A stretch of DNA of 64,000 nt, from NCBI GenBank assembly GCA_041287635.1, contig JBGGNG010000003.1:1342-65341 (forward strand), in the 5' to 3' direction. Positions within the stretch are counted from its first letter, which is position 1; each line of letters begins with the position of its first letter. Both the position numbers and the translations under genes were made by a program. Positions 1-64,000 of this stretch are shown here, one piece after another. The notes under the pieces were generated by a model, which had not been told where the DNA came from, ran no database searches, and saw only the letters and a program-made list of their open reading frames with translations. This DNA comes from Actinomycetota bacterium. GTDB lineage: Bacteria > Actinomycetota > UBA4738 > HRBIN12.

Positions 1-944
1 CCTTCCTGGGCTTGCATGCGCTCCGTGATGTCGATCATGAACCCGAGGAAGTGATCGAGTTGCCCGTCGTCACGCAGAACCGGGGTCGACGTGTCGTGGA
101 TCCATCGGTAGACGCCGTCCGCCGCCTGCATCCGGTAGACCTCATCGAACGTCGAGACGTCGGCAGCCTCGAGCACCCCCGACGCCTCGAGCCTCGCCAG
201 GTCGTCGGGGTGGATCAACGTGAACCAGAACGCGGGGTCGGCGAGGAACCGATCGGGTTCGTAGCCGAGGATCGCGCGAACCTGCGGGCTGACGAACTCC
301 ATGCGGACGTCGCCCGGCGCGACCACCGCGTCGACGTACGTGACGGCCGGGATGTGTTCGATCACCTGGCGCCAGCGCCGTTCCGCGACCCGACGTTCAT
401 CATCGACGCGTTGGCGGGATACCGCGGCGCCGATCAGCGTGGCCGCCGCGCGCAGAGCATCGAGCTGGGAACTCCAACCTCGCTCGCGCTCGCAGTCCTC
501 GAACCCGATCGTGCCCCACCACCGGTCCCCTTCGAAGATCGGGTGCTCGGCGATCGAGACGACGCCGTGCGTCATGAACCCCAGTCGCTCCGCCTCGGGC
601 AGGTCGGCGATGCGGCTCACGACGGGTTCTCCGCGCGCGAGGACCGCAGCCCACCGCGCGAGCCCGTCGTCCCACGAGGCCCCCTCGAGGGACGGCCCCC
701 ACCGCGGACCCACGCCCGGGGCGCACCATGCGTGGCGCATCGTGCCAAGCAGGCGACCGGTCGCGTCGGTGCGGTTCTCGATCACGAAGGACCGCGACGC
801 CCACGCGGCAAGACCCATGCGCTCGAGCACCTCGTCTGCCGCTTCCCGCCAGTCGGCGGCGAGCAGGAGACGCTCGGCGGCGTCGGCGACCGCCTCGAGC
901 ACGGCGGCATGGCGCACGGGCTCGCCCGTGGCCGTATCCACCAT
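1..944 (-). CDS. GAF + PAS sensor protein, N-terminal part (gene continues past window start)
   Basis: Absent from the ORF track because it runs off the window. A reverse-strand ATG at 944 is preceded by GAGGAGG (complement of 945-955). My translation is MVDTATGEPVRHAAVLEAV...GVVSIAEHPIFEGDRWWGTIGFEDCERERGW (GAF-like), then IEHIPAVTYV...FVSPQVRAILGYEPDRF...YRMQAADGVYRWIHDTSTPVLRDDGQLDHFLGFMIDITERMQA (PAS-like). The listed overlapping ORFs (12..1040 +, 400..1005 -) are Arg/Pro-rich shadow frames. Confidence 0.7.
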   Translation of the reverse strand, partial: MVDTATGEPVRHAAVLEAVADAAERLLLAADWREAADEVLERMGLAAWASRSFVIENRTDATGRLLGTMRHAWCAPGVGPRWGPSLEGASWDDGLARWAAVLARGEPVVSRIADLPEAERLGFMTHGVVSIAEHPIFEGDRWWGTIGFEDCERERGWSSQLDALRAAATLIGAAVSRQRVDDERRVAERRWRQVIEHIPAVTYVDAVVAPGDVRMEFVSPQVRAILGYEPDRFLADPAFWFTLIHPDDLARLEASGVLEAADVSTFDEVYRMQAADGVYRWIHDTSTPVLRDDGQLDHFLGFMIDITERMQAQE

Positions 945-1053
945 GTCGCCTCCTCTCGCACGGTCCGCGATGCGCGCGCATACGGACAGAACCCCGAAGG
1001 GTCACATGTCGTGTATCGGCCGATGGTGGCCGGGGTGTAGGGCTTCCGACCCG

Positions 1054-2196
1054 TCAGGAAGGTTCGGGCACGAGGCCGGGTGCGGTTCCGGCGGAGGGCA
1101 TCTCGCCGGACCCCGGCCATCTGGCGCGCGACTTCGCGGCCAGCTTGAACATCAACTCGACCGCCTTCGGGTCCTCGGAGGCGGGCCGAGCCTCGACGAC
1201 GCCGTCGGCGAGGGCCCGTCGCCAGATGTCCGCGCCCCGATCCGTCCGCACGATGGTGAGCGTCCAGCCCTCGGACTGACCGAGTCCGCCGAACGAGATG
1301 TCGGCGTGCTCTGCGGCGAAGTCGGGGCAGCGCAGGCACCCCGGCCGTGTGTACCGGTGGGCCTCCTTCAACGAGTACGTGTGCTCGTCGCCGTCGTCGG
1401 TGTAGAAGAGCAGCTTGCCCTTCACGTTCACCCGAACGAGATGGTCGAGATCGAGCCCCAGCTCGTTCTGAGCGATGTCGACCATGAGCCCGTCGTAGGT
1501 GAACGTCTTCGAACACAACAGCCCGAGCGTCCAAGCGATCTTCTTCCGCCACTTGTTCACGCGGCGCGCCTCCATCGACCCTGTCACGCTCGCCTGGCAG
1601 CTCATGCCCACGAGCGCGACGTTCGACAGCCCCAACTCCGCGGCCTGCAGCAGGGCCAGCGGGTTCGCCGAGTAGGTGTAGCGGGAACCCGCCGTGTCGA
1701 GCACACCCTGCGCATCCATGACGACCGTGGGCTCGGCGTCCCATGGCCGCTCATCGGAGAGCTTGGATGTGCATGCTCCGTCGATCTCGCCGGTCGCCAG
1801 ACCCCAGATCAGGAGGGCCGAGACCACGCCGCCGTCCTGGCCGCTCATCAGCGCCTCGGGCGCCGCGGCGCGCGCGAGCACGATCTCGCGGTGCTTGCCG
1901 ATCACCTCGTCGGGTGTCCGCGCCATGCCGAACAGCGTCGTGTCGATCTCGGCTTCCCAGTCGCGGAACCGCGGACACGCGAGGGTGCAGAGCGAGCAAC
2001 CCTTGTCGCCGTGGGAACAGCGGTCTGGTCCTTCGTCCTGCAGTTGGACAGGCAGGTTGTCCTCGTAGCCGAGCACGTTGAACGGACAGGCGACGATGCA
2101 CGCCGTACACCCCGTGCAGAGCCCCGTGATCACGACCTCGTCGTAGAGGTGCTTCCACTGGGTCTTGTCGGTGGGCGCCGGCATCGGCGGCAGCAT
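1054..2196 (-). CDS. Coenzyme F420 hydrogenase/dehydrogenase beta-subunit family protein (FrhB/FpoF-like) with N-terminal 2x[4Fe-4S] ferredoxin domain
   Basis: 380-aa ORF. It has two CxxCxxCxxxCP-type motifs ([21 protein letters not shown]). An FrhB-type body follows ([42 protein letters not shown]). Confidence 0.8.
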
Positions 2197-2305
2197 AGCC
2201 CACGGTGTCGCCTCGACCTCCTCGTGCGTCGCGGCTCAGGCGCTCCTGGGATAGGCTCGGTCGTCAAGCGCCTCGGACGGTCGGTGCAAGCGAGGAGGGA
2301 GACCG

Positions 2306-2698
2306 ATGGACCTACCACGCGTTCGGCTGACCATGCTGTTCGCGGTAGTCATCGCGGCGACCCTGGTCCTCGGGGCGTGTTCGAGCGACTCGGACGGAGG
2401 CGACTCAGACACCACGGAGACCGAGTCGGATGTCGGCGATCTCGCGCCCGGGTCGGCCGCGATCAACATCGTCGACCTCACGTTCGAACCCACCACGATC
2501 ACGGTCGCCGCCGGATCGACCGATATCGCGATCACGAACGCCGACACAGTCGACCATACGTTCACGCTCGACGACGACACCGTCGATGCGGCGGTCTCCG
2601 CGGGTCAGAACATCACCGTCACCGTCGATCTGTCGGCGTCGGTGGGGTTCCACTGCGAGATCCACCCCTCCATGACGGGAACCCTGCAGGTCGCGTGA
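2306..2698 (+). CDS. Secreted cupredoxin (type-1 copper) lipoprotein
   Basis: GAGGAGGGAG lies upstream of the ATG. The product has a signal peptide with lipobox LVLGAC and an acidic Ser/Asp linker. Cu ligands are present: His in DHTFT and C-x2-H-x2-M in HCEIHPSM. Confidence 0.8.
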   Translation: MDLPRVRLTMLFAVVIAATLVLGACSSDSDGGDSDTTETESDVGDLAPGSAAINIVDLTFEPTTITVAAGSTDIAITNADTVDHTFTLDDDTVDAAVSAGQNITVTVDLSASVGFHCEIHPSMTGTLQVA

Positions 2699-2722
2699 CG
2701 CCGGGGCGAGGCGTCGAACGGC

Positions 2723-3079
2723 TCAGATGCTGAAGGAATCACCGCAGGCGCACTCGTGCTTGGCCTGCGGGTTCACCATCCTCAGCCCGCCGTCCATCAT
2801 CGAGTCGTTGAACTCGAGCGTGGATCCGGTGACGATCGGCGCGCTCGCCGCGTCGATCAGCACCTTGAAGCCCCCCGGCCCCTCGGCGACGTGGTCCCCT
2901 TCGGCCGGTGCGTCCTCGAGCGTCAGCGCGTAGCTGAACCCCGAACACCCACCCGCCGTCACCCGGACGCGCAGGGCGGCGTCGGGCCGGCCATCACGCT
3001 CGGCCAGCGCGCGCGCCTTCGCGGCCGCGGCGTCGGTGATCGTGATCAGGGGCGTGGTGGCGTCGGTGTCCATCCCCAC
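2723..3079 (-). CDS. HesB/IscA/ErpA-type Fe-S cluster insertion (A-type carrier) protein
   Basis: 118 aa with the GGCSGFSY motif and a C-terminal CACGDSF motif. The length is typical of the family. Confidence 0.9.
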   Translation of the reverse strand: MGMDTDATTPLITITDAAAAKARALAERDGRPDAALRVRVTAGGCSGFSYALTLEDAPAEGDHVAEGPGGFKVLIDAASAPIVTGSTLEFNDSMMDGGLRMVNPQAKHECACGDSFSI

Positions 3080-3114
3080 AAGGATACGCGGGAGCGCGAC
3101 GTCCGATGCGAATC

Positions 3115-4302
3115 CTAGGCGAGCGAGGCAGCGAACATGCGTACGTAGGCCCTCGCCCCGGCGACGAGCTCATCGACCGGCACCCACTCGTCGGCGGTGT
3201 GGGCCACCGTGAGCGAGCCTGGACCGCAGATCACGGTCGGGATGTCCGCCTGGTTGATGTAGAAGCGCGCATCGGTGATCCCCGTGAATCCCACCAGGTC
3301 GGGCGCGGTGCCCGTCGTCGCCCGGACGGCCTCGACCGCGATCCGCGCGATGTCGGTATCGGGCGATGCCTCGGCGGCGTCGGTCCACTCCCGGAGCAGA
3401 ACCTCGATCTCGACCTCGGAGTGCTCGCTCCGCAGCGAGTCGACGATCGTCAGGAACGGTGCCCGCACCGCGTCAGGGTCGGTCTCGCCGGGCACGATAC
3501 GCCGGTCGATGTCGACCGCACACCGGTCCGGCACGACGTTGGGGGCGCTGCCCCCTTCGATGATGGCGGCGTTGACCGTCGGGCGACCCACGAGCGGGTG
3601 TTCGATGTCGGGGAGCACTTCGGGCAGCCGCAGCAGGAACCGGGCCATCGACGTGATCGCGTTCACGCCTCGGTGAGGCTGCGAGCCATGGGCTGCCTTC
3701 CCGAAGGCTGTGGCCGTGAACCATGCGCCCCCTCGCTCGGCGAGCCCGACCTGCAGCTCACTCGGTTCACCCACGATCGCGGCGTCCTGGGTCAGCAGGC
3801 CACGTTCCCAGAGCACCCTCGTGCCGTGCACGCCGGCGAGCTCCTCGTCGGCCGCCAGGTGGAAGACGAGCGACCCGGCCAGCGGCGTGCCGGCCCGACG
3901 CAGCGCCGACGCCGCAGCGAGGGCGGCCCCGATCGGACCCTTCATGTCCGCGGCGCCGCGGCCGACGAGGCGACCGTCGTCGTCGATGTCTCCGGCCCAC
4001 GGATCGTGCCGCCATGTGTCGAGGGAACCCGCAGGCACGACGTCGAGGTGGCCGTTCCACGCGAGGCTGGGCCCCTTCTCGGTGCCGAGCGATGCCACCA
4101 CGCTTGGGCGCCCCGCTTCCGAACGAACGATCTCGGGCTTCGCTCCCACTCCTGTGAGGATGTCGCTCGCGACGGCCGCCGCCCGATCCTCCGTGCCGCC
4201 CGGGTTCTCGCTCTTCGCGGCGATCAGTGCGCGCGTGTAGGCGAGCACCTCGTCGGGATCGACGGCGGCCGCGGCGGCGTCGAGCACGGCCTCCTCTACC
4301 AT
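3115..4302 (-). CDS. M20 family metallopeptidase (ArgE/DapE/acetylornithine deacetylase-like)
   Basis: 395 aa with the motifs NGHLDVVP, GRGAADMKG and ADEE, plus a C-terminal GxxDA region. Confidence 0.85.
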   Translation of the reverse strand: MVEEAVLDAAAAAVDPDEVLAYTRALIAAKSENPGGTEDRAAAVASDILTGVGAKPEIVRSEAGRPSVVASLGTEKGPSLAWNGHLDVVPAGSLDTWRHDPWAGDIDDDGRLVGRGAADMKGPIGAALAAASALRRAGTPLAGSLVFHLAADEELAGVHGTRVLWERGLLTQDAAIVGEPSELQVGLAERGGAWFTATAFGKAAHGSQPHRGVNAITSMARFLLRLPEVLPDIEHPLVGRPTVNAAIIEGGSAPNVVPDRCAVDIDRRIVPGETDPDAVRAPFLTIVDSLRSEHSEVEIEVLLREWTDAAEASPDTDIARIAVEAVRATTGTAPDLVGFTGITDARFYINQADIPTVICGPGSLTVAHTADEWVPVDELVAGARAYVRMFAASLA

Positions 4303-4310
4303 GGCGCGCG

Positions 4311-4892
4311 ATGCTACACGCCGATGCGCTCGCGTCGCTCGCCGCTTCGCTCGACGACGACCCGTCGCCGTCGCCCGGGGCCGACGACCGCCTCGCGGCG
4401 GTGCTCGCCCCGATCGTGCTCGAGCCGGCCCCGGCTCTCGTGTTCACGGTGCGCGCGGCCGCGCTCTCGCGTCACGCCGGGGAGATCTCCTTCCCGGGAG
4501 GGTTGCAGGATCCGGGTGAGACCCTCGCCGAGACCGCGTTGCGGGAGGCGCATGAGGAGATCGGGCTCGATCCGGCCCTGCCCCGTCTGCTCGGCGCCTT
4601 GCCCCCCGTGCACACGTTCGTGAGTGGCATCCTCGTGGTGCCGTTCGTCGGCGCGATCGACCGCGCACCGGCGTTCACGCTGAACGAGGCCGAGATCGAC
4701 GAGGTGCTGGTGTTCGGCATCGAACGCCTCGCGTCGGCCGAGCGGACGGTGAGCTATGACCGCCCGGACGGGCACACCTGGCGAGGGTTCGCGTACGAGC
4801 TCGAGGGACACACCGTGTGGGGAGCGACCGGATGGATGCTCCACACGTTGCTGGAGACGATCAGGGAGGAGACAACGTGGCCGATGCCGTGA
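4311..4892 (+). CDS. NUDIX hydrolase, CoA pyrophosphatase-like
   Basis: Nudix box GGLQDPGETLAETALREAHEEIGL. I trimmed the start from the track ORF (4227) to ATG 4311 (MLHADAL) because the upstream part overlaps 3115-4302 and is Arg-rich. Confidence 0.8.
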   Translation: MLHADALASLAASLDDDPSPSPGADDRLAAVLAPIVLEPAPALVFTVRAAALSRHAGEISFPGGLQDPGETLAETALREAHEEIGLDPALPRLLGALPPVHTFVSGILVVPFVGAIDRAPAFTLNEAEIDEVLVFGIERLASAERTVSYDRPDGHTWRGFAYELEGHTVWGATGWMLHTLLETIREETTWPMP

Positions 4893-5323
4893 ACGCGGTG
4901 GCTCCGGAGGATCGAGAGCTGCGCATCCTGTTGGGGGAGGCCCGCACGATCGCCGTGGTGGGGCTGTCGTCGAGGCCCGGGCGTCCGTCGCTCGACGTCG
5001 CCGCGTACCTGCAACAGCGTGGCTACCGCATCGTGCCCGTGAACCCCCGGGAGACCGAGGTGCTCGGTGAACGAGCCTATCCGTCGTTGCGTGACATCCC
5101 CGAGGACCTGGCGATCGACGTGGTGGACGTGTTCCGCCGCGCGGAGGACACGCCGCCGATCGCGAGCGACGCCGTCGCGATCGGCGCGAAGGTGCTGTGG
5201 CTGCAGGACGGCATCGTGAACGAGGAGGCGTACCGCATCGCCACCGAGGCGGGCCTCGAGGTCATCATGGGCGTGTGCATCAGGCGCACCGACCAACGAC
5301 TGCATCGGGAGGGGACCGCATGA
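4877..5323 (+). CDS. CoA-binding domain protein (YccU/YneT-like)
   Basis: Motifs IAVVGLSSRPGRPS, GYRIVPVNP and VDVFR. GGAGGAG precedes GTG 4877; the alternative start is 4817. Confidence 0.8.
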   Translation: MADAVNAVAPEDRELRILLGEARTIAVVGLSSRPGRPSLDVAAYLQQRGYRIVPVNPRETEVLGERAYPSLRDIPEDLAIDVVDVFRRAEDTPPIASDAVAIGAKVLWLQDGIVNEEAYRIATEAGLEVIMGVCIRRTDQRLHREGTA

Positions 5324-5487
5324 CCGCGTGGGAGTACTTCGTCGCGCCGCTGCTCGAGCACAACCCGGGAGAGATCCTGAACACGTTCGGCGACGACGGC
5401 TGGGAACTGGTCTCGGTCGTGGCGCAGTCGACGCCTTCGGGGGCGCGCTCCACGGTCGCCTACATGAAGCGGCCGAAGCTCGCCTGA
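5320..5487 (+). CDS. Small DUF4177-like protein
   Basis: 55 aa, MTAWEYFVAPL...FGDDGWELVSVV. It has an ATGA start/stop overlap with the upstream gene. The track ORF 5197..5487 carries an implausible N-terminal extension. Confidence 0.6.
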   Translation: MTAWEYFVAPLLEHNPGEILNTFGDDGWELVSVVAQSTPSGARSTVAYMKRPKLA

Positions 5488-5491
5488 CCGC

Positions 5492-6706
5492 TCATCGATC
5501 GTCGCCGGGATCGCCTTTCCGGAGCCGGCGACCGGCCACGAACCGGGCGCCGAGCGCGCCCGCCAGCGCGGCGAGCGCGGCGACCGCGATCCACGGACGC
5601 AACGCGTCGCCGTCGTCCGCCGTGGCCACCACCTGCGGCGAGGGGGTGGCCGACGGTGAGTCGGGCCGCGCCGGGGTCGGGGCGGATCCGCTCATCCCCT
5701 CGAGGCGCAGGGTCCAGATCGAGTCCGCGGTGGCGACGTAGAGGGCATCGTCCCGCCCGAGCAGCACGTCGGTCACCCCCGCCGGGAACCGAGCGATCTC
5801 CTCGGCATCAACGGCGGTGTCCGCCGATGTGGGCACACGCCACAGTCGCCCGTCGAACGATCCGAACCACAGGTCGCCGCCAGCGACCGCGCACCCGGTG
5901 AGGGCGATCGTGTCGCGAAAGACCAGGAGGGGATCGATGAACTCGTCTTCGTCGGAGATGCCCGTGACCGCCGGCCAGCCGTAGTTTCCGCCCGGCTCGA
6001 TCACGTTCACCTCGTCGTCGACGTCGGGGCCGTTCTCCGTCTCCCAGAGTGTCCCGGTCGCTGGATCGACGCAGAGGCCGAACGAGTTCCGGTGCCCGAT
6101 CGACCAGACGGGGTTGTCGGGTCCGAACGGGTTGTCCGGTGGTACGTCCCCTGCGGCCGTCAGCCGCGCGATCTTGCCGCCGATATCGGTCTCGTCCTGG
6201 GCCCGATCCGCTTCGTGCGCCTCACCCAGGGCCACGAACAACGAGCCGTCGGCACCGAACGCGAGATCCCCGCCGTTGTGGTAGCCGGCGACGGCGCTGA
6301 TGCCGTCGAGGAGCGTCTCGGGCTGACCCTCGGCGACCGGACCGGCCGCCCGTACGCGGACGAGCCGGTTCAGACCGTCCCTCGGGTCGGAGCGGTAGAG
6401 GTAGACCCACGGGTCGCGCTCGAAGTCCGGATGCACCGCGATGCCGAGCAATCCACGCTCCGCGTCGCCGATCACCGGAAGGGTGATGAAGGGCTGATCG
6501 ACCAGCCGTCCATCTGGTGCGACGACCCGCACGTTGCCGGTCTCCTTCTCCGTGAACAGCAGCGTGCCGTCGGGCAGGAACGCCATGTTCGTCGGGAACG
6601 CGAGATCGTCGAGGAACGGCCGCGGCTCGAGACCCGCGGCCGCCGCCGGGGTGGCGAGGGTCGCAGCGATCAGGATCGTCGCGGCCGCGAGTCTGGCGTG
6701 GCGCAT
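5492..6706 (-). CDS. PQQ-dependent sugar (glucose/sorbosone) dehydrogenase, secreted with C-terminal membrane anchor
   Basis: The N-terminal signal peptide is MRHARLAAATILIAATLATPAAAAG. The body shows beta-propeller motifs (YHNGGDLAFGADGSLFVALGE, GHRNSFG). A Pro/Ser linker and a C-terminal hydrophobic helix followed by RRLRK complete the protein. Confidence 0.85.
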   Translation of the reverse strand: MRHARLAAATILIAATLATPAAAAGLEPRPFLDDLAFPTNMAFLPDGTLLFTEKETGNVRVVAPDGRLVDQPFITLPVIGDAERGLLGIAVHPDFERDPWVYLYRSDPRDGLNRLVRVRAAGPVAEGQPETLLDGISAVAGYHNGGDLAFGADGSLFVALGEAHEADRAQDETDIGGKIARLTAAGDVPPDNPFGPDNPVWSIGHRNSFGLCVDPATGTLWETENGPDVDDEVNVIEPGGNYGWPAVTGISDEDEFIDPLLVFRDTIALTGCAVAGGDLWFGSFDGRLWRVPTSADTAVDAEEIARFPAGVTDVLLGRDDALYVATADSIWTLRLEGMSGSAPTPARPDSPSATPSPQVVATADDGDALRPWIAVAALAALAGALGARFVAGRRLRKGDPGDDR

Positions 6707-6762
6707 CCATCGACGGTATCGCGAGATGGCACGATGGCGGGGTTCACGACGAGAGGGACGCG

Positions 6763-7395
6763 GTGTACACGATCGATCACGCGGTGTTGGCGGTGTCGGA
6801 TCTCGACCGAGCGGGAGAGCGTTTGCACCGTGATCTCGGCCTCGCGTCGGTCCCCGGCGGGGTGCACCCCCGATGGGGGACGGGGAACCGCATCGTGCCC
6901 CTCGGTGACAGCTACATCGAGCTCATCGCCGTCGTCGACCACGATGTGGGCAGCTCGACCTCGCTGGGTCGGGCGCTGTTGGCGTCGTCTGACGGCGGGC
7001 GAGACCGGTGGTTCGCCATCTGCCTGTCGGATACCGAGCTCGAGGTGACGGCCCGACGGCTCGGGCTGCAGGTGGAGGCCGGCGCCCGCAGACGACCCGA
7101 CGGGGTCGAGCTCCGGTGGCGCGGCGCAGGCATCGACGACGGGGCTCGCGATTCATGGCTGCCGTTCTTCATCGCATGGGACGTGCCCGCCGAGCTGCAC
7201 CCCGGACGCACGGCGATCCGCCACGAGGCCGACGTCACGGGGATCGCGAGCGTGGACATCGCGGGCGACCACGTACGCCTGCGCGAGTGGCTCGGACCCG
7301 AGGGCGACGGCCTGCCGTTCGACGTGTCCGACGGCGATCCCCAGATCCGAGCTGTGGACCTCTCACTCGGGGACGGCACGACGCTCAGCCTCTGA
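6763..7395 (+). CDS. VOC / glyoxalase-like domain protein
   Basis: The N-terminus IDHAVLAVSDLDRAGERL...YIELIAVVD is typical of the glyoxalase-like fold. Confidence 0.7.
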   Translation: MYTIDHAVLAVSDLDRAGERLHRDLGLASVPGGVHPRWGTGNRIVPLGDSYIELIAVVDHDVGSSTSLGRALLASSDGGRDRWFAICLSDTELEVTARRLGLQVEAGARRRPDGVELRWRGAGIDDGARDSWLPFFIAWDVPAELHPGRTAIRHEADVTGIASVDIAGDHVRLREWLGPEGDGLPFDVSDGDPQIRAVDLSLGDGTTLSL

Positions 7396-7412
7396 GGCAA
7401 CCCGGGCCGGGC

Positions 7413-8147
7413 TCAGTCTGGTCGGTGGCCCACGACGGCACGGAGGCCGACGGGCAGCGTCTCGTCCCCGAACGCCGGTCCGACGGTCGCCTCCACGCCG
7501 TGCTCGGCGAGCAGGACCGGCACGAGCGAGGTGTCGACCATCACGTTGTCGTGCCGCTCGTCGTCCCGCCGCCAGGAGCCGTCGTCCTCGCGGATGAACG
7601 TGGCCATCCGGCGCACGAACCGGTCGGGGGAGGGCACTGAGAACTCGGTCACGATCGCCCAATCCTCGCCGACCCACCCCCTGCTGGGCTGGTCGATGCG
7701 GGTCGCGGCCCACTCGAGGTCGCAGAGGTCGATCGCGAGCACACCGCCTGGCCGCAACGCGTTCGCGATCGCGATGAGCGCGCGATCGATCGCCTCGGCG
7801 TTCGGCAGGTAGCTGAGCGCGTGTCCGACCGAGACGATCGCGTCCGCGCGAGGGATCGGATCGTGCGGCAGGGTCAGGAGGCGGATCTCCTCGGCCCCGC
7901 CGGCGACCTCTCGGGCGAGATCGAGCATCGCGGGTGAGGCGTCGGTCGCGATCATCCGGTGGCCGGCGCCGATCAGGTGCCTCGTCAGCAGCCCGCTGCC
8001 GCACCCGAGCTCGACGACGAGACCGTCACGCGCCCGGACAGGTTCGAGCAGCGCCAGGATGCCCGGTGCGCAGTCGTCGGCATGGAACCCGAACCCCCGA
8101 TGGTGCACGAGGGCAAGATCGTGCCGGTAGTAGGGCTCGTCGCTCAT
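7413..8147 (-). CDS. Class I SAM-dependent methyltransferase
   Basis: Motif I VVELGCGSGLLT and post-I DASPAML, with RPGGVLAI downstream. Confidence 0.8.
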   Translation of the reverse strand: MSDEPYYRHDLALVHHRGFGFHADDCAPGILALLEPVRARDGLVVELGCGSGLLTRHLIGAGHRMIATDASPAMLDLAREVAGGAEEIRLLTLPHDPIPRADAIVSVGHALSYLPNAEAIDRALIAIANALRPGGVLAIDLCDLEWAATRIDQPSRGWVGEDWAIVTEFSVPSPDRFVRRMATFIREDDGSWRRDDERHDNVMVDTSLVPVLLAEHGVEATVGPAFGDETLPVGLRAVVGHRPD

Positions 8148-8166
8148 GGGTCCCTCGGCGGCACGC

Positions 8167-9327
8167 TCACGGTTGGCCCGTGAGGGCCCGGTCGAGGTCC
8201 TCGATCAGGTCGTCGGGGTGCTCGATGCCCACGGAGAGACGCACGAGGTCGCCCGGCACCTCGAGGGGCGACCCGGCCACGCTCGCGTGGGTCATCGGCC
8301 CGGGCACCTCGATCAGCGACTCGACCCCACCGAGCGATTCCGCCAGGAAGAACAGCTCGGTTCGCTGGGCGACGGCGAGGGCGCGTTCGGGGCTCGCCAC
8401 CCGGAACGACACCATGCCGCCGAAATCCGCCATCTGGCGGGTGGCGACCTCGTGTCCGGGATGATCCTCGAGTCCCGGGTAGAACACCCGGGTGACGGCA
8501 GGGCTGGTCCGCAGGTACCCGGCGATCGCCCTGGCCCCGGCGCAGTGGGCTCGCATCCGCACGGCGAGCGTCTTCAGGCCGCGCAGGGCGAGGTAGCTGT
8601 CCATCGGCCCGGGCACGGCTCCCACCGCGTTCACGAGGAAGCCGAGCCGCTCGATCCATTCCTCGTCGCTCGTCACGATCGCGCCGCCGATCAGGTCGGA
8701 GTGGCCACCCACGTACTTCGTCACGCTGTGCACGACGGCATCGGCGCCGAGGGCGAGCGGCCGCTGCAGGGCGGGCGTGGCGAACGTGTTGTCCACCACC
8801 ACGCGGATACCGTGCTCGTGAGCGACCGCGCTGACCGCCCCGATGTCGACGATCTTGAGCAGCGGGTTCGACGGGGTTTCGATCCAGACGAGCTTCGTGG
8901 CAGGCGTCAGCGACGACGAGAGCGCGCCGAGGTCACCGAGATCGACGGTCGAGAACGAGAGCCCCCAGTCGCCCAGCACCTTCGACAACAGTCGGTACGT
9001 CCCCCCGTAGACATCGTCGGCGAGCACCACGTGGTCGCCGGGGCGAAGGGTCAGCAGCAACGTGGTCTCGGCCCCGAGCCCGCTTGAGAACGCGAAGCCT
9101 CGCGCCCCATCCTCGAGCGAGGCGAGGGCTTGCTGGAAAGCCTCCCTCGTGGGGTTCCCCCCGCGCGCGTAGTCCCAGACCTTCGGGGAACCGACCTCGG
9201 GTTGTGCGTACGTCGAGGTCTGGTAGATGGGCACGTTCACCGCGCCGTACGGGGCGTCTGGATCCTGACCCGCATGGATCGCCCTCGTCTCGAATCGACG
9301 TCGATCGTCGGCGTCTTCGTCATGCAT
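8167..9327 (-). CDS. Cys/Met-metabolism PLP enzyme, cystathionine gamma-lyase/gamma-synthase
   Basis: PLP-lysine motif [11 protein letters not shown], and the family is collinear throughout. I trimmed the start to ATG 9327 (MHDEDAD), which has GAGGAGGG 4 nt upstream. The track start at 9366 would overlap the upstream gene. Confidence 0.9.
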
Positions 9328-9338
9328 CGGCACCCTCC

Positions 9339-10178
9339 TCATCGCATCTCCGGCGGCGGCTTCCACCCGCGGGCCGCGAGCTCCTCGAGCGCCTCGGCGC
9401 CCTCACGGGCGCGCTTCCACAGCATGGCCTTGCGCTTCGCATCGTGACCGGGGGCGAACTCCCCGCGGACGAGCCGGTCGCAGGCCGGGTCACCGCATGC
9501 GCAGTAGGTGAACAGGGGATCCGCCGCGCGCGGCGCGGCCGTGCCCGGGCGGTACGGCGTGGCCGGCAGCGCTGCCGACGGCACCACGATCACGCCCTCT
9601 CGCGGATCGCCGGGAGCGAATCGCCTTCCGTCGAGGGCATACAGCCCTGTGAGTGCGGCGAGGGCAGCGTCGACGCGATCGGCGGATCCGAGCTCGTCGG
9701 TGCGCACGCCTTGGGCCCGGAGCACGGCCGTGCGCCAGACGTGCTTGCGCGTCCCCCTCGGGGGGAGGCAGCCCGCCAGCACGACCGCGGTCGCATGTGG
9801 GAAGACCTCGAGGGCCTTCCCCTCGGGGCTGCCGGCCGAATACGTCGGGAACCCGGCCGCCGCCGCCTGCACGAACACGTCGAAGCCGACCTCCATCCAC
9901 GCGAAGAATCGATTGCCCCTGCCGTGCGCCTCGCTGGGGGTGTTGAACGACGAGATGTTGAGGGCCGCCAGCTGGCGCTCGGTGAGTCGAGAGCGCCCCG
10001 ATGGTGCCCAACGCGGCGGGGAGTCGATCGCGACGACGTCGGGCCGCAGGTCGCGGATCACGTGCTCTACGTCACGGACGTGCACGCGTGACGAGACGTG
10101 CAGGGGCACGCGGCGCTCGTCGAGCAGCACGATGTCGAGGCCTTTGCCGACGCCGACGTCGATGCCCAGCGACCGCAC
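9339..10178 (-). CDS. DUF429-like (RNase H-fold) protein with Cys-rich C-terminal tail
   Basis: The real part of track ORF 9339..10757 starts at GTG 10178 (VRSLGIDVGVGKGLDIVLLD...VVAIDSPP). The tail reads YCACGDPACDRLVRGEFAPGHDAKRK. Confidence 0.65.
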   Translation of the reverse strand: MRSLGIDVGVGKGLDIVLLDERRVPLHVSSRVHVRDVEHVIRDLRPDVVAIDSPPRWAPSGRSRLTERQLAALNISSFNTPSEAHGRGNRFFAWMEVGFDVFVQAAAAGFPTYSAGSPEGKALEVFPHATAVVLAGCLPPRGTRKHVWRTAVLRAQGVRTDELGSADRVDAALAALTGLYALDGRRFAPGDPREGVIVVPSAALPATPYRPGTAAPRAADPLFTYCACGDPACDRLVRGEFAPGHDAKRKAMLWKRAREGAEALEELAARGWKPPPEMR

Positions 10179-10186
10179 CGCAGCCG

Positions 10187-11560
10187 CTACCGCTGCGCCC
10201 GGCGATGGGCGATGAAGTCGAGAAGGTCGCTCCGTGTGAGGACGCCGAGCACCTGGCCGGCCTTCGCGACGAGCACCGCGGGCGCCTGCTCGAGCTGAGC
10301 GAAGGCCGTCTCGATCGGTTGGTCCCACTCCACGAACGGGATCGGCGGCGCCATGACCTCGGCGACGTCGGCCTGCAGCGCGTCGGGATCGCGGAAGACC
10401 CGCTCGAGCAGCTCGCGGTCTCGGATCGATCCCACGAACTGCGTGACGTCGGCCGACTCCTCGCGCACGACGGGCGCCTGAGAGATCGAGCTCGCCTGCA
10501 GCACGTCGACCGCCTGCCGCACCTTGTCGTGTGCGTTCACGGTGATCAGGGGCGGCAGCTCGGCGCCCTTGGACGAGAGCACCTGCTCCACGGTCGTCAC
10601 CTCGGGCCCCTCGAGGAACCCGTACTGGCGCATCCAGCCGTCGGAGTACAGCTTCGAAAGGTAGTTGCGACCGGTATCGGGCAACAGGACGACGATCGTG
10701 GTGTCGTCGCCGTAGTCCCGCGCGACCTCGAGCGCCGCGTAGATCGCTGAACCGCATGAGCCGCCGACGAGGATGCCTTCCTGTCGCGTCACGGCCCGGG
10801 CCATGAGGAAGGCGTCCCGGTCGGGCACCCGGACCCAGCGGTCGACGACGTCGGGATCGAACGTCTCCGGGAAGAAGTCCTCGCCGATGCCCTCGGTGAG
10901 GTATGGGCGTGGCTCGTCGCCCGTGTACACCGAGCCCTCGGTGTCGGCGCCCACGATCACGATGTCGGGGTTCTGCGACTTCAGGAAGCGTCCGACACCG
11001 GTGACCGTGCCCCCTGTGCCGACCCCTGCGACGAAGACGTCGATGCGTCCGTCCGTCTGGTCCCAGATCTCCGGACCGGTCGTCTCGAAGTGCGTGGCCG
11101 GATTCTCCTGATTGAAGTACTGGTTCGGCTGGAACGCGCCGGGGATCTCGTCGGCGAGTCGGGACGCGACCGAGTAGTACGACTCCGGCGACTCCCGTGG
11201 CACGGCGGTCGGCGTGATGATCACCTCGGCGCCGTACGCCCGCAGCAGCGAGATCTTCTCCTGGCTCATCTTGTCGGGCATCACGAAGATGCAGCGGTAT
11301 CCGCGGATCGCCGCCGCGATCGCGAGCCCGTGCCCGGTGTTGCCCGATGTGGGTTCGACGATCGTGCCACCGGGGCGCAGCGTGCCCGACCGTTCGGCTG
11401 CCTCGATCATGCGGATGCCGATGCGGTCCTTCACCGACCCGCCCGGGTTCAGCATCTCGACCTTGGCCAATATCGTCGGGCGCAGCCCGCGCGTGACCGA
11501 CCGCAGGCGCACGAGGGGGGTATCCCCCATCGCGTCGAGGAACGTATCGAGCACCCGCAT
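10187..11560 (-). CDS. cbs: Cystathionine beta-synthase (PLP domain + tandem CBS domains)
   Basis: MRVLDTFLDAMGDTPLVRL...NPGGSVKDR...TSGNTGHGLA, followed by a C-terminal CBS pair. The start is ATG 11560, preceded by AAGGGGGG. The 110-aa N-terminal extension in the track is Ser/Pro/Arg junk. Confidence 0.9.
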   Translation of the reverse strand: MRVLDTFLDAMGDTPLVRLRSVTRGLRPTILAKVEMLNPGGSVKDRIGIRMIEAAERSGTLRPGGTIVEPTSGNTGHGLAIAAAIRGYRCIFVMPDKMSQEKISLLRAYGAEVIITPTAVPRESPESYYSVASRLADEIPGAFQPNQYFNQENPATHFETTGPEIWDQTDGRIDVFVAGVGTGGTVTGVGRFLKSQNPDIVIVGADTEGSVYTGDEPRPYLTEGIGEDFFPETFDPDVVDRWVRVPDRDAFLMARAVTRQEGILVGGSCGSAIYAALEVARDYGDDTTIVVLLPDTGRNYLSKLYSDGWMRQYGFLEGPEVTTVEQVLSSKGAELPPLITVNAHDKVRQAVDVLQASSISQAPVVREESADVTQFVGSIRDRELLERVFRDPDALQADVAEVMAPPIPFVEWDQPIETAFAQLEQAPAVLVAKAGQVLGVLTRSDLLDFIAHRRAQR

Positions 11561-11786
11561 CGAACCGACCCCCCTTGCGCAGTAGGTGCGGCTATCGTGC
11601 CACGCGGGACCGACCTGCGTCCGCGCGCCCTCGTTCATGCCTCGCCGGGATGCTCGGACATGCTTCACCTCGCGGGATAAAGTGCCGAATCCATGAACCG
11701 ACGCACGCGGCGACGCCCATGACCCACCGGAACGCGCCGCCGATGACCGATGGTCGCGCGGGGGCGCGCGGGATGAGGACGATGGT

Positions 11787-12779
11787 GTGAACGAGGGCAA
11801 CCGCATCGACGAGGACGAGATCGAGACCGCCGCCGAGGGCAATGGTGGCGGCGAGAGCTTGCTCGTCGTCGACGATGATCCTTTCATCGCCAGGCTGCTC
11901 GAGATCGAGCTGCGTGCTGCCGGTTACGACGTGCGCGTCGCCGCCGACGGCGCGCTGGCGCTCGAAGCGGCTCGGGAACGGCGCCCCGATCTCGTGCTCG
12001 CCGACGTGATGATGCCGAACATGGACGGCTTCGAGCTGACCCGTCGTCTCCGGCAGGATCCGAGCACGGCCACCGTCTCGGTGATCATGCTCACCGCTCG
12101 AGGGCTCTCCGCCGACAAGCTGGAGGGCTTCGCGATCGGCGCCGACGACTACATCGTCAAGCCGTTCGACACCCCGGAGCTCCTCGCGCGCATCCGGGGC
12201 GTGCTGCGCCGCTCGCGCGATACGCGCACACAGTCGCCGCTCACCGGACTGCCCGGCAACGTCCGTATCGAGGAGGAGATCGACGCCCGCCTCGCGCGTT
12301 CGGACCCGTTCGCGATCCTCTACGCCGACCTCGACAACTTCAAGGCGTACAACGACCACTACGGGTTCATGCGGGGCGACGAGGTGATCCAATCGTCGGC
12401 ACGGTTGATCGGCGAGGCGGCCCGCGGGGCGTCCGACGGCGCGGCATTCGTCGGTCACGTCGGCGGTGACGACTTCGTGGTGGTGGTCGCTCCCGAGCGG
12501 GCGGAGGTGGCCGCGAACGCGATCGTGGCGGCTTTCGACGAGGCGGCGCCCGGCTTCTTCGACGAGACCGACCGCGAACGCGGCTTCATCGAGGTCACGA
12601 ACCGTAGGGGCGAGTTGCAGCGGTTCGGTGTTCTGACCCTGTCGATCGGTATCGCGACCACGGCCAAACGGGCCTTCCAGCACTACGCCGAGGCAGTCGC
12701 CGTTGCGACCGAGATGAAGCAGTACACGAAGGGGTCGGAGACCTCGTCGTGGGCTGTGGACCGCCGCGCCGGCGAGTAG
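11787..12779 (+). CDS. Response regulator: REC + GGDEF-family domain (active-site motif reads GGDDF)
   Basis: The REC domain shows LLVVDDD, DLVLADVMMPNMDG and YIVKPF. The GGDEF domain shows LTGLPGN, DLDNFKAYNDHYGFMRGD and HVGGDDFVVVV. Confidence 0.85.
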   Translation: MNEGNRIDEDEIETAAEGNGGGESLLVVDDDPFIARLLEIELRAAGYDVRVAADGALALEAARERRPDLVLADVMMPNMDGFELTRRLRQDPSTATVSVIMLTARGLSADKLEGFAIGADDYIVKPFDTPELLARIRGVLRRSRDTRTQSPLTGLPGNVRIEEEIDARLARSDPFAILYADLDNFKAYNDHYGFMRGDEVIQSSARLIGEAARGASDGAAFVGHVGGDDFVVVVAPERAEVAANAIVAAFDEAAPGFFDETDRERGFIEVTNRRGELQRFGVLTLSIGIATTAKRAFQHYAEAVAVATEMKQYTKGSETSSWAVDRRAGE

Positions 12780-12794
12780 TTCCCGGGCGAGCGA

Positions 12795-14036
12795 TCAGGG
12801 AAGCGGCCCGGGCTCCGCGAGGAAGAACCCTTGCCCGTAGCCCACGCCCAGCTCGCGCAGCGTCGCGAGCTCGCCCGCCGTCTCGATGCCCTCGGCGACG
12901 AGCGAGAACCCCATCTCCACGGCGAACGAGACGAGCGCCGTCGCGAGCGCCCGCTTCGCGCGGTCAGTGTCGATGTCGCGGGTGAGGCTCATGTCGAGCT
13001 TCACGATGTCGGGCGCGATGCGCACCGTGTGTCGCAGGCTCGCGAAGCCCGCGCCGGCGTCATCGATCGCCACCCTCGCTCCCCGAGCCCGCAGCGGGGC
13101 GAGCGCATCGACGAGGTCGTCGTAGTCCTCGACCGCCTCGTGCTCGGTGATCTCGAGCACCAGCCGATCGGCGAGTGGCTCGATGAGCGTGGCCAGATCG
13201 GTCGAGACGGCGGCGCGATGCGAGCAGTTCACGGCGAGGTAGACGCCGGGGTCCATCTTCGGTACCGCGCGCAAAGCGTGCGTCAAGGTGGTCAGCTCCA
13301 GCTGCACGCCGAGCGCCAGTGACACCGCCTCGGCGAACCACTCGTTCGGTGGCCGGGGCGGAGGCGTGGAGAAGCGCGCGAGCGCTTCGAGTCCCACCGT
13401 GGCGCCGGTCGTGAGGTCGACGATCGGCTGGAACGCCATCGAGACGCCATCGCCGTCGACGAACCGCTGGATCTCGGCACGGCGTGCGTCGAGCTGTTCG
13501 CGCTCGTCATCCTCGCGGCGCAGCTGCTTCGTGAGCTCCGACACGATGCCGGCGATCACCTCGGTCGACAGGCTCGCGCCGCCCGCCATCACCTTCTGGA
13601 TCGAGCCGACGATCTCCTCGCCGCCGGTCCCCTTCACGAGGTAGCCGACCGCGCCTGCCCGGAGCATCTCGAGGACCGTCGGCCGGTCCTCGAAGGCCGA
13701 GAGCGCGATCACGCGGGTGTCGGGGGAGCACCGGGCGATCTCACGCGCCGCCCGGGCGCCGCCGCCGGCCGGCATCGAGACGTCGACGAGCGCGACGTCG
13801 GGCCGCTCGTCGTTCGCGAGGGCGATCGCTTCGTCGGCGTCGCCCGCCGTGCCGATCAGCGTCAGGTCGTCCTCGTGCTCGAGCAGGTCGGCGAGGGCGC
13901 CCCGCAGCGCCGGTTCGTCGTCGGCGATCAGCACACGGATCTGCTCGGTCACGAGCCCGCCGGCGCCGCCGGCATCGTAGGGGGAAGTTCCGACGGCCAT
14001 CGGGGGGACGCTACCCGGCCTGAACGGGCCACTCAA
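12795..14036 (-). CDS. Response regulator: REC + EAL c-di-GMP phosphodiesterase
   Basis: The REC domain shows [18 protein letters not shown] and GYLVKG. The EAL domain shows [45 protein letters not shown] and GYGQGF. The start may be the internal Met at 14000. Confidence 0.85.
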
Positions 14037-14137
14037 GCATCTCGGTCACGGAGTCAGCGTCGGAACACGGCGAGGGAGCATGCCGTCGCAGTAGCATCGC
14101 GCCGGGAAGACAGCCGCCGTGCCGTGGAGGGGACGCG

Positions 14138-15802
14138 ATGACCGGTCGAGAGATCCGTGCGCCACGTGGCGGCGATCTGTCGTGCCGTTCCTGGCCGCAG
14201 GAAGCGGCGATGCGCATGTTGATGAACAACCTTGACCCCGAGGTGGCCGAGCGGCCCCAGGACCTGGTCGTGTACGGCGGCACCGGCAAGGCCGCCCGCA
14301 GTTGGGAGGCGTTCGACGCGATCGTGCGCACGCTCCGGACGCTGGCCGACGACGAGACCCTGCTCGTGCAGTCGGGCAAGCCGGTCGCGGTCTTCCGCAC
14401 CCACGACATGGCCCCTCGAGTGCTGATCTCGAACTCGATGCTCGTGCCCAAGTGGGCCGACTGGGAGACGTTCCGGGCGCTCGAGGCGCAGGGGCTCACG
14501 ATGTACGGGCAGATGACGGCGGGGTCGTGGATCTACATCGGTACCCAGGGCATCCTGCAGGGCACGTACGAGACACTCGCCGAGTGTGCTCATCAGCACT
14601 TCGGCGGGTCGCTCGCCGGCACCGTGACGCTCACGGGCGGCCTCGGCGGCATGGGCGGCGCGCAACCGCTCGCGGTCACGATGAACGACGGTGTCGCGCT
14701 CTGCATCGAGGTCGATCCAGCTCGCATCGAGCGACGGATCTCGACCCGCTACCTCGATCGTCAGACCGGCGATCTCGATGAAGCGCTGCGGTGGGCCGAC
14801 GAGGCCAAGGCCGCGCGCGACGCGGTGTCGATCGGGCTCGTGGGCAACTGCGCCGAGGTGGTGCCCGAACTCGTCGCCCGCGGCTGGCAGCCCGACGTCG
14901 TCACCGACCAGACCTCTGCCCACGACCCGCTCGGCGGCTACGTGCCCGCTGCGCTTTCGCTCGCCGAGGCCGCTGAGCTCCGCGAGCGAAACCCCGGCGA
15001 GTACGTGCGCCGTGCGGAGGCATCGATGGCCGCCCACGTCGAGGCGATCGTGGCCCTCGCAGCCCGCGGAGGGATCGCGTTCGACTATGGGAACAACCTG
15101 CGCGCAGGTGCGGAAGCCGGCGGGCTTCCGCACGGCGTCGCGTTCAGCTACCCCGGGTTCGTGCCGGCGTTCGTGCGGCCGCTGTTCTGTGAGGGCAAGG
15201 GTCCGTTCCGGTGGGCGGCGCTCTCGGGCGACCCGGCCGACATCGCCGCGACCGACGCCGCCGTGGTCGAGCTGTTCCCCGACGACGACCGCCTGCAACG
15301 ATGGCTGCACCTCGCGTCCGAACGGGTGGCATACCAGGGGCTGCCCGCCCGCATCTGTTGGCTGGGCTACGGCGAGCGCGACCGCGCAGGGACACGGTTC
15401 AACGAGCTCGTCGCCTCGGGCGCCGTGAGTGCCCCGATCGTGATCGGGCGCGACCACCTCGACGCCGGTAGCGTCGCGAGCCCGAACCGCGAGACCGAGG
15501 CGATGCGCGACGGGTCCGACGCGGTCGCCGACTGGCCGATCCTGAACGCCCTCGTGAACACGGCCGCGGGCGCTCACTGGGTGAGCGTGCACCACGGGGG
15601 CGGCGTGGGCATCGGCTCCTCGATCCACGCCGGCATGGTCGTCGTGGCCGATGGCACGGCGAACGCTGCCGAGCGCCTCGAGCGGGTGCTCACCTCGGAT
15701 CCCGGCATGGGTGTGGTCCGCCACGTGGACGCGGGATACGAGCGGGCGATCGAGGTCGCCGACGATCGCGGAGTGCGCGTGCCGATGCAGGAGGCCGAGT
15801 GA
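14138..15802 (+). CDS. hutU: Urocanate hydratase
   Basis: 554 aa and urocanase-collinear, including [15 protein letters not shown]. Confidence 0.95.
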
Positions 15803-16506
15803 GCGATACACACATCGTGGCGATGGGCGGTGGGCAGTGGCCGGACGACCCGGTCTACCGGTTCATCTTCGGCCTGACGGGCGCGGCGCGCCCCAAGGTG
15901 CTGTACGTACCGACGGCAGTCGGCGACTCCGATCGGGCGGTGGCCTCGTTCTACCGGTCGTTCCCATCCCACTCGTTCGAGCCGAGCGATCTCGCGTTGT
16001 TCCATCGCACGGTCGAGGACCTGCGCTCGTTCGTGCTCACCCACGACGTCGTGTTCGTGAGCGGGGGCAACACCCTGAACCTGCTCGCGATCTGGCGCGC
16101 GCATGGCCTCGATGAGATCCTTCGGGAAGCCTGGGACGCGGGTGTCGTGCTCGCGGGAGGCAGTGCCGGTGCCAACTGCTGGTTCGAGGCATCGACGACC
16201 GACTCCTACCTGTTGGGGCGGGCCGACCCGCTTCCCGACGGATTGGGGTTCGTGCCGGGAAGCTTCTGTCCCCACTTCGACTCCGAGGCGTCGCGCCGAC
16301 CCGAGTACCGGCGCCTCGTCGGGGAAGGCGTGCTGCCACCCGGTCTCGCGTGCGACGACCTCGCGGCGGTGCACCTCGTGGGGACCGAGGTCGCCGAGGT
16401 GCTGGTCTCCGATCCGGCCGCCGGCGCCCGGCGGGTCGAGCCGGGGGAGCACGGCGACGTCGTCGAGGCCCCGCTCGAGACGCGACTGCTGGCGGCATCG
16501 GCATGA
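15799..16506 (+). CDS. Peptidase S51 (dipeptidase E-like) family protein
   Basis: [12 protein letters not shown] and the nucleophile elbow GGSAGANCW. It has 4-nt start/stop overlaps with both hutU (GTGA) and hutH (ATGA). Confidence 0.75.
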
Positions 16507-18032
16507 CCGTCGCGATCGGTGGCCGGCTCGAGGCGTCCGACGTGGTGGCTGTCGCCGGCGGGGCGCCCGTCTCCTTCGGTGACGACGCCCGGGCGAAGGT
16601 CGCGTCGGCGCGTGTGGTGATCGACGATGCCGTCGCGAGCGGCGCCACGATCTACGGGGTCACGACCGGGTTCGGGGCGCTCGCCCACACCCGTGTCGAT
16701 CCGGCGCAGGCCTCGACGCTGCAACATGGCATCGTGCGATCACACGCGACAGCCGTGGGCACGCCCCTGCCGCGTGAAGAGGCGCGCGCGATGCTCCTGC
16801 TGCGAGCCCACGTGCTGGCCCTCGGGCATTCCGGAGTGCGGCCCGAGGTGGTCGGCCTGATGGTCTCGATGCTGAACGAAGACGTGATCCCGGCCGTGCC
16901 CCAACAGGGATCGCTCGGGGCGTCCGGCGACCTCGCCCCGCTCGCGAACCTCGCCCTGCCGCTGATCGGCCACGGTGAGGTGCTGGCCCCTGAAGGCGGC
17001 ACGGAACCGGCCCCCGCTGCGATGGCCCGCGCCGGGCTCTCGCCGCTGATGCTCGAGGCGAAGGAAGGACTCGCCCTCGTGAACGGCACCCAGGGCATGC
17101 TCGCGATCGGCATCCTGGCGACCGAGCGCGCCGCGTCGCTCGCACGAACCGCCGACGTCGTCGCGGCGATGACGATCGAGGCGTCGCTCGGCACCGACCG
17201 TCCCTTCGACGAGCGGTTGCAGGCGCTGCGGCCACACCCCGGACAGGCCGCGAGTGCTGCGAACCTCCGCCGGCTGCTTTCCTCGTCTCCCGTCCTCGCC
17301 TCCCACCGGGAGTCCGCGCACCTCGTGCAGGACGCGTACTCGCTGCGGTGCGCGCCGCAGGTGCACGGCGCGACCCGCGACGCGCTCGCGTACGCGAGCG
17401 GTGTGCTCGCGATCGAGATGAACAGCGTGAGCGACAACCCGATCGTGCTGCCCGACGGCGGCGAGGTCATGAGTGGGGGGAACTTCCACGGGCAGCCGGT
17501 GGCTGTGGCGCTCGACACTGTGGCGACCGCGCTCGTCTCGCTCGCGTCGATCTCCGAGCGCCGGCTCTACCGCCTGCTCGACGAGCATCAGTCCAACGGG
17601 CTGCCGCCGTTCCTCGTGCACGGCTCCGGGCTGAACTCCGGCTTCATGCTCGTGCAGTACACGGCTGCTTCACTCGTGAGCGAGTGCAAGTCGCTCGCGC
17701 ACCCTGCCTCGGTCGATTCGATCCCCTCGAGCGCCGGGCAGGAGGACCACGTGAGCATGGGCATGACGTCGGCCCGGCATGCGCGCGAGGTCGTCTCGAA
17801 CGCCGAGACCGTGATCGCCCTCGAGGCGCTCGCGGCCGCGCAGGCGCTCGACCTGCGGGCGCCGCTCGAGCCGGGTCCGGCGACCCGCGAGGTGCACGAG
17901 GCGATCAGAGCTCGCGTGCCGTTCTTCGAGGCCGACCGCGAGTTCGGCCCGGATATCGCCGACGCCGTGAGCCTCGTGCGGCAGGCGCGTCTGGTCGCGG
18001 CCGCGGAAGCCGCGATCGGCCCGCTGGACTAG
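16503..18032 (+). CDS. hutH: Histidine ammonia-lyase
   Basis: MIO-forming GASGDLAPL and overall family collinearity. I trimmed the start to ATG 16503 (MTVAIGG). Confidence 0.95.
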   Translation: MTVAIGGRLEASDVVAVAGGAPVSFGDDARAKVASARVVIDDAVASGATIYGVTTGFGALAHTRVDPAQASTLQHGIVRSHATAVGTPLPREEARAMLLLRAHVLALGHSGVRPEVVGLMVSMLNEDVIPAVPQQGSLGASGDLAPLANLALPLIGHGEVLAPEGGTEPAPAAMARAGLSPLMLEAKEGLALVNGTQGMLAIGILATERAASLARTADVVAAMTIEASLGTDRPFDERLQALRPHPGQAASAANLRRLLSSSPVLASHRESAHLVQDAYSLRCAPQVHGATRDALAYASGVLAIEMNSVSDNPIVLPDGGEVMSGGNFHGQPVAVALDTVATALVSLASISERRLYRLLDEHQSNGLPPFLVHGSGLNSGFMLVQYTAASLVSECKSLAHPASVDSIPSSAGQEDHVSMGMTSARHAREVVSNAETVIALEALAAAQALDLRAPLEPGPATREVHEAIRARVPFFEADREFGPDIADAVSLVRQARLVAAAEAAIGPLD

Positions 18033-19270
18033 TCGCCGCGGGTCGAGCGGCGAGCTCGCCGGTGCGCGACCTCGCCGGCGACGATCGTCGCGACGACGGG
18101 ATCGTGCCCGGGGCGATACGGCACATGGGCGAACGACGCCTCCTCGAGCAGCACGAGGTCGGCCCGCTTCCCGTGCTCCAGGGTTCCCAGGCGGTCGGCG
18201 AGACCCAGCACCCACGCGGGGTTCAGCGTCGCGGCCGTCAGCGCCTCGAGCGGCGGCACCTCGTAGACGCCCGCCGCCATCGCGATCACCTCGGGCATCG
18301 AGACCACGGGCGACGTGCCCGGGTTCGCATCGGTCGCGAGCGCGATCGGCGCGCGGGCCTCGCGGAGCGCCCGGGCAGGGGCCGGCGTCCCGCGAAGGAA
18401 GAACGTCGAGGCCGGCAGCAGGCCGGCGACGGTCGCGCTCGCTGCGAGCGCGGCGACGCCGTCGGGGGAGCAGTGGTTCAGGTGGTCGGCGCTGCGGGCG
18501 CCGAGGCGAGCCGCCGCCGCGGCCGCACCCGAGTCGCCGAGCTGGTCGGCGTGCACGCGAAGCGCCAGCCCGGCCGCATCGCTCGCCGACGCGATCGCCT
18601 CGAGGTCCTCGATCGAGAACGCGATGTCCTCCACGTAGACGTCGACGGCGTCGGCGAGGCCTTCCCGTGCGGCTTCCGGGATCAGCTCATCGCACGCCGT
18701 TCGCACCCAGTCACCTCGTTCCACTCCCGCCGGCACAGCGTGGGCGGCGAGGAGCGTGACCGTGCACGTCTGCGGCGCGTCGGCGGCCAGCCGGCGCGCC
18801 AGCCGGGCGCCTCGCAGCTCCTGCTCGACGGAGAGGCCGTAGCCGGTCTTCATCTCGAGCGCCGTCGTGCCGTGCGTGAGCATCTCGTCGAGCAGGGCGC
18901 GCGAGAAGGCCAGCACCTCCTCGTCGCTCGCTTCTGCGAACATGCGCGCCGACCGGAAGATGCCCCCGTCGCCGCCGTGCAGCTCCCGGTACGAGACGCC
19001 CCGCAGGCGAGCCTCGAACTCGTCGGCGCGCCATCCGACGAACGGCACATGGGTGTGCTGGTCGACGAAGCCGGGCACGACGCAGCCGCGATCGACCTCG
19101 CCGAGCACCGGGTCCCAGGGAAGGCCGTCGACCGAGCCCGCATACGCGATCACGCCGTCGTCGTCCCATGCGACCCCGATGCCACCGTCGGTCGTCGTGG
19201 CCGGATCGACGGAGGGGCGGGGGCCGTGCGCGGTCGCCATCGCCGCCGCCACGACCGCCCCGCGCGCCAT
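18029..19270 (-). CDS. hutI: Imidazolonepropionase
   Basis: Amidohydrolase motifs VDQHTH, VHADQL and ATDANPG. It is convergent with hutH and overlaps it by 4 nt. Confidence 0.9.
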   Translation of the reverse strand: MARGAVVAAAMATAHGPRPSVDPATTTDGGIGVAWDDDGVIAYAGSVDGLPWDPVLGEVDRGCVVPGFVDQHTHVPFVGWRADEFEARLRGVSYRELHGGDGGIFRSARMFAEASDEEVLAFSRALLDEMLTHGTTALEMKTGYGLSVEQELRGARLARRLAADAPQTCTVTLLAAHAVPAGVERGDWVRTACDELIPEAAREGLADAVDVYVEDIAFSIEDLEAIASASDAAGLALRVHADQLGDSGAAAAAARLGARSADHLNHCSPDGVAALAASATVAGLLPASTFFLRGTPAPARALREARAPIALATDANPGTSPVVSMPEVIAMAAGVYEVPPLEALTAATLNPAWVLGLADRLGTLEHGKRADLVLLEEASFAHVPYRPGHDPVVATIVAGEVAHRRARRSTRGD

Positions 19271-19327
19271 GGGCGAAGCTTACGCGTGCATCGTTCCGGC
19301 ACGGCGCCGCCGCCTAGACTCGGAACC

Positions 19328-19780
19328 GTGCTGGTCGAACGCGAGATCGTGCTGCCGGTTCCCCTCGAGGAGGCCTGGACCGTGCTGATGGACTGGGAGC
19401 GCCAGGCGGACTGGATGCTCGACGCCGACAGCGTGACGGTCGTGTCCGACGAGCGAGAAGGCGTCGGCGTGCGTCTCGCAGTGCGCACGCGCATCCTGGG
19501 CGTGCCGGCGTTCACCGAACCGATGGAGGTCGTGACCTGGAATCCGCCGCGTCGCCTCGACATCCGCCACGGCTCCATCGTGACCGGCACCGGCACGTGG
19601 CTGCTCCATCCGATCGAGGGCGGCACCCGCTTCACCTGGCGGGAGGACATCCGACTCGCGGCGCCCCTCGTCGGCGAGCTGGCCGCGGCGCTCTACCGAC
19701 CGGTGATGCGGGTCCTGATGGGCCGCGCAATGCACGGGCTTCGCGCCCACCTGATCGCGACAGGCCCGGCCCGGACCTGA
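19328..19780 (+). CDS. SRPBCC (START/polyketide cyclase-like) family protein
   Basis: This is the last 150 aa of shadow ORF 17348..19780: VLVEREIVLPVPLEEAWTVLMDWERQADWM... The start is GTG 19328. Confidence 0.7.
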   Translation: MLVEREIVLPVPLEEAWTVLMDWERQADWMLDADSVTVVSDEREGVGVRLAVRTRILGVPAFTEPMEVVTWNPPRRLDIRHGSIVTGTGTWLLHPIEGGTRFTWREDIRLAAPLVGELAAALYRPVMRVLMGRAMHGLRAHLIATGPART

Positions 19781-19788
19781 GCTCGGCC

Positions 19789-19794
19789 TATACT
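19789..19794 (+). promoter_or_regulatory. Candidate -10 hexamer (TATACT) for the riboswitch-led thiamine operon
   Basis: TATACT lies about 10 nt upstream of the riboswitch 5' end. No convincing -35 is present. Confidence 0.3.
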
Positions 19795-19799
19795 CGAAA

Positions 19800-19895
19800 C
19801 AGGACACGGGGAGCTCGGGGAACCGGGCTGAGAGGCCGGCTGAGGCGCCGGCGACCCGACGAACCTGAACCGGGTAATGCCGGCGGAGGGAGTTC
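19800..19895 (+). promoter_or_regulatory. TPP (THI-box) riboswitch
   Basis: cacGGGGAGCtcggggaaccgGGCTGAGAggccggctgaggcgccggcgACCCgacGAACCTGAaCCGGGTAATGCCGGCGGAGGGAg matches the conserved THI-box cores (GGGG.GC, CUGAGA, ACCC, GAACCUGA.C.GG.UAAU.CC.GCG.AGGGA). Its 3' GGAGGGAG doubles as the SD for GTG 19901. Confidence 0.85.
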
Positions 19896-19900
19896 CAGCG

Positions 19901-20542
19901 GTGCGAACGGCATTCATCTTCTGCGGCGGCGGTCCCGCACGCCTTCCGATCGACGTGCCCGACGACGCGCTCGTGTTCGCGGCCGACGTCGGGCTGGCGG
20001 AAGCGCAACGGCTCGGTGTCGCCGTCGATGTGCTGGTGGGCGACCTCGACTCGGTGGACCCGGTCGACCTCGAGGCCTTCGAAGGAGCGGGCGGCGAGGT
20101 GCGACGCCATCCCGAGGACAAGGACGCCACCGACCTCGATCTCGCGATCACCGACGCGATCGTTGCGGGTGCGGGCCGCATCGTCGTCGTCGGCGGAGAC
20201 CACGGACGCCTCGACCACACGCTCGCGAACGCCGTGCTGCTGGCGTCGCCACGTCACGCGGCCGTCGACGTCGACGCGATCTTCGGAGCGTCGCACCTGC
20301 ACGTGGTGCGAGGACGGCGGGAGCTCGTCGGGGCACCCGGCGAGCTGATCAGCCTGCTCGCACTCGGTGGACCGGCTCACGGCGTCCGCACCGAGGGCCT
20401 GCGGTGGCCGCTCGACGGCGCCGTGTTGGAACCCGGCTCGAGCCTCGGGGTGAGCAATCGCTTCGACTCCGTGCGCGCCGTGATCGAGGTCGCCGACGGC
20501 GTCGTCCTCGCCGTCCGGCCCGGGGCCGAGGTCGACGGATGA
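19901..20542 (+). CDS. thiN: Thiamine pyrophosphokinase
   Basis: FIFCGGG, VGDLDS and EDKDATDLDLA, plus a C-terminal B1-binding-like region. The start is GTG 19901, 8 nt after the SD. Confidence 0.8.
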   Translation: MRTAFIFCGGGPARLPIDVPDDALVFAADVGLAEAQRLGVAVDVLVGDLDSVDPVDLEAFEGAGGEVRRHPEDKDATDLDLAITDAIVAGAGRIVVVGGDHGRLDHTLANAVLLASPRHAAVDVDAIFGASHLHVVRGRRELVGAPGELISLLALGGPAHGVRTEGLRWPLDGAVLEPGSSLGVSNRFDSVRAVIEVADGVVLAVRPGAEVDG

Positions 20543-21597
20543 GCGTGCGCATTCCGGTCGTGTTCCTCGCCGCCGCAGTGTCCCTCGCCGCGGCCTGCTC
20601 GGGCAGCGAGACGTCGTCTGACCGGGGACAGCCCACGATCGTCCTGCTCACGCACGATTCCTTCGACGTCAGCCGCGACGTGGTGCGTTCGTTCGAGCGT
20701 GAGAGCGGCATCGACCTGCAGATCGTGCCGGCCGGCGATGCCGGGCAGCTCGTGAACAGAGCGATCCTGACCGCCGGGAACCCGGAGGGCGACGTGCTGT
20801 TCGGGGTCGACGACAACCTGTTCCCGAAGGCCGTGGAGGAAGGCGTGTTCGCTCCTTACGAGTCGCCGGATCTCTCCCGGGTGGACGATGCCTACGAGCT
20901 CGATCCGACCCATGCGGTCACGCCCGTCGACCACGGCGACGTCTGCCTCAACGTCGACCTGGACTGGTTCGATGGACGGGAGCTCGACCCTCCGACCGAC
21001 CTCACCGACCTCACCGACGGGCGGTACCGGGGACTCACCGTGGTCGAGAACCCCGCGACCTCCACGCCCGGGCTGGCGTTCCTGCTCGCGACGATCGCCC
21101 GGTTCGGTGACGACGGCTGGCAGGCGTACTGGCGCGACCTGCGCGCGAACGATGCGCTCGTCGTCGACGGTTGGGAGCAGGCCTACTTCGGGGAGTTCTC
21201 GGGCGCGGGCGGCGGTGAGGGTGAGCGTCCGATCGTGGTGTCGTACGCGACCAGCCCGGTCGCCGAGGTGCTCCTCGCCGAGGAGCCGCTCGATCGGGCG
21301 CCCACCGCCGCGATCACCGAGAGCTGCTACCGCCAGGTGGAGTTCGCCGGCGTGCTCGCGGGCACCGAGGAACCCGAGGGGGCGCGTGAGGTGATCGACT
21401 TCCTGCTGTCGAGGTCCTTCCAGGAGGACGTGCCCCTGCGGATGTTCGTCTTCCCGGTGGTGAGCGACGCCGAGCTCCCCGAGGCGTTCGCGCGGTGGGC
21501 CGAGGAACCCGAGTCGCCGCTCGCCCTGCCGCCCGTACGGGTCTCGGCCGAGCGGGAGGCGTGGGTGCAGACGTGGACCGACCTGATGCTCGGCTGA
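20539..21597 (+). CDS. Thiamine/iron-type ABC transporter substrate-binding lipoprotein (ThiB/TbpA-like)
   Basis: MSVRIPVVFLAAAVSLAAAC lipobox, then IVLLTHDSFDVS. ATGA overlap with thiN. This is the real C-terminal part of track ORF 19597..21597. Confidence 0.8.
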   Translation: MSVRIPVVFLAAAVSLAAACSGSETSSDRGQPTIVLLTHDSFDVSRDVVRSFERESGIDLQIVPAGDAGQLVNRAILTAGNPEGDVLFGVDDNLFPKAVEEGVFAPYESPDLSRVDDAYELDPTHAVTPVDHGDVCLNVDLDWFDGRELDPPTDLTDLTDGRYRGLTVVENPATSTPGLAFLLATIARFGDDGWQAYWRDLRANDALVVDGWEQAYFGEFSGAGGGEGERPIVVSYATSPVAEVLLAEEPLDRAPTAAITESCYRQVEFAGVLAGTEEPEGAREVIDFLLSRSFQEDVPLRMFVFPVVSDAELPEAFARWAEEPESPLALPPVRVSAEREAWVQTWTDLMLG

Positions 21598-23168
21598 GCC
21601 GGACCACCGTTGGGCGTCTCGCCCTCGCCGCCGTGCCGGCGGTGTTCCTCGGCCTCTTCTTCGTCTACCCCCTCGTCTCGATCGTCGGGTCGGTGATCGG
21701 CGATGTCTCGCCGGGGACCGTGCTCGGCGATGCCCGACTGCGTGGCGTGATCTGGTTCACGACCTGGCAGGCTGTGGTGTCGACGGCCCTGACGCTCGCG
21801 GCGGGCCTGCCGGCCGCCTACCTGCTCGCGCGCTTCCGGTTCCCGGGACGATCGACCTTGCGGGTCGCCACGCTCGTGGCGTTCGTGCTGCCGACCGTCG
21901 TCGTCGGGGCCGCGTTCGCGGGTCCGCGGCCCTCGTTGGCTGCCCTGTTCGCCGCGCACGTCTTCTTCAACCTCGCGGTCGTCGTGCGTGTGGTCGGCGG
22001 GTTCTGGGCGCAGCTCGATCCTGCTTTCGAGGACGTCGCGGCCGAGATGGGGGCGACGGGGATGCGTCGGTTCACCGACGTGCTGCTGCCACTCGCTCGC
22101 CCCTCGATCGTCGGGGCGGCGACCCTGGTCTTCCTGTTCACCTTCACGTCGTTCGGCGTGGCGCTGCTGCTCGCGGGGCCGGCCCGGGCCACGATCGAGG
22201 TGGAGATCTTCCGCCAGACGTCGCAGCTGTTGAACCTGCCGGTCGCGGCGGCGCTGACGCTCGTGCAGCTCGCGATCGTCTCGGGCTTGCTGTGGGCGAC
22301 CTCGCTGACCGAGTCGCGGACGCGTGTGCACCAGCCGGTGGTGGCGTCGAGCGAGGCGGCCCGGCGACCCCGCACCCGGGGGGAACGGGCCTTCGTCGCC
22401 GTGGCCGGTCCGCTGCTCGCGGTCGCGGTGCTCGCCCCGCCGATGCGCCTGGTCTGGCGATCGGTGCGCACGTCGACGGGGCTCACACTCGGTCGCTACC
22501 TCGACCTGGGCAGCGTGCGGGAAGGGAGCGCGCTCCCGATCTCACCGCTCGACGCGGTGGCGACGTCGCTGCGGGTCGCGTCCGGGGCAGCGATGGTCTC
22601 GATCGTGGTCGGGGTGTTCGCGGCCTGGGTGGTGGCGCGCTCGCGCCGGGGCTCGTGGCTGCGTGCTCTTTCGGCCGTGCCGCTCGGGGTCTCGGCGGTC
22701 ACGATCGGGTTCGGCTATGTCGTCGCCTTCGATGCGGGCGTGCTCGATCTCCGCGGCAACGTCTGGCTGTTGGTGGCCGCCCAGGCCGTGGTCGCGGTCC
22801 CGTTCGTCGTGCGCCTCGTCGAGCCGGTGCTCAGTGCGACCGGCATGGAACTGCGGGAACAGGCGGCGGCGCTCGGCGCCTCGCCGTGGCAGACGGCGCG
22901 CGACGTGTTGCTGCCCGTCGCCTCCCGAGCGATCCTCGGGGCCGCCGCGTTCGCGTTCGCCGTGGCGCTGGGTGAGTTCGGCGCGACCGCGTTCGTCGCC
23001 CGGCTCGACTCACCGACGATGCCGGTCGCGATCGCGCGCCTGCTCTCCCAGCCGGGCGCCGCCTCCATGGGCCAGGCCACCGCGATGAGCGTGGTGCTGA
23101 TGGCCGTGACGGCCGCGATCACGATCGCGATCGACCGCTTCAGGGTCGGCGCGTTCGGCCGGATCTGA
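21573..23168 (+). CDS. ABC transporter permease, duplicated two-domain type (ThiP-like)
   Basis: About 530 aa with many TM segments and two BPD-type halves. The start is uncertain; I picked GTG 21573, and GTG 21561 is also possible. Confidence 0.8.
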   Translation: MDRPDARLSRTTVGRLALAAVPAVFLGLFFVYPLVSIVGSVIGDVSPGTVLGDARLRGVIWFTTWQAVVSTALTLAAGLPAAYLLARFRFPGRSTLRVATLVAFVLPTVVVGAAFAGPRPSLAALFAAHVFFNLAVVVRVVGGFWAQLDPAFEDVAAEMGATGMRRFTDVLLPLARPSIVGAATLVFLFTFTSFGVALLLAGPARATIEVEIFRQTSQLLNLPVAAALTLVQLAIVSGLLWATSLTESRTRVHQPVVASSEAARRPRTRGERAFVAVAGPLLAVAVLAPPMRLVWRSVRTSTGLTLGRYLDLGSVREGSALPISPLDAVATSLRVASGAAMVSIVVGVFAAWVVARSRRGSWLRALSAVPLGVSAVTIGFGYVVAFDAGVLDLRGNVWLLVAAQAVVAVPFVVRLVEPVLSATGMELREQAAALGASPWQTARDVLLPVASRAILGAAAFAFAVALGEFGATAFVARLDSPTMPVAIARLLSQPGAASMGQATAMSVVLMAVTAAITIAIDRFRVGAFGRI

Positions 23169-23171
23169 CGG

Positions 23172-23501
23172 TCAGATCGACGGCGTCGGTGGAGGCGCCG
23201 TCGTCACCTGCACGACCGCCGGTTCCTCCGAGGCGTTGCGGATCGTGAGCTCGGTGCCGGCCGGCACGAGCACGGCGTTCCATTGACTCATGCGGGTACG
23301 CCCCTTGCCGACCTGCACCGCGACCTCACCGGCGAGCACCGACACGATCGCGTCGGAGCCCGTGTCGGCGATCGGGCCGATGCCCTGTGCACCCTGCAGG
23401 CAGATCAGCTGGCTCCAGATGCGCTCGGTCTCGAACAGGACCTCGGTGCGCGCCGCCTCGTCGTCGAACCAGACGAGGTCTCGCATGTCTCGCGGCTTCA
23501 T
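23172..23501 (-). CDS. Cupin domain protein
   Basis: 109 aa with a small beta-barrel-like sequence (VSVLAGEVAVQVG...VLVPAGTELTIRN). Confidence 0.55.
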   Translation of the reverse strand: MKPRDMRDLVWFDDEAARTEVLFETERIWSQLICLQGAQGIGPIADTGSDAIVSVLAGEVAVQVGKGRTRMSQWNAVLVPAGTELTIRNASEEPAVVQVTTAPPPTPSI

Positions 23502-23600
23502 CGCCGCTCAGCCTACGGGTCACGCCGATAGACTGCCCGGCAACGCGCGCGCCCATCGCGGCGCCCGATCGAGACCCACGACGAAGGAGCGGATCGCCAC

Positions 23601-25079
23601 GTGACCACCTACGCCTACTCGAGCGAGTCTCCCGCCGACGTGAAGGCCGGGCTCCTGATCGTGCCCGTGTTCCAGGGACCCAAGCCCGGGCCGGGGGTTC
23701 GCGAGACCGGGCTCGCGAAGGCGTACGCCGACGCGAAGCTCACCGGCAAGAAGGGGGAGTCCGTGCTCGTGACGCGGCGCGATCGCGACCGCTTCGCGGC
23801 CGGTGCGGTCTTGCTCGTCGGGGTCGGACCCAGGGACGAGGTCACGATCGAGGGCATGCGTCGCGCACTCGGGCGTGCCGCCGGCACCGCACGCCGCTTC
23901 GGCAGCGCCGCGACGACGTTCCCGCAGGCCTTCGGCGCCCGCCAGGGCGCCGACGCGGTCCAGGCGGCCGCCGAGGGCCTGGGGCTCGGCGACTACCGCT
24001 TCGATCGCTATCGCACGAATCGTGACGATGCGACCGGGTTGAAGCGGGTAGTCGTCCTCGGCAACCCGAAGTGGGAGGCGAGGGGCCTCTCGGCGGCGGT
24101 GAAGCGAGCGTCGATCGTCGTCGACGCCGTCTGCTGGGCCCGCGACCTCGTGAACACGCCCGCCGGTGACATGCCGCCCGCCGAGATCGCGCGAGAGGCC
24201 CAACGGATGGCCCGCTCGGTCGGTCTCACGTGCAAGGTCTGGAACGAGTCGCAGCTCGAGAAGGGCGGGTTCGGCGGCATCCTGGGTGTCGGCAAGGGCA
24301 GCGTGAACCCTCCCCGTCTGATCGAGCTCACGTACACAGGCGCGGGCAACGCGACGCCGATCGCCCTCACCGGCAAAGGCATCGCCTTCGACTCAGGCGG
24401 TCTGTCGATCAAGGATGCCAAGGGCATGGAGACGATGAAGGACGACATGGGCGGCGCCGCGTCGATCCTCGGCACGATGAAGGCGATCGCCCGGCTGAAG
24501 CCGAAGATCAACGTGATCGCGGCGATCCCGTGCAGCGAGAACATGCCGAGCGGGTCCGCGCAGAAGCCCGGCGACGTGATCACCCATCGCGGCGGGAAGA
24601 CCTCCGAGGTGCTGAACACCGACGCCGAGGGCCGGCTCGTGCTTGCCGACGCGCTCGCGCTGCTGGCCGAGCGCGAGCCGCAGCTGATCGTCGACACGGC
24701 GACTCTCACGGGGGCGTGTGTGGTCGCGCTCGGCACCGGCATCACCGGCGCGTTCGGCAACGACGATGGGCTGGTCCGCGACCTGATCGCCGCGGGCGAC
24801 GCGACCGGCGAGCCGATCTGGCAGATGCCGCTGCACCGGGACTACCGCCCGCTGATCGACTCCAGCGTCGCCGACATCAAGAACATCGGCGATCGCTGGG
24901 GCGGCGCGATCACCGCGGCCTGGTTCCTGGCGGAGTTCGTCGGCGACACGCCCTGGTGCCACCTCGACATCGCCGGCCCCGCGTTCAACGACCGGGGGAC
25001 CGACCTGAGCCCTCGAGGGGCCACCGGCACGCCCGTGCGAGCGCTGGTGCGGTTCGTGCTCGATCGGGCGGCCGCGTAG
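23601..25079 (+). CDS. pepA: Leucyl aminopeptidase (M17)
   Basis: GKGIAFDSGGLSIK and the signature NTDAEGRLVLADAL. Confidence 0.9.
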   Translation: MTTYAYSSESPADVKAGLLIVPVFQGPKPGPGVRETGLAKAYADAKLTGKKGESVLVTRRDRDRFAAGAVLLVGVGPRDEVTIEGMRRALGRAAGTARRFGSAATTFPQAFGARQGADAVQAAAEGLGLGDYRFDRYRTNRDDATGLKRVVVLGNPKWEARGLSAAVKRASIVVDAVCWARDLVNTPAGDMPPAEIAREAQRMARSVGLTCKVWNESQLEKGGFGGILGVGKGSVNPPRLIELTYTGAGNATPIALTGKGIAFDSGGLSIKDAKGMETMKDDMGGAASILGTMKAIARLKPKINVIAAIPCSENMPSGSAQKPGDVITHRGGKTSEVLNTDAEGRLVLADALALLAEREPQLIVDTATLTGACVVALGTGITGAFGNDDGLVRDLIAAGDATGEPIWQMPLHRDYRPLIDSSVADIKNIGDRWGGAITAAWFLAEFVGDTPWCHLDIAGPAFNDRGTDLSPRGATGTPVRALVRFVLDRAAA

Positions 25080-25091
25080 GGGTTCGGCCCG

Positions 25092-25817
25092 GTGGCTGAC
25101 GCTGCACCCGCCCATCGCACCGGCCCCGCGCTCGGCATCTTCGCGCACCCCGACGACGCGGAGATCGCCGCGGGCGGATTGCTCGCGAACTGGGTTGACG
25201 CCGGCCGAGAGGTGCACCTGCTCGTGCTCACGAACGGCGACCGTGGATCGCAGGATCCGCAGCTCGACCGGGCGGAGCTCGCGCGCGTCCGCGCCCTCGA
25301 GACGCAGGGCGCCGGCGACGTGCTCGGCCTCGCGAGCGTGCGCATCCTCGATGTGCACGACGGCGACCTGCAGAACACCGACGACGTGCGTGAGCAGGTG
25401 GTGCGCCGCATCCGTGAGGTGCGCGCCGAGACCGTCCTCTCGGTGGACCCCACCGCCGTGTTCTTTCGCAACAGCTACTACAACCACTCCGATCATCGGA
25501 ACGCGGGCTGGATCGCGCTCGACTCGGCGTTCCCCGGCTCGGGCAACCCGCACTTCTTCCCCGAGCACCTCGGCGACGGCGTCGGCGTGCAGGACGTCAC
25601 CGACGTCTGGCTCGGCTGGACGAACGAGCCGAATCACACCGAGGATGTCACGGGCACCTGGCAGCGGAAGATCGACGCGCTCGCCCGACACGACTCGCAG
25701 CTGTCCGAGGGCATCGCGTACTTCGAGCGATTCCTGCTGGAAGAAGCCGAGGAAGCAGGGAAGACGATCGGCGTCGGGCGGGCGGAGGAGTTTCGCCGGC
25801 TCGACCTCTCCGAGTGA
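25092..25817 (+). CDS. PIG-L/LmbE family deacetylase
   Basis: IFAHPDDAEIAAGG and HSDH motifs. Confidence 0.8.
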   Translation: MADAAPAHRTGPALGIFAHPDDAEIAAGGLLANWVDAGREVHLLVLTNGDRGSQDPQLDRAELARVRALETQGAGDVLGLASVRILDVHDGDLQNTDDVREQVVRRIREVRAETVLSVDPTAVFFRNSYYNHSDHRNAGWIALDSAFPGSGNPHFFPEHLGDGVGVQDVTDVWLGWTNEPNHTEDVTGTWQRKIDALARHDSQLSEGIAYFERFLLEEAEEAGKTIGVGRAEEFRRLDLSE

Positions 25818-26809
25818 CCACCGGACACCGCCGACGTACGGAAGGCGAAGCGATGATCGACGACAGCACGGACCTTCCCGTCGGCTACGGGTTCCGAGCA
25901 CCGATGCCCGACGACCTCGACGCGGTAGGCGACGTGGTCGCGGCGGATCAACGCGAAGGTGCCGAGGAGCCCGTCCTCGACACGGGGTTCGTCCGGCAGG
26001 TGTGGAGCAGGCCCGACTTCGATCTCGCCGCCGACGCCTGGGTCGTCACCGACGGCACGGGCGCGATCGTCGCGTACGGTCAGGTCAGGCGCGAGGAGCC
26101 GGACATCGTCGGGTCGTGGGGTGCGGTCCATCCCGCGCACCTGGACCGAGGCATCGGCACCTGGCTGCTGGATCGGATCGAGGCGCGGGCGTCCCTGCTC
26201 CTCGCCGACGCCCCGGCACCGCGTTTCCGTCACTCGGTCAACGCAGTCGACCCTGCGGTGGCGGCGATGCTCGCCCGTCGAGGGCTGCGTCCGATCCGCC
26301 ACTTCTGGCACATGCAGATCGACCTCACATCACCGTTCGATCCGGGAGCATCGTCGGAGGGGATCGAGATCGTGGGGATCGATGCAGGCGTCGATCTCAG
26401 GGCGGTCCATGCCGTGCTCGAGGTCGCGTTCGCCGACGACCCGGGTGACCATCCCGTGCCGTTCGATCGATGGATCGAGGAGGAGACGGGGAGTCCGAGT
26501 CATGACCCCACGCTCTGGCTCCTCGCGCGGGACGGTGGGCTCGCGGTCGGCGCGCTCGCAGCGAGCGCAGGCGACGACGGTGGATGGGTCGACTGGCTCG
26601 CGGTCCTGGCCTCGCATCGAGGGCGCGGGATCGGCGCGTCGCTCCTTCGGCGATCGTTCGCCTCGTTCGCCGCCCGAGGGGTGCGTCGCGTGATGGTGAG
26701 CGTCGACGCGGAGAATCTGACGGGCGCGACGGCCGTCTACGAACGCGTCGGGATGCGGGTCGTGAACGGGTGGGATCTGTGGGAACGCTCGCTCGTCGAC
26801 CCTCGATGA
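25814..26809 (+). CDS. GNAT N-acetyltransferase with two tandem GNAT halves (MshD-like architecture)
   Basis: Two motif-A-like segments, HLDRGIGTWLL and HRGRGIGASLL. GTGA overlap with the PIG-L gene. The start may be Met 25853. Confidence 0.7.
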   Translation: MTTGHRRRTEGEAMIDDSTDLPVGYGFRAPMPDDLDAVGDVVAADQREGAEEPVLDTGFVRQVWSRPDFDLAADAWVVTDGTGAIVAYGQVRREEPDIVGSWGAVHPAHLDRGIGTWLLDRIEARASLLLADAPAPRFRHSVNAVDPAVAAMLARRGLRPIRHFWHMQIDLTSPFDPGASSEGIEIVGIDAGVDLRAVHAVLEVAFADDPGDHPVPFDRWIEEETGSPSHDPTLWLLARDGGLAVGALAASAGDDGGWVDWLAVLASHRGRGIGASLLRRSFASFAARGVRRVMVSVDAENLTGATAVYERVGMRVVNGWDLWERSLVDPR

Positions 26810-26845
26810 GCCCCGCGCCCCCCGGCGGCCACATTCGAACGCAGG

Positions 26846-26977
26846 ATGCCCAGCATGCGTGGGTGGATCGCCGTGGTGATCGGCATCCTCGTCGTCGTGG
26901 GCTGGCGCTGGTCTTCACCACGCGCTGTCGACGCGGTCGCGCGCTATCCTCGGGCGGCCGAGGGGAGGTTTCGATGA
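26846..26977 (+). CDS. Candidate 43-aa single-TM micro-protein
   Basis: My translation is MPSMRGWIAVVIGILVVVGWRWSSPRAVDAVARYPRAAEGRFR*. The frame is GC3-rich, and its TGA overlaps the ATG of the next gene (ATGA). It is below the ORF-track size cutoff, and the SD is weak. Confidence 0.3.
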   Translation: MPSMRGWIAVVIGILVVVGWRWSSPRAVDAVARYPRAAEGRFR

Positions 26978-27363
26978 AGAAGGCGACGATCTTGGCGGTC
27001 CTGGTTGTGGTGTTCGCCGTGGCAGCGTGCTCCGGTGACGAGGCGGAGCCGGTCGAGGAGTCGGGTTCCTCAACCACCGAGGCGGAGCAGGGATGCGACT
27101 CGCCCGTCGAGACCGCGACCATCCAGATCGCCGACCTCGCGTTCGAGCCCGACTGCATCGAGCTGCCCGCAGGCACGGATTCCCTGACGATCGAGAACAC
27201 CGATGACACCGATCACACGTTCACGATCGCGGAGATCAACCTGAATACCGAGATCGGTCCGAGCGCCGACGTCGGGGTCGACGTCGCCGCGATCAACGAC
27301 GGAGTCTGGGCGTTCCGATGCACCATCCACCCGCAGATGACGGGGTTCCTCACCCGTCGCTGA
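26974..27363 (+). CDS. Secreted cupredoxin lipoprotein (paralog of 2306-2698)
   Basis: AGGGGAGG SD. MKKATILAVLVVVFAVAAC lipobox, an acidic linker, DHTFT, and C-x2-H-x2-M (RCTIHPQM). Confidence 0.8.
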   Translation: MKKATILAVLVVVFAVAACSGDEAEPVEESGSSTTEAEQGCDSPVETATIQIADLAFEPDCIELPAGTDSLTIENTDDTDHTFTIAEINLNTEIGPSADVGVDVAAINDGVWAFRCTIHPQMTGFLTRR

Positions 27364-27370
27364 AGCCGTC

Positions 27371-27970
27371 CTACCAGCGTCCGCGGTGGACCTGCTCCTC
27401 GAAGGGCCGGCGTTCTCGCGTCGTCCAGGAGCCGCCCGGTCGTTCGTCGTCCGCCCGGAACCCGAACCCCATGATGCCGATCGGATGCAGGCCTTCCGGT
27501 ACCCCGAGGCGGTCCAAGAGCTCGCGCTCGCCATGCGTGATCCCGAAGAACCAGCCGCCGAGGCCCTCGTCGACGGCTGCCAGCAACATCAGCATCGACG
27601 CCATCGCCGCGTCGATCTCCCAGAACTTCACCGGCCAGTGCTCGGTCTCGTCCATGCCGAACGCGATCTTGTCGGGCTGGGAGTACCGCTCCAGGTAGCG
27701 GCCGGGGTCGGGGATCGGGAGCACGAGCACCGTCGGTCCCACCGCGACGTCGTCGACATCCCACCCGAACTCCGGATCGCGCGTGATCTCCCAGAACGCG
27801 GCGAGGTCATCGGGCTGATCCATCACGAGGAACTCCACGCCTTGGGCGAATCCCGCCGATGGCCCCCGCCGCCCGGTCTCGAGGACTCGATCCATCGTCT
27901 CGCGAGGGACGGGGCGTTGATCGAACCGCCGCACCATGCGCCGACGCCGCACGACCTCCGAGAACTCCAT
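27371..27970 (-). CDS. Nitroreductase family protein
   Basis: MEFSEVVRRRRMVRRFDQRPVP... is typical of the family. I trimmed the start to ATG 27970. Confidence 0.8.
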   Translation of the reverse strand: MEFSEVVRRRRMVRRFDQRPVPRETMDRVLETGRRGPSAGFAQGVEFLVMDQPDDLAAFWEITRDPEFGWDVDDVAVGPTVLVLPIPDPGRYLERYSQPDKIAFGMDETEHWPVKFWEIDAAMASMLMLLAAVDEGLGGWFFGITHGERELLDRLGVPEGLHPIGIMGFGFRADDERPGGSWTTRERRPFEEQVHRGRW

Positions 27971-28019
27971 GGCCCGCGAGCCTAGTCCGCCGGGGCGTGG
28001 AGGGACCGCCGAGCGGAGG

Positions 28020-28658
28020 TCATGGCTCGAGCGGGGGCTGGGGCTCGGGCTCCGTCCGATATGGCTCGTAGCGACGCTCGATCCGCCGGCCCCCCCGGCC
28101 TCCACCGATCTTTCCCTGACGTCGCCACCGGCCCCCGATCAAGAAGTAGGTCTTGACAGCACCTCCTGCGGTCATGGGTCGGTCCGGCCAGTACACCTCC
28201 CGGAACGCCCCTTCCGTGACGAGCCTCACGTAGAAGCGGAGCGTCTTGACGAATGCCGCCACGCTCTCGATCTCGGTGTTCCAATGGATCACGACGCCAT
28301 GGCCCGGTTCGACGAGGACCTCATCACCGTTGGTGATCCGCAGCGCAACAGGTGCGGCCCGAGGGGATGCCGGCAGCAACCGAAACACGAACTGGAACTC
28401 GGTGGCCGCATCGTTGTACTCCTCACTCACCTGGAGCGCCGCGACCCCGGGCCCCAGCAGGTCCTGAACCTCCTCCATCATCGTCAAGGCCTCGAGCGCG
28501 TGACGGAGTCGCAACTGATCCTGCCGGTGATTGCGGGCCGCCGCGGCCCCATCGCTGACCTGTCCCGACGTCGCTCGTCGTTGCACCTCCTCGAGATCTG
28601 CTCGCAGACGCGATCGCAACGCCTCCGGCTCGAACATCTCGATGTCCTGTGGACCCAC
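28020..28658 (-). CDS. Hypothetical protein with coiled-coil-like N-terminus and Gly/Arg-rich (RGG-like) C-terminal tail
   Basis: 212 aa with protein-like composition, unlike the overlapping Arg-rich + frame. The tail is GGRWRRQGKIGGGRGGRRIERRYEPY. I recognise no family. Confidence 0.5.
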   Translation of the reverse strand: MGPQDIEMFEPEALRSRLRADLEEVQRRATSGQVSDGAAAARNHRQDQLRLRHALEALTMMEEVQDLLGPGVAALQVSEEYNDAATEFQFVFRLLPASPRAAPVALRITNGDEVLVEPGHGVVIHWNTEIESVAAFVKTLRFYVRLVTEGAFREVYWPDRPMTAGGAVKTYFLIGGRWRRQGKIGGGRGGRRIERRYEPYRTEPEPQPPLEP

Positions 28659-28734
28659 ACCCGGATGCTAGGGCGGACGCCGCCAGGTCACCGGCAGGGA
28701 TGCCTCTCCGTCGGTGCCGTACGCTCACATCTCG

Positions 28735-29592
28735 ATGGCGAACCCGCACTTCGGCACGATCGGCGACGTCTGGAAGCACCTCGCGCTCGGCGACCTGCTC
28801 GATCGCCAGCGACCCGCGCGCTACTGGGAGACGCACGCGGGGTCAGGCACGTACACCCTCGACCGCGAGTGGGAGCGTGAGTACGGCATCTTCACGCTGC
28901 TGCGCGAGGCGCCTCGCGCGCCGTCGGTCGAGGCGTCGAGGTACCTGTGGCTCGTCCGTACCCTGCCGCCGGCCGACGATGAGGAGCCTCGGTACCCGGG
29001 CTCGGCGCGCCTCGCGATGGAAGTGCTCGGCGACGCGGCGACCTACCTGCTCTGCGATCTCGATACCGCGAGTGTCGCCGACGTCACCCGTTCGGTGCGC
29101 GAGCTCGATCTCGCCGACCTCGTCCGCGTCGAGCACGCCGACGGCATCGCGACGATCCATGCGGCCGCGCTGCAGCTGTCGCCCTCAGCGGCCGCGGAGA
29201 CCTTCGTGATGATCGACCCGTTCGACGAAGGCCAACGCTCGGCCGACGGCATGGATGCAGTCGATCTCTTCCAGTCGCTCGCGCAGGCAGGGTTCCCGAC
29301 CGCGCTCTGGCACGGATACGACGACGCGGCCGATCGCGACGCGGTCAGGCTGCGCGTCGCCGCTGACGGCCTCGACCCGCACTCGCTCGACGTGGACACG
29401 GCGTTCTTCCGCGGGGAGTCGACGCTGAACCCTGGTGTCGGAGGATGCGCCATGCTGCTCGCGAACGTGCCGGACGCCGACCTGGACCACGTGGAGCGGC
29501 TCGGCCGCCAGCTCGCGGCGCTCTACGATGAGGCGCTGATGCCCGACGGTTCGCCGGGCACCCTGGCGTTCACGAGAGCCGACCCGGCCTGA
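28735..29592 (+). CDS. RlmJ/DUF519-fold methyltransferase-like protein with degenerate motif IV
   Basis: Collinear by eye with RlmJ landmarks: GDVWKH, THAGSGTY, YPGSARLA, FVMIDPFDE (where RlmJ has IDPPYE), ALWHGY, and GCAMLLANVP (where RlmJ has GMIVINPP). The start is set at MANPHFG; the alternative is 28714. Confidence 0.6.
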   Translation: MANPHFGTIGDVWKHLALGDLLDRQRPARYWETHAGSGTYTLDREWEREYGIFTLLREAPRAPSVEASRYLWLVRTLPPADDEEPRYPGSARLAMEVLGDAATYLLCDLDTASVADVTRSVRELDLADLVRVEHADGIATIHAAALQLSPSAAAETFVMIDPFDEGQRSADGMDAVDLFQSLAQAGFPTALWHGYDDAADRDAVRLRVAADGLDPHSLDVDTAFFRGESTLNPGVGGCAMLLANVPDADLDHVERLGRQLAALYDEALMPDGSPGTLAFTRADPA

Positions 29593-29596
29593 AACC

Positions 29597-30391
29597 TCAG
29601 TCGGGCTTCGTCGCCGTCGCGACGATGACCTCGCGGAAGTCGTTCAGCGGGTCGGGGAACCGCTCGGCGAACGTGGCTCTCGTACGTTCCCGCAGCGACG
29701 TCCATCCCGAGTCACCGAGCATGTTCCGCACGAAGCGCCCGGTCGCCCAGACCTGGAGGCCGTCGAGGTAGTCGTCGAGCGCGTAGGTCCAGTGGTACTT
29801 GACGACCTCGGTCCGCACGCTGCGGAATCCCGCGTCGATCAGCGTCTCCTCCACGTTCGTTCGCGAGCGGAAGCGCTCGTGCCACGGGGCGGCCTCTGCG
29901 TACGCGGGGGCCAGCATCTCCCTCGGCACGACCGACTCCACCATCTCGCGCCAGGTCTGCTGGTAGGCGTCGACCCCGTCGGTCCACGACGTGAACCCGA
30001 CCCGGCCGCCGACCCGGAGCACCCGCGCGATGTCGAAGAGGGCCGTCTCGACCTTGTTGAAATGCGCGAGCACGAACGAGCCGAGTACCGCGTCGAACCG
30101 GCCGGGCCCGAACGGCAGATCGATCGCCTGCGCGGCAGCGATCGGTACCTTAGGGCGCTCCCGGCCAGCGACGCGGAGCATTCCGATCGACTCGTCGATG
30201 CCGACCGCCCTCGCCCCCATGTCGGCCGCGACCTGCGCGGCGACCCCGGTGCCGGTGCCGACGTCGAGCACGGCGGCCCCGTCGGCGATGCCCACCATCT
30301 CGACCAGGTCGCGAGCGACCTCCGCGAATCGCGTCGCGTGCACGCGCTCGTAGGTCTCGGCCACGTCGTCGTAGGTGCGCCAATCGTTCAT
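29597..30391 (-). CDS. Class I SAM-dependent methyltransferase
   Basis: VLDVGTGTGVAA, GIDESIGML and RVGGRVGF. Confidence 0.8.
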   Translation of the reverse strand: MNDWRTYDDVAETYERVHATRFAEVARDLVEMVGIADGAAVLDVGTGTGVAAQVAADMGARAVGIDESIGMLRVAGRERPKVPIAAAQAIDLPFGPGRFDAVLGSFVLAHFNKVETALFDIARVLRVGGRVGFTSWTDGVDAYQQTWREMVESVVPREMLAPAYAEAAPWHERFRSRTNVEETLIDAGFRSVRTEVVKYHWTYALDDYLDGLQVWATGRFVRNMLGDSGWTSLRERTRATFAERFPDPLNDFREVIVATATKPD

Positions 30392-30450
30392 GTCCGCCAG
30401 CCTACCGGGCGCCGCGGGTAGGCTTCGGGCCGTATGCGAAGGGGCACACG

Positions 30451-31227
30451 GTGACCGGCGCGGCCGGCTACATGGCGCTCGTGCTGGCCGAGGCGGTGGC
30501 CGGCTCGCTCGCGTTCCTGTGGCTCACCCCTCTGTGGAACGAGGTCAAACGGGGCTTCTTCACGCTCACGACCGCGATCCTGCTCGTGCTCGCGGCGGCC
30601 TCGTGGCTCTCGACCCGCGCCGCGTCCATCCCGGGCGACGATGCGGGCCGATGGGCCGAGGCGCTGACGCTCGTGACCGCGGCCGCGATCGGGCTCACCT
30701 TCCTGCTGCTGCTCGCGAAACAGCATCTGCCGGCGCGCATCCTCGGCGTGCTGAGCGTGGTGCTCTCGATCGCCGCCCTCGTGGCGATGGCGGGCACCGG
30801 GCGCCAGTCGTTCCCGATCGCCCTGTTCCAGCTGCTCGCCGGCGCTGCGTTCCTCGGCTCTATCACCGTCGGCCTGTTGCTGGGCCACTGGTACCTCACC
30901 GACCGTGGGTTGGGCCGCGGTCCGATCGACAGGCTCACGACCGCGATGCTGATCGCGATCGTGGTCGAGGCGATCGCGATCGTCACGAGCGGTTTCGGCG
31001 GGGTGGAGAGCTCGGCCTCGCTCAATCCGCTGCTCACCGCGGGTGCGCTGGCTCCCTGGATCGCGCTCGGCATGGTGGTCGCGACGCTGCTGATCGCCCT
31101 GCTGACCCGGGCGACGCTCAAGGGTGAGCGCGCGTCAGCCGTGCAATCGGCCACGGGCTTCTATTACCTCGCGGTCGTGACAGCGTTCACGGCCGAGGTC
31201 GCCGTGAAGACCCGGTTCCTGGCATAG
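30451..31227 (+). CDS. Polytopic integral membrane protein, unknown function
   Basis: 258 aa with about 7 hydrophobic segments. No motif recognised. Confidence 0.6.
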   Translation: MTGAAGYMALVLAEAVAGSLAFLWLTPLWNEVKRGFFTLTTAILLVLAAASWLSTRAASIPGDDAGRWAEALTLVTAAAIGLTFLLLLAKQHLPARILGVLSVVLSIAALVAMAGTGRQSFPIALFQLLAGAAFLGSITVGLLLGHWYLTDRGLGRGPIDRLTTAMLIAIVVEAIAIVTSGFGGVESSASLNPLLTAGALAPWIALGMVVATLLIALLTRATLKGERASAVQSATGFYYLAVVTAFTAEVAVKTRFLA

Positions 31228-31229
31228 CG

Positions 31230-31868
31230 ATGCAGATCGCCGTCATGCTCGCGGGGGTCCTCGCCGAGATCGTCGGCTGGTGGCTCGTGTCGACCGGTCG
31301 CTTCGACGTCTGGAAGCTCATGCCCGTCGTGCTCGGTTCGATGGGCGTCGCCGCCGTGGTCGTGCGTCCGCCGATCGCCGCGGCCGACTCCTCGACCGTG
31401 ACCGCGGCGGTCGTCGGGGCCGGCACCGGACTCGCGCTCTACCTCGGAACCCGCGTCTTCGTCTGGATCGCCTCTCGGTGGGCGCCGTTCCGCCGCGACG
31501 TGCTCGACCAGTACGGGCAGGCGGGCGAGGTCACCCTCGCGCGTTCACTCGTGCTGAGCCTCGCGATCATGGTCCCGGCCGAGGAACTGTTCTGGCGTGG
31601 TCTGTTCCAGGGGCGTCTCTCTCAAGCGACGACGGCGGCCGCGGCTGCCGCGATCGCGTGGCTCGGGTACATCGTGGCCAACGTCGCCAGCCGCAGCCTG
31701 CCGATCGTGGCGGGGGCGATCGTCGGAGGCGCCGTCTGGGGCGCTCTCGTGTGGTGGTCGGGGGGTGTGCTCGCGAGCCTGGCGAGCCATATCCTGTGGA
31801 CCGGATGCATGCTCGCGTTCCCACCCGGGGCGGGGCGGCCGGCGATCGAAGGGGGATCGGCAAGGTGA
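31230..31868 (+). CDS. CPBP family intramembrane glutamic endopeptidase (CAAX protease-like)
   Basis: EELFWRGLFQGRL (EExxxR motif) and HILWT. Confidence 0.8.
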   Translation: MQIAVMLAGVLAEIVGWWLVSTGRFDVWKLMPVVLGSMGVAAVVVRPPIAAADSSTVTAAVVGAGTGLALYLGTRVFVWIASRWAPFRRDVLDQYGQAGEVTLARSLVLSLAIMVPAEELFWRGLFQGRLSQATTAAAAAAIAWLGYIVANVASRSLPIVAGAIVGGAVWGALVWWSGGVLASLASHILWTGCMLAFPPGAGRPAIEGGSAR

Positions 31869-32812
31869 GCTTCCTGTCGACGGCGGTGCAGCAGGTGTTG
31901 GAAGATGCGCCGTTCTGCGCCGTGGCTACCTCGACGCCTCGCGGTCCGCACTGCACGCCGCTCGTCTTCGCCTACTCGGGCGGCCGGGTGTGGCTCACGA
32001 CCTCGCGGGGCTCGGTGAAGACCCGGGCGTGGAAGGTGGACCCCGGTGTCGCGGGGCTCGTTCGTCTCGGCGACCTCGCCGTCACCTTCACCGGCACGGT
32101 CAAGACCTACGACGCCCTCGATAGGAACTCGTGGGGTGCGGCGGTCACCGGCGCCACGTCGATCGCGCGGGCCACCGCGCGGTTCAGCAAGAAGAACGCT
32201 CGGTTCTTCGCCGGGTACGCGTTCGACGCTCGGCAGGTGCCGCTCGCGTGGACCCCGCCGGGCCGCGTCTTCGTGGGCATCGATCTCGAGCGCACGGCCC
32301 TGCTCGACGAGGACGGCGTGCAGGAGGGGCGGGGTCGCTGGGGTGGCGAGGCGATGGGGCACGCGACGTTCCGCCAGGTGAAGCAGGGCCCCGATCCGCT
32401 GGCCGTGCTGCCGCCCGACGTGGCGACCACCCTCGGGCGCAGCGGTGAGGGCGCGCTGACCGTCGCAGGCGCTCGGGGGCCTGTGGTGCTCCCGGTGCGG
32501 TGGCTCGCCGAGCCCTCGGCCCTGTACGTGGCCCTGCCGGCCGAGTCGCTCGCGCTCGCCGACGCCGGTCCCGATGCCCCGGTCGCCCTGACGGTCGACG
32601 AGGCGAGCGAGTGGCGAGCGCGCGACATGGCGGGCGCGATGGTGCAGGGCACGGCCGCGTGCTACGTGCTCGACGCCCTCGGGTCGGGCGCGAAGACCGC
32701 GCGCACGATCGCGACGGCGCTGCATCCCGGGGCGGGTGCCCTCGTTCGGATCCGCCCGACCCGCCTCGTGTGGTGGAAGGGCTGGTCGAGCGGGAGCGCG
32801 GCGGCAGCGTGA
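31865..32812 (+). CDS. Pyridoxamine 5'-phosphate oxidase-like (split-barrel) family protein, apparently two domains
   Basis: FCAVATSTPRGPHCTPLVFAYSGGRVWLTTSRGSVKTRAW, with a second similar half (GALTVAGARGPVVLPVRW). GTGA overlap with the CPBP gene. This is the real part of track ORF 31280..32812. Confidence 0.55.
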   Translation: MSFLSTAVQQVLEDAPFCAVATSTPRGPHCTPLVFAYSGGRVWLTTSRGSVKTRAWKVDPGVAGLVRLGDLAVTFTGTVKTYDALDRNSWGAAVTGATSIARATARFSKKNARFFAGYAFDARQVPLAWTPPGRVFVGIDLERTALLDEDGVQEGRGRWGGEAMGHATFRQVKQGPDPLAVLPPDVATTLGRSGEGALTVAGARGPVVLPVRWLAEPSALYVALPAESLALADAGPDAPVALTVDEASEWRARDMAGAMVQGTAACYVLDALGSGAKTARTIATALHPGAGALVRIRPTRLVWWKGWSSGSAAAA

Positions 32813-33258
32813 CGACGGTCGAGTTCTCCGTCGAGGTCGACGCGCCCGCCGAGACCGTGTGGGAGATCGCGAGCGACCCCCGGAACCTCCCGCAATGGGA
32901 CAAGCACATCGTGCGGGTCGACCTTCCCGAGGGAGGGATGGCGCGGGACGCCCGCTACGGCGTCGTGATGGCCCTGATGGGCGTGCAGGCCACGGTGCGC
33001 GCCACCGTGCTGGAGTGGGAGCCCCCGTGGCGCTCGAGCGTCCGCCTGGAAGGCCTGCTCGACGCGACCGTGACGACGTCGGTAGCCTCCCTGCCGTTCG
33101 ATCGCAGCGTGCTGCGTCACGAGGTGACCTACCGGTTCCGCGGACCGCTCGGTGGGTTCGGTGCCGCGGGGCTTAACGCGATGGGCGGCGCGGGATACGC
33201 GCTCCGCCACGGGGTGCTCGCTCAGAAGCGCGAGATCGAGGAGCGAGCCCGGGCGTGA
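32809..33258 (+). CDS. SRPBCC family protein
   Basis: VEFSVEVDAPAETVWEIASDPRNLPQWDKHI. GTGA overlap upstream. Confidence 0.7.
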   Translation: MTTVEFSVEVDAPAETVWEIASDPRNLPQWDKHIVRVDLPEGGMARDARYGVVMALMGVQATVRATVLEWEPPWRSSVRLEGLLDATVTTSVASLPFDRSVLRHEVTYRFRGPLGGFGAAGLNAMGGAGYALRHGVLAQKREIEERARA

Positions 33259-33848
33259 TCGTCGGCTCGGTCGTCAAGGGCGCGGCGTTCGCCGCCGCCG
33301 CTGCTGCCGTTGGCTATGTCGCCCTCGCGACCGACGAAGGACGTGCCGCCGACGCCGATCTCTTCGCGACGGTGAACCGCGGGCACGGGCCCGGCGCCGA
33401 CCGTCTGTTCGCCGGCGTCACCGAGCTCGGCTCCCTCTACGCGGTCGGGGCGGCCACGGGCGCGCTGGCCGGGCTCGGCCGGCCTCGCCAGGCCACGCGT
33501 GCGTTCGCGGCGGCCGGCGCCACCTGGCTGCTGGGGCAGGGGGTGAAGAAGCTGGTCGACAGGCCACGGCCGTACGACGCGGACCCCGAGGGCACCCGCG
33601 CCATGATCGCGCCGCCGATGGGCACGTCGTGGCCGAGTAGCCACCCGGCGGTGCTCGGTGCGTTCACGACGGTCGCCGGGCGCGAGCTCGGGGCGGGCTC
33701 GATCGCGCGAGCCGGCCTGACGACGCTGGGAGCGATGGTAGCCGCCTCGCGGGTCTACCTCGGCGTGCACTACCCGAGCGATGTGGTGAGCGGGTTCCTG
33801 ATAGGACGAGCCGTCGCCGCGGTGTGGCCGCGGGGGCGCCGCGGCTAG
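33255..33848 (+). CDS. PAP2 family phosphatase
   Basis: KKLVDRPRP, WPSSH and SRVYLGVHYPSDV, the three PAP2 motifs. Confidence 0.8.
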   Translation: MIVGSVVKGAAFAAAAAAVGYVALATDEGRAADADLFATVNRGHGPGADRLFAGVTELGSLYAVGAATGALAGLGRPRQATRAFAAAGATWLLGQGVKKLVDRPRPYDADPEGTRAMIAPPMGTSWPSSHPAVLGAFTTVAGRELGAGSIARAGLTTLGAMVAASRVYLGVHYPSDVVSGFLIGRAVAAVWPRGRRG

Positions 33849-33859
33849 ACTGCCGCGCG

Positions 33860-34846
33860 GTGCTGCATCCCCTCGCGCAGATCGGCTGGCCCGTCCTCGA
33901 CCGCGTCCGCTTCGGGGACACGTTCGCGGTCTCGCCCCACGGCCTGTTCATCGCGATCGGCTTCGTGGTCGGCGCATGGATGCTCGGGCGCATCGCCCCC
34001 CGGTGGGGGGTGGCGCACGACGACGTGCAGGGCGTCGTGTTCTGGTCGTTGATCGGGGCGATCGTCGGGGCCCGGCTCTTCTACGTGATCGGACACCTCT
34101 CGGATTTCGACTCGGTCCTCGGTACATTCAAGATCTGGGAAGGCGGCTTTTCCCTGCTCGGCGGCATCGCCGGAGCGGTCATCGTGAACGTGCCGCGCGT
34201 GCGCCGTGAGGGGTACCGGTTCTTCCAGGTCGCCGACCCGGTCGCGCCGGCGCTCGCCCTCGGTATCGCGATCGGCCGCATCGGCGACCTGATCATCGCC
34301 GATCATCTCGGCAGGCCCACGGGTTGGCTCCTCGCGTGGACCTATCGCGGCGGGACGATAGCCCCACCGTTCTCGTGCCAAGAGGGGTTCTGCCAGGCGT
34401 CGCTGCACGAGGGGCATCTCGAGACGATCTCGCGCGAGGGTGCTCGGCTGCTCGATGAGGCCGGACAGGTCGTCGCCGAGGGTGTCGGGGTGCACCAGAC
34501 CGCGCTCTACGACCTGATGAGTGCGACCGCCCTGTTCCTGCTCCTGTACGTGGTGCTGATGCGATCGCCACGCCGAGAGGGCATCCTGACCCTGACGTTC
34601 GGCCTCTGGTACGGCGTCTCTCGACTCGTCGAGGACTCGCTCCGCATCGACAAGCGGGTCTACGGGCTCACGGGAAGCCAGTGGACCGCGCTCACGGTCG
34701 CCACGGTCTGTGCCGCGATGCTGGTGTGGTTCGCGCTCCACCCCGACCCGGAAGCGCCCAACGGCGGGGGATCGGCGCACCCGAACGAGGAGTCCTCCGA
34801 TGGGCGGACGGCGTCTGACACGGCGCCGGCCGAGGTCGCGTGGTGA
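33860..34846 (+). CDS. lgt: Prolipoprotein diacylglyceryl transferase
   Basis: VSPHGLFIAIGFVVG, WEGGFSLLGGIAG and IGRIGDLI. The start is GTG 33860 or 33824. Confidence 0.85.
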   Translation: MLHPLAQIGWPVLDRVRFGDTFAVSPHGLFIAIGFVVGAWMLGRIAPRWGVAHDDVQGVVFWSLIGAIVGARLFYVIGHLSDFDSVLGTFKIWEGGFSLLGGIAGAVIVNVPRVRREGYRFFQVADPVAPALALGIAIGRIGDLIIADHLGRPTGWLLAWTYRGGTIAPPFSCQEGFCQASLHEGHLETISREGARLLDEAGQVVAEGVGVHQTALYDLMSATALFLLLYVVLMRSPRREGILTLTFGLWYGVSRLVEDSLRIDKRVYGLTGSQWTALTVATVCAAMLVWFALHPDPEAPNGGGSAHPNEESSDGRTASDTAPAEVAW

Positions 34847-35250
34847 GCGCCGTTCGTCCCGACGCGCCGGCGCTGCGCATCGTGGCGATGCCGGGCGCGT
34901 ACACCGTCTGCCGGTTCCCGGCGGATGCCCCGGTGCCGTCGTGGGTCGCGGGACCCTTCACGTCGGTCACCCGCACGCCGAACGAACTGTCGATCGTCTG
35001 CCGCACCGAACGGGTGCCCGCCGAGGTCCCCGGGGAAGACGGCTGGCGCTGCCTGTACCTCGACGACACGTTCGACCTCTCGCTCGTCGGGGTGCTCCAT
35101 GCCGTGACGCAACCGCTCGCCGCGGCGGGGGTCTCCGTGTTCACGATCGCGACCTACGACACGGACTACGTGCTCGTGCGGCGCTTCGCCGAGGCGGTCG
35201 CGGCGCTGCGGGAAGCCGGGCACGAACTGACCGGGGACCTCGACGACTAG
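34840..35250 (+). CDS. ACT domain-containing protein (ACT_7-like)
   Basis: 136 aa, with LSLVGVLHAVTQPLAAAGVSVFTIATYDTDYVLV. It overlaps the lgt stop. Confidence 0.6.
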   Translation: MVSAVRPDAPALRIVAMPGAYTVCRFPADAPVPSWVAGPFTSVTRTPNELSIVCRTERVPAEVPGEDGWRCLYLDDTFDLSLVGVLHAVTQPLAAAGVSVFTIATYDTDYVLVRRFAEAVAALREAGHELTGDLDD

Positions 35251-35274
35251 TCCAAGATGCACTGGCCGGATCGA

Positions 35275-36375
35275 CTAGCTGGTCATCAGCGTCAGGGGCT
35301 TGCCCACGTGGGATTTCGTCGCCCGCGCGACCGCCGACGCGGCCTCACGCAGCGCCACGCTCGCCGGGGCGTCGGGCTCCGTGATCACGATCGGCGAGCC
35401 CGTGTCGCCGCCCTCGCGCATCGCGGGCATCAGGGGCACCTGCGCCATAAGGGGCACGCTGAGGTGGTCGGCGGCTTCCTGCCCGCCCCCTTCACCGAAG
35501 ATCGCCTCGCGCTCGCCACAGTGCGGACACACGAACCAGCTCATGTTCTCGACGACGCCGATCGGACGCAGGTTCGTGCGCTCGGCCATCCGGCCCGCCC
35601 GCTCGGCCACGGTGCGCGCGGCCTCCTGCGGGGTGGTGACGACGAGCATCGACGCGCCCGGCAGGAAGGAAGCGAGCGAGATCGACACGTCGCCGGTGCC
35701 GGGAGGAAGGTCGCACAGCAGGAAGTCGAGATCACCCCAGTACACATCGCCCAGGAACTGCTCGATCGCCTTGTGCAGCATCGGGCCCCGCCAGATCACC
35801 GGGGTGTCGTCGGGCACGAAGAAACCCATCGAGATCACCTTCACCCCGTACCCCTCGAGCGGCATGATCATGTTGTCGAACCCCACGGGCTTGCCCGAGA
35901 CGCCCAGCATGCGCGGCACGCTGAATCCCCAGACGTCGGCATCGAGCACGCCGACCTTCTTGCCCTCGGCCGCCATCGCCGCGGCCAGGTTCACCGTGAC
36001 CGATGACTTGCCGACGCCGCCTTTGCCCGAGGCCACCGCGATCACCGAGGTCGACGGCGGGAACTGGATCTTCTGCTGGGGGGTGGGCGCGCCGCCCCGC
36101 AGCGTCGAGACAAGCCCCTCGCGCTGCTGCTGGCTCATCGGGGTGAGCCGCACGTCGACGCGCTCGACCCCGTCGAGTGGCTGCACCGCGGCGGTCACGT
36201 CGTTCGTGATCCGGTCCTTGAGCGGGCAGCCCTCGATCGTGAGCAGCACGTGTATCTCGACGCGGCCTCCGTCGATCGCGATCGACTCCAGCATGCCGAT
36301 GTCTTCGATCGGGCGCCCGATCTCGGGGTCCATCACGTCCCGCAGCGCCTGCCGCACCTGCTCCTCGGTGACCAC
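35275..36375 (-). CDS. Mrp/ApbC/NBP35 family Fe-S cluster carrier ATPase
   Basis: N-terminal DUF59-like VMDPEIGRPIEDIGML, deviant Walker A ASGKGGVGKS, and a CPHC motif. Confidence 0.9.
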   Translation of the reverse strand: MVTEEQVRQALRDVMDPEIGRPIEDIGMLESIAIDGGRVEIHVLLTIEGCPLKDRITNDVTAAVQPLDGVERVDVRLTPMSQQQREGLVSTLRGGAPTPQQKIQFPPSTSVIAVASGKGGVGKSSVTVNLAAAMAAEGKKVGVLDADVWGFSVPRMLGVSGKPVGFDNMIMPLEGYGVKVISMGFFVPDDTPVIWRGPMLHKAIEQFLGDVYWGDLDFLLCDLPPGTGDVSISLASFLPGASMLVVTTPQEAARTVAERAGRMAERTNLRPIGVVENMSWFVCPHCGEREAIFGEGGGQEAADHLSVPLMAQVPLMPAMREGGDTGSPIVITEPDAPASVALREAASAVARATKSHVGKPLTLMTS

Positions 36376-36450
36376 GATCGTCCCTTTCCCTCTAAGCTTG
36401 ATTCACACGGTGTTGACCGTGGAAATCCATGATACGCGCGAGGGGTCCGA

Positions 36451-37131
36451 ATGGCCGAGCCGTCTCCGATCGAGGTCCATAAGGCGCTGGCCGATGACAC
36501 CAGGTACCGCCTCTACCGCTACCTGCGGCTGTCCGGCCGACCGGTCTCGGTTCGTGAGCTGTCGATCCGCCTCGGCCTCCACGTCAACACCCTGCGCCCG
36601 CACTTGCGGCGCCTCGAGGAGGCGGGCCTCGTCACGAGCGAGGCACAACGGGGTGTGGCCTCGGTGGGCCGGCCGCAGACCGTCTACTCCGTCGTCGAGC
36701 GCGAGGAGCGCGAGGGACGCGACTACAGGCTGTTCGCTGAGATCGTGGCGGGTCAGGTCACGGGCTCGCGACAGCGATCACGGGCGGTGGCGTCGGCGCG
36801 CGAATGGGGTGCCTACCTCGTGGGGCGCTCGGCCCCGAAGCCAGGCGGTCGCAGCTCGAGCGGCCCGAACCTCGCGGTGCTGCAGGAAGCGCTCTCCGAG
36901 GCAGGATTCGACCCTCGGTTCCGCCGTCACGGGCGCGCCCGGGTCGACATCACGCTGCGCGACTGTCCCTTCCGCGACCTGCTCGACGAGCATCGGGACC
37001 TGGTGTGCGCCCTGCACCGCGGACTGCTCGAGGGCATGCTCGCGAGCTCGCGGCCGCCGATGCGCCTGGATTCGTTCGAGCCCCTCGCAGATCGCTCCGC
37101 CGTCTGTCGCCTCTCGGCCGTGCCCGAATGA
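36451..37131 (+). CDS. ArsR-type winged-helix regulator with C-terminal 3-Cys domain (SufR-like)
   Basis: LADDTRYRLYRYL...VRELSIRLGLHVNTLRPHLRRLEEAGLV. The C-terminal part carries Cys in RDCPF, LVCALH and AVCRL. Confidence 0.7.
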   Translation: MAEPSPIEVHKALADDTRYRLYRYLRLSGRPVSVRELSIRLGLHVNTLRPHLRRLEEAGLVTSEAQRGVASVGRPQTVYSVVEREEREGRDYRLFAEIVAGQVTGSRQRSRAVASAREWGAYLVGRSAPKPGGRSSSGPNLAVLQEALSEAGFDPRFRRHGRARVDITLRDCPFRDLLDEHRDLVCALHRGLLEGMLASSRPPMRLDSFEPLADRSAVCRLSAVPE

Positions 37132-37278
37132 GCATCCGCGACTTACGTACGTATCGCCTGAGGCGAACCACGTACACAGACTGAAGTCGGAGCTCGTCTC
37201 GTCCGATGCAGAGGGAGCACACCGGGTGACGGCGGTTCGCCCGGCTTCCACACGCGATCAACGTCGGAGGAACAGGGT

Positions 37279-38400
37279 ATGGAGCAGACGGCCACGACGT
37301 CGTCGGACGGCACGCCGATCGTGCCGGAGTTCAACGCATGGCTCGAGCAGCTCGTCGCCGGGGAAGGCTCGGACCTGCACGTGAAGGTCGGCTCGGCCCC
37401 GATGATCAGGCTTCCCAAGGGACTTCGCCGCCTCGACCGTGATCCGCTCACGGGCATCGAGTGCCAGGCGATCGCCGACGGCATCATCCCCCCGGATCGG
37501 ATGCAGCGGTTCCTCGACACCGGTGAGATCGACTTCGCCTACTCGATCCACAACGTCGGCCGGTTCCGCGTCAACGTGTTTCGCCAGCGCGGATCGGTGA
37601 GCATGGTGCTGCGGAAGCTGCGCTTCGGCGGGCCGTCGTTCGAGGAGGTCGGGCTCCCCGACGCGGTCCGCAAGATCGCCGAGGAGCAGCGAGGCCTGGT
37701 CCTCGTGACCGGACCGACCGGGTCGGGCAAGACGACGACCCTGGCCGCGATGATCGACTACATCAACAAGACCAAGCCGGTGCACATCGTCACGATCGAA
37801 GACCCGATCGAGGTGTTGCACAAGGACGACGTCGCATCGATCAATCAACGCGAGGTCGGAAACGACACGCAGGACTTCCTCGTGGCACTCCGCGCGGCCC
37901 TGCGGCAGGATCCCGACGTGATCCTGATCGGCGAGATGCGCGACACGGAGACGGTCCGCGCTGCGATCGCCGCAGCAGAGACCGGACACCTCGTGCTGTC
38001 GACACTGCACACGGTCGATGCGACCGAGACCGTCAACCGGGTGATCGACTTCTTCCCCCCCTATCAGCAGAAGCAGGTGCGACTCGCCCTCGCCGGGACG
38101 CTGCGCGGCATCATCTGTCAACGGCTCGTGCCGACGATCGACGGCACGAGGACGCCCGGGATCGAGATCCTGATCAACAACGGACGTGTCGCGGAGCGCA
38201 TCGCCGACCCCGACAAGACGCATGAGATCAAGGACGTGATCCAGGACGGCGGGTTCTACGGCATGGTCACGTTCGACCAGAGCCTGCTGCAGCTCGTGCA
38301 GGAAGGCAGGGTCACGGTCGAGGACGCGTTCCAAGCCGTCTCGAACCGCCACGACTTCGAGCTGGCGATGCAGCAAGCCGGCATGCCCCTCCCCGTCTAG
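37279..38400 (+). CDS. pilT: PilT-family type IV pilus retraction ATPase
   Basis: Walker A GPTGSGKTTT, Walker B DVILIGEMRD, His box ETGHLVLSTLHT, and a PilT-type C-terminus. Confidence 0.9.
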   Translation: MEQTATTSSDGTPIVPEFNAWLEQLVAGEGSDLHVKVGSAPMIRLPKGLRRLDRDPLTGIECQAIADGIIPPDRMQRFLDTGEIDFAYSIHNVGRFRVNVFRQRGSVSMVLRKLRFGGPSFEEVGLPDAVRKIAEEQRGLVLVTGPTGSGKTTTLAAMIDYINKTKPVHIVTIEDPIEVLHKDDVASINQREVGNDTQDFLVALRAALRQDPDVILIGEMRDTETVRAAIAAAETGHLVLSTLHTVDATETVNRVIDFFPPYQQKQVRLALAGTLRGIICQRLVPTIDGTRTPGIEILINNGRVAERIADPDKTHEIKDVIQDGGFYGMVTFDQSLLQLVQEGRVTVEDAFQAVSNRHDFELAMQQAGMPLPV

Positions 38401-38936
38401 GCGGCCGTCGGGCTCGCGGCGTCGCGCCGGCGGAAGCCGGCCAGGCCAGCCCCCGCTGCCGCCCCGACCAGCAGGCCGACGGCTCCCGCAGCGAGCCATG
38501 CTCTGCCGTCCGACTCGGACCCCGACGAGGTGGTGGGCGGTCCGGCGTCGGCGAGCGCCTGTACGCCGGTCTCCTCGCCGACCACGACCACCCCGTTCAT
38601 GCCCGGATGCAGCGTGCAGGCGAAGGGGTAGATGCCGTCGACCTTGAACGAGGTCGTGAACCGATCGCCCTGCCCCATGTCCTCGTAGTGACCCCACCCT
38701 GTGCCACTCACGTTGTGCGCGGTCGGGTCGCGGTTGACGAACGTGACCGTCTCGCCGACGTCGGCCCGGAGTGTCGACGGCGTGAAGCAGGCACCCTCCA
38801 GCACTACCTGTTCGGCAGATCCCTCGGTCGGAGCGCAATGGCCCCCGCCACCGGCGGCCGCGCTCGCTGCGCCTGTGAGCGCTCCGATCGTGCCTAGCAC
38901 GGCGATCGTCGCGATCCTTCGTGTGCGCGTCATCAC
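38397..38936 (-). CDS. Cupredoxin (plastocyanin/amicyanin-like) with signal peptide and C-terminal TM anchor
   Basis: MMTRTRRIATIAVLGTIGALTGAASAAA, AHNV, and FACTLHPGM (C-x2-H-x2-M). The tail is AWLAAGAVGLLVGAAAGAGLAGFRRRD. Confidence 0.75.
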   Translation of the reverse strand: MMTRTRRIATIAVLGTIGALTGAASAAAGGGGHCAPTEGSAEQVVLEGACFTPSTLRADVGETVTFVNRDPTAHNVSGTGWGHYEDMGQGDRFTTSFKVDGIYPFACTLHPGMNGVVVVGEETGVQALADAGPPTTSSGSESDGRAWLAAGAVGLLVGAAAGAGLAGFRRRDAASPTAA

Positions 38937-39000
38937 GGCCTCCCGTCCTCTCCCTCGATCTCGCCCTAACTACACCGACGAGAGGCGGGGGGTTCCCTTC

Positions 39001-39819
39001 TCAGCCCACATCGATGGCCGGTGTCACCGACTCGGCGATGCGGACCGCCTCGTGTCTGCCGAGCGTTGTCTCGAGGCGGAACGTGAACCCGGCGTCCTGC
39101 CAGATCAGCACGTTCCCGGTGACGAGCAGCTGGATCAGCTCGTCGCCTGCGATCAGTACGAGCTCGTGCTCACCGGTCGTCCAGAACGCTGGGCGGCCCT
39201 CGACGATCGCCTCGCCGTAGCGGTTCGTCTCGGCGAACAGCTCCTTCGACGCCACCTCCCACTCACCCTCGAACTGCATCAGCACCGCCCCTGCTTCGGT
39301 GCCGGGCAGGACCGGCACATCGGCGGTGGCCGGCCACGCGTTCACGATGCGTCGAACGACCTGATCCGGCGCGACGCCCACCTGCGCGTCGTCGACCCAC
39401 GTCCGGTCAGGGGGGCCGAGTGCCGCCGGCAGCGCGGCCGGGAACCCCGCGATCGCCGCGGCATCGTTCAGCGACACCTCACGCCCGAGGTCGGCGGACG
39501 TCGCAACGTTCGTGGGCAGCGCCGTCGGCCTGCCGGGCAGCACCTCGACCGCCACGGCCCCGAGCTCGATCACCACCCTGGCCGCCAAGGCGGCGCCGGC
39601 GAGCGCGAGCAGCGCTGCGGCGATCACCAGCAGCGTGCGTCGGCGGCTGGGGAGCGAGAGCCGGGGCGCGACCATCGATGGCGAGCCTTCGAACGCGCGG
39701 ATCGTGGTGCCGACCGCCGTCGCGACGTCGGGCGTCCGAGGCCAGTCGACGCGGCCGGCCAGCTCGGCGAGGGCCGCATCCATCTGCTCCTCGGTCGGCG
39801 GGCGCATCCGGTCGCTCAT
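39001..39819 (-). CDS. Putative membrane-anchored anti-sigma factor / DUF4367-like protein
   Basis: ATGA overlap with the upstream ECF sigma gene. It has a single TM segment, TLLVIAAALLALAGAALAA. I trimmed it from track ORF 39001..40173. Confidence 0.5.
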   Translation of the reverse strand: MSDRMRPPTEEQMDAALAELAGRVDWPRTPDVATAVGTTIRAFEGSPSMVAPRLSLPSRRRTLLVIAAALLALAGAALAARVVIELGAVAVEVLPGRPTALPTNVATSADLGREVSLNDAAAIAGFPAALPAALGPPDRTWVDDAQVGVAPDQVVRRIVNAWPATADVPVLPGTEAGAVLMQFEGEWEVASKELFAETNRYGEAIVEGRPAFWTTGEHELVLIAGDELIQLLVTGNVLIWQDAGFTFRLETTLGRHEAVRIAESVTPAIDVG

Positions 39820-40433
39820 CGGCTCTCCACCTCCACGACGGTCGCGGCCGAGGCCACCTCCGTGCGGAGCCGCACGAGCGCTCTCGAGAGCCTGGACTTC
39901 ACCGTGCCGGGAGCCACGTCGAGCGCCTCGGCGGTCTCGGACTCGGACATCTCGAGCAGGTACCGGTAGGCCACCACCATCCGGTCGCGCTCTGGAAGCC
40001 GGTCGAGCGCGGCGACCAGGACCTCGGCGTCCGCGCGTTCGAGCGCCGCTGCCTCTGGCGCCGGAGCCGCGTCGCCCGATCCGATCGCGGCCGCCCGCAC
40101 CGCGAGGCTTTCTCGGCGCCGTACGGAACGCCCGCGGTTGCGCGCCTCGTTCGCCACGATCCGCAGGACCCACGGCCGGAACGGCGCGCCGGGTCGGAAC
40201 CTCGGCAGCGCGAAGTACGCCTTCACGAACGCGTCCTGCACGGCATCCTCCGCCTCGCCACGGTCGCGCACGACCAGCCAGGCGACGCGGAAGGCGACTG
40301 CCTGGTACCGCGTCACCAGCTCTTCGAACGCGCCGACGTCGCCGTCGCGGGCTCGGGCGGCGAGCTCGGCGTCTTCCGATGGTCGGCCCTGCACAGGGCG
40401 CTGATCGCTCACGTCTCGACCGTCATACACCAC
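39816..40433 (-). CDS. ECF (sigma-70 family) RNA polymerase sigma factor
   Basis: Region 2 is VQDAFVKAYFALPRFR...PWVLRIVANEA. Region 4 is ETAEALDVAPGTVKSRLSRAL. Confidence 0.85.
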   Translation of the reverse strand: MVYDGRDVSDQRPVQGRPSEDAELAARARDGDVGAFEELVTRYQAVAFRVAWLVVRDRGEAEDAVQDAFVKAYFALPRFRPGAPFRPWVLRIVANEARNRGRSVRRRESLAVRAAAIGSGDAAPAPEAAALERADAEVLVAALDRLPERDRMVVAYRYLLEMSESETAEALDVAPGTVKSRLSRALVRLRTEVASAATVVEVESR

Positions 40434-40459
40434 CGAACGGGTCCCGGTTCCCGACGCGC

Positions 40460-40491
40460 GAAAGGGCGCCCGATTCGGCGGGCGCCCTTTC
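40460..40491 (-). terminator. Intrinsic-terminator-like hairpin after the nfeD-SPFH operon
   Basis: A perfect 13-bp GC-rich stem, GAAAGGGCGCCCG / CGGGCGCCCTTTC, with a 6-nt loop, 23 nt downstream of the SPFH stop. There is no clear U-tract, which is common in high-GC genomes. Confidence 0.5.
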
Positions 40492-40513
40492 GGAGCCGAT
40501 GTGAGCGATCAGT

Positions 40514-41458
40514 TCAGGATGCCGAGGACGCGGCCTCGGATCCCGACGCCGGGCCGTTCGCCGATGCGGCCTCCGCCACGGCCGTGAAGCCGGAGACGAG
40601 GCTCGAGAGCTCCATCGGGACGATGACCTTCGACGACGGCGACATCCCGAGGGATCGCAGAGCCTCGAGGTACTGCAGCTTCATCGTCTTGGCATCGGCG
40701 CCCATCGCTTGCTCGTTGATCGTCTTCAGCGCGAGCGCGAAACCCTCGGCGCGCAGGATCGCAGCCTGCCGCTCACCCTCGGCCGTGAGGATCGCAGCCT
40801 GCTTCGAGCCCTCGGCGTTCAGGATCGCTGATTCCTTGTTGCCCTCGGCGACCGTGATCGCTGCGGCCTTCTGTCCGTCGGCCTCTGTGACGACCGCACG
40901 GCGCGTGCGTTCGGCCGACATCTGACGGGTCATCGCCTCCTGTACCGCAGCGGGCGGGATGATCTCGCGGATCTCGACGTTCGTGACCTTCACGCCCCAT
41001 CGCTCCGTCACCTCGTCGAGCTTGATGCGCAGCAGCGTGTTGATCTCGTCACGCTTGGCGAGCATGTCGTCGAGAGGGATGTCGCCGATCACCGCTCGAA
41101 GCGTGGTCGACGCGATGTTCAGCGCGGCGCCCGCGAAGTTGCCGACCTGCACGACCGAGGTCTGCGCGTCCATCACCTTGTAGAACATGACGAAGTCGAC
41201 CGCGATCGGCGCGTTGTCCTTGGTGATGGAGTCCTGCCGCGGGATCTCCAGGTAGAACTCGCGCAGGTCGACCGTGATGCCCCGGTCGACGAAGGGGATC
41301 AAGATCACGAGCCCTGGCCCCTTCTGCCCGAGCAGGCGGCCGAGGCGGAAGACCACGAGCCGTTGGTACTCGGGAACGACCTTGATCGCCTTGGCCAAGA
41401 ACAGCACGACCAGCACCAGCACCACGACCAGGGCGATCAGCGCAGGATTGATGTTCAT
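40514..41458 (-). CDS. SPFH/band 7 (stomatin/slipin-like) protein
   Basis: N-terminal TM segment, then VPEYQRLVVFRLGR...ITKDNAPIAVD, with a C-terminal AEG-repeat coiled coil. Confidence 0.9.
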   Translation of the reverse strand: MNINPALIALVVVLVLVVLFLAKAIKVVPEYQRLVVFRLGRLLGQKGPGLVILIPFVDRGITVDLREFYLEIPRQDSITKDNAPIAVDFVMFYKVMDAQTSVVQVGNFAGAALNIASTTLRAVIGDIPLDDMLAKRDEINTLLRIKLDEVTERWGVKVTNVEIREIIPPAAVQEAMTRQMSAERTRRAVVTEADGQKAAAITVAEGNKESAILNAEGSKQAAILTAEGERQAAILRAEGFALALKTINEQAMGADAKTMKLQYLEALRSLGMSPSSKVIVPMELSSLVSGFTAVAEAASANGPASGSEAASSAS

Positions 41459-42852
41459 CGGTGGTCTCCTTCCTCATCGGCCGCGGGAACCGAGGCCGTC
41501 TCGTGCTCGATCGTGTCGCGATCGACGGTGAGCACGAGCCCGTCGAGCCGGGTGACCGTGACCGGGGCGCCCGCCGGGATCGAGGAGCCGTCGGCCGATG
41601 TGGCGCGCCATTCCTCCGAAGCGACACGCACGATTCCGTTCGGGGTCAATCCTGCACCGAGCGCGACGCCGGTCTGTCCGACCACGGTCTCAACGCCGTG
41701 AGCCGCCGGCATGCGGCGGATCGAGAGCACCTTGCGCAGCACGACCGCGAAGAACACGCCGACGAAGGCGGCGGTGCCCACGAGCACGGCTGGCGACACC
41801 GAGACGCCTCCGGCGCGGTCGTACAGGAACCACCCGCCGAGCAGCAAGCAGATCGTGCCCGCGATGCCCCACAGGCCGAACCCGGGGGCGTTCAACTCCA
41901 CCACCATCAGCACGGCAGCGGCGACGAGCAGGATGATGCCGATCAGCTGCACCGGCAGCACACCGAACGACACGATCGCGAGGATCAGCATCGCGGTGCC
42001 GATCGTGCCGGAGAAGATGTGACCGGGCACGAGCAGTTCGAGCACGATCAAGGCGAGACCGAGCCAGAAGAAGACGAACGCGAGGGTCGGATCCAGCAAC
42101 GTGTGGAGGAACCCGACGAAGCCACCCATCGACCGGTCGACGACCGGCGCGCCTGCGGTCTCGAGCGTGATCTCGTCGCCGTCGCCGAGGGTGACCGTCT
42201 CGCCGTCGATCTCGTCGAGGAGCGCCTCGGTGGTCGGCGCGATGAGGTCGATGACACCGTCGGCGAGTGCCTGTTCGGCGCTGATGCTGACGGCGTCGGT
42301 CACGAACGACTCGGCCACGTCGGCGTTGCGGTCGTACTCCTCGGCGATCGCGCGCATCGAGGCGGCCGCGTCGTTCACCGCCTTGTCGGAGCCGACCGCG
42401 CCGTCGAGGCCCACCGGGGTCGCTGCGCCCACGTTCGTGCCGGGCGCCATCGCGGCGATGTCGCACGACAACAGGACGAACGATCCCGCCGACGCCGCCC
42501 GAGCGCCCGACGGAGCCACGAAGCAGACCACGGGCACTTGGGCGTTCAAGGTCGCCTGCGTGATCTCGCGGGTCGACGACACGAGGCCGCCCGGGGTATC
42601 GATCTCGATCAACACGGCGGATGCGTCGGAGTCGGCGGCCTCCTGGATCCCGTTCACGAGGTAGTCGGCGACGAACGGATCGACCACGCCGTCGAGGTGC
42701 AGCTGCAGGATCGAACCCTGACCGGAGGACTGGGCGCTCGAGGGAGCGGCGAGGACGATCAGACCGAGGACCGTGAGAGCCAGCGCGATGGTGAGCCGAG
42801 CCGCGTGACCCAACCGTGTCGTCGTCATCTCCGTGCCATGGATTCGCCACAT
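41455..42852 (-). CDS. NfeD family membrane-bound ClpP-class serine protease
   Basis: Signal/TM segment, then IEIDTPGGLVSSTREI...ARAASAGSFVLL, a polytopic middle region and a C-terminal NfeD OB-like domain. It overlaps the SPFH gene by 4 nt. The start is ATG 42852 or 42828. Confidence 0.85.
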   Translation of the reverse strand: MWRIHGTEMTTTRLGHAARLTIALALTVLGLIVLAAPSSAQSSGQGSILQLHLDGVVDPFVADYLVNGIQEAADSDASAVLIEIDTPGGLVSSTREITQATLNAQVPVVCFVAPSGARAASAGSFVLLSCDIAAMAPGTNVGAATPVGLDGAVGSDKAVNDAAASMRAIAEEYDRNADVAESFVTDAVSISAEQALADGVIDLIAPTTEALLDEIDGETVTLGDGDEITLETAGAPVVDRSMGGFVGFLHTLLDPTLAFVFFWLGLALIVLELLVPGHIFSGTIGTAMLILAIVSFGVLPVQLIGIILLVAAAVLMVVELNAPGFGLWGIAGTICLLLGGWFLYDRAGGVSVSPAVLVGTAAFVGVFFAVVLRKVLSIRRMPAAHGVETVVGQTGVALGAGLTPNGIVRVASEEWRATSADGSSIPAGAPVTVTRLDGLVLTVDRDTIEHETASVPAADEEGDHR

Positions 42853-43017
42853 GTTGCGGTTCGGTTCTCCTTCGTCGGTTCGCGGAACCGAGCCTAGCCT
42901 GCGGGCGAACCCGATACAGGCAAGGAACGTCGGAGTACGATGGACCTTCGCGACCGTGGGTCGTGTCGGCGGCAAGCCGCGATCGTCCGAGGCTCCGTAT
43001 ACCGGAAGGACCACCGG

Positions 43018-43590
43018 GTGCAGGCTCGCAACGACGGACCGCTCCTCCCGAAAGAGGAACAGCAACTGATGGAAGGGCTCCTGGCCGGCAGCGACGATGC
43101 GATCCGCGCGCTCTACGCGCGGTACGGTCGACCGATCTACTCCCTCGGCTATCGGCTGCTGGGCACCCGAGAGTCGGCGGAGGAGCTCACCCAGGACGTC
43201 TTCCTCACCGCGTGGCGCAAGGCCGCGCGGTTCGACCCCACACGGGGCCGCCTGTCGACGTGGCTGATGACGATCGCGCACAACCTCGCGGTCGACCGGC
43301 TCCGTCGGGAGACGGGCGTCTCCCGGCCCACCCTCGTGCTCGTCGACGAGGTGCCCGATGCACCGGGGCTCGACGAGGAGGCCGTGCTGATCGAACGAGA
43401 TGCGGCGCTTCGGGCGCTGTCATCGCTCACCGAAGCCGAGCGGCGGCTGGTGGCGCGTGCCTACTTCCGGGGCATGACCGCTCGTGAGATCGCCGAGTCA
43501 GACGGTATCCCGCTCGGGACGGTCAAGACCCGGCTCCGCTCGGCGATGATCAAGGTCCGGAAGGCGAACGAGGGCAAGGAACTGGTGTGA
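43018..43590 (+). CDS. ECF RNA polymerase sigma factor
   Basis: TQDVFLTAWRKAARFD...TWLMTIAHNLAVD, and REIAESDGIPLGTVKTRLRSAM. The start is GTG 43018 after GGAAGGA; alternatives are 42940 and 43069. Confidence 0.85.
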   Translation: MQARNDGPLLPKEEQQLMEGLLAGSDDAIRALYARYGRPIYSLGYRLLGTRESAEELTQDVFLTAWRKAARFDPTRGRLSTWLMTIAHNLAVDRLRRETGVSRPTLVLVDEVPDAPGLDEEAVLIERDAALRALSSLTEAERRLVARAYFRGMTAREIAESDGIPLGTVKTRLRSAMIKVRKANEGKELV

Positions 43591-44387
43591 ACTGCACGAC
43601 CGTGCGCGACCGACTGGCGGAGCACGCCCTCGGCGTCCTGCCCCCGCGCGACGGCGCGCCCGTCGACCGCCATCTGACCTGGTGTGCGGCCTGCCGGAAG
43701 GAGGCGGGCGAGCTGCAGCGCGCGACCGCCACCCTCGCGTTCGGCGTGGCCCCACTCGAGCCATCTGCAGACGTGGAGGATCGCGTCGCCGGTGCGGTTC
43801 GCGAGGCGGTCGCCCGTCGCGACCGCCGCCCGACGACCGCCCGCCGGAGCCGGCTCACGCTCGTCGCAGCACTCGCCGCGATGCTCGCCGTGCTCGGCAC
43901 CGGCTGGGGCGCCGTGATGGCGAACCGGGCCGCGGATTCGGATCGGCTGGTGCAGCTCGAGACGCTCCGCTCGCAGAGCGCCGTGGAGCGCTTCCGGGAC
44001 CTGCTGAACTCCGCCGAGTTCGGGGACCCGGAGGACGAGGTGTTCCTCGGCACGCTCAACCCGTCTGCCTCCGGCGGTGGCGGGGGAAGCGCGCTCACGC
44101 TCGTCTCACCGTCGATTATCGACATGGCGATCGTGCTCGTGAACGGCGTGCCCGAGGAGACACGCGACCTGCTGCCGTTCACGGTCCGCCTCCGCGGCGC
44201 CGATAGCGTGTTGATGGTCGGTCGCATCGAGAAGGGCGGGCTCGACGACAGCGGCGCCGGCATCGTGATGCGAGAGTTCAACGAGCTCGCCGGGTACGAC
44301 TCGGTGGTCGTGCGCGACGTGAACGGCGACGTCGTGCTGAGCGGCTCGATGCAGACGCGGGCCACCGTCACCAGCCCGGGCCCGTAG
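43587..44387 (+). CDS. Zinc-finger (zf-HC2) anti-sigma factor, single-pass membrane
   Basis: HLTWCAACRKE (H-x3-C-x2-C), TM segment LTLVAALAAMLAVLGTGWGAV, and a GTGA overlap with the sigma gene. Confidence 0.8.
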   Translation: MNCTTVRDRLAEHALGVLPPRDGAPVDRHLTWCAACRKEAGELQRATATLAFGVAPLEPSADVEDRVAGAVREAVARRDRRPTTARRSRLTLVAALAAMLAVLGTGWGAVMANRAADSDRLVQLETLRSQSAVERFRDLLNSAEFGDPEDEVFLGTLNPSASGGGGGSALTLVSPSIIDMAIVLVNGVPEETRDLLPFTVRLRGADSVLMVGRIEKGGLDDSGAGIVMREFNELAGYDSVVVRDVNGDVVLSGSMQTRATVTSPGP

Positions 44388-44427
44388 AGGGCGCGGGGAG
44401 GCGGCTCCCGACCCGTATCCTGCCCGT

Positions 44428-45435
44428 ATGCGATTCGGCCTCAGCCTCCCGCACTATGGCTTCTCGCTCCCCGGCGGAGCCCCGATCACGTTCGAGGCGA
44501 TGTGCGAGTGGGCCGAGCGCGCCGAACGGCTCGGGTTCGATTCGATCTGGGTCTCGGACCATTTCTTCTACTCGTTCGATCGGTACGGCGTCGATCCGAC
44601 GCCGATCGCCGCGATCGAGCCCCTGACCGCGATCGCCGGGCTGGCGACCGTAACGGATCGCATCCGCATGGGAACCCTCGTGCTCGGTGCGCCGTTCCGT
44701 CACCCGTCGATCCTCGCGAAGATGGCGACGACGATCGACTGCATCTCCGGAGGACGGCTCGATCTCGGCCTGGGGGCCGGCTGGCTCGAGCAGGAATTCA
44801 TCTCGTTCGGCTACCGATACGGCACCGCCGGCGAGCGGTTCGATGCGCTCGAGGGATCGTTGCAAGCGCTGCACGCGCTGTTCGCCGGTGAGCCCGCCAC
44901 GCTCGAGGGTCGCACGGTCTCCTTGCGTGATGCGCATCTGTTGCCTGCCCCCGTCCAGCCGCGCATCCCCGTGTGGGTGGGCGGCAAGGGTGGGCCGCGT
45001 CTGCTGCGTCTCGCCGCCCGATATGCGGACGGTTGGAACGCGGCGTGGCGGTGGACACCCGAGACCTACGGCGAACGTGCGGCGGCCGCCCACGCGGCAT
45101 GCGAGCGTGAGGACCGTGATCCGTCGACATTCCGGCTCTCCGTCGGGCTTTACTCGCTGCTGGGCGAGACCGAGGCGGCGTTCCTGGATGCGTTCGAACG
45201 AGCGAGGGCGTCGATGCCCGGAGATGCGATGCGCGAGGAAACCGAGGCGTCGTGGCGCGCCGACACGCTCTCGGGCACCCCCGACGAGGTGATCGAGCGG
45301 GTCCTCGCGTTCGACGCGGTGGGCGTGGAGGAGATCGTGGTCGCGCCCTGGGTCCTGCCCTTCTCGGTACAGGAGCCCGAGATGGTCGACCTGTTCGCCG
45401 AGCGGATCATCCCTGCGTTCCGCGGCCTCGCATGA
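44428..45435 (+). CDS. LLM-class (luciferase-like) F420-dependent-type oxidoreductase
   Basis: MRFGLSLPHYG...GFDSIWVSDHFF...LGLGAGW, typical of the LLM family. Confidence 0.85.
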   Translation: MRFGLSLPHYGFSLPGGAPITFEAMCEWAERAERLGFDSIWVSDHFFYSFDRYGVDPTPIAAIEPLTAIAGLATVTDRIRMGTLVLGAPFRHPSILAKMATTIDCISGGRLDLGLGAGWLEQEFISFGYRYGTAGERFDALEGSLQALHALFAGEPATLEGRTVSLRDAHLLPAPVQPRIPVWVGGKGGPRLLRLAARYADGWNAAWRWTPETYGERAAAAHAACEREDRDPSTFRLSVGLYSLLGETEAAFLDAFERARASMPGDAMREETEASWRADTLSGTPDEVIERVLAFDAVGVEEIVVAPWVLPFSVQEPEMVDLFAERIIPAFRGLA

Positions 45436-45689
45436 CTCGGCCGATGGACGACGGCACGACGGGCGACCCGCTCGCGTCGGCGGTGTCGGTGCTGCGCGAC
45501 GCCGCGGAACCGCTCCATTGGACGGTGATCCTGGATCGCGCCCTGCGTGCGGGCCTCCTCGACCCGTTCACGACACCCAACGTGCGCCGTGAGCTCCTCG
45601 CGGCACTCCGTCGCGGTGTGGAGGCGGGCGAGCTGCGCCTCGCCGACACCGGCGTCTATGAACTCGCTCGTTCGCCGAGCGACGGCTGA
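45432..45689 (+). CDS. Small winged-helix (HARE-HTH-like) protein
   Basis: 85 aa, AVSVLRDAAEPLHWTVILDRALRAGLL...GVYELA. ATGA overlap with the LLM gene. The family assignment is tentative. Confidence 0.45.
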   Translation: MTRPMDDGTTGDPLASAVSVLRDAAEPLHWTVILDRALRAGLLDPFTTPNVRRELLAALRRGVEAGELRLADTGVYELARSPSDG

Positions 45690-45699
45690 CGGGTGTGAA

Positions 45700-45966
45700 C
45701 TAGGCGGCCTTCGCCTTCGGCGGCCGCCCGCGGCGCTTCCCGGTGGCGGTGCGAGCGGACGGCTTCCTGGTGCTCGATACGGCGCCCCCGCCGGCGACCA
45801 CGCCCTTGCGGCGACCCGGCCGGGGCTTGCGGGCCCCCGCGACCAATTCGTTGACGTGGTTCGAGCAGAGGTCCTTCACGAAGTTGCCGCGTGAGACCTT
45901 GATCGTGATGGTTTCGGCGGCGGGTCTGCCGCACGCATCACATACGAGGATCGTCTTCTCAGCCAT
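45700..45966 (-). CDS. Lsr2 N-terminal-domain-like small nucleoid-associated protein with AT-hook tail
   Basis: MAEKTILVCDACGRPAAETITIKVSRGNFVKDLCSNHVNELV parallels the Lsr2 dimerisation domain pattern (MAKK..V.L.DD.DG..A.ETV.F...G..YEIDL). The basic tail contains GKRRGRPPKAK. Confidence 0.5.
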   Translation of the reverse strand: MAEKTILVCDACGRPAAETITIKVSRGNFVKDLCSNHVNELVAGARKPRPGRRKGVVAGGGAVSSTRKPSARTATGKRRGRPPKAKAA

Positions 45967-46046
45967 CCCTTCCCCCTCCGTCGTTGCGAGAGCTCAGGAT
46001 ACGTGCAACCGGATGCATTGCACCAGTCGCGGCGCGTCATCGGAGG

Positions 46047-47039
46047 CTAGGGGCGGTAGGCGATCGGCGAGAACCGCTCGAGTTTCTCGAAGCGGTGTTC
46101 CGCCTCGACCCACCGCACCGTGCCCGAACGCGACCGCATCACCATCGAGTGGGTCGTCGCTCCGTCCGGCCAGTATCGAACGCCGCGAAGCAGCGAACCG
46201 TCGGTGATACCGGTCGCTGCGAAGAACACGTCGTCGCCGCTCACCAGGTCGTCGGTCGTGAGGACGGCGTCGAGATCGAAGCCGCCGTCGATCAGGGCCT
46301 GACGCTCGGCGTCGTCCCGGGGGTACAGACGGCCCTGGATCGCGCCACCGAGGCACTTCAGCGCCGCCGCCGCGATCACGCCCTCAGGCGTGCCACCGAT
46401 GCCGAGCAGCAGGTCCACGCCCGTGCGGGGCGCTGCCGCGGCGATCGCCCCGGCTACGTCGCCGTCGCTGATCAGGTAGACGCGGGCGCCGACGCTCCGC
46501 ACCGCGTCGATCATCTCGGTGTGTCGGGGCCGGTCCAGGATCGTCACGCTCACGTCCTCGGGCCTCACGCCCTTGGCCTTGGCCACGAGACGCACGTTCT
46601 CCTCGGGCGGCGCCGTGACGTCGATCGCCCCCGCCGCCTCGGCGCCCGCGGCGATCTTCTCCATGTAGACCGCGGCGCCCGGGAAGAACATCGTGCCTCG
46701 TTCCGCCAGGGCGATCACGGCGACCGCGTTCGGCTGGCCGACCGCGGTGAGACGGGTGCCGTCGATCGGATCGACCGCCACGTAGACTCCCGGGCCGTCG
46801 CCGTTGCCGACGTCCTCGCCGTTGAACAGCATCGGCGCCTCGTCCTTCTCGCCTTCGCCGATCACCACCGTGCCGCTCATCGAGACCGTGTCGATCATCA
46901 GGCGCATCGCGTCGACGGCGGCGGCGTCGGCCGCGATCTTGTCGCCGTGGCCGATCCACCGCCCGGCCGCGAGCGCCGCGGCCTCGGTGACACGAGCGAG
47001 CTCCATGGCCAGGTTCCGGTCCGGTCGGGCCTCGTTCAC
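46047..47039 (-). CDS. glpX: Class II fructose-1,6-bisphosphatase
   Basis: 330 aa and GlpX-collinear ([49 protein letters not shown]). Confidence 0.9.
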
Positions 47040-47089
47040 GGGTTCCTCCCTCGTTCAGCGCGGCCGCCGTTTGGGCGCTTCCGACGCCC

Positions 47090-48085
47090 TCATCCTAGCG
47101 GTGGGGGCGCAAGGTCCCGCTCCGCGTACCAGGCGAGCGTGCGCCGGATCGTGACCTCGATGGGCGTGTAGCGCAGGCCGAGCTCGCGTTGCGCGAGCGA
47201 TGCGTCGAAGCGGTGCCCGTGCAGCAAGGTGCGCACGGTCTCGGGACAGATGCGGGCATCGCGCCTCATCGCGCGCGCCGCCGCGCCCGCCACGACCCCG
47301 CCGACCACGGCCAGGCTGCGGGGCGCGAACCAGGCGCGGCGCGGATGCCCGGACGCCTGCCGGAGCAGCGTCACGGCGGTGCGCACGTCGAAGGATGCGC
47401 CGCTCACCAGGTAGCGCCGGCCCGGCACGCCGTCACGCTCGGCGAGCAGGTGAGCGTCGATGCAGTCGTCGATGTCGACGACCGAGAGCCACGTGTTCAC
47501 GAGCACCGGCAGCCGTCCGTTCACGATATCGAGGAGCAGCGTGGCGGATCCTCCCGTGCGCCCCGGTCCCTGCACCGACGAGGGGTTCACGGACACGATG
47601 GGCACGCCGAGCGTGTCCCCGAGCGCGAGCACCCCGCGTTCCCCCAGGACCTTCGATCGTTCGTAGTTCGACATGAACGTGCCACGATGTGGCGTGTCCT
47701 CGCGGCCGATCTCCCCGGTCCGCTCGCCGATCGTGGTCGCCGACGACGTGTAGACGACTCGCGACACCCGCGCCGCGGCCGCGGCGCGCACCACGGCGGC
47801 GGCGCCGTCGACGTTCGCGCGCAGCATCGGGGCGGGATCGCGCACACACATCGCGTTCACCCCGGCGACGTGGAACACGGTCCCGCAGCCGCGCATCCCC
47901 TGCAACAGTGCCTCGTGGTCACAGAGATCGCCCCGCACGACCACGGCCCCGAGCTCGGCGAGCGACGTCGCGGTCACGTCGGACCGGGCGAGGGCCCGCG
48001 CCTCCCGTCCCTCGGCGATCAATCGGCACAGGAGCCCTCCCCCCACGAACCCCGACGCTCCCGTGACGAAGACTGGCCCCGGCAC
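47090..48085 (-). CDS. NAD-dependent epimerase/dehydratase (extended SDR)
   Basis: FVTGASGFVGGGL Rossmann motif and YERSK (YxxxK). Confidence 0.8.
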   Translation of the reverse strand: MPGPVFVTGASGFVGGGLLCRLIAEGREARALARSDVTATSLAELGAVVVRGDLCDHEALLQGMRGCGTVFHVAGVNAMCVRDPAPMLRANVDGAAAVVRAAAAARVSRVVYTSSATTIGERTGEIGREDTPHRGTFMSNYERSKVLGERGVLALGDTLGVPIVSVNPSSVQGPGRTGGSATLLLDIVNGRLPVLVNTWLSVVDIDDCIDAHLLAERDGVPGRRYLVSGASFDVRTAVTLLRQASGHPRRAWFAPRSLAVVGGVVAGAAARAMRRDARICPETVRTLLHGHRFDASLAQRELGLRYTPIEVTIRRTLAWYAERDLAPPPLG

Positions 48086-48088
48086 GGG

Positions 48089-48679
48089 TCAGCGACCCGA
48101 GGCAGCAGCGTCGCGGCCCGACAGCACCGAGAAGAATCGAGCGAGGTACTGCACCGCCGAGACGATCGTGATCAGGGCGGCGATCGCCATCAGCCACTGG
48201 TCGAGGTACCAGTCACCCAGATGGATGTCGGGCCGCCAGATCGCGAACGTGATCGCGACGAACTGGATCGTCGCCTTCCATTTGCCCCACATCGAGGGGG
48301 TCACCACGATGCCGTCGGAGGCCGAGACCGCGCCCCGCAGCCCCATGATCAACAGTTCCCGGCCGACGATCACGAACGCGATCCAGGCGGAGACGCGACC
48401 GACGGCCACGAGCGCCAGCAGCACGCCCGAGACGAGCAGCTTGTCGGCGGCGGTATCGAGGAAGCTGCCGAGGGTGGAGGTCTGCTTCCATCGACGGGCC
48501 AGCCGTCCGTCGAAGAAGTCGGTGGCAGCCGCGAAGGCGAACAGCAGGGCGGCGGTGGGTTCGACCCATGGGGCGGGGTCGTGCACGAGCACCATGCCCA
48601 TCACCACCGGCGTCAACGCGATGCGCAGGTACGTGATGAACGCGAGGAAGGCGGCGGCTCGTTCGTCGGGGGTGCTCAT
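48089..48679 (-). CDS. pgsA: CDP-diacylglycerol--glycerol-3-phosphate 3-phosphatidyltransferase (CDP-alcohol phosphatidyltransferase)
   Basis: The CDP-OH-P motif is DFFDGRLARRWKQTSTLGSFLDTAADKLL. 196 aa and polytopic. Confidence 0.8.
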   Translation of the reverse strand: MSTPDERAAAFLAFITYLRIALTPVVMGMVLVHDPAPWVEPTAALLFAFAAATDFFDGRLARRWKQTSTLGSFLDTAADKLLVSGVLLALVAVGRVSAWIAFVIVGRELLIMGLRGAVSASDGIVVTPSMWGKWKATIQFVAITFAIWRPDIHLGDWYLDQWLMAIAALITIVSAVQYLARFFSVLSGRDAAASGR

Positions 48680-48716
48680 TGGCCTCGTGAGCGAATCGTA
48701 CCGGCTGAACCCGACG

Positions 48717-51272
48717 CTACGCCGATGCGAGCAGGTCCCGCACCTCCGAGGCAGACTCGCACCGGAGGGCTCGTGCGGCGATCGCCCGGGCGTCGACGAG
48801 GGTCGTCGACCGGACGGCGTCCTTCACGGTCGCGATCGCGGGCACCGCCATCGAGAGCTCGCGGACGCCGAGCCCGAGGAGGAGCGGGGTCGCGAGCTCG
48901 TCGCCGGCGAGCTCGCCGCAGACGCCCACCCAGCGACCGTGCGCCTCGGCGCCTTCGGCCGTTGCCGCGATCAGGCGCAGCACGGCCGGGTGGAGCGGAT
49001 CGTTGAGCTCGGCGACGTGCTCGTTGCCGCGATCGGCTGCGAGCGTGTACTGGGTCAGGTCGTTGGTGCCGATCGAGAAGAAGTCGGCTCTCGCAGCGAG
49101 GGTGCCGGCCGTCAGCGCGGCGGACGGCACCTCCACCATGATGCCGATCTCGATCGCCGGTGAGAGGCCGATCCCCTCGCGAGCGAGGTCGACGGCTGCG
49201 CGTGCCGCGTCGAGCTCCCCGGTCGTCGCGACCATGGGGAACATGACGCGGACGGGGTGCTCGACGCCCACGCGGAGCAACGCCCGGAGCTGGGCCAGGA
49301 GCAGCTCGGGACGGGCGAGACCGAGCCGGATGCCGCGCACCCCCAGGAACGGATTCGCCTCGTGCGCCTGCGCCAGGGCGGCCACCGGCTTGTCGGCCCC
49401 CGCGTCGAGCGTGCGGACCAGCAGCGGTCGTCCGTCGAGCGCCTCGGCGGCGGCCCGGTAGGCGGCTTCCTGCTCGTGTTCGTCCGGCAGCGTGTCGCGA
49501 TCCATGAAGAGGAACTCGGTCCGGAACAGCCCGATGCCGTCTGCGCCCGCGCCGACCGCGGCCGCGACCTCGGCCGGTCCACCCACATTCGCAGCCACCT
49601 CGATGGCTGTGCCGTCGAGGGTCGTGGCGGGTTCGCCGGCCCTCACCAGCGACGTCGCCAGTCGTGCGGCCCGTCCCCGTCGCTCGGACTCGAACGTCTC
49701 GACGACGTCGGGCGGCGGGTCGACGACGACTTCCCCACGAGCGCCGTCGACGGCGAGCGGCGATCCCTCCGTGAGCGAGAGCACCCGTGGTCCCACGCCC
49801 ACGACCGCCGGGATACCGAGGGCTCGCGCCAGCACGGCGGCGTGCGACGTCGGGCCGCCGTGGGCGGTGACGATGCCAAGGGCCGTCGCCGGATCGAGAC
49901 CCGCCGTGTCGGCAGGGGTCAGGTCGGCGGCGACGAGGATGCCGGGTTCGTCGAGCCGCGGTGCCGGCACGACGAGGCCGAGGATGCGCGCCAGCACCTG
50001 CGTACCGACGCTCCGCAAGTCGATCGCCCGCGCGCGCATGTACTCGTCGTCGAGCACGTCCCAGCCGACAGCCACGGCCTCGACGGCGTCGCGCCACGCG
50101 GCTGCAGCGTTGCGTCCCCGAGCGGCGATCGCCTCGCGCGCCGGCCCGAGCAGGGCCGCGTCGCGCAGGAACAGCAGGTGGGCGTCGAAGATGCGCGCCT
50201 CGTCCTCGCCGGCTCGTTCGGCGACCGCGTTGCGCTGTGCGACGATCGCATCCCCGGTCGCGCGAACGGCCGCCTCGAGTGCGGAGAGCTCCGAGGCGGG
50301 ATCCGCCCCCGGGGTGTCGGGCACGTCGAGTGCTGGCGTGTGGAAGCGCCGCAGCTCGCCGACGGCGACACCGGGCGAGGCGGCGAAGCCCGTCACTACG
50401 GTTCCCTCGACGGCACCGCTCTCCATCGCGTCGACGGGCTGAAGATGCGCCTCGTCCGTCGTCGCGTTCGAGGCTCCGGTCGCTTCGGGTGGCTCGTCGA
50501 ACCGGCGGGCGGCGAGCGCTTCGAGCGCCGCGATCGCCTCGGTCGCGCCGGGCCCTTCCGCCCGCACCTCCACGTCGTGGCCCGCGCGCACGCCGAGCGT
50601 CGCAACGGCGTTCAAGCTGCTCGCGTCGGCCGGACCGGCACCGGTCGTGAGGTTGCGCACGGTGACCACGGCCTCGTACCCGGCCGCGGTCTGCACGAAC
50701 CGGGCCGCGGGCCGCGCGTGAAGCCCGTGAGGGACCTCGACCGGGAACACGGCAACCACGGTCGGGCCCTCAGGCGGCGCGGCGCCGGCCGCACCGTCGG
50801 AGCCTGGCTCGCCTCCCTCGGCCCGGCCGGCCCCCTCGTCGGTCCCCGTCCCGAGGTGAGCGATCTTGCCGGCCAAGCCGGAGCGCGCCTCCGTGGCGAC
50901 CGCATCGAGGGGCATGCCCAGCTTGGCGGTGACCGCCGCCGCGACGGCCCCTTCGACGAGGGGAGCCTCGCAGAGCAGGATGCGCTTTCGCCGCTCCTCG
51001 CCGATCAGATCGACCGCCATCTCGGCCGAGAGCACCGCGCTCCCGAGGTCCATCAACACCAGCACTCCGTCGTCGGACCATGCTCGCTCGATCGCCTGCA
51101 TCACGAGGACGGCGTCGGTCCCGATCGGGTGCTCGGGACCGTCGGGACCATCGACAGCCTCGAGCCCTCCCGCGGTTTCGAGCTTCACCTCGGCCCCGCC
51201 CATCTCGCGCGCGAGCTCGGCGACGCCTTCGGCGATGCGGGCGCTGTGGGAGACGATGACGACGCCGACCAC
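48717..51272 (-). CDS. dhaM: Triple fusion: DhaM (EIIA-Man-like) + HPr + complete Enzyme I (PEP-protein phosphotransferase)
   Basis: The N-terminus MVGVVIVSHSARIAEG is DhaM-type. The HPr domain shows VPHGLHARPAARF. Enzyme I shows GGPTSHAAVLARALGIP, FFSIGTNDLTQY and VCGELAGD. Confidence 0.9.
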   Translation of the reverse strand: MVGVVIVSHSARIAEGVAELAREMGGAEVKLETAGGLEAVDGPDGPEHPIGTDAVLVMQAIERAWSDDGVLVLMDLGSAVLSAEMAVDLIGEERRKRILLCEAPLVEGAVAAAVTAKLGMPLDAVATEARSGLAGKIAHLGTGTDEGAGRAEGGEPGSDGAAGAAPPEGPTVVAVFPVEVPHGLHARPAARFVQTAAGYEAVVTVRNLTTGAGPADASSLNAVATLGVRAGHDVEVRAEGPGATEAIAALEALAARRFDEPPEATGASNATTDEAHLQPVDAMESGAVEGTVVTGFAASPGVAVGELRRFHTPALDVPDTPGADPASELSALEAAVRATGDAIVAQRNAVAERAGEDEARIFDAHLLFLRDAALLGPAREAIAARGRNAAAAWRDAVEAVAVGWDVLDDEYMRARAIDLRSVGTQVLARILGLVVPAPRLDEPGILVAADLTPADTAGLDPATALGIVTAHGGPTSHAAVLARALGIPAVVGVGPRVLSLTEGSPLAVDGARGEVVVDPPPDVVETFESERRGRAARLATSLVRAGEPATTLDGTAIEVAANVGGPAEVAAAVGAGADGIGLFRTEFLFMDRDTLPDEHEQEAAYRAAAEALDGRPLLVRTLDAGADKPVAALAQAHEANPFLGVRGIRLGLARPELLLAQLRALLRVGVEHPVRVMFPMVATTGELDAARAAVDLAREGIGLSPAIEIGIMVEVPSAALTAGTLAARADFFSIGTNDLTQYTLAADRGNEHVAELNDPLHPAVLRLIAATAEGAEAHGRWVGVCGELAGDELATPLLLGLGVRELSMAVPAIATVKDAVRSTTLVDARAIAARALRCESASEVRDLLASA

Positions 51273-51285
51273 GAGCCGCGCTCCC

Positions 51286-51657
51286 TCAGGCCCTCGAGGC
51301 CAGCACGCCGATCAAGATGAAGCCGTAGACGACGGTCACGATGCCGAGAGCGACGAGTCCACGTTCGAGGCGCTGGCGCCACCGTTCATTCAGGCCGAAG
51401 TCGAGCAGCACCGAACGCAGGCCCAGCATCGCGTGCACGGTGACGACGACGAGGAAGACCCCTTCGATCACGAAGATGATCGGTGTGCTGATGTAGTCGA
51501 GCACGTGCTGGTACGTGCGCAAACCGCCGATCTCGTCGACGACGAAATGATGCGCAACCATGTGGATCGTTACGAGGGCGAGGAGCGAGACGCCGGTGAA
51601 CGCGGTCCATCGCCAGCTGCGCGACCGCGTCGAAGGCTCGGGGGCGGTCGCGACCAT
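51286..51657 (-). CDS. Succinate dehydrogenase/fumarate reductase-type small membrane anchor (SdhD-like)
   Basis: 123 aa, RSWRWTAFTGVSLLALVTIHMVAHH, with 3 TM segments. It overlaps the upstream gene by 1 nt (TGATG). Trimmed from track ORF 51286..51879. Confidence 0.65.
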   Translation of the reverse strand: MVATAPEPSTRSRSWRWTAFTGVSLLALVTIHMVAHHFVVDEIGGLRTYQHVLDYISTPIIFVIEGVFLVVVTVHAMLGLRSVLLDFGLNERWRQRLERGLVALGIVTVVYGFILIGVLASRA

Positions 51658-52124
51658 CAGGCTTCCCCTCCGAAGATGTGAAGCGCCGAGTAGATGAGCA
51701 CGATCGCGCCGAACGCCATCAGTGACCAGAACAGCGCCTTCTGCCGGTTGGGAACGAACCCACTCCCGACGAGCGCCACGCGCGTGCCGTTCAGCCCATG
51801 TGCGAGAAGCCCGAACACCAGGAGCACGTCGAGTCCCAGGAACAGCGGCGTCGTCGCGACCTCGAGGAACCCGTTCCATGCGTCCTCACCGCCGAGCAAC
51901 TGCGAAAGGACGGCGAGATGCAGGTAGAGGTAGGCCACGAGCCCGAGCCCGGTGACGCGATTCAGCGAGAACGCCAGGTGTCCGGTGCTGCGGCTGCGGA
52001 GGTCGAACCATGCGATCGGTCCCGGCAGCTTGCGTGAGACGGGCGCGCGTTGACGCCGTCCGCGCAGGATCTCCTCGACCCCCGGGTCGCGTTCGCGATC
52101 GAGCGGCGCTCGCGTCTCGCTCAC
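51657..52124 (-). CDS. Succinate dehydrogenase/fumarate reductase-type cytochrome b subunit (SdhC-like)
   Basis: 155 aa with 3 TM segments and conserved-looking His residues (YLHLAV, LLAHGLNG). 4-nt overlap with the Fe-S subunit gene. Confidence 0.65.
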   Translation of the reverse strand: MSETRAPLDRERDPGVEEILRGRRQRAPVSRKLPGPIAWFDLRSRSTGHLAFSLNRVTGLGLVAYLYLHLAVLSQLLGGEDAWNGFLEVATTPLFLGLDVLLVFGLLAHGLNGTRVALVGSGFVPNRQKALFWSLMAFGAIVLIYSALHIFGGEA

Positions 52125-52876
52125 GTCGCCTCCTCGCCTGCTGCGTGCTCCGGCACCTCGCGGCCCTGTTCACGGCGGCGATGTCGCAGCTCCTTGCGCA
52201 GCGACATGATGCGCTGGGCGGGACGCACATCGCTCGGGCAGGCTTCCGTGCACTCGAACGCGGCGTGGCATCGCCAGGCGCCGGCGTCCTGGTCGGCCCA
52301 ATCGAGCAATGCATCGCGGTCGACGTCGTCGCGAGGTTCCTCGAGCAATCGCTGGGCGTAGGCCAGCGCTGCCGGTCCGACGTAGGAGTCGTCGGTCGCG
52401 GCGACGGGGCAAGCCGAGAGGCATAACCCGCACTCGATACAGTCCTCGTACCGCTCATGTCCGTCGAGGTCGTCGGCGACCGCCGCCTCGGGCAGGAACC
52501 CGCTCTCGCGCACGATCGGGTGCGGATCGGGGTAGTGCGCGACGAACGTCGTCATGTCGACGACCACGTCGAGGAGCACCGGGAGATTCGCGATCGGATC
52601 GACCGTGATCGTGCCCGAGAAGTCGGCGAGCTTCGTCACGCATGCGAGGCGCTCCCGACCATTCACCCGAACGCCGCATGTGCCACATGAGGCGTGGAAG
52701 CACGAGTGGCGCAGTCCGAGCGACGGGTCGCCGTGCAGTTGGATCCACCGGAGGGCCTCGAGCACCGTGGCGTCCTCACCCAACGGCACGTCGAACTCCT
52801 CCATGTGGGGTGTGTCGTCACCGCGTTTGAACCGATGCACCCGGAGCCGGCGGGTGGAGGTGGTCTCGGTCGTCAT
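52121..52876 (-). CDS. SdhB/FrdB-type iron-sulfur subunit (2Fe-2S + 4Fe-4S + 3Fe-4S motifs)
   Basis: SCFHASCGTCGVRVNG..LAC, CIECGLCLSACP and CHAAFECTEACP. Confidence 0.85.
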   Translation of the reverse strand: MTTETTSTRRLRVHRFKRGDDTPHMEEFDVPLGEDATVLEALRWIQLHGDPSLGLRHSCFHASCGTCGVRVNGRERLACVTKLADFSGTITVDPIANLPVLLDVVVDMTTFVAHYPDPHPIVRESGFLPEAAVADDLDGHERYEDCIECGLCLSACPVAATDDSYVGPAALAYAQRLLEEPRDDVDRDALLDWADQDAGAWRCHAAFECTEACPSDVRPAQRIMSLRKELRHRRREQGREVPEHAAGEEAT

Positions 52877-54057
52877 GCCGCGTACGCCGCCGTGTGGGGG
52901 AGCAGCACCGTCTCACGCGTGGCGCACGGGGTGTCGATACCGAGCTTGCGGCAGACGGCGTCGGCACAGACCTCAGCCATGCCCCGCAGCGTCGTGCCCT
53001 TGCCGCCGGTGATCGTCACGAAGCCTTCCACTCGGTCGTCCACCGCGTGATCGATCGTCTTGAAGGTGCGCGACAGCTCGCGGCCCGAGTCGGCATCGTC
53101 GCGCGAACCGATCAAGGGCCGCGCGGCCGACCATGCCGCGCGGAATGGCGCCTGGAGCACGGCCGGCACGAGGATCGAGCCCTCGTCGACCATGCGCTGC
53201 ACGTGGTCGGCCGGCACGCCGAGGTCATCGGGGTCAGAGACGACCCAGGAGCTGGTGCCGATGACCGAGAGCGCTCGCTGCGGCACGATGATGTCGCCGT
53301 CACCCGATGCGTGCAGTCGGTTGATGACCATGTTCGTCAGACGCCCGCGCACCGCGAGCATCACTCCGGGGGAGGGGCGGATCGGCACGTCGACCCCCGC
53401 CATGCGAGCCACCTGCTCCGACCAGGGGCCCGTGGCGTTCACGACGATGTCAGCCCCGATGCGCGTCTGCTTCCCCGTGATCAGGTCGCGGACGTGCGCG
53501 CCCGAGATCACGCCACCACCGAGGTCGAGGTCGAGGACGTCGACCCAGTTCAACAGGTCGGCCCCGTTGGCCCTCGCGGTGGCGAAGAAGCGCAGGGGCA
53601 TACGCATCGCGTCCATCGTCGCATCGGGGACCCGCACGGCCACCTTCAGGTCGGGGTTCAGGTTCGGCTCGAGCCGCAATGCCTCGTCGGGCTTGAGCAC
53701 CTGCGTCGGGATGCCCGTGCGCTCGCACCCCTCGAGGAACGACGGCAGGTAGGCCATGTCCTCGTCGGTGATGCCGACGAACAGACCGTCGTTCTCCTCG
53801 AACGAACCGGGCGCGATGCGGCGCAGGAGCATGTTCTCCTCGATGCACTCGATCGCCGATTCCTCGTCGTTCACGGCGTAGCGGGCGCCGCTGTGCAGCA
53901 ACCCGTGGTGGCGACCGGTGGTGCCCGAGGTGAACTCGCCGCGCTCGACGAGCGTCACGCGTACGCCGCGCAGGGCGAGATCGTGGGCGAGGGCGCCACC
54001 TGTGCCGCCTCCGCCCACGATCAGGACGTGTGGAGCCGTACCCGCACCTTCGCTCAT
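52873..54057 (-). CDS. GlpA-type FAD-dependent glycerol-3-phosphate dehydrogenase, lacking the C-terminal BFD-like domain
   Basis: VLIVGGGGTGGALAHDLALRG, GRHHGLLHSGARYA, VVNATGPW, ITITGGKGTTLRGMAE and AVCRKLG. It is collinear with the GlpA N-terminal ~400 aa as I recall it. Confidence 0.8.
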   Translation of the reverse strand: MSEGAGTAPHVLIVGGGGTGGALAHDLALRGVRVTLVERGEFTSGTTGRHHGLLHSGARYAVNDEESAIECIEENMLLRRIAPGSFEENDGLFVGITDEDMAYLPSFLEGCERTGIPTQVLKPDEALRLEPNLNPDLKVAVRVPDATMDAMRMPLRFFATARANGADLLNWVDVLDLDLGGGVISGAHVRDLITGKQTRIGADIVVNATGPWSEQVARMAGVDVPIRPSPGVMLAVRGRLTNMVINRLHASGDGDIIVPQRALSVIGTSSWVVSDPDDLGVPADHVQRMVDEGSILVPAVLQAPFRAAWSAARPLIGSRDDADSGRELSRTFKTIDHAVDDRVEGFVTITGGKGTTLRGMAEVCADAVCRKLGIDTPCATRETVLLPHTAAYAA

Positions 54058-54090
54058 CGGCGAATCATGCCATGCCGCCGGGGAACGGGC

Positions 54091-54336
54091 TCAGTCTTCG
54101 TCCTCTTCCTGTCCGCGCGCGAAGTCGCCCCGCTCAGGCGTCACGGGGTGTTCGTCCTCGTCGGCCTGACCTTCCGCGAACGTGCCCTTCTCGACCTCAG
54201 TCGGCTCGCGGTGCTCCTGCTCCTGACCTTCCGCGAAGTCGCCATGGGTATCGGCGTCGGGGTCGTGATCCGCTTGGCCCTCGGCGAAGGATCCCTCGTG
54301 TTCGTCGTGCTCGTCACGTTCCTTCTCGTCGTTCAC
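54091..54336 (-). CDS. 81-aa highly acidic His/Asp/Glu-rich protein with four GxFA(E/R)GQ repeats
   Basis: GTG start 6 nt after GGGAGG, immediately downstream of the glpK stop. The sequence is MNDEKERDEHDEHEGSFAEGQADHDPDADTHGDFAEGQEQEHREPTEVEKGTFAEGQADEDEHPVTPERGDFARGQEEDED. Confidence 0.6.
   Translation of the reverse strand: MNDEKERDEHDEHEGSFAEGQADHDPDADTHGDFAEGQEQEHREPTEVEKGTFAEGQADEDEHPVTPERGDFARGQEEDED
54165..54237 (-). repeat. Intragenic direct repeat (exact 16-mer twice, 57-nt period)
   Basis: CCTGACCTTCCGCGAA occurs at 54165-54180 and again at 54222-54237 (+ strand). It encodes FAEGQ in consecutive 19-aa repeat units. Confidence 0.85.
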
Positions 54337-54351
54337 TGGCGACCTCCCGGC

Positions 54352-55848
54352 TCACTCGACCCAGTCGAACGTACGCGTTACGGCCTTCTTCCACAGCGCA
54401 TATTCCTTCTCGCGCTCGGCCGCATCCATCATGGGTGTCCACTCCTTGTCCTTGCCCCAGTTCCCGCGCAGGTCGTCGATCGTTGCCCAGAAGCCCGTCG
54501 CCAGACCGGCGGCGTACGCGGCGCCGAGGGACGTGGTTTCGGCCACCGTCGGACGGATCACCGGCACGCCGAGAACGTCGGCCTGGGTCTGCATCAGCAG
54601 GTCGTTGTGCACCATGCCGCCGTCGACCTTCAGTGAGGTGAGCGCGACGCCGGAGTCGGCGTTCATCGCGTCGACGACTTCACGGCTCTGCCACGCCGTG
54701 GCTTCGAGCGTGGCTCGCGCGATGTGCCCGGCTGTCACGAAGCGCGTGAGCCCTGCGATCACGCCGCGCGCCTCGCTGCGCCAGTACGGCGCGAAGAGGC
54801 CCGAGAACGCCGGCACGAAGTACACGCCGCCGTTGTCGTCGACGGTCTTCGCGAGGGCCTCGACGTCGGGGGAGGCCTCGATCATCTTCAGGTTGTCGCG
54901 CAGCCACTGCACCAGGGCGCCCGTGATCGCGATCGAGCCTTCGAGCATGTACGCGGCCGGCTGGTCTCCGATCTTGTAGCCCACGCCCGTGATCAGCCCG
55001 TTCTTCGATTGGACCGCGTCCGTGCCCGTGTTCAGCAGCAGGAACGACCCCGTGCCGTAAGTGTTCTTGGCCTCGCCGACGTCGAAGCAGGTCTGGCCGA
55101 ACAGGGCCGCCTGCTGATCACCGAGGTCGCCGGCCACCGGCACGCCGGCGGCCGCACCGACCGCCTCGCCGTAGACCTGGCTCGACGAGCGGATCTCGGG
55201 GAGCATCGAGCGAGGCACGCCGATCGCATTCAGGAGGTCGTCATCCCAGTCGAGGGTTTCGAGGTTCATCAGCATGGTGCGGCTCGCATTGGTCACGTCC
55301 GTGACGTGCTGGCCACCGTCGACGCCGCCCGTGAGGTTCCAGATGCACCATGTGTCGATGTTGCCGAACGCCAACTCGCCCGCATCGGCTCGTGCCTGCG
55401 CCCCCTCGACGTTGTCGAGGATCCACCGGACCTTGGGGCCGGAGAAGTAGGTGGCGATCGGGAGTCCCGTCTTCTCGCGGAAGCGATCCTGGCCGCCGTC
55501 GGCGATCAGCTCGTTACAGAGCTGATCGGTGCGGGTGTCCTGCCACACGAGCGCGTTGTGGATCGCCTGCCCCGTGGAGCGGTCCCACACCACCGTGGTC
55601 TCACGCTGGTTCGTGATACCGATCGCGGCGATGTCGCCCGCCGACAGGCTCGCCTTCTGAAGGGCTCCCGCGATCACATCCTGGCTGCGGGCCCAGATCT
55701 CCGCAGGGTCGTGCTCGACCCACCCCGGCTTGGGGAAGATCTGCTCGTGCTCCTTCTGGTCGACGCCCACGACCTGGCCGCCGTGGTCGAAGATCATGAA
55801 GCGCGTGCTGGTCGTGCCCTGGTCGAGGGCACCGACGTACTCAGCCAT
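54352..55848 (-). CDS. glpK: Glycerol kinase
   Basis: [17 protein letters not shown] and full-length FGGY collinearity. GGAGG SD. Confidence 0.95.
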
Positions 55849-56530
55849 GAGGGGCCTCCTCCGATGGTCGGCCGTCGCCGGCCCATGTGTCGGCGACGGT
55901 GCGCAACAACAGGTAGCTCGAGGTGGCGCCGGGGTCCTGATGCCCAGCGCTTCGTTCGCCGAGGTAGCTCGCTCGGCCCTTCCTTGCCACGAGGGGGATC
56001 GTGGCCGTCATGCCCTCTTCGGCCGCGTCGGCCGAGCGACGGAGCGCCGCGGGCAGATCCGCTCCGTCGGCGACCGCGGCGGCGAAGGCGTCGCGACCGG
56101 GCATCAAGGCGTCGAGCATCGTCTTGTCGCCAGCCTCGGCCTTGCCGCGTGCCTGCACGCCGGAGACGGCCGCTGCGAGGGCGGCAGCCCAATCCTCAGG
56201 CGTGATCTCGTCCTTCCCTGCGGTGGCGACGCCCAGCTGCAGGAACAACGTGCCGTAGAGCGGTCCTCCCGCGCCTCCCACGGTCGACACCAGCGTCATG
56301 CCCACCGTCTTGAACAGCGCCCCGATGTCGCCTGGTGCGGCCCCGTCGAGCTTGCCGAGCACGGCTTGGAATCCCCGGTCCATGTTGATGCCGTGGTCCG
56401 CATCGCCGATCGCGGAGTCCAGCTCCGTGAGGTACGTCTTGTTCTCGGCGATCGTGGCGGTGAAGGTCTTGAGCCATGCGACGACGTCGTCGTACGACAC
56501 GCCTGCGGTGCCGCTCATCTCGGCACCCAC
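55841..56530 (-). CDS. dhaL: Dihydroxyacetone kinase ADP-binding subunit
   Basis: [34 protein letters not shown] and [21 protein letters not shown]. The start is 56530 or Met 56518. It overlaps the glpK start by 8 nt. Confidence 0.9.
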
Positions 56531-56561
56531 CCCTTCCTTCCGCCCGCCCCGGGCGGGGGGC

Positions 56562-57563
56562 TCAGACCCCCCACCGCAGACCGGCCGTGTTCACCGGAGC
56601 GTCCCAGAGCTTCGTGAAGTCGTCGCTCAGCTTCAGCAGCGTGATCGAGCATCCGGCCATCTCGAGCGAGGTGATGTACGAACCGATCAGGTTGCGCGAG
56701 ATCGTGATTCCCCGGCCCGACAGGAACTTGTTGAGCTCGTTGAAGACCACGTAGAGCTCGATCAACGGCGTGCCACCCATGCCGTTCACGAACGCCAGCG
56801 CTTGGTCGCCCTTGCGGAACGGAAGGTCGTCGACGATCGCGGTCGCCATCATGTCGACGATCTCCGACGCCTGCTTCATCTTCATGCGCTCGCGCCCCGG
56901 CTCGCCGTGGATGCCCACGCCCATCTCGATCTCGTCGTCGCCGAGCTCGAACGTGGGGGAGCCTGCGGCCGGCACGGTGCATGAGGTGAGCGCCATACCC
57001 ATCGAGCGGCCGTTGGCGTTCACCTCTCGGCAGATGTCGGCGACCTCCTTCAGTGGCCGCTTCTGCTCGGCGGCCGCTCCGGCGATCTTCTCCATCAGCA
57101 CGGTCGTGCCCACGCCGCGACGCCCCGCCGTGTAGAGCGAGTCCTGCACGGCCACATCGTCGTCGACGATCACGGACTCGACGTCGGTGCCTTCGGCACG
57201 ACAGAGCTCCGCCGCCATCTCGAAGTTCATGACGTCGCCGGTGTAGTTCTTCACGATGTGCACGACGCCGGCTCCGCCGTCGACGGCCTTGGTCGCCGCC
57301 TCCATCTGATCAGGGGTGGGCGACGTGAACACCTCGCCAGGACATGCGGCGTCGAGCATGCCCATGCCGACGAAGCCACCATGCATCGGTTCGTGTCCGG
57401 ATCCACCACCCGAGACGAGCGCGACCTTGCCCTGCACGGGCGCGTCGGCCCGCGAGATGACGTACGGATCGTAGGACACCTTCACGAGGTCGGGGTGTGC
57501 CGCCTCGATACCTTGGAGTTCTTCCCGGACGACGTCCGCCGGGTCGTTGATCAACTTCTTCAT
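56562..57563 (-). CDS. dhaK: Dihydroxyacetone kinase dihydroxyacetone-binding subunit
   Basis: MKKLINDP...[18 protein letters not shown] trimmed the start to ATG 57563. Confidence 0.9.
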
Positions 57564-57628
57564 GCGTGCCTCGCTTCCCGTCGTGGAGGGGCGGCGGGAG
57601 GGCTCACGGGCCCTCCCGCCGGCCGTCT

Positions 57629-58357
57629 CTAGCCGAAGATCGCGTCGGCCGCCAGCGCCCCGAGCACGCCGCCCACGATCGGGCCGACGACCGGGATCCA
57701 CGAGTAAGCCCAGTCGGAGCTCCCCTTGCCGGCGATCGGCAGGATCGCGTGCATGATGCGAGGTCCGAGGTCGCGAGCCGGGTTGATCGCGTAGCCGGTC
57801 GGGCCACCCAACGCCATGCCGATCACGAGGACCAGCAGGCCCACGGGCAGGGCACCGGTCGCGAGGGCGCCGGACAACGCCTCCTCGCCGATCGCGAGCC
57901 CCGAGATCGACAGGATGCCGAAGACCAGCACGAACGTGCCGATGATCTCGGTGATCAAGTTGGCGGGGGTGTTGCGGATCGCCGGACCGGTCGAGAACAC
58001 CGCGAGCTTGAGCCCGGCGTCGTCCGTCTCGCTCCAGTGCGCCAGGTAGGCGAGGTACACGAGGGTGGCGCCGATGAACGCGCCGACGAACTGGCCGGCG
58101 ATCGCGGTCGGCACGTCTTCCCAGGGGAAGGCGTCGATCGACGCGAGGCCGACCGTCACCGCGGGGTTGAGGTGCGCGACGCCCCCCTCGACCGCAAGGC
58201 TACCGAGCACGCCGACGAACACGGCCATCGCCCAGGCCCAGGTGATGACCACCCATCCCGAGTTCTGCGCTTTCGACTTGTTGAGGAGCACACCGGCCAC
58301 GACGCCGTCACCGAGCAAGACGAGCAACGCCGTACCGACCACCTCTCCGAGGAACAT
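57629..58357 (-). CDS. glpF: Glycerol uptake facilitator (MIP/aquaporin family)
   Basis: Two NPA boxes, HLNPAVTVG and [10 protein letters not shown]. The start is set at ATG 58357 (MFLGEVVGT). The longer track ORF adds a non-MIP N-terminus. Confidence 0.85.
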
Positions 58358-58539
58358 CTGAGCGACCACCCCCTCCGTAGCGGGCCCCACCGTCGGGACC
58401 GTGTCGACTCGAGCCAACTCGGTTCGTAACGAGATGTCAATAGTCTTGTGACGCCGAAGCCATCTCGACAAGGCCATCCATCGTTCGGTATCGTCGAACA
58501 GCCACGCACTGGAAGTTGACATGGCCTGGAGGTGGTTCG

Positions 58540-59229
58540 ATGGTTGCGGCGGTGACCGAACGGGCTGACAACGCTCGCGAGAGGGTGTTCGACGTGTACG
58601 ACGCCACCATGATCCGCCGTTGGGTGCGCGGGTCCGCCGACGAGGTCGCGGCGAACCGAGACTTCCTGACCCAACTCGATGCGGCCATCGGAGACGCCGA
58701 CCACGGGATCAACATGGATCGCGGATTCTCGGCCGCCGTGACCGATCTCGACGCTACCTCCGACCTGCCCGCAGGCGAGCTGTTGATCCGGGTCGGGGGC
58801 ACCCTGATCTATCGCGTCGGGGGCGCCGCCGGGCCGCTCTTCGGCACCTGCCTTCGCCGAGCGGGGGAGGCGTTGGGCGACGCCGAGTCGTTCGACGCCG
58901 AGGGCCTGTGGAAGGCGTTGCGATCCGGTCTCGACGGCATCCAGGGGCTCGGCGCGGCGGAGGAAGGCGACAAGACGATCGTCGATGCTTACGCACCCGC
59001 GCTCGTGGCGTTCGAGCGGGAGCTGCGGGGGGGCGGCGACGGGGCCTCGGCGTCACGCAAGGCGGCCGAGGCCGCACGCGAGGGCATGCGTGCGACGGTG
59101 CCGATGCAGGCGCGGAAGGGCCGCGCCTCGTACCTGGGACCGAGGAGCGTGGGGCATCAGGATCCGGGGGCCACCTCGACCTCCTACCTGTTCGCGGCGC
59201 TCGCTCGGTCGTTGGACGGCGGTCGTTGA
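58540..59229 (+). CDS. DAK2-domain protein, DhaL paralog
   Basis: [34 protein letters not shown] and [29 protein letters not shown] lies 4 nt before ATG 58540. Confidence 0.8.
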   Translation: MVAAVTERADNARERVFDVYDATMIRRWVRGSADEVAANRDFLTQLDAAIGDADHGINMDRGFSAAVTDLDATSDLPAGELLIRVGGTLIYRVGGAAGPLFGTCLRRAGEALGDAESFDAEGLWKALRSGLDGIQGLGAAEEGDKTIVDAYAPALVAFERELRGGGDGASASRKAAEAAREGMRATVPMQARKGRASYLGPRSVGHQDPGATSTSYLFAALARSLDGGR

Positions 59230-59252
59230 CCGGGCCGGCACCGCGCAAGGGC

Positions 59253-60038
59253 ATGATCCAGTCCGTCGAGCGAGCTTCCCGGATCCTCAAGGTGCTCGGC
59301 ACGGGCACCTCACGGATGGGCGTCACCGAGATCGCCGATCGGCTCGGGCTCGCCAAGGGAACGGCCTACGGGCTGTTGCGGACCCTCGAGGCCCAGGAGC
59401 TCGTCGAACAGGACCCCGAGACCGACAAGTACCGGCTCGGACCGGCGATGCTGCAGCTCGGCAACGCATTCCTCGACAACCACGAGCTCCGTGCGCGCTC
59501 GTTGCTATGGGCGGACTCGCTCGCCTCGCGAACCGGCGACGCCGTGCGGGTCGGGGTGCTGCACGGGACGAACGTGCTGATCGTGCACCACGTGTTCCGC
59601 CCGGACAACTCGGTGCAGATCCTCGAGGTGGGGGCGTCGATACCGTGGCACGCATGCGCCCTCGGCAAGGCCATCGTCGCCTTCCTCCCCGAGCCGTCGC
59701 GCCGCGCCCTGCTCGGGCTCGAGCTGGCGCCGCTCACCGGCCGGACGGTGACCGACCCGGCCGTCCTCGAGGAGGTGCTCGTCGCGGTCGCCGCGGAGGG
59801 CACCGCACTCGAGGACGAGGAGGCGATCGTCGGGGAAGCGGAGATCGCCGCGCCGGTCTTCGACGACCGTGGTCATTCCGTGGGAGCGATCGGCGTCGTC
59901 GGCCCGGTCGAGCGACTCCTGCCCGAGGGCCGGCAGGCCGCCGCGGTGATCGCGGCGGTGCGCGACACGTCGCGAGGCCTCTCCCGCGACATGGGCGCCG
60001 GACGCGTCGGCGCGCGGAGCGGCGCAACGCGTCGGTGA
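59253..60038 (+). CDS. IclR family transcriptional regulator (GylR-like)
   Basis: MIQSVERASRILKVLG...GVTEIADRLGLAKGTAYGLLRTLE, followed by an IclR effector domain. This is the real part of track ORF 58620..60038. Confidence 0.85.
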   Translation: MIQSVERASRILKVLGTGTSRMGVTEIADRLGLAKGTAYGLLRTLEAQELVEQDPETDKYRLGPAMLQLGNAFLDNHELRARSLLWADSLASRTGDAVRVGVLHGTNVLIVHHVFRPDNSVQILEVGASIPWHACALGKAIVAFLPEPSRRALLGLELAPLTGRTVTDPAVLEEVLVAVAAEGTALEDEEAIVGEAEIAAPVFDDRGHSVGAIGVVGPVERLLPEGRQAAAVIAAVRDTSRGLSRDMGAGRVGARSGATRR

Positions 60039-60076
60039 TCGTCGGCCGGGATCTCGGTCGGCGATAGGCTCATTCC

Positions 60077-61102
60077 ATGAGCGAGGCCCCGCGATACGTC
60101 ACCGTCGAGGACTACCTCCCGGTCGCGCGTGCGACGGTCTCATCCGACGTCTGGGACTACTACGAGGGTGGTGCCGGCGACGAGTGGACGCTCGCGGAGA
60201 ACCGCAAGGCGTTCGATCGGTGGATGCTGCGCCCCCGGTTCCTGCGGGGTGCGGGTTCGCCCGACACCTCGACGGCCATGCTCGGTGCGCCGCTGCGGTT
60301 CCCGGTCGCGGTGGCGCCGTGGGCGTACCAGCGGCTGGCACATCCCGACGGGGAGCTCGCCACCGCGCGGGCAGCCGCCGCCGCAGGCACGCTGATGGTC
60401 GTGTCCTCGACCACCGAGTCCTTCCTCGAGGAGGTCGCGACCGCGAGCGAGGGGCCGAAGTGGTGGCAGCTCTACGTGGCGCAGGACCGAGGGTTCACCG
60501 AGGCGATGCTCGAGCGCGTGGTCTCGGCGGGGTATGCGGCGATCTGCTGGACCGTCGACTTCCCGGTGAGCGGTCTGCGTCACCGCGACACGCGGAGCGG
60601 ATTCGTGATGCCGATCGGCATCGGGGCGAGTGACTACCTGTTCGACGCCTCCCTCACCTGGGACGACCTGGGCTGGATCAAGGATCGCGCGCCCGGTCTA
60701 CCCGTGGTGGTGAAGGGCCTCCTCACGGCCGAGGACGCCGAGCTCGCGGTTCAGGCCGGCGCCGATGCGATCGTCGTCTCGAACCACGGCGGACGCCAGC
60801 TCGACCGGTCGCCTGCGGGGCTCGACGCATTGCCCGAGGTGGCGGCGCAGGTCTCAGGGAGGGTGCCGGTGCTGGCGGACGGCGGCGTTCGGCGTGGCAC
60901 CGACGTTCTGACAGCGCTGGCCCTCGGGGCATCGGTGGTGCTCGTCGGGCGTCCGACGATCTGGGGCCTCGCCGCCGAAGGGGAGAGGGGCGTCACCGGC
61001 GTGCTCGAGATCCTGCGCGCAGAGTTCGAGAACGCGATGGCGCTCACCGGATGCCGCTCAGTCGATGAGATCGGTCCAGCGCTCGTGGCGCCCGCACCGT
61101 AG
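60077..61102 (+). CDS. FMN-dependent alpha-hydroxy acid dehydrogenase/oxidase (LldD/glycolate oxidase family)
   Basis: VVSNHGGRQLD, GGVRRGTDV and overall TIM-barrel family collinearity. Confidence 0.85.
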   Translation: MSEAPRYVTVEDYLPVARATVSSDVWDYYEGGAGDEWTLAENRKAFDRWMLRPRFLRGAGSPDTSTAMLGAPLRFPVAVAPWAYQRLAHPDGELATARAAAAAGTLMVVSSTTESFLEEVATASEGPKWWQLYVAQDRGFTEAMLERVVSAGYAAICWTVDFPVSGLRHRDTRSGFVMPIGIGASDYLFDASLTWDDLGWIKDRAPGLPVVVKGLLTAEDAELAVQAGADAIVVSNHGGRQLDRSPAGLDALPEVAAQVSGRVPVLADGGVRRGTDVLTALALGASVVLVGRPTIWGLAAEGERGVTGVLEILRAEFENAMALTGCRSVDEIGPALVAPAP

Positions 61103-61140
61103 TCGGGCGGTCCCGAAGCGCGGTCTGGGACCATCTGGAC

Positions 61141-61971
61141 ATGAGCGGATACGACCTGCACACCCACTCCACCTTCAGCGACGGCACGGAGACGCCCACC
61201 CACAACGTGAAGCTCGCGGTCGAGCGCGGGCTGGACGGCCTCGGCGTCACGGACCACGACACGTTCGCCGGCCTCGACGAAGCGGCCACGGCCGCCGATG
61301 GCGCCGACCTCGACATCGTGCCCGGCATCGAGTTCTCGGCCGAGTACGACGGGGCCAGCCTGCACGTGCTCGGATACTGGGTCGACCCCGCCCACGGACC
61401 GCTGCAGGAAGAGCTGAAGCGGCTGACCGACACCCGGTTCCGCCGCGGCGAGATGATGATCGAGAAGCTGCAGGAAGCTGGGTACGAGATCTCGTTCGAC
61501 GACGTCCGGCGCATCGCCGGCGACGACCTGATCGCCCGACCCCACGTCGCGCAGGCCATGGTCGAAGCGGGCATCGTCGGGACCGAGAAGGAGGCGTTCG
61601 ATCGCTACATCGCCGACGGCGGCGCCGCCTACGTGCCCAAGCACGCGCTGGACCCGGTCGATGCGCTGCGGCTGATCGGGGACGCGGGGGGAGTGTGCGT
61701 GCTCGCCCACCCGGCGATGTGGAAGGGCAACGGCTCGGTGCCCGATGCGCTGATCGAGCGGATGGCCGAGGGTGGCATGGTGGGGCTCGAGGTCGACCAT
61801 CCCGATCACGACGATGCCACCCGGGCCTACTACCGAGCGATGGCCGAGCGACTCGACCTAGTGCCGACGGGGTCGAGCGACTGCCACGGCGCTCGGTACG
61901 ACTTCCGGCTCGGATGCAACACGACCCCCGCCGAGCTCGTCGACGAGCTGAAGCGGCGCGCGGGTCGATAG
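61141..61971 (+). CDS. PHP domain metal-dependent phosphoesterase (TrpH/YciV-like)
   Basis: YDLHTHSTFSDG, VTDHDT, VLAHP and SDCHG. Confidence 0.85.
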   Translation: MSGYDLHTHSTFSDGTETPTHNVKLAVERGLDGLGVTDHDTFAGLDEAATAADGADLDIVPGIEFSAEYDGASLHVLGYWVDPAHGPLQEELKRLTDTRFRRGEMMIEKLQEAGYEISFDDVRRIAGDDLIARPHVAQAMVEAGIVGTEKEAFDRYIADGGAAYVPKHALDPVDALRLIGDAGGVCVLAHPAMWKGNGSVPDALIERMAEGGMVGLEVDHPDHDDATRAYYRAMAERLDLVPTGSSDCHGARYDFRLGCNTTPAELVDELKRRAGR

Positions 61972-61996
61972 GCGTCGGGTCCCGGCCGGCTCGCGG

Positions 61997-62686
61997 GTGG
62001 CTACGATGCGAACCGTGACTCGCGCTGCCCTGGAGATGGTGTTCTTCGACATCGGCGGCGTGATGTACGACGACTCGATCTACGCGCGTTCGTGGATGAA
62101 GGCGCTGCGCGAGTCGGGGGCGTCGTTCACCGACGAGGAGTTCGACGCTGAGTACGCTGCCGCGCGGGCAGCACAATCGGAGTCGTTCCGACGCCGGCTC
62201 ACCGCACGATTCCTGGGATCGGTCGACGACCTCGGGACCGTGGAGGCCCGCGCCGCGCGCTACTGGGCGTATCCGCCGACGGCCCTCTACCCCGATGTCG
62301 TGCCCTGCCTCGAGGCGCTCGAGGGTCGTTTCCGGCTCGGGGTGATCGCGAACCAGCCCAGCTCGGTGCGCCAGGCGATGGCTCGCGACGGACTCACGCG
62401 GTTCTTCGAGGTCTGGGGGGTGAGCGACGACCTCGGGTTGCAGAAACCCGACCCGAAGCTCTTCTCGCACGTGCTCCATACGGCGGGCGTGTCACCGGCG
62501 GCCACCGTGATGCTCGGCGACCGTCTCGACTACGACGTCCGCCCGGCGAAGGCTGCAGGCATGCACGCGGTGTGGGTGCTGCGCGGCGAGGCCCCCGACG
62601 AGCCCACCCCCGCGCAGCTCGCGCAGGCCGATGCGTCGATCGACGATCTCGGTGAGGTTCCTGCGTTGCTCGCCTCCTGGTCGTAA
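61997..62686 (+). CDS. HAD family hydrolase
   Basis: VFFDIGGVM (motif I variant), ANQPS and GDRLDYDV. Confidence 0.75.
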   Translation: MATMRTVTRAALEMVFFDIGGVMYDDSIYARSWMKALRESGASFTDEEFDAEYAAARAAQSESFRRRLTARFLGSVDDLGTVEARAARYWAYPPTALYPDVVPCLEALEGRFRLGVIANQPSSVRQAMARDGLTRFFEVWGVSDDLGLQKPDPKLFSHVLHTAGVSPAATVMLGDRLDYDVRPAKAAGMHAVWVLRGEAPDEPTPAQLAQADASIDDLGEVPALLASWS

Positions 62687-62696
62687 CGTCGGGGTC

Positions 62697-63989
62697 ATGC
62701 ACGTCGTGATCGTGGGCGGTGGCGCCGCCGGGTTGAACGCGGCTCGAGGGCTGCAGCAGCGTCTGCGGACGGGTGGGCACTCGCTCACCCTCGTCTCGAC
62801 GGAGAACGTCTTCCTCTACCAGTCGCTGCTGCCCGAGGCGGCGGGGGGGACGCTCGAGCCCCGCCACGTGGTCGTGCCGCTGCGTTCTGCGCTGCGGCGC
62901 GCCCGGGTCGTCGTCGGCGACGTGGAGCGCGTCGACGCCGAGCACCGGCTGCTGCATCTGCGAGGCGTCGACGGCGACCGGTTCGAGATGCCGTTCGACC
63001 AGCTCGTGCTCACGCCGGGGTCGCGATCGCGAACGCTGCCCGTCCCGGGACTCGCGCACCACGGGATCGGATTCAAGACGCTCGGCGAGGCGATCCTGCT
63101 GCGCAACCACGTGCTGTCGAGGCTCGAGGCCGCGTCGCAGCGTCCGCATCGCGATCCGCGGCGACGGGCGGCCCTGACGTTCGTGTTCGTGGGCGCCGGG
63201 TACGCGGGGGTCGAGGCGCTGGGGGAGCTCGAAGACCTCTCCCGGTGGGCCCTGAAGCACATGCCGGAGATCGGACACGACGAGCCGCGGTGGATGCTGG
63301 TCGAGGCGCGGGACGAGATCCTGCCCGAGATCGGCGGCGACCTCGGGACATGGGCGGCTCGGGAGCTCGCCGAGCGAGGTATCGAGATCAAGACGGGCAC
63401 GCGTCTGGACTCGGTCGAGGGCGGGGTCGTGCGCCTCAGCGACGGGGAGACGTTCCCGGCGGAGACCCTCGTGTGGACCGCGGGCGTCAAAGCCGAGCCG
63501 CTGGCGGCCCTCTCGGACCTGCCGATCGACGACCACGGGAGACTGCGCGTCGACGCCGCGATGCGGGTCGAGGGCCACGAGGGCGTGCTGTGGGCGGCCG
63601 GCGACGCTGCGGCCGTGCCGGACCTGGTGGCGGGGGGCTTCTGCCCGCCGTCGGCACAGTACGCCACGCGGCAGGGCAAGCGACTCGCCGCGAATGTGCT
63701 GGCCACGATCGAGGGGCGCGACGTGGAGCCGTTCCGGTTCAAGGCGTTGGGCGCCCTGTGCTCGCTGGGTCGCTACCGTGGGGTCGCTGTCGTGATGGGC
63801 GTGCATCTGCGCGGTTTCCCCGCGTGGTTCGTGACCCGCTCGTACCACCTGCTCCAGCTCCCTACGCTCAACAGGAAGGTGCGCGTCGTGCTCGACTGGA
63901 CGTTGTCACTGTTCTTCCCGCGTGACGTGGCGGCGTTGGGATCGCTCCACGACCCCACCGAGGCGTTCGAGCGAGCGTCGGAGGGTTAG
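62697..63989 (+). CDS. ndh: Type II NADH:quinone oxidoreductase (NDH-2)
   Basis: MHVVIVGGGAAGL and FVFVGAGYAGVE (two dinucleotide-binding motifs), plus AAGDAA. I trimmed the start to ATG 62697. Confidence 0.85.
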   Translation: MHVVIVGGGAAGLNAARGLQQRLRTGGHSLTLVSTENVFLYQSLLPEAAGGTLEPRHVVVPLRSALRRARVVVGDVERVDAEHRLLHLRGVDGDRFEMPFDQLVLTPGSRSRTLPVPGLAHHGIGFKTLGEAILLRNHVLSRLEAASQRPHRDPRRRAALTFVFVGAGYAGVEALGELEDLSRWALKHMPEIGHDEPRWMLVEARDEILPEIGGDLGTWAARELAERGIEIKTGTRLDSVEGGVVRLSDGETFPAETLVWTAGVKAEPLAALSDLPIDDHGRLRVDAAMRVEGHEGVLWAAGDAAAVPDLVAGGFCPPSAQYATRQGKRLAANVLATIEGRDVEPFRFKALGALCSLGRYRGVAVVMGVHLRGFPAWFVTRSYHLLQLPTLNRKVRVVLDWTLSLFFPRDVAALGSLHDPTEAFERASEG

Positions 63990-64000
63990 GGCACGCTGGC

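Follow-up and report, generated by a model that had tools for sequence, protein, structure and literature searches.

Four adjoining genes in the 64-kb stretch of DNA analysed here (the window) probably encode, with roughly four chances in five, a single membrane-bound sn-glycerol-3-phosphate (G3P):menaquinone oxidoreductase of the "GlpA-SdhBCD" type. This type was named from synteny for Thermofilum pendens and related Thermofilales, with a proposed role in anchoring G3P oxidation to the membrane and in passing on its electrons (Schmerling et al., 2025, Commun Biol, Fig. 9b; PMC11962113). A first-pass annotation of the window had suggested a chimeric G3P:quinone oxidoreductase, and this suggestion, as a predicted activity, is supported by which genes are present and how they overlap, by the families and cofactor ligands of their products, by conserved synteny, by natural fusions and by the glycerol context. 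The proposal made independently for Thermofilum pendens agrees with it. It had also regarded the subunit combination as uncharacterised. We likewise found no biochemical or structural work on any GlpA-SdhBCD member in the literature, but the combination as such had been recorded in 2025 from synteny (PMC11962113).

In the proposed mechanism, glycerol would enter via GlpF and be phosphorylated to G3P by GlpK. The GlpA-like flavoprotein would dock on the SdhB-type subunit, presumably bringing its FAD close enough to the [2Fe-2S] cluster for electron transfer, and would convert G3P to DHAP at this FAD. Electrons would then pass from [2Fe-2S] through [4Fe-4S] and [3Fe-4S] to a two-subunit anchor with two predicted bis-histidine b haems (type A, compare actinobacterial Sdh2). 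The anchor would reduce menaquinone, the presumed acceptor of a reaction that we expect to run in the direction of G3P oxidation.

Organization of the gene string

The four minus-strand open reading frames occupy positions 51286-54057, as we confirmed (Table 1). At their junctions (gcATGAcg, acGTGAgc and ccTGATGg) the genes overlap by 4, 4 and 1 nt, which bears out the initial description of four overlapping reverse-strand genes and speaks for translational coupling among them. The true ATG of the sdhD-like gene lies at 51657; a mechanical list of open reading frames runs upstream to 51879. The genes belong to a longer co-directional string, glpF-dhaK-dhaL-glpK-orf81-[glpA-sdhB-sdhC-sdhD-like]-dhaM, headed by glpF, dhaK and dhaL (55841..58357). 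The dhaM fusion starts 13 nt past sdhD and carries the Pfam domains EIIA-man, PTS-HPr, PEP-utilisers_N, PEP-utilizers and PEP-utilizers_C. A scan of 45.5-59.5 kb for promoters and terminators returned none on the minus strand, where, in a genome of 70% G+C, it is uninformative. The product of orf81 had no Pfam or NCBIfam match. This gene call was also made in metagenome contigs, and orf81 is kept at the equivalent position in about 16 actinomycete loci.

Table 1. Genes of the glycerol-related string, with positions counted from the first letter of the window.
Gene	Coordinates	Strand	Product and remarks
glpF	about 57629-58357	-	Glycerol facilitator; Pfam MIP (on identical contigs)
dhaK	56562-57563	-	Dihydroxyacetone kinase subunit; Pfam Dak1 (on identical contigs)
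dhaL	55841-56530	-	Dihydroxyacetone kinase subunit; Pfam Dak2 (on identical contigs)
glpK	54352..55848	-	Glycerol kinase; Pfam FGGY_N 1e-79, FGGY_C 1e-47
orf81	54091..54336	-	Small, very acidic repeat protein; four G-x-F-A-E/R-G-Q repeats; between glpK and glpA
glpA-like (gene 1)	52873..54057	-	394 aa; putative FAD-dependent G3P dehydrogenase catalytic subunit; DAO fold only
sdhB/frdB-like (gene 2)	52121..52876	-	251-aa iron-sulfur subunit; start overlaps glpA stop by 4 nt (ATGA)
sdhC-like (gene 3)	51657..52124	-	155-aa membrane anchor; three predicted helices; 4-nt overlap with sdhB (GTGA)
sdhD-like (gene 4)	51286..51657	-	123-aa membrane anchor; 1-nt overlap with sdhC (TGATG)
dhaM-type fusion	48717..51272	-	851 aa; EIIA-Man + HPr + Enzyme I; putative phosphoryl donor for DhaKL

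Family assignment and cofactor ligands of the subunits

Judged by its sequence, the flavoprotein encoded by gene 1 is a member of the GlpA clade of DAO-fold G3P dehydrogenases. It matches Pfam DAO (2e-45), the NCBIfam GlpA equivalog TIGR03377 (431 bits) and PRK11101 (373 bits), with the next family at 88 bits, and it is 43% identical to residues 11-386 of the 542-residue E. coli GlpA, where the protein stops. The TIGR03377 match spans only profile positions 1-379 of 530. A Pfam scan detected neither a BFD-like [2Fe-2S] domain (Fer2_BFD) nor DAO_C in gene 1, and a comparison scan located Fer2_BFD at residues 432-484 of E. coli GlpA. The first-pass annotation was thus right to describe a GlpA-type product that ends before the BFD-like domain. 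R59, R313 and K353 align with R54, R317 and K354 of GlpD, which we take to be G3P-contact residues, and are kept in at least 74 of 76 relatives. Two further presumed contacts were dropped, namely Tyr259 (residue 259 is Ile) and His233 (not conserved). An extra GlpA Fe-S site formed by C71, C111, C369 and C378 was also considered and rejected; C369 and C378 vary across the wider truncated family.

The substrate might be something other than G3P, for example a 2-hydroxy or amino compound of the kind accepted by DAO-fold enzymes, and the complex would then couple oxidation of that substrate to quinone. Such a substrate would suit the score of gene 1, which falls under the GlpA equivalog trusted cut-off of 553 bits, but gene 1 lacks the C-terminal 150 profile positions, which accounts for the shortfall, and positions 1-379 are matched over their full length. 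It would also suit the fusion cassette of cultured Cellulomonadaceae (see below), which does not adjoin glpK, and some Chloroflexia and Desulfobacterota loci near which no glycerol genes were found. In the window, however, glpK lies two genes upstream of glpA in the same gene string, and the basic residues aligned with GlpD are conserved. We regard a substrate other than G3P as very unlikely.

The product of gene 2 is, on the profile and ligand evidence, a complete SdhB/FrdB-type subunit with predicted [2Fe-2S], [4Fe-4S] and [3Fe-4S] clusters, as had been read earlier from its three cluster motifs. It contains Pfam Fer2_3 (3e-25) and Fer4_8 (3e-11), scores 186 bits against TIGR00384 dhsB (cut-off 88) and stays under the cut-offs of all specific (equivalog) SdhB/FrdB models. 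In the PDB it most closely matches E. coli FrdB (1kf6_B, 2.8e-36), followed by M. smegmatis Sdh2 (6lum_B, 8e-36). All 11 cluster cysteines (C59, C64, C67, C79, C146, C149, C152, C156, C203, C209 and C213) align with those of E. coli SdhB/FrdB and are invariant in 77/77 sequences. A GlpC-like identity for gene 2 was rejected: GlpC models reach 27-44 bits, against 186 for SdhB/FrdB, and match the ferredoxin motif only.

Genes 3 and 4 both match Pfam Sdh_cyt (2.6e-9 and 1e-10, respectively), and the sdhD-like gene also gives weak matches to the C-terminal halves of the di-haem cytochrome b558/b556 families. The closest solved homologues of the two products are the anchors of M. smegmatis Sdh2, which the family profiles match at 1.7e-20 (6lum_C) and 6.8e-7 (6lum_D). 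In type A di-haem anchors such as those of Sdh2, each three-helix subunit supplies a helix I histidine to haem bD and a helix II histidine to haem bP (PMC7447783). Here, H69 (helix I) and H109 (helix II) of the SdhC-like protein align with the haem ligands His C47 and His C87 of 6LUM, and H32 and H75 of the SdhD-like protein with His D65 and His D107. H69 and H109, together with H32, H37 (helix I) and H75 (helix II) of the SdhD-like protein, are invariant in 59/59 sequences. The ligands point to anchors of the di-haem (type A) kind and not the single-haem E. coli type, with haem binding predicted accordingly from these positions, and the initial reading of two small, three-helix, histidine-bearing SdhC/SdhD anchors is corroborated.

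GlpA might instead reduce quinone directly at the membrane surface, like GlpD or the Sulfolobus enzyme, in which case SdhBCD would chiefly hold it to the membrane. In vitro, ubiquinone-Q1 is reduced by the truncated GlpA homologues of S. acidocaldarius even when no partner, and hence no CoxG anchor, is present (PMC11962113), and therefore G3P:quinone activity does not strictly require the Fe-S/haem path. However, three Fe-S clusters and two haems would be needless in a pure anchor, and selection has kept all 11 cysteines and all four histidines that serve as ligands unchanged despite a mean identity of 47% among the SdhB-like proteins of relatives. Some variants, moreover, keep the SdhB-like subunit while the anchor is replaced by a CCG domain or C/D genes are absent; the Fe-S subunit, not the anchor, is therefore the constant partner. 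Direct reduction by GlpA is in our estimation quite improbable beside an electron relay through SdhBCD.

Recurrence across genomes and natural fusions

We scanned GTDB species genomes with a 6-sequence truncated-GlpA alignment and examined the best 80 loci, of which 77 were informative. An SdhB-like gene lies directly 3' of the truncated glpA in all 77, which represent at least four phyla (Actinomycetota, Chloroflexota, Desulfobacterota and others). Because it recurs in every informative locus, the glpA-sdhB arrangement is not a product of chance, and it is not confined to a single genome; absence from all other genomes, which the first-pass annotation had named as an outcome that would refute its proposal, is clearly not the case. 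SdhC- and SdhD-like genes then follow in about 60 loci. Overlaps of 4 nt occur at the glpA/sdhB junction in 27/75 loci and at the sdhB/sdhC junction in 29/59, and a 1-nt overlap at sdhC/sdhD in 16/58. The glycerol neighbourhood first noticed from glpK and dhaM also recurs: glpK immediately precedes glpA in the same orientation in 52/80 loci, dhaM follows sdhD in 45/80, and the order glpF-dhaKL-glpK-...-dhaM is shared by Actinomycetota and Chloroflexota loci. Pairwise identities of GlpA and SdhB correlate with r = 0.91, a mirror-tree value also expected from shared vertical descent alone.

Across the wider family the partners of truncated GlpA vary, and comprise SdhBCD, an SdhB-CCG hybrid, SdhB alone, CoxG, or BFD-GlpB-GlpC. 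Cultured carriers include Cellulomonas spp., Pengzhenrongella phosphoraccumulans, Thermanaerothrix solaris and Nitratidesulfovibrio oxamicus. A cluster look-up with ten diverse truncated GlpA representatives returned mostly metagenome proteins, along with a Nitrososphaerota/Parvarchaeota cluster and a Bacillota cluster. Thermofilum was absent from the best 80 GTDB loci and from the named members of the looked-up clusters.

In some genomes GlpA, a linker and SdhB are encoded as a single open reading frame (loci L052, from Cellulomonas, and L054). We found about 30 clusters of such fusion proteins, 664-752 aa long and with DAO, Fer2_3 and Fer4 domains, whose sources include cultured Cellulomonas, Pengzhenrongella, Isoptericola and Actinotalea. 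Behind each fusion examined lie sdhC and then sdhD, and two Chloroflexota loci encode SdhB-SdhC fusions. The natural GlpA-SdhB fusions argue strongly that both proteins form one complex. AlphaFold2 modelling of one of them (P0286, 664 aa), from a 42-row alignment of near-alike sequences, gave a mean pLDDT of 62 and a pTM of 0.51, too low to judge the interface.

These observations bear on whether the SdhB/C/D-like genes belong to an ordinary complex II whose sdhA lies at a distance, their adjacency to glpA being incidental or regulatory; in principle, the SdhBCD set could also be shared with a separate complex. Gene 2 does pass the general SdhB/FrdB family cut-off, the anchors do resemble genuine mycobacterial Sdh2, and the window, the only part of the genome searched, contains no second sdh set. 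On the other hand, gene 2 misses every specific equivalog cut-off, the association with glpA holds in all informative loci of several phyla, complete with stop/start overlaps, and the SdhB domain is covalently joined to GlpA in Cellulomonadaceae. No sdhA or frdA was found within 7 kb in any of the 80 loci. By tblastn, the window contains no SdhA, FrdA or GlpB, and the only match to GlpC is the ferredoxin part of gene 2, in agreement with earlier remarks that the cluster lacks SdhA/FrdA and that no glpB or glpC follows. We give a dispersed ordinary complex II almost no credence, and retain as probable the assignment of all four genes to a single G3P-oxidizing complex.

Relation to known enzymes and implications

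The locus resembles the Thermofilum GlpA-SdhBCD type, likened here by description, in that its flavoprotein is of the GlpA clade but has no canonical C-terminal Fe-S domain, in the sdhB, sdhC and sdhD homologues that come next, and in the lack of a glpB/glpC partner within the 64-kb window. The Thermofilum type is archaeal and known from synteny only, whereas the present one is bacterial, occurs in many phyla and adds natural fusions and a di-haem anchor signature. With the anaerobic GlpABC enzyme of E. coli it shares the catalytic core and, by prediction, the reaction and an Fe-S relay to menaquinone as output. Canonical GlpA includes a BFD-like [2Fe-2S] domain, from which electrons go to GlpB and GlpC (2x[4Fe-4S], CCG domains); the enzyme of the window has neither this domain nor these subunits, and its electrons would leave via the SdhB-fold subunit and haem-bearing SdhC/D instead.

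The three SdhB clusters and four haem axial histidines are common to M. smegmatis Sdh2 (PDB 6LUM; PMC7447783), but SdhA/FrdA is replaced by a DAO-fold enzyme from another flavoprotein family, and the predicted substrate is G3P, not succinate. The SdhA/FrdA flavoprotein that defines complex II (SQR/QFR) is thus missing from the locus. S. acidocaldarius GlpA-CoxG likewise combines a truncated GlpA-like subunit with membrane association through a separately encoded protein (PMC11962113); there the partner is a cofactor-less CoxG-like anchor, here an Fe-S subunit with anchors predicted to bear haem. The aerobic, monotopic GlpD is likewise a DAO-fold FAD protein and shares the aligned basic residues and, by prediction here, G3P oxidation with quinone as final acceptor. 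Unlike gene 1, however, E. coli GlpD has DAO_C, and it has no partner subunits; GlpD-type structures match gene 1 only at 1.8e-12 to 7e-24.

On the loci compared, GlpA-SdhBCD is widespread in bacteria, beyond the one archaeal group noted in 2025. A bolder reading, which we offer tentatively and hold to be rather doubtful, is that bacteria possess in it a third major class of respiratory G3P dehydrogenase that has been overlooked so far, and that many Actinomycetota and Chloroflexota of soils and sediments may rely chiefly on it. SdhBCD would then be a portable quinone-reductase cassette taking electrons from a flavoprotein of unrelated fold. Since the anchor would be di-haem, electrons would, in this bolder reading, traverse the membrane and reach menaquinone at a distal site, as they do in Sdh2, and this transmembrane path would couple G3P oxidation to the proton-motive force, unlike in GlpD or GlpABC.

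If the proposed mechanism holds, SdhA/FrdA is not the only possible partner of the Fe-S/haem/quinone module of complex II. The module could be driven by a DAO-fold dehydrogenase instead, which would bear on the evolution of respiratory dehydrogenases by module swapping. It would also correct the picture of bacterial GlpA as always paired with GlpBC; bacterial glpA has been described as "consistently" co-occurring with glpB and glpC (Schmerling et al., 2025; PMC11962113). Annotation would benefit as well. The genes are currently labelled "FAD-dependent oxidoreductase" and [quoted passage not shown], and such labels can cause both glycerol respiration and complex II to be miscounted when the metabolism of abundant uncultured Actinomycetota and Chloroflexota is reconstructed. 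The cultured carriers, some with a ready-made GlpA-SdhB fusion, offer direct experimental access to the enzyme.

Gene layout and subunit identity

Four minus-strand genes of the window encode a GlpA-like flavoprotein and SdhB-, SdhC- and SdhD-like subunits (genes 1 to 4), joined at ATGA, GTGA and TGATG junctions that give overlaps of 4, 4 and 1 nt. The exact flavoprotein sequence also occurs in metagenome assemblies, and genes 1 to 4 were called on six independent metagenome contigs carrying the identical flavoprotein; the 3.0-Mb contig ERZ25039504:contig_8725 contains the identical locus. Genes 1 to 4 belong to a run of genes that share one orientation and are separated by very small gaps (glpF, dhaK, dhaL, glpK, an 81-aa acidic ORF, genes 1 to 4, and a dhaM-type fusion), 3' of which are genes for a CDP-alcohol phosphatidyltransferase and an epimerase, and glpX. 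A simple promoter and terminator scan from 45.5 to 59.5 kb gave no minus-strand match, which says little in DNA whose G+C content is ~70% across the entire window.

Gene 1 matches Pfam DAO (2e-45) and the NCBIfam equivalogs for subunit A of anaerobic G3P dehydrogenase (TIGR03377, 431 bits; PRK11101, 373 bits), the equivalog match being limited to profile positions 1-379 of 530; the next-best family reaches 88 bits. It is 43% identical to residues 11-386 of the 542 residues of E. coli GlpA and stops ~8 residues later. It has neither the BFD-like [2Fe-2S] domain (432-484 in E. coli GlpA) nor the DAO_C domain present in GlpD. No solved GlpA structure of any kind was found in the PDB copy searched. 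Residues R59, R313 and K353 align with R54, R317 and K354 of E. coli GlpD, which we take to be its G3P contacts. E. coli GlpA keeps these basic residues, as do at least 74 of 76 relatives.

Gene 2 is a full-length SdhB/FrdB with Fer2_3 and Fer4_8 domains (TIGR00384, 186 bits; cut-off 88) and holds all 11 cysteines of the three cluster motifs. Among solved structures it is closest to E. coli FrdB and to the SdhB of M. smegmatis Sdh2 (each ~1e-36). An identity as GlpC was rejected, GlpC models reaching just 27-44 bits against 186 for TIGR00384. In tblastn searches of the 64-kb window, E. coli SdhA, FrdA and GlpB had no match, and GlpC aligned with nothing but the ferredoxin portion of gene 2.

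Sdh_cyt is the family matched by gene 3 as well as gene 4, and the solved chains closest to their family profiles are SdhC (1.7e-20) and SdhD (6.8e-7) of M. smegmatis Sdh2. That enzyme is di-haem, with His C87/His D107 as bP ligands and His C47/His D65 as bD ligands (PMC7447783). His C87, D107, C47 and D65 align with H109 (SdhC-like), H75 (SdhD-like), H69 (SdhC-like) and H32 (SdhD-like) of the window. Because all four have counterparts here, whereas E. coli SdhC/SdhD have only the helix-II histidine pair in common with the window proteins, the alignment predicts a type A anchor with two subunits and two haems. Five residues past the predicted bD ligand H32, H37 of the SdhD-like protein is invariant in 59/59 family members, whereas M. 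smegmatis SdhD has Leu at this position; H37 may belong to a quinone site or haem pocket specific to this family.

The first-pass annotation had described a string of four overlapping genes, a GlpA-type flavoprotein that stops before the BFD-like domain, a complete SdhB/FrdB-type subunit with three cluster motifs, and His-bearing anchors of SdhC/SdhD type, with no SdhA/FrdA in the cluster and no glpB or glpC after gene 1. All of these features hold up in the ORF list, junction sequences, profile matches and tblastn searches.

In the 81-aa ORF, Asp and Glu together account for 32 residues and His for 6; it has four G-x-F-A-E/R-G-Q repeats and matches neither Pfam nor NCBIfam. Its position and repeats are kept in ~16 actinomycete loci, and it is missing from Chloroflexota loci with otherwise the same operon. 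Its product may play an accessory or assembly role, or may be a metal-binding peptide.

Coordinates of the features in the window and in related loci of other genomes or contigs
Feature	Location	Position	Strand	Remarks
Gene 1, glpA-like	Window	52873-54057	-	394 aa; ORF list and sequence
Gene 2, sdhB-like	Window	52121-52876	-	251 aa; ORF list and sequence
Gene 3, sdhC-like	Window	51657-52124	-	155 aa; ORF list and sequence
Gene 4, sdhD-like	Window	51286-51657	-	123 aa; ORF list and sequence
dhaM-type EIIA-Man/HPr/Enzyme I fusion	Window	48717-51272	-	851 aa; directly after sdhD-like gene
81-aa ORF	Window	54091-54336	-	Between glpK and glpA-like gene
Second DhaL paralogue and IclR-type regulator	Window	58516-60038	+	Divergent, upstream of glpF
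GlpA-linker-SdhB fusion	L052	6974-9100
GlpA-linker-SdhB fusion	L054
GlpA-linker-SdhB fusion	L091	10001-12067
GlpA-linker-SdhB fusion	L092	10001-12049
Truncated glpA, then 530-aa hybrid	L024	~8223-9800
Truncated glpA, then 530-aa hybrid	L027	8217-9771
glpB-/glpC-like genes	L057	11527-13973
glpB-/glpC-like genes	L080	8650-10346

Conservation of the association across genomes

Thousands of flavoprotein homologues were scored, the best 120 of which are all 359-404 aa long. In an exhaustive search this truncated length was seen in several distinct 50%-identity clusters, alongside canonical GlpA forms of ~540 aa and GlpA-BFD-GlpB fusions of ~950-1000 aa. Representatives of the ~950-1000-aa size (P0134, P0141 and others) have DAO, with or without Fer2_BFD, fused to a FAD_binding_2 (GlpB-like) domain, and another representative (P0151) has a cytidylyltransferase-like N-terminal domain fused to canonical GlpA.

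We scanned one genome per GTDB species and analyzed the best 80 loci. Carriers among them include Actinomycetota (Actinomycetes MAGs, Solirubrobacterales, a Cellulomonas isolate, and Streptosporangiaceae), many Chloroflexota (Anaerolineae, Ardenticatenaceae, Caldilineales, Promineifilum, Thermanaerothrix solaris, Ktedonobacteraceae, and Limnocylindria) and Desulfobacterota (Nitratidesulfovibrio oxamicus, Desulfovibrio, and Desulfobacterales). The arrangement is thus present well beyond this genome: an SdhB-like gene lies directly 3' of glpA in 77 of the best 80 loci, the remaining three contigs stopping at glpA, and SdhC-/SdhD-like genes come next in ~60. None of the 80 has SdhA/FrdA within 7 kb. 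Spacing is tight, with the glpA/sdhB junction at -4 nt in 27/75 loci (at most 30 nt in 64/75), sdhB/sdhC at -4 nt in 29/59 and sdhC/sdhD at -1 nt in 16/58. The 11 cysteines (77/77 sequences) and the four haem histidines (59/59) are invariant despite a mean SdhB identity of merely 47%. From pair to pair, GlpA identity tracks SdhB identity (r = 0.91), a value compatible with inheritance as a unit, though one that shared descent alone could give as well.

The glycerol context noted in the first-pass annotation recurs, as glpK is immediately upstream of glpA in 52 of the best 80 loci and the full glpF-dhaK-dhaL-glpK-glpA-sdhBCD-dhaM order is common to Actinomycetota and Chloroflexota. Loci without glycerol genes slightly favor a flavoprotein substrate other than G3P, which we consider very unlikely because gene 1 matches GlpA-specific profiles, its basic residues are conserved and it is linked to glpK.

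Natural fusions and variant output modules

GlpA and SdhB form a single ORF with a low-complexity linker in Cellulomonas sp. T2.31MG-18 (L052) and an Actinomycetes MAG (L054). Searching with the Cellulomonas fusion returned ~30 fusion clusters (664-752 aa; DAO + Fer2_3 + Fer4), with carriers including Cellulomonas sp. SG140 and P24 (P24 contig JAJDFX010000002.1), Pengzhenrongella phosphoraccumulans (CP144210.1), Isoptericola sp., and Actinotalea sp. In both large contigs examined, the fusion gene is followed by sdhC-/sdhD-like genes, with no sdhA within 10 kb; this three-gene cassette stands alone, without an adjoining glpK. An in-frame SdhB-SdhC fusion occurs in two Chloroflexota loci (L053 and L067; SdhB-like ORFs of 378 aa). 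Such fusions are classical evidence that the unfused proteins work together in a single complex. An AlphaFold2 model of a natural GlpA-SdhB fusion was poor (pLDDT 62, pTM 0.51). On the evidence of the 64-kb window and of the related loci with 7-10 kb around them, it is highly improbable that genes 2 to 4 instead belong to a split complex II and partner with a remote sdhA, in light of the covalent GlpA-SdhB fusions and the conserved coupling of glpA with sdhBCD.

Several loci depart from the GlpA-SdhBCD layout. In Solirubrobacterales (L024, L027), the gene after truncated glpA encodes a 530-aa hybrid with an SdhB N-terminal 2Fe-2S domain plus ferredoxin and CCG domains, similar to TfrB, SdhE or the C-terminus of GlpC; neither locus has SdhC/D genes, and the L027 copy has an apparent frameshift. 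Loci from Desulfobacterota and others (L070-L072, L076, L077, L079, L082, L085) pair truncated glpA with an SdhB-like gene and have no recognisable SdhC/D or glycerol genes in the vicinity; in Desulfovibrio the SdhB-like gene contains a Pro/Ala/Gln-rich insert. 'glpAB' clusters are described beside membrane-bound HdrF/hdrF in the Desulfobacterium autotrophicum genome (PMC2702500), and this Desulfobacterota variant may correspond to them. In Chloroflexia/Limnocylindrales (L056, L058, L063, L068, L073), glpA, whose product has an N-terminal extension, and the SdhB-like gene precede a ~370-395-aa ORF and a PlsY-like acyltransferase gene rather than anchors, which may point to a connection with lipid G3P metabolism. 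The glpA-sdhBCD cassettes of L057 and L080 have glpB-/glpC-like genes a few kb further downstream; one genome region can therefore hold both output systems.

SdhBCD might be a mere anchor of GlpA, given that a Sulfolobus homologue still reduces quinone with no partner present (PMC11962113). We regard this as very unlikely, since every cofactor ligand is invariant and variants exchange the anchor yet keep SdhB.

Proposed electron path and relation to known systems

Profiles, conserved synteny, fusions, cofactor ligands and glycerol context support the chimeric G3P:quinone oxidoreductase proposed in the first reading of the sequence. The parts, ligands, synteny, fusions and context of this GlpA-SdhBCD system are established. 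The GlpA-like subunit would use its FAD to oxidise G3P from GlpK, and electrons would pass to the three clusters of its SdhB-like partner and then through the di-haem SdhC/D anchor to menaquinone. We infer the docking geometry, haem occupancy, reaction direction and acceptor, menaquinone being assigned from general knowledge of Actinomycetota. With textbook potentials of ~-190 mV for DHAP/G3P and ~-74 mV for menaquinone, the reaction would be exergonic, and thus the di-haem anchor would be unneeded as a driver, unlike for succinate.

Full-text literature searches found a single work, available both as a preprint and as a journal paper, in which this architecture is named: 'GlpA-SdhBCD (T. pendens)' in Fig. 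9 of Schmerling et al. 2025 (PMC11962113), based on synteny. The biochemistry in that work concerns the CoxG-anchored Sulfolobus enzyme (PMC11962113), and operon context is untreated in the earlier GlpA phylogeny papers found. Since the T. pendens type was already named from synteny, the window system, which has the same architecture but is bacterial, is an uncharacterised bacterial example of a previously proposed kind and will not surprise readers of the 2025 paper. New here are its broad spread among bacteria, the natural fusions, the assignment of the anchor as di-haem and the set of variant output modules. GlpA-SdhBCD is widespread, mis-annotated and uncharacterised, and cultured carriers now give experimental access to it.

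What the first reader, a model, noticed from the sequence alone, without database searches (positions are those of the whole stretch)
58358..60038. DhaL paralog co-transcribed with an IclR regulator, divergent from the glycerol operon: a possible new Dha-subunit sensor
Opposite glpF, across a 182-bp comparatively AT-rich spacer, lies a second DAK2-domain protein. It retains every nucleotide- and Mg-binding motif of the operon's own DhaL ([44 protein letters not shown]). A GylR-like IclR regulator follows 23 nt later. In E. coli, DhaL and DhaK act as co-activator and co-repressor of the AAA+ regulator DhaR. In Lactococcus, a DhaK paralog (DhaQ) partners a TetR regulator (DhaS). A DhaL paralog paired with an IclR protein would be a third, independent recruitment of a Dha kinase subunit into transcription control, reporting the ADP/ATP (phosphorylation) state of the pathway. 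The spacer has only weak imperfect palindromes (58418-58433 CTCGGTTCGTAACGAG; 58483-58499 GTTCGGTATCGTCGAAC) as candidate operators.
Basis: partly seen in the sequence, partly recalled or inferred. Interest (0 to 1): 0.6.

Follow-up and report, generated by a model that had tools for sequence, protein, structure and literature searches.

The report
Orphan DhaL coupled to GylR-type regulator
A family of soil actinobacteria keeps a spare, fully intact copy of one dihydroxyacetone-kinase subunit joined by overlapping codons to the repressor of its glycerol genes, which suggests but does not prove that the subunit tells the repressor whether dihydroxyacetone is present.

Summary
A second full-length DhaL (58540-59229) lies across a 182-bp spacer from glpF-dhaK-dhaL1-glpK. 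An IclR gene follows it, and its most likely start (TTG 59226) overlaps the dhaL2 stop codon by 4 nt.

- **Regulator.** It is GylR-like: 50% identical to a Streptomyces protein in the gylR position. It is kept in all 13 orthologous spacers and upstream of dha operons elsewhere.
- **History.** DhaL2 is the lineage's original DhaL. Sister families carry one operon, op-glpF-dhaK-dhaL-ptsI/dhaM-op-iclR. In the window's family a glpK-linked operon of another DhaL clade replaced it, and only dhaL and iclR survived, in 43 sampled genomes.
- **State of DhaL2.** It is under purifying selection (dN/dS 0.05-0.3). It keeps 63 of 67 universally conserved positions and has its own fixed charged residues.
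- **State of the IclR.** It has a clade-specific Glu at a position that aligns with an effector-pocket residue of AllR.

A co-regulator role is my preferred reading (about 0.4). No interaction was tested. GylR is known to sense G3P and DHAP directly, so a conventional mechanism remains a strong rival. No paper on a DhaL-IclR pairing was found.

The parts
58540..59229 (+). dhaL2: orphan, full-length DhaL of clade A (229 aa from ATG 58540; TTG 58516 and GTG 58552 are alternative starts)
   Evidence: Pfam Dak2 162 bits and TIGR02365 216 bits. Gap-free alignment to E. coli DhaL. AF2 pLDDT 88 and TM 0.94 to 3PNL_B. Residues 1-14 are below pLDDT 50.
59226..60038 (+). iclR: GylR-like IclR-family regulator. 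The TTG start overlaps the dhaL2 TGA by 4 nt (alternative ATG 59253).
   Evidence: HTH_IclR plus IclR_C. xTGA overlap in 14/17 loci. Open frame from TTG. 50% identical to the gylR-position protein of a Streptomyces gylR-glpFKD locus.
58483..58499 (.). GylR-type operator palindrome GTTCGGTATCGTCGAAC
   Evidence: Conserved in all 13 orthologous spacers. Single match in the window. The exact degenerate form occurs once in the genome. The same motif lies upstream of glpF or iclR in other dha loci and at a Streptomyces gylR locus. It resembles the DNase I footprints of S. clavuligerus GylR (PMC9732521).
58465..58494 (+). Predicted dhaL2-iclR promoter TCGACA-N18-TATCGT, with its -10 inside the operator
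   Evidence: The only promoter-like site in 58300-58620; shuffles give a mean of 0.0. TTGAC(A/G)-N18-CATAGT stands at the same place in L005-L007.
58516..58544 (+). Conserved TTGACA-N17-GATGGT element of unknown role (a second promoter?)
   Evidence: Conserved in WIN, L004-L007 and L010. It is not a coding constraint, because L004 has a 1-nt length difference there.
58421..58441 (-). Conserved CGTTC...GTCAAT. On the minus strand this reads TTGAC(A) as a candidate glpF -35 followed by a GAACG operator-like half-site.
   Evidence: Conserved across the spacers. The function is inferred.
57629..58357 (-). glpF, first gene of the divergent glycerol/DHA operon
   Evidence: Pfam MIP 128 bits
56562..57566 (-). 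dhaK (clade-B-type operon). It is the only DhaK of most related genomes.
   Evidence: TIGR02363 493 bits. Most of the 20 genomes checked hold a single DhaK.
55841..56530 (-). dhaL1, the operon's own DhaL (clade B)
   Evidence: TIGR02365 247 bits. Tree.
54352..55848 (-). glpK
   Evidence: ORF translation. Orthologues in related loci.
48717..51272 (-). dhaM-HPr-EI fusion, the phosphoryl donor for DhaL
   Evidence: Pfam EIIA-man, PTS-HPr and the PEP-utilising domains
60077..62686 (+). FMN-dependent 2-hydroxyacid dehydrogenase-like gene, PHP gene and HAD gene, probably in the same transcript as dhaL2-iclR
   Evidence: Gaps of 38, 38 and 25 nt. No promoter or terminator calls. Metatranscriptome contigs span the iclR/FMN_dh junction. 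Conserved downstream in L004-L008 and others.

Best explanation
**Shown by sequence comparison**
- The IclR gene encodes a GylR-type repressor.
- Its operator is the conserved palindrome GTTCGGTATCGTCGAAC in the shared spacer.
- That operator covers the predicted -10 of the dhaL2-iclR promoter and lies upstream of the divergent glpF-dhaK-dhaL1-glpK...dhaM-HPr-EI operon. One protein can therefore control both units.
- DhaL2 is the lineage's original (clade-A) DhaL. The old operon op-glpF-dhaK-dhaL-ptsI/dhaM-op-iclR was replaced by a glpK-linked clade-B operon. Only dhaL and iclR were kept, and they became a bicistron with overlapping stop and start codons.

**Inferred**
- DhaL2 is kept because it is the regulator's protein co-effector.
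- Its tightly bound nucleotide would be converted to ATP by DhaM~P when no dihydroxyacetone is present.
- It would return to ADP when DhaK-bound dihydroxyacetone takes the phosphate.
- One of the two forms would bind the IclR effector domain and change its hold on the operator.
- Small molecules (G3P, DHAP) may act as well.

The confidence given is for the co-effector step. For the GylR-type repressor and operator part I would put confidence at about 0.85.
For: **Conserved pairing**
- 43 sampled genomes of the family (at least 13 genera) have DhaL2 with the IclR directly downstream, and in nearly all DhaL1 about 2.7 kb away on the other strand.
- No genome that keeps the dha operon was found to have lost DhaL2.

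**Selective retention**
- Sister families have a single clade-A operon in which dhaL and iclR are separated by ptsI/dhaM.
- The tree puts the orphan DhaL2s inside clade A and DhaL1 in clade B; both clades have SH-aLRT 99.

**DhaL2 is functional**
- dN/dS is 0.05-0.15 at unsaturated distances.
- 63 of 67 universally conserved columns are kept, including the Asp triad and all nucleotide loops.
- The DhaL fold is predicted with confidence.

**Signs of a new constraint**
- Residues fixed only in the orphans are A97, R128, I147, E159, R160, R163 and P201.
- E159, R160 and R163 sit at the end of helix 148-163 that is far from the GDKT loop.
- The family's IclRs have an invariant Glu197 where all 21 other relatives, and GylR, have Gly, Ser or Ala. 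That residue aligns with the Cys of GLNCIA in AllR.

**Other points**
- Three positions (D60, R/K174, L217) match the clade-B DhaL1 of the same genomes (two of them clade B at large) and not clade-A relatives. This fits continued work with the clade-B kinase parts.
- The stop/start overlap is present in 14 of 17 loci.
- Metatranscriptome contigs span the dhaL2/iclR junction in four runs.
- Precedent: L. lactis DhaS needs the DhaK paralog DhaQ (PMC7590123). E. coli DhaR uses DhaL and DhaK (own knowledge; Bachler 2005, listed).
Against: - No interaction test could be run.
- S. clavuligerus GylR leaves its operator on G3P or DHAP alone (PMC9732521). Both are products of the divergent operon.
- Related IclRs with the same operator sit beside dha operons that have no extra DhaL (L032, L046, L061, L067, L068, L070).
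- dhaL-iclR adjacency already exists in L019, where dhaK is still upstream. The pair can therefore be read as an operon remnant.
- Four-nucleotide overlaps are common in high-G+C operons.
- All apparent Dak2-IclR fusion proteins turned out to be frameshifted reads.
- The orphan-specific residues come from one clade, so shared ancestry inflates their apparent conservation.
Confidence: 0.4

Rival explanations
1. Conventional GylR circuit plus a second working DhaL. The IclR senses G3P and/or DHAP in its own pocket, as Streptomyces GylR does. DhaL2 never touches it. DhaL2 is a second ADP-carrying subunit that serves the single DhaK. It might provide DhaL from the regulator's autoregulated promoter, or have different kinetics with DhaM-HPr-EI.
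For: - GylR effectors and operator are known (PMC9732521).
- The window's IclR is 50% identical to a syntenic GylR and has the same operator type.
- DhaL2 keeps every catalytic motif and shows clade-B-like residues near the active-site loop.
- Every genome with the pair also has DhaK.
- When the dha operon is lost, DhaL2 is lost too but the IclR stays (G133).
Against: - A redundant subunit should be lost now and then. It is kept in all 43 sampled genomes that keep the locus.
- DhaK is not co-expressed from the regulator's promoter, so a stand-alone DhaL cannot act as a kinase.
- The Glu197 change in the pocket and the orphan-specific surface residues go unexplained.
Confidence: 0.35
2. DhaL2 works with a partner other than DhaK or the IclR. 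Candidates are the products of the downstream FMN_dh-PHP-HAD genes or the second Dak pair on another contig. Dak2 domains also serve non-DhaK partners, as in fatty-acid kinase FakA-FakB.
For: - The downstream genes are probably co-transcribed and are conserved in many related loci.
- Fold search shows the Dak2 domain of FakA as a structural relative.
- The window's own genome has a third Dak2 next to a second DhaK.
Against: - The third Dak pair is present in only some genomes of the family.
- FMN_dh is separated from iclR by about 1 kb in several loci and is missing in others.
- No DegV/FakB-like or DhaK-like gene is in the operon.
- DhaL2 passes the DhaL equivalog model well above its cut-off.
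Confidence: 0.1
3. Relic. DhaL2 has no function of its own. Its reading frame is kept only because translation of iclR depends on the upstream ORF through the overlapping stop and start.
For: - The xTGA overlap is conserved.
- The pair descends from an ordinary operon.
Against: - dN/dS of 0.05-0.3 over distances where dS is saturated.
- All Mg- and nucleotide-binding residues are invariant. A mere spacer ORF would not keep them.
- L012 and L018 have lost the overlap but keep DhaL2.
Confidence: 0.05

Closest known systems
GylR of Streptomyces (IclR-family repressor of gylR and glpF-glpK-glpD; S. clavuligerus study PMC9732521)
   Same: - IclR family.
- 50% identity to the protein in the gylR position of a Streptomyces gylR-glpFKD locus.
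- Same palindromic operator type (GTTCGGCATTGTCGAAC-like), placed at its own promoter and at the glpF promoter.
- Controls glycerol genes.
   Different: - Here the regulator is the second cistron behind an orphan DhaL.
- The target operon also carries dhaK, dhaL and dhaM.
- The family's proteins have Glu at the pocket position where GylR has Ser.
- The window's protein is closer (58-60%) to Dha-operon-linked paralogues than to GylR itself.
E. coli DhaR with DhaL (co-activator) and DhaK (co-repressor)
   Same: A Dha-kinase ADP-binding subunit would report the phosphorylation state of the pathway to a transcription factor. DhaL2 is 42-43% identical to E. coli DhaL and has the same fold.
   Different: - DhaR is an AAA+ enhancer-binding protein. 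Here the factor is an IclR/GylR-type repressor.
- E. coli uses its one catalytic DhaL. Here a separate paralog is encoded with the regulator.
- Binding is shown in E. coli and is untested here.
Lactococcus lactis DhaS (TetR family) with DhaQ (DhaK paralog)
   Same: A dedicated paralog of a kinase subunit is encoded together with the regulator and next to the dha operon (PMC7590123).
   Different: - The paralog there is of DhaK (Dak1 domain, binds dihydroxyacetone). Here it is of DhaL (Dak2 domain, binds nucleotide).
- The regulator family there is TetR, here IclR.
- NCBIfam has a specific DhaQ model, so DhaQ is recognisable as a diverged family. DhaL2 still scores as a plain DhaL.
Canonical PTS-dependent DhaL subunit (TIGR02365)
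   Same: All defining sequence and fold features are present.
   Different: - There is no DhaK on its strand or in its operon.
- It coexists with a second, operon-encoded DhaL of another clade.
- It has orphan-specific fixed residues away from the nucleotide site.

Membership tests
DhaL, ADP-binding subunit of PTS-dependent dihydroxyacetone kinase (Pfam PF02734, TIGR02365) | Dak2 domain and DhaL equivalog model above their curated cut-offs | tested here: met
   PF02734 162.4 bits (cut-off 27). TIGR02365 216.3 bits (cut-off 138.3).
DhaL, ADP-binding subunit of PTS-dependent dihydroxyacetone kinase (Pfam PF02734, TIGR02365) | Mg-binding Asp triad (E. coli D30, D35, D37) and the nucleotide loops GGxx[15 protein letters not shown]...GHxDPGA | tested here: met
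   D47, D52 and D54 and all loops are present and invariant in 16 orphan sequences.
DhaL, ADP-binding subunit of PTS-dependent dihydroxyacetone kinase (Pfam PF02734, TIGR02365) | All-helical DhaL fold | tested here: met
   AF2 pLDDT 88.4 and pTM 0.86. Foldseek TM 0.94 and rmsd 1.6 A to 3PNL_B.
DhaL, ADP-binding subunit of PTS-dependent dihydroxyacetone kinase (Pfam PF02734, TIGR02365) | Encoded next to its DhaK partner in one operon | tested here: not met
   The only nearby dhaK is on the other strand across the spacer and has its own dhaL1.
DhaL, ADP-binding subunit of PTS-dependent dihydroxyacetone kinase (Pfam PF02734, TIGR02365) | Phosphorylated by DhaM and donates the phosphate to DhaK-bound dihydroxyacetone | not testable with these tools
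   This needs an in vitro phosphotransfer assay.
GylR-like IclR-family regulators | HTH_IclR plus IclR_C architecture | tested here: met
   PF09339 60 bits and PF01614 121 bits.
GylR-like IclR-family regulators | Sequence kinship with a regulator in the gylR position of gylR-glpF-glpK-glpD | tested here: met
   50% identity to the L096 protein of Streptomyces sp. NBC_00133. Dha-linked paralogues are closer, at 58-60%.
GylR-like IclR-family regulators | Palindromic 17-18-bp operator of the GTTCGGCATTGTCGAAC type at its own and the target promoter | tested here: met
   58483-58499 is conserved in 13 spacers. The motif is present at the Streptomyces gylR locus and matches published footprints. 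Binding itself was not tested.
GylR-like IclR-family regulators | Released from DNA by G3P and DHAP | not testable with these tools
   The pocket-aligned residue 197 is Glu in this family and Ser in GylR. The effect is unknown.
Dha-kinase-subunit co-regulator systems (DhaR-DhaL/DhaK; DhaS-DhaQ) | Kinase subunit or its paralog encoded with, or acting on, the regulator of the dha operon | tested here: met
   dhaL2 and iclR form a bicistron beside the operon, conserved in 43 genomes. This shows gene arrangement only.
Dha-kinase-subunit co-regulator systems (DhaR-DhaL/DhaK; DhaS-DhaQ) | Physical binding of the subunit to the transcription factor that changes its activity | not testable with these tools
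   No multimer prediction or coordinates were available. The apparent natural fusions are artefacts.
Dha-kinase-subunit co-regulator systems (DhaR-DhaL/DhaK; DhaS-DhaQ) | Regulator of the AAA+ EBP (DhaR) or TetR (DhaS) type | tested here: not met
   The regulator is of the IclR family. At most this is an analogue, not a member.

The most novel reading that the evidence does not exclude
DhaL2 is a dedicated nucleotide-state sensor that binds the effector domain of a GylR-type IclR repressor. The PEP-dependent phosphorylation state of the Dha kinase, rather than (or in addition to) a small molecule, would then set transcription of the whole glycerol/DHA operon. As far as I know, this would be the first IclR-family regulator governed by a protein co-effector. 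It would also be a third independent recruitment of a Dha-kinase subunit into gene control. The clade-specific Glu197 in the pocket and the R128/E159/R160/R163 patch on DhaL2 would be the traces of that change.
Probability: 0.35. Interest if true: 0.75.

Novelty: new variant of a known kind. Interest (0 to 1): 0.5.

Why it matters
Dihydroxyacetone is reactive and toxic. Two unrelated bacteria are known to sense it through kinase subunits rather than through a ligand pocket in the regulator.

A third case, with a different subunit (DhaL) and a different regulator family (IclR/GylR), would show that this solution is favoured by selection. It would also give the IclR family its first protein co-effector.

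The system is well suited to testing:
- It has two small soluble proteins and a 17-bp operator.
- The candidate ligands are known.
- The organisms are abundant soil and rhizosphere actinobacteria.

Even if the sensor idea fails, two results stand. The GylR operator and regulon are extended to PTS-dependent Dha kinase operons across Actinomycetota. A clear case of operon replacement with selective retention of two genes is documented.

Tried and rejected
1. **Natural DhaL-IclR fusions as Rosetta-stone evidence.** Seven database proteins carry Dak2 plus IclR domains (P0015, P0104, P0121, P0122, P0123, P0159, P0190). All contain out-of-frame stretches. The one near-clean case (P0121) lies on a contig full of broken genes. 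Rejected as assembly artefacts.\n2. **DhaL1 as a pseudogene in L020/G017.** That would have shown DhaL2 substituting for it. The one-mismatch hits have G+C-rich centres.\n6. **Folding a fusion to look for docking.** MAFFT misaligned the DhaL rows, and the structure tool returns neither PAE nor coordinates. Not pursued.\n7. **Structural papers on the E. coli DhaK-DhaL and DhaR-DhaL complexes.** Not held in the library. Interface residues could not be mapped.\n8. **Metatranscriptome contigs.** They span the junctions, but depth is low, the contigs have no strand and DNA carry-over is possible. I count them as weak support only.
Full report
**1. What is there**

The window has 70% G+C. On the minus strand lie these genes:
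- glpF (57629-58357)
- dhaK (56562-57566)
- dhaL1 (55841-56530)
- glpK (54352-55848)
- G3P dehydrogenase genes
- a dhaM-HPr-EI fusion (48717-51272)

A 182-bp spacer follows, with 60% G+C (53% in its core). On the plus strand lie:
- a second Dak2 gene, dhaL2 (58540-59229)
- an IclR-family gene ending at 60038
- an FMN-dependent dehydrogenase-like gene, a PHP gene and a HAD gene, separated by gaps of 38, 38 and 25 nt

DhaL2 has these properties:
- It passes the DhaL equivalog model (216 bits, cut-off 138).
- It is 48% identical to DhaL1.
- It aligns without gaps to E. coli DhaL and keeps D30, D35 and D37.
- It folds as a DhaL (pLDDT 88; TM 0.94 to 3PNL_B).

**2. The junction**

In 14 of 17 related loci the IclR frame has a start codon that overlaps the dhaL2 stop (GTGA, ATGA or TTGA). 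In six of these the overlapping codon is the exact homologue of the window's Met-Ile-Gln start. In the window the overlap is TTGA at 59226-59229. The frame is open from there, and gene callers report the 270-residue form (P0001). L004 has no ATG at the later position.

The two genes are thus probably translationally coupled, not 23 nt apart. Metatranscriptome contigs from four rhizosphere runs span the dhaL2/iclR junction, and contigs from two of them span the iclR/FMN_dh junction. This is weak support, because depth is low and the contigs carry no strand.

**3. The operator and the regulator's identity**

GTTCGGTATCGTCGAAC (58483-58499) is kept in all 13 orthologous glpF-dhaL2 spacers. The consensus is GTTCGGyATnryCGAAC. 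It occurs once in the window, and its exact degenerate form occurs once in the genome.

The same GTTCG-N7-CGAAC motif is found at these places:
- upstream of glpF in dha operons of other lineages
- directly upstream of iclR in sister families
- between iclR and an orphan dhaL in Streptomyces angustmyceticus

In Streptomyces sp. NBC_00133 the protein in the gylR position of gylR-glpF-glpK-glpD is 50% identical to the window's IclR. It is flanked by GTTCGACAATGCTGAAC and GTTCGGCAATGCCGACC.

For S. clavuligerus GylR, published DNase I footprints contain GTTCAGCATTGTCGAAT and GGTCGGCATTGTCGAAC. That protein represses gylR and the glp operon, and G3P or DHAP releases it (PMC9732521).

The window's regulator is therefore GylR-like, and the palindrome is its operator. 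The only promoter-like site in the spacer, TCGACA-N18-TATCGT (58465-58494), has its -10 in the centre of the palindrome. This predicts autorepression of dhaL2-iclR. How the operator acts on glpF is inferred only. A conserved TTGAC(A) on the minus strand (58440-58435) and a GAACG half-site lie between the operator and glpF.

**4. Where DhaL2 comes from**

A tree of 99 DhaLs has two well-supported clades (SH-aLRT 99 each).
- Clade A holds every orphan DhaL2. It also holds the sole DhaL of operons of the form op-glpF-dhaK-dhaL-(ptsI/dhaM)-iclR.
- Clade B holds DhaL1 and other DhaLs of dhaK-dhaL-glpK or dhaK-dhaL-dhaM-EI operons.

An order-level sample of 151 genomes gave these results:
- 43 genomes of the window's family (at least 13 genera) have DhaL2 with the IclR directly downstream. 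In nearly all of them DhaL1 lies about 2.7 kb away on the other strand.
- Some 30 genomes of the family lack the whole system.
- Sister families have a single clade-A operon, with operators before glpF and before iclR.

The simplest history is that a clade-B glycerol/DHA operon replaced the clade-A glpF, dhaK and ptsI/dhaM, while dhaL and iclR alone were retained and joined.
- The nearest outgroup, L019, already has glpF-dhaK-dhaL-iclR.
- Its genome also holds a second orphan DhaL behind glpK, under its own operator.
- In G133 the dha genes are gone. A 33-residue DhaL2 tail and an intact IclR remain.

**5. Is DhaL2 alive, and has it changed?**

Nei-Gojobori dN/dS for DhaL2 is 0.05-0.15 at unsaturated distances and 0.2-0.33 at deep ones. 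That is similar to DhaL1 and the IclR.

Of 67 columns conserved in both canonical clades, 63 are conserved in the orphans. These include all Mg and nucleotide sites.

Seven residues are fixed in the orphans (14 or 15 of 16 sequences) and rare elsewhere: A97, R128, I147, E159, R160, R163 and P201. E159, R160 and R163 lie on one face at the C-terminal end of helix 148-163. That helix begins at the GDKT loop, so the patch is at the far end from the nucleotide (position inferred from topology).

Three positions (D60, R/K174, L217) match the clade-B DhaL1 of the same genomes and not clade-A relatives; the first two are also the commonest residue in clade B at large. This fits continued work with clade-B DhaK or DhaM.

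On the regulator side, all 15 family IclRs have Glu197 (GEAEIA). All 21 other Dha-linked relatives have Gly, Ser or Ala at that position, and the two Streptomyces glpK-linked proteins (one in the gylR position) have Ser and Gly. This residue aligns with the Cys of GLNCIA in AllR. From my own knowledge that is Cys217, a glyoxylate-site residue. This is recalled, although the numbering is consistent with the printed sequence.

**6. Weighing the mechanism**

The facts that need explaining are these:
- Exactly dhaL and iclR were selectively and universally retained.
- DhaL2 is intact and under constraint, although a second DhaL sits beside the only DhaK.
- New constraints are present on both proteins.

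A co-effector role for DhaL2 explains all three and has two precedents. One is L. lactis DhaS-DhaQ (PMC7590123). The other is E. coli DhaR with DhaL and DhaK (own knowledge; reference listed).

Against it:
- GylR works with small molecules that this very operon produces.
- Related IclRs with the same operator manage dha operons without an extra DhaL.
- The adjacency descends from an ordinary operon.
- Nothing here tests binding.

I put the co-effector reading at about 0.4. I give 0.35 to a conventional GylR circuit with DhaL2 as a second working subunit, 0.1 to another partner, and 0.05 to a mere relic.

**7. Novelty**

GylR, its operator and its effectors are known. So are Dha-kinase subunits acting as co-regulators of other regulator families. 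The orphan DhaL welded to a GylR-type IclR is not described in the literature I could search. Earlier first-reader notes of this scan saw the same arrangement in other genomes. Those are not independent evidence. I class the finding as a new variant of a known kind, of moderate interest, and readily testable.

Noticed in passing
window 60077-62686: An FMN-dependent 2-hydroxyacid dehydrogenase-like gene (best NCBIfam hits LldD and lactate oxidase, all below cut-off), a PHP-domain gene and a HAD hydrolase follow iclR with gaps of 38, 38 and 25 nt. No promoter or terminator is called. RNA contigs span the iclR/FMN_dh junction. They may belong to the GylR-type regulon, and their role in glycerol/DHA metabolism is unknown.
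   Followed up: partly
window 58516-58544: A conserved TTGACA-N17/18-GATGGT lies immediately before, and overlaps, the dhaL2 ATG in several related loci. It could be a second promoter giving a leaderless mRNA that starts at GTG 58552. This is unresolved.
   Followed up: partly
G000 contig C79:10287-10874 (locus L002): The window's genome has a third Dak2 gene (38% identical to DhaL2) next to a second DhaK (52%), in the order dhaL-dhaK. This pair is present in only some genomes of the family.
   Followed up: no
L098 9543-11898 (genome of L019): An operon op-glpK-dhaL, with an orphan clade-B-like DhaL behind glpK and a perfect GTTCGATGATGCCGAAC operator upstream. The same genome has glpF-dhaK-dhaL-iclR on another contig. 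Two DhaLs per DhaK thus recur in a different layout.
   Followed up: partly
L094 7068-7939 (G133): A family member has lost the glycerol/DHA genes. It keeps a 33-residue C-terminal remnant of DhaL2 directly before an intact IclR.
   Followed up: partly
L092 2598-10118 (Streptomyces angustmyceticus): iclR and an orphan dhaL, each preceded by a GylR-type operator, sit next to a hydroxyphenylglycine-type cassette (two-domain glyoxalase-fold dioxygenase, FMN_dh, PhyH, aminotransferase). The genome's only dhaK-dhaL pair is on another contig, with no operator nearby.
   Followed up: partly
proteins P0015, P0104, P0121, P0122, P0123, P0159, P0190: Public protein collections hold apparent Dak2-IclR fusion proteins. 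They are frameshifted read-throughs from error-prone assemblies of high-G+C genomes and could mislead domain-architecture surveys.
   Followed up: yes
L026 6643-8427 and L084-L088: Clade-A dha operons of sister families carry a separate full-length Enzyme I (594 aa) right after dhaL. An unannotated stretch of about 0.7 kb lies before iclR (not examined; possibly DhaM/HPr). This is a private PTS relay organised differently from the window's DhaM-HPr-EI fusion.
   Followed up: no
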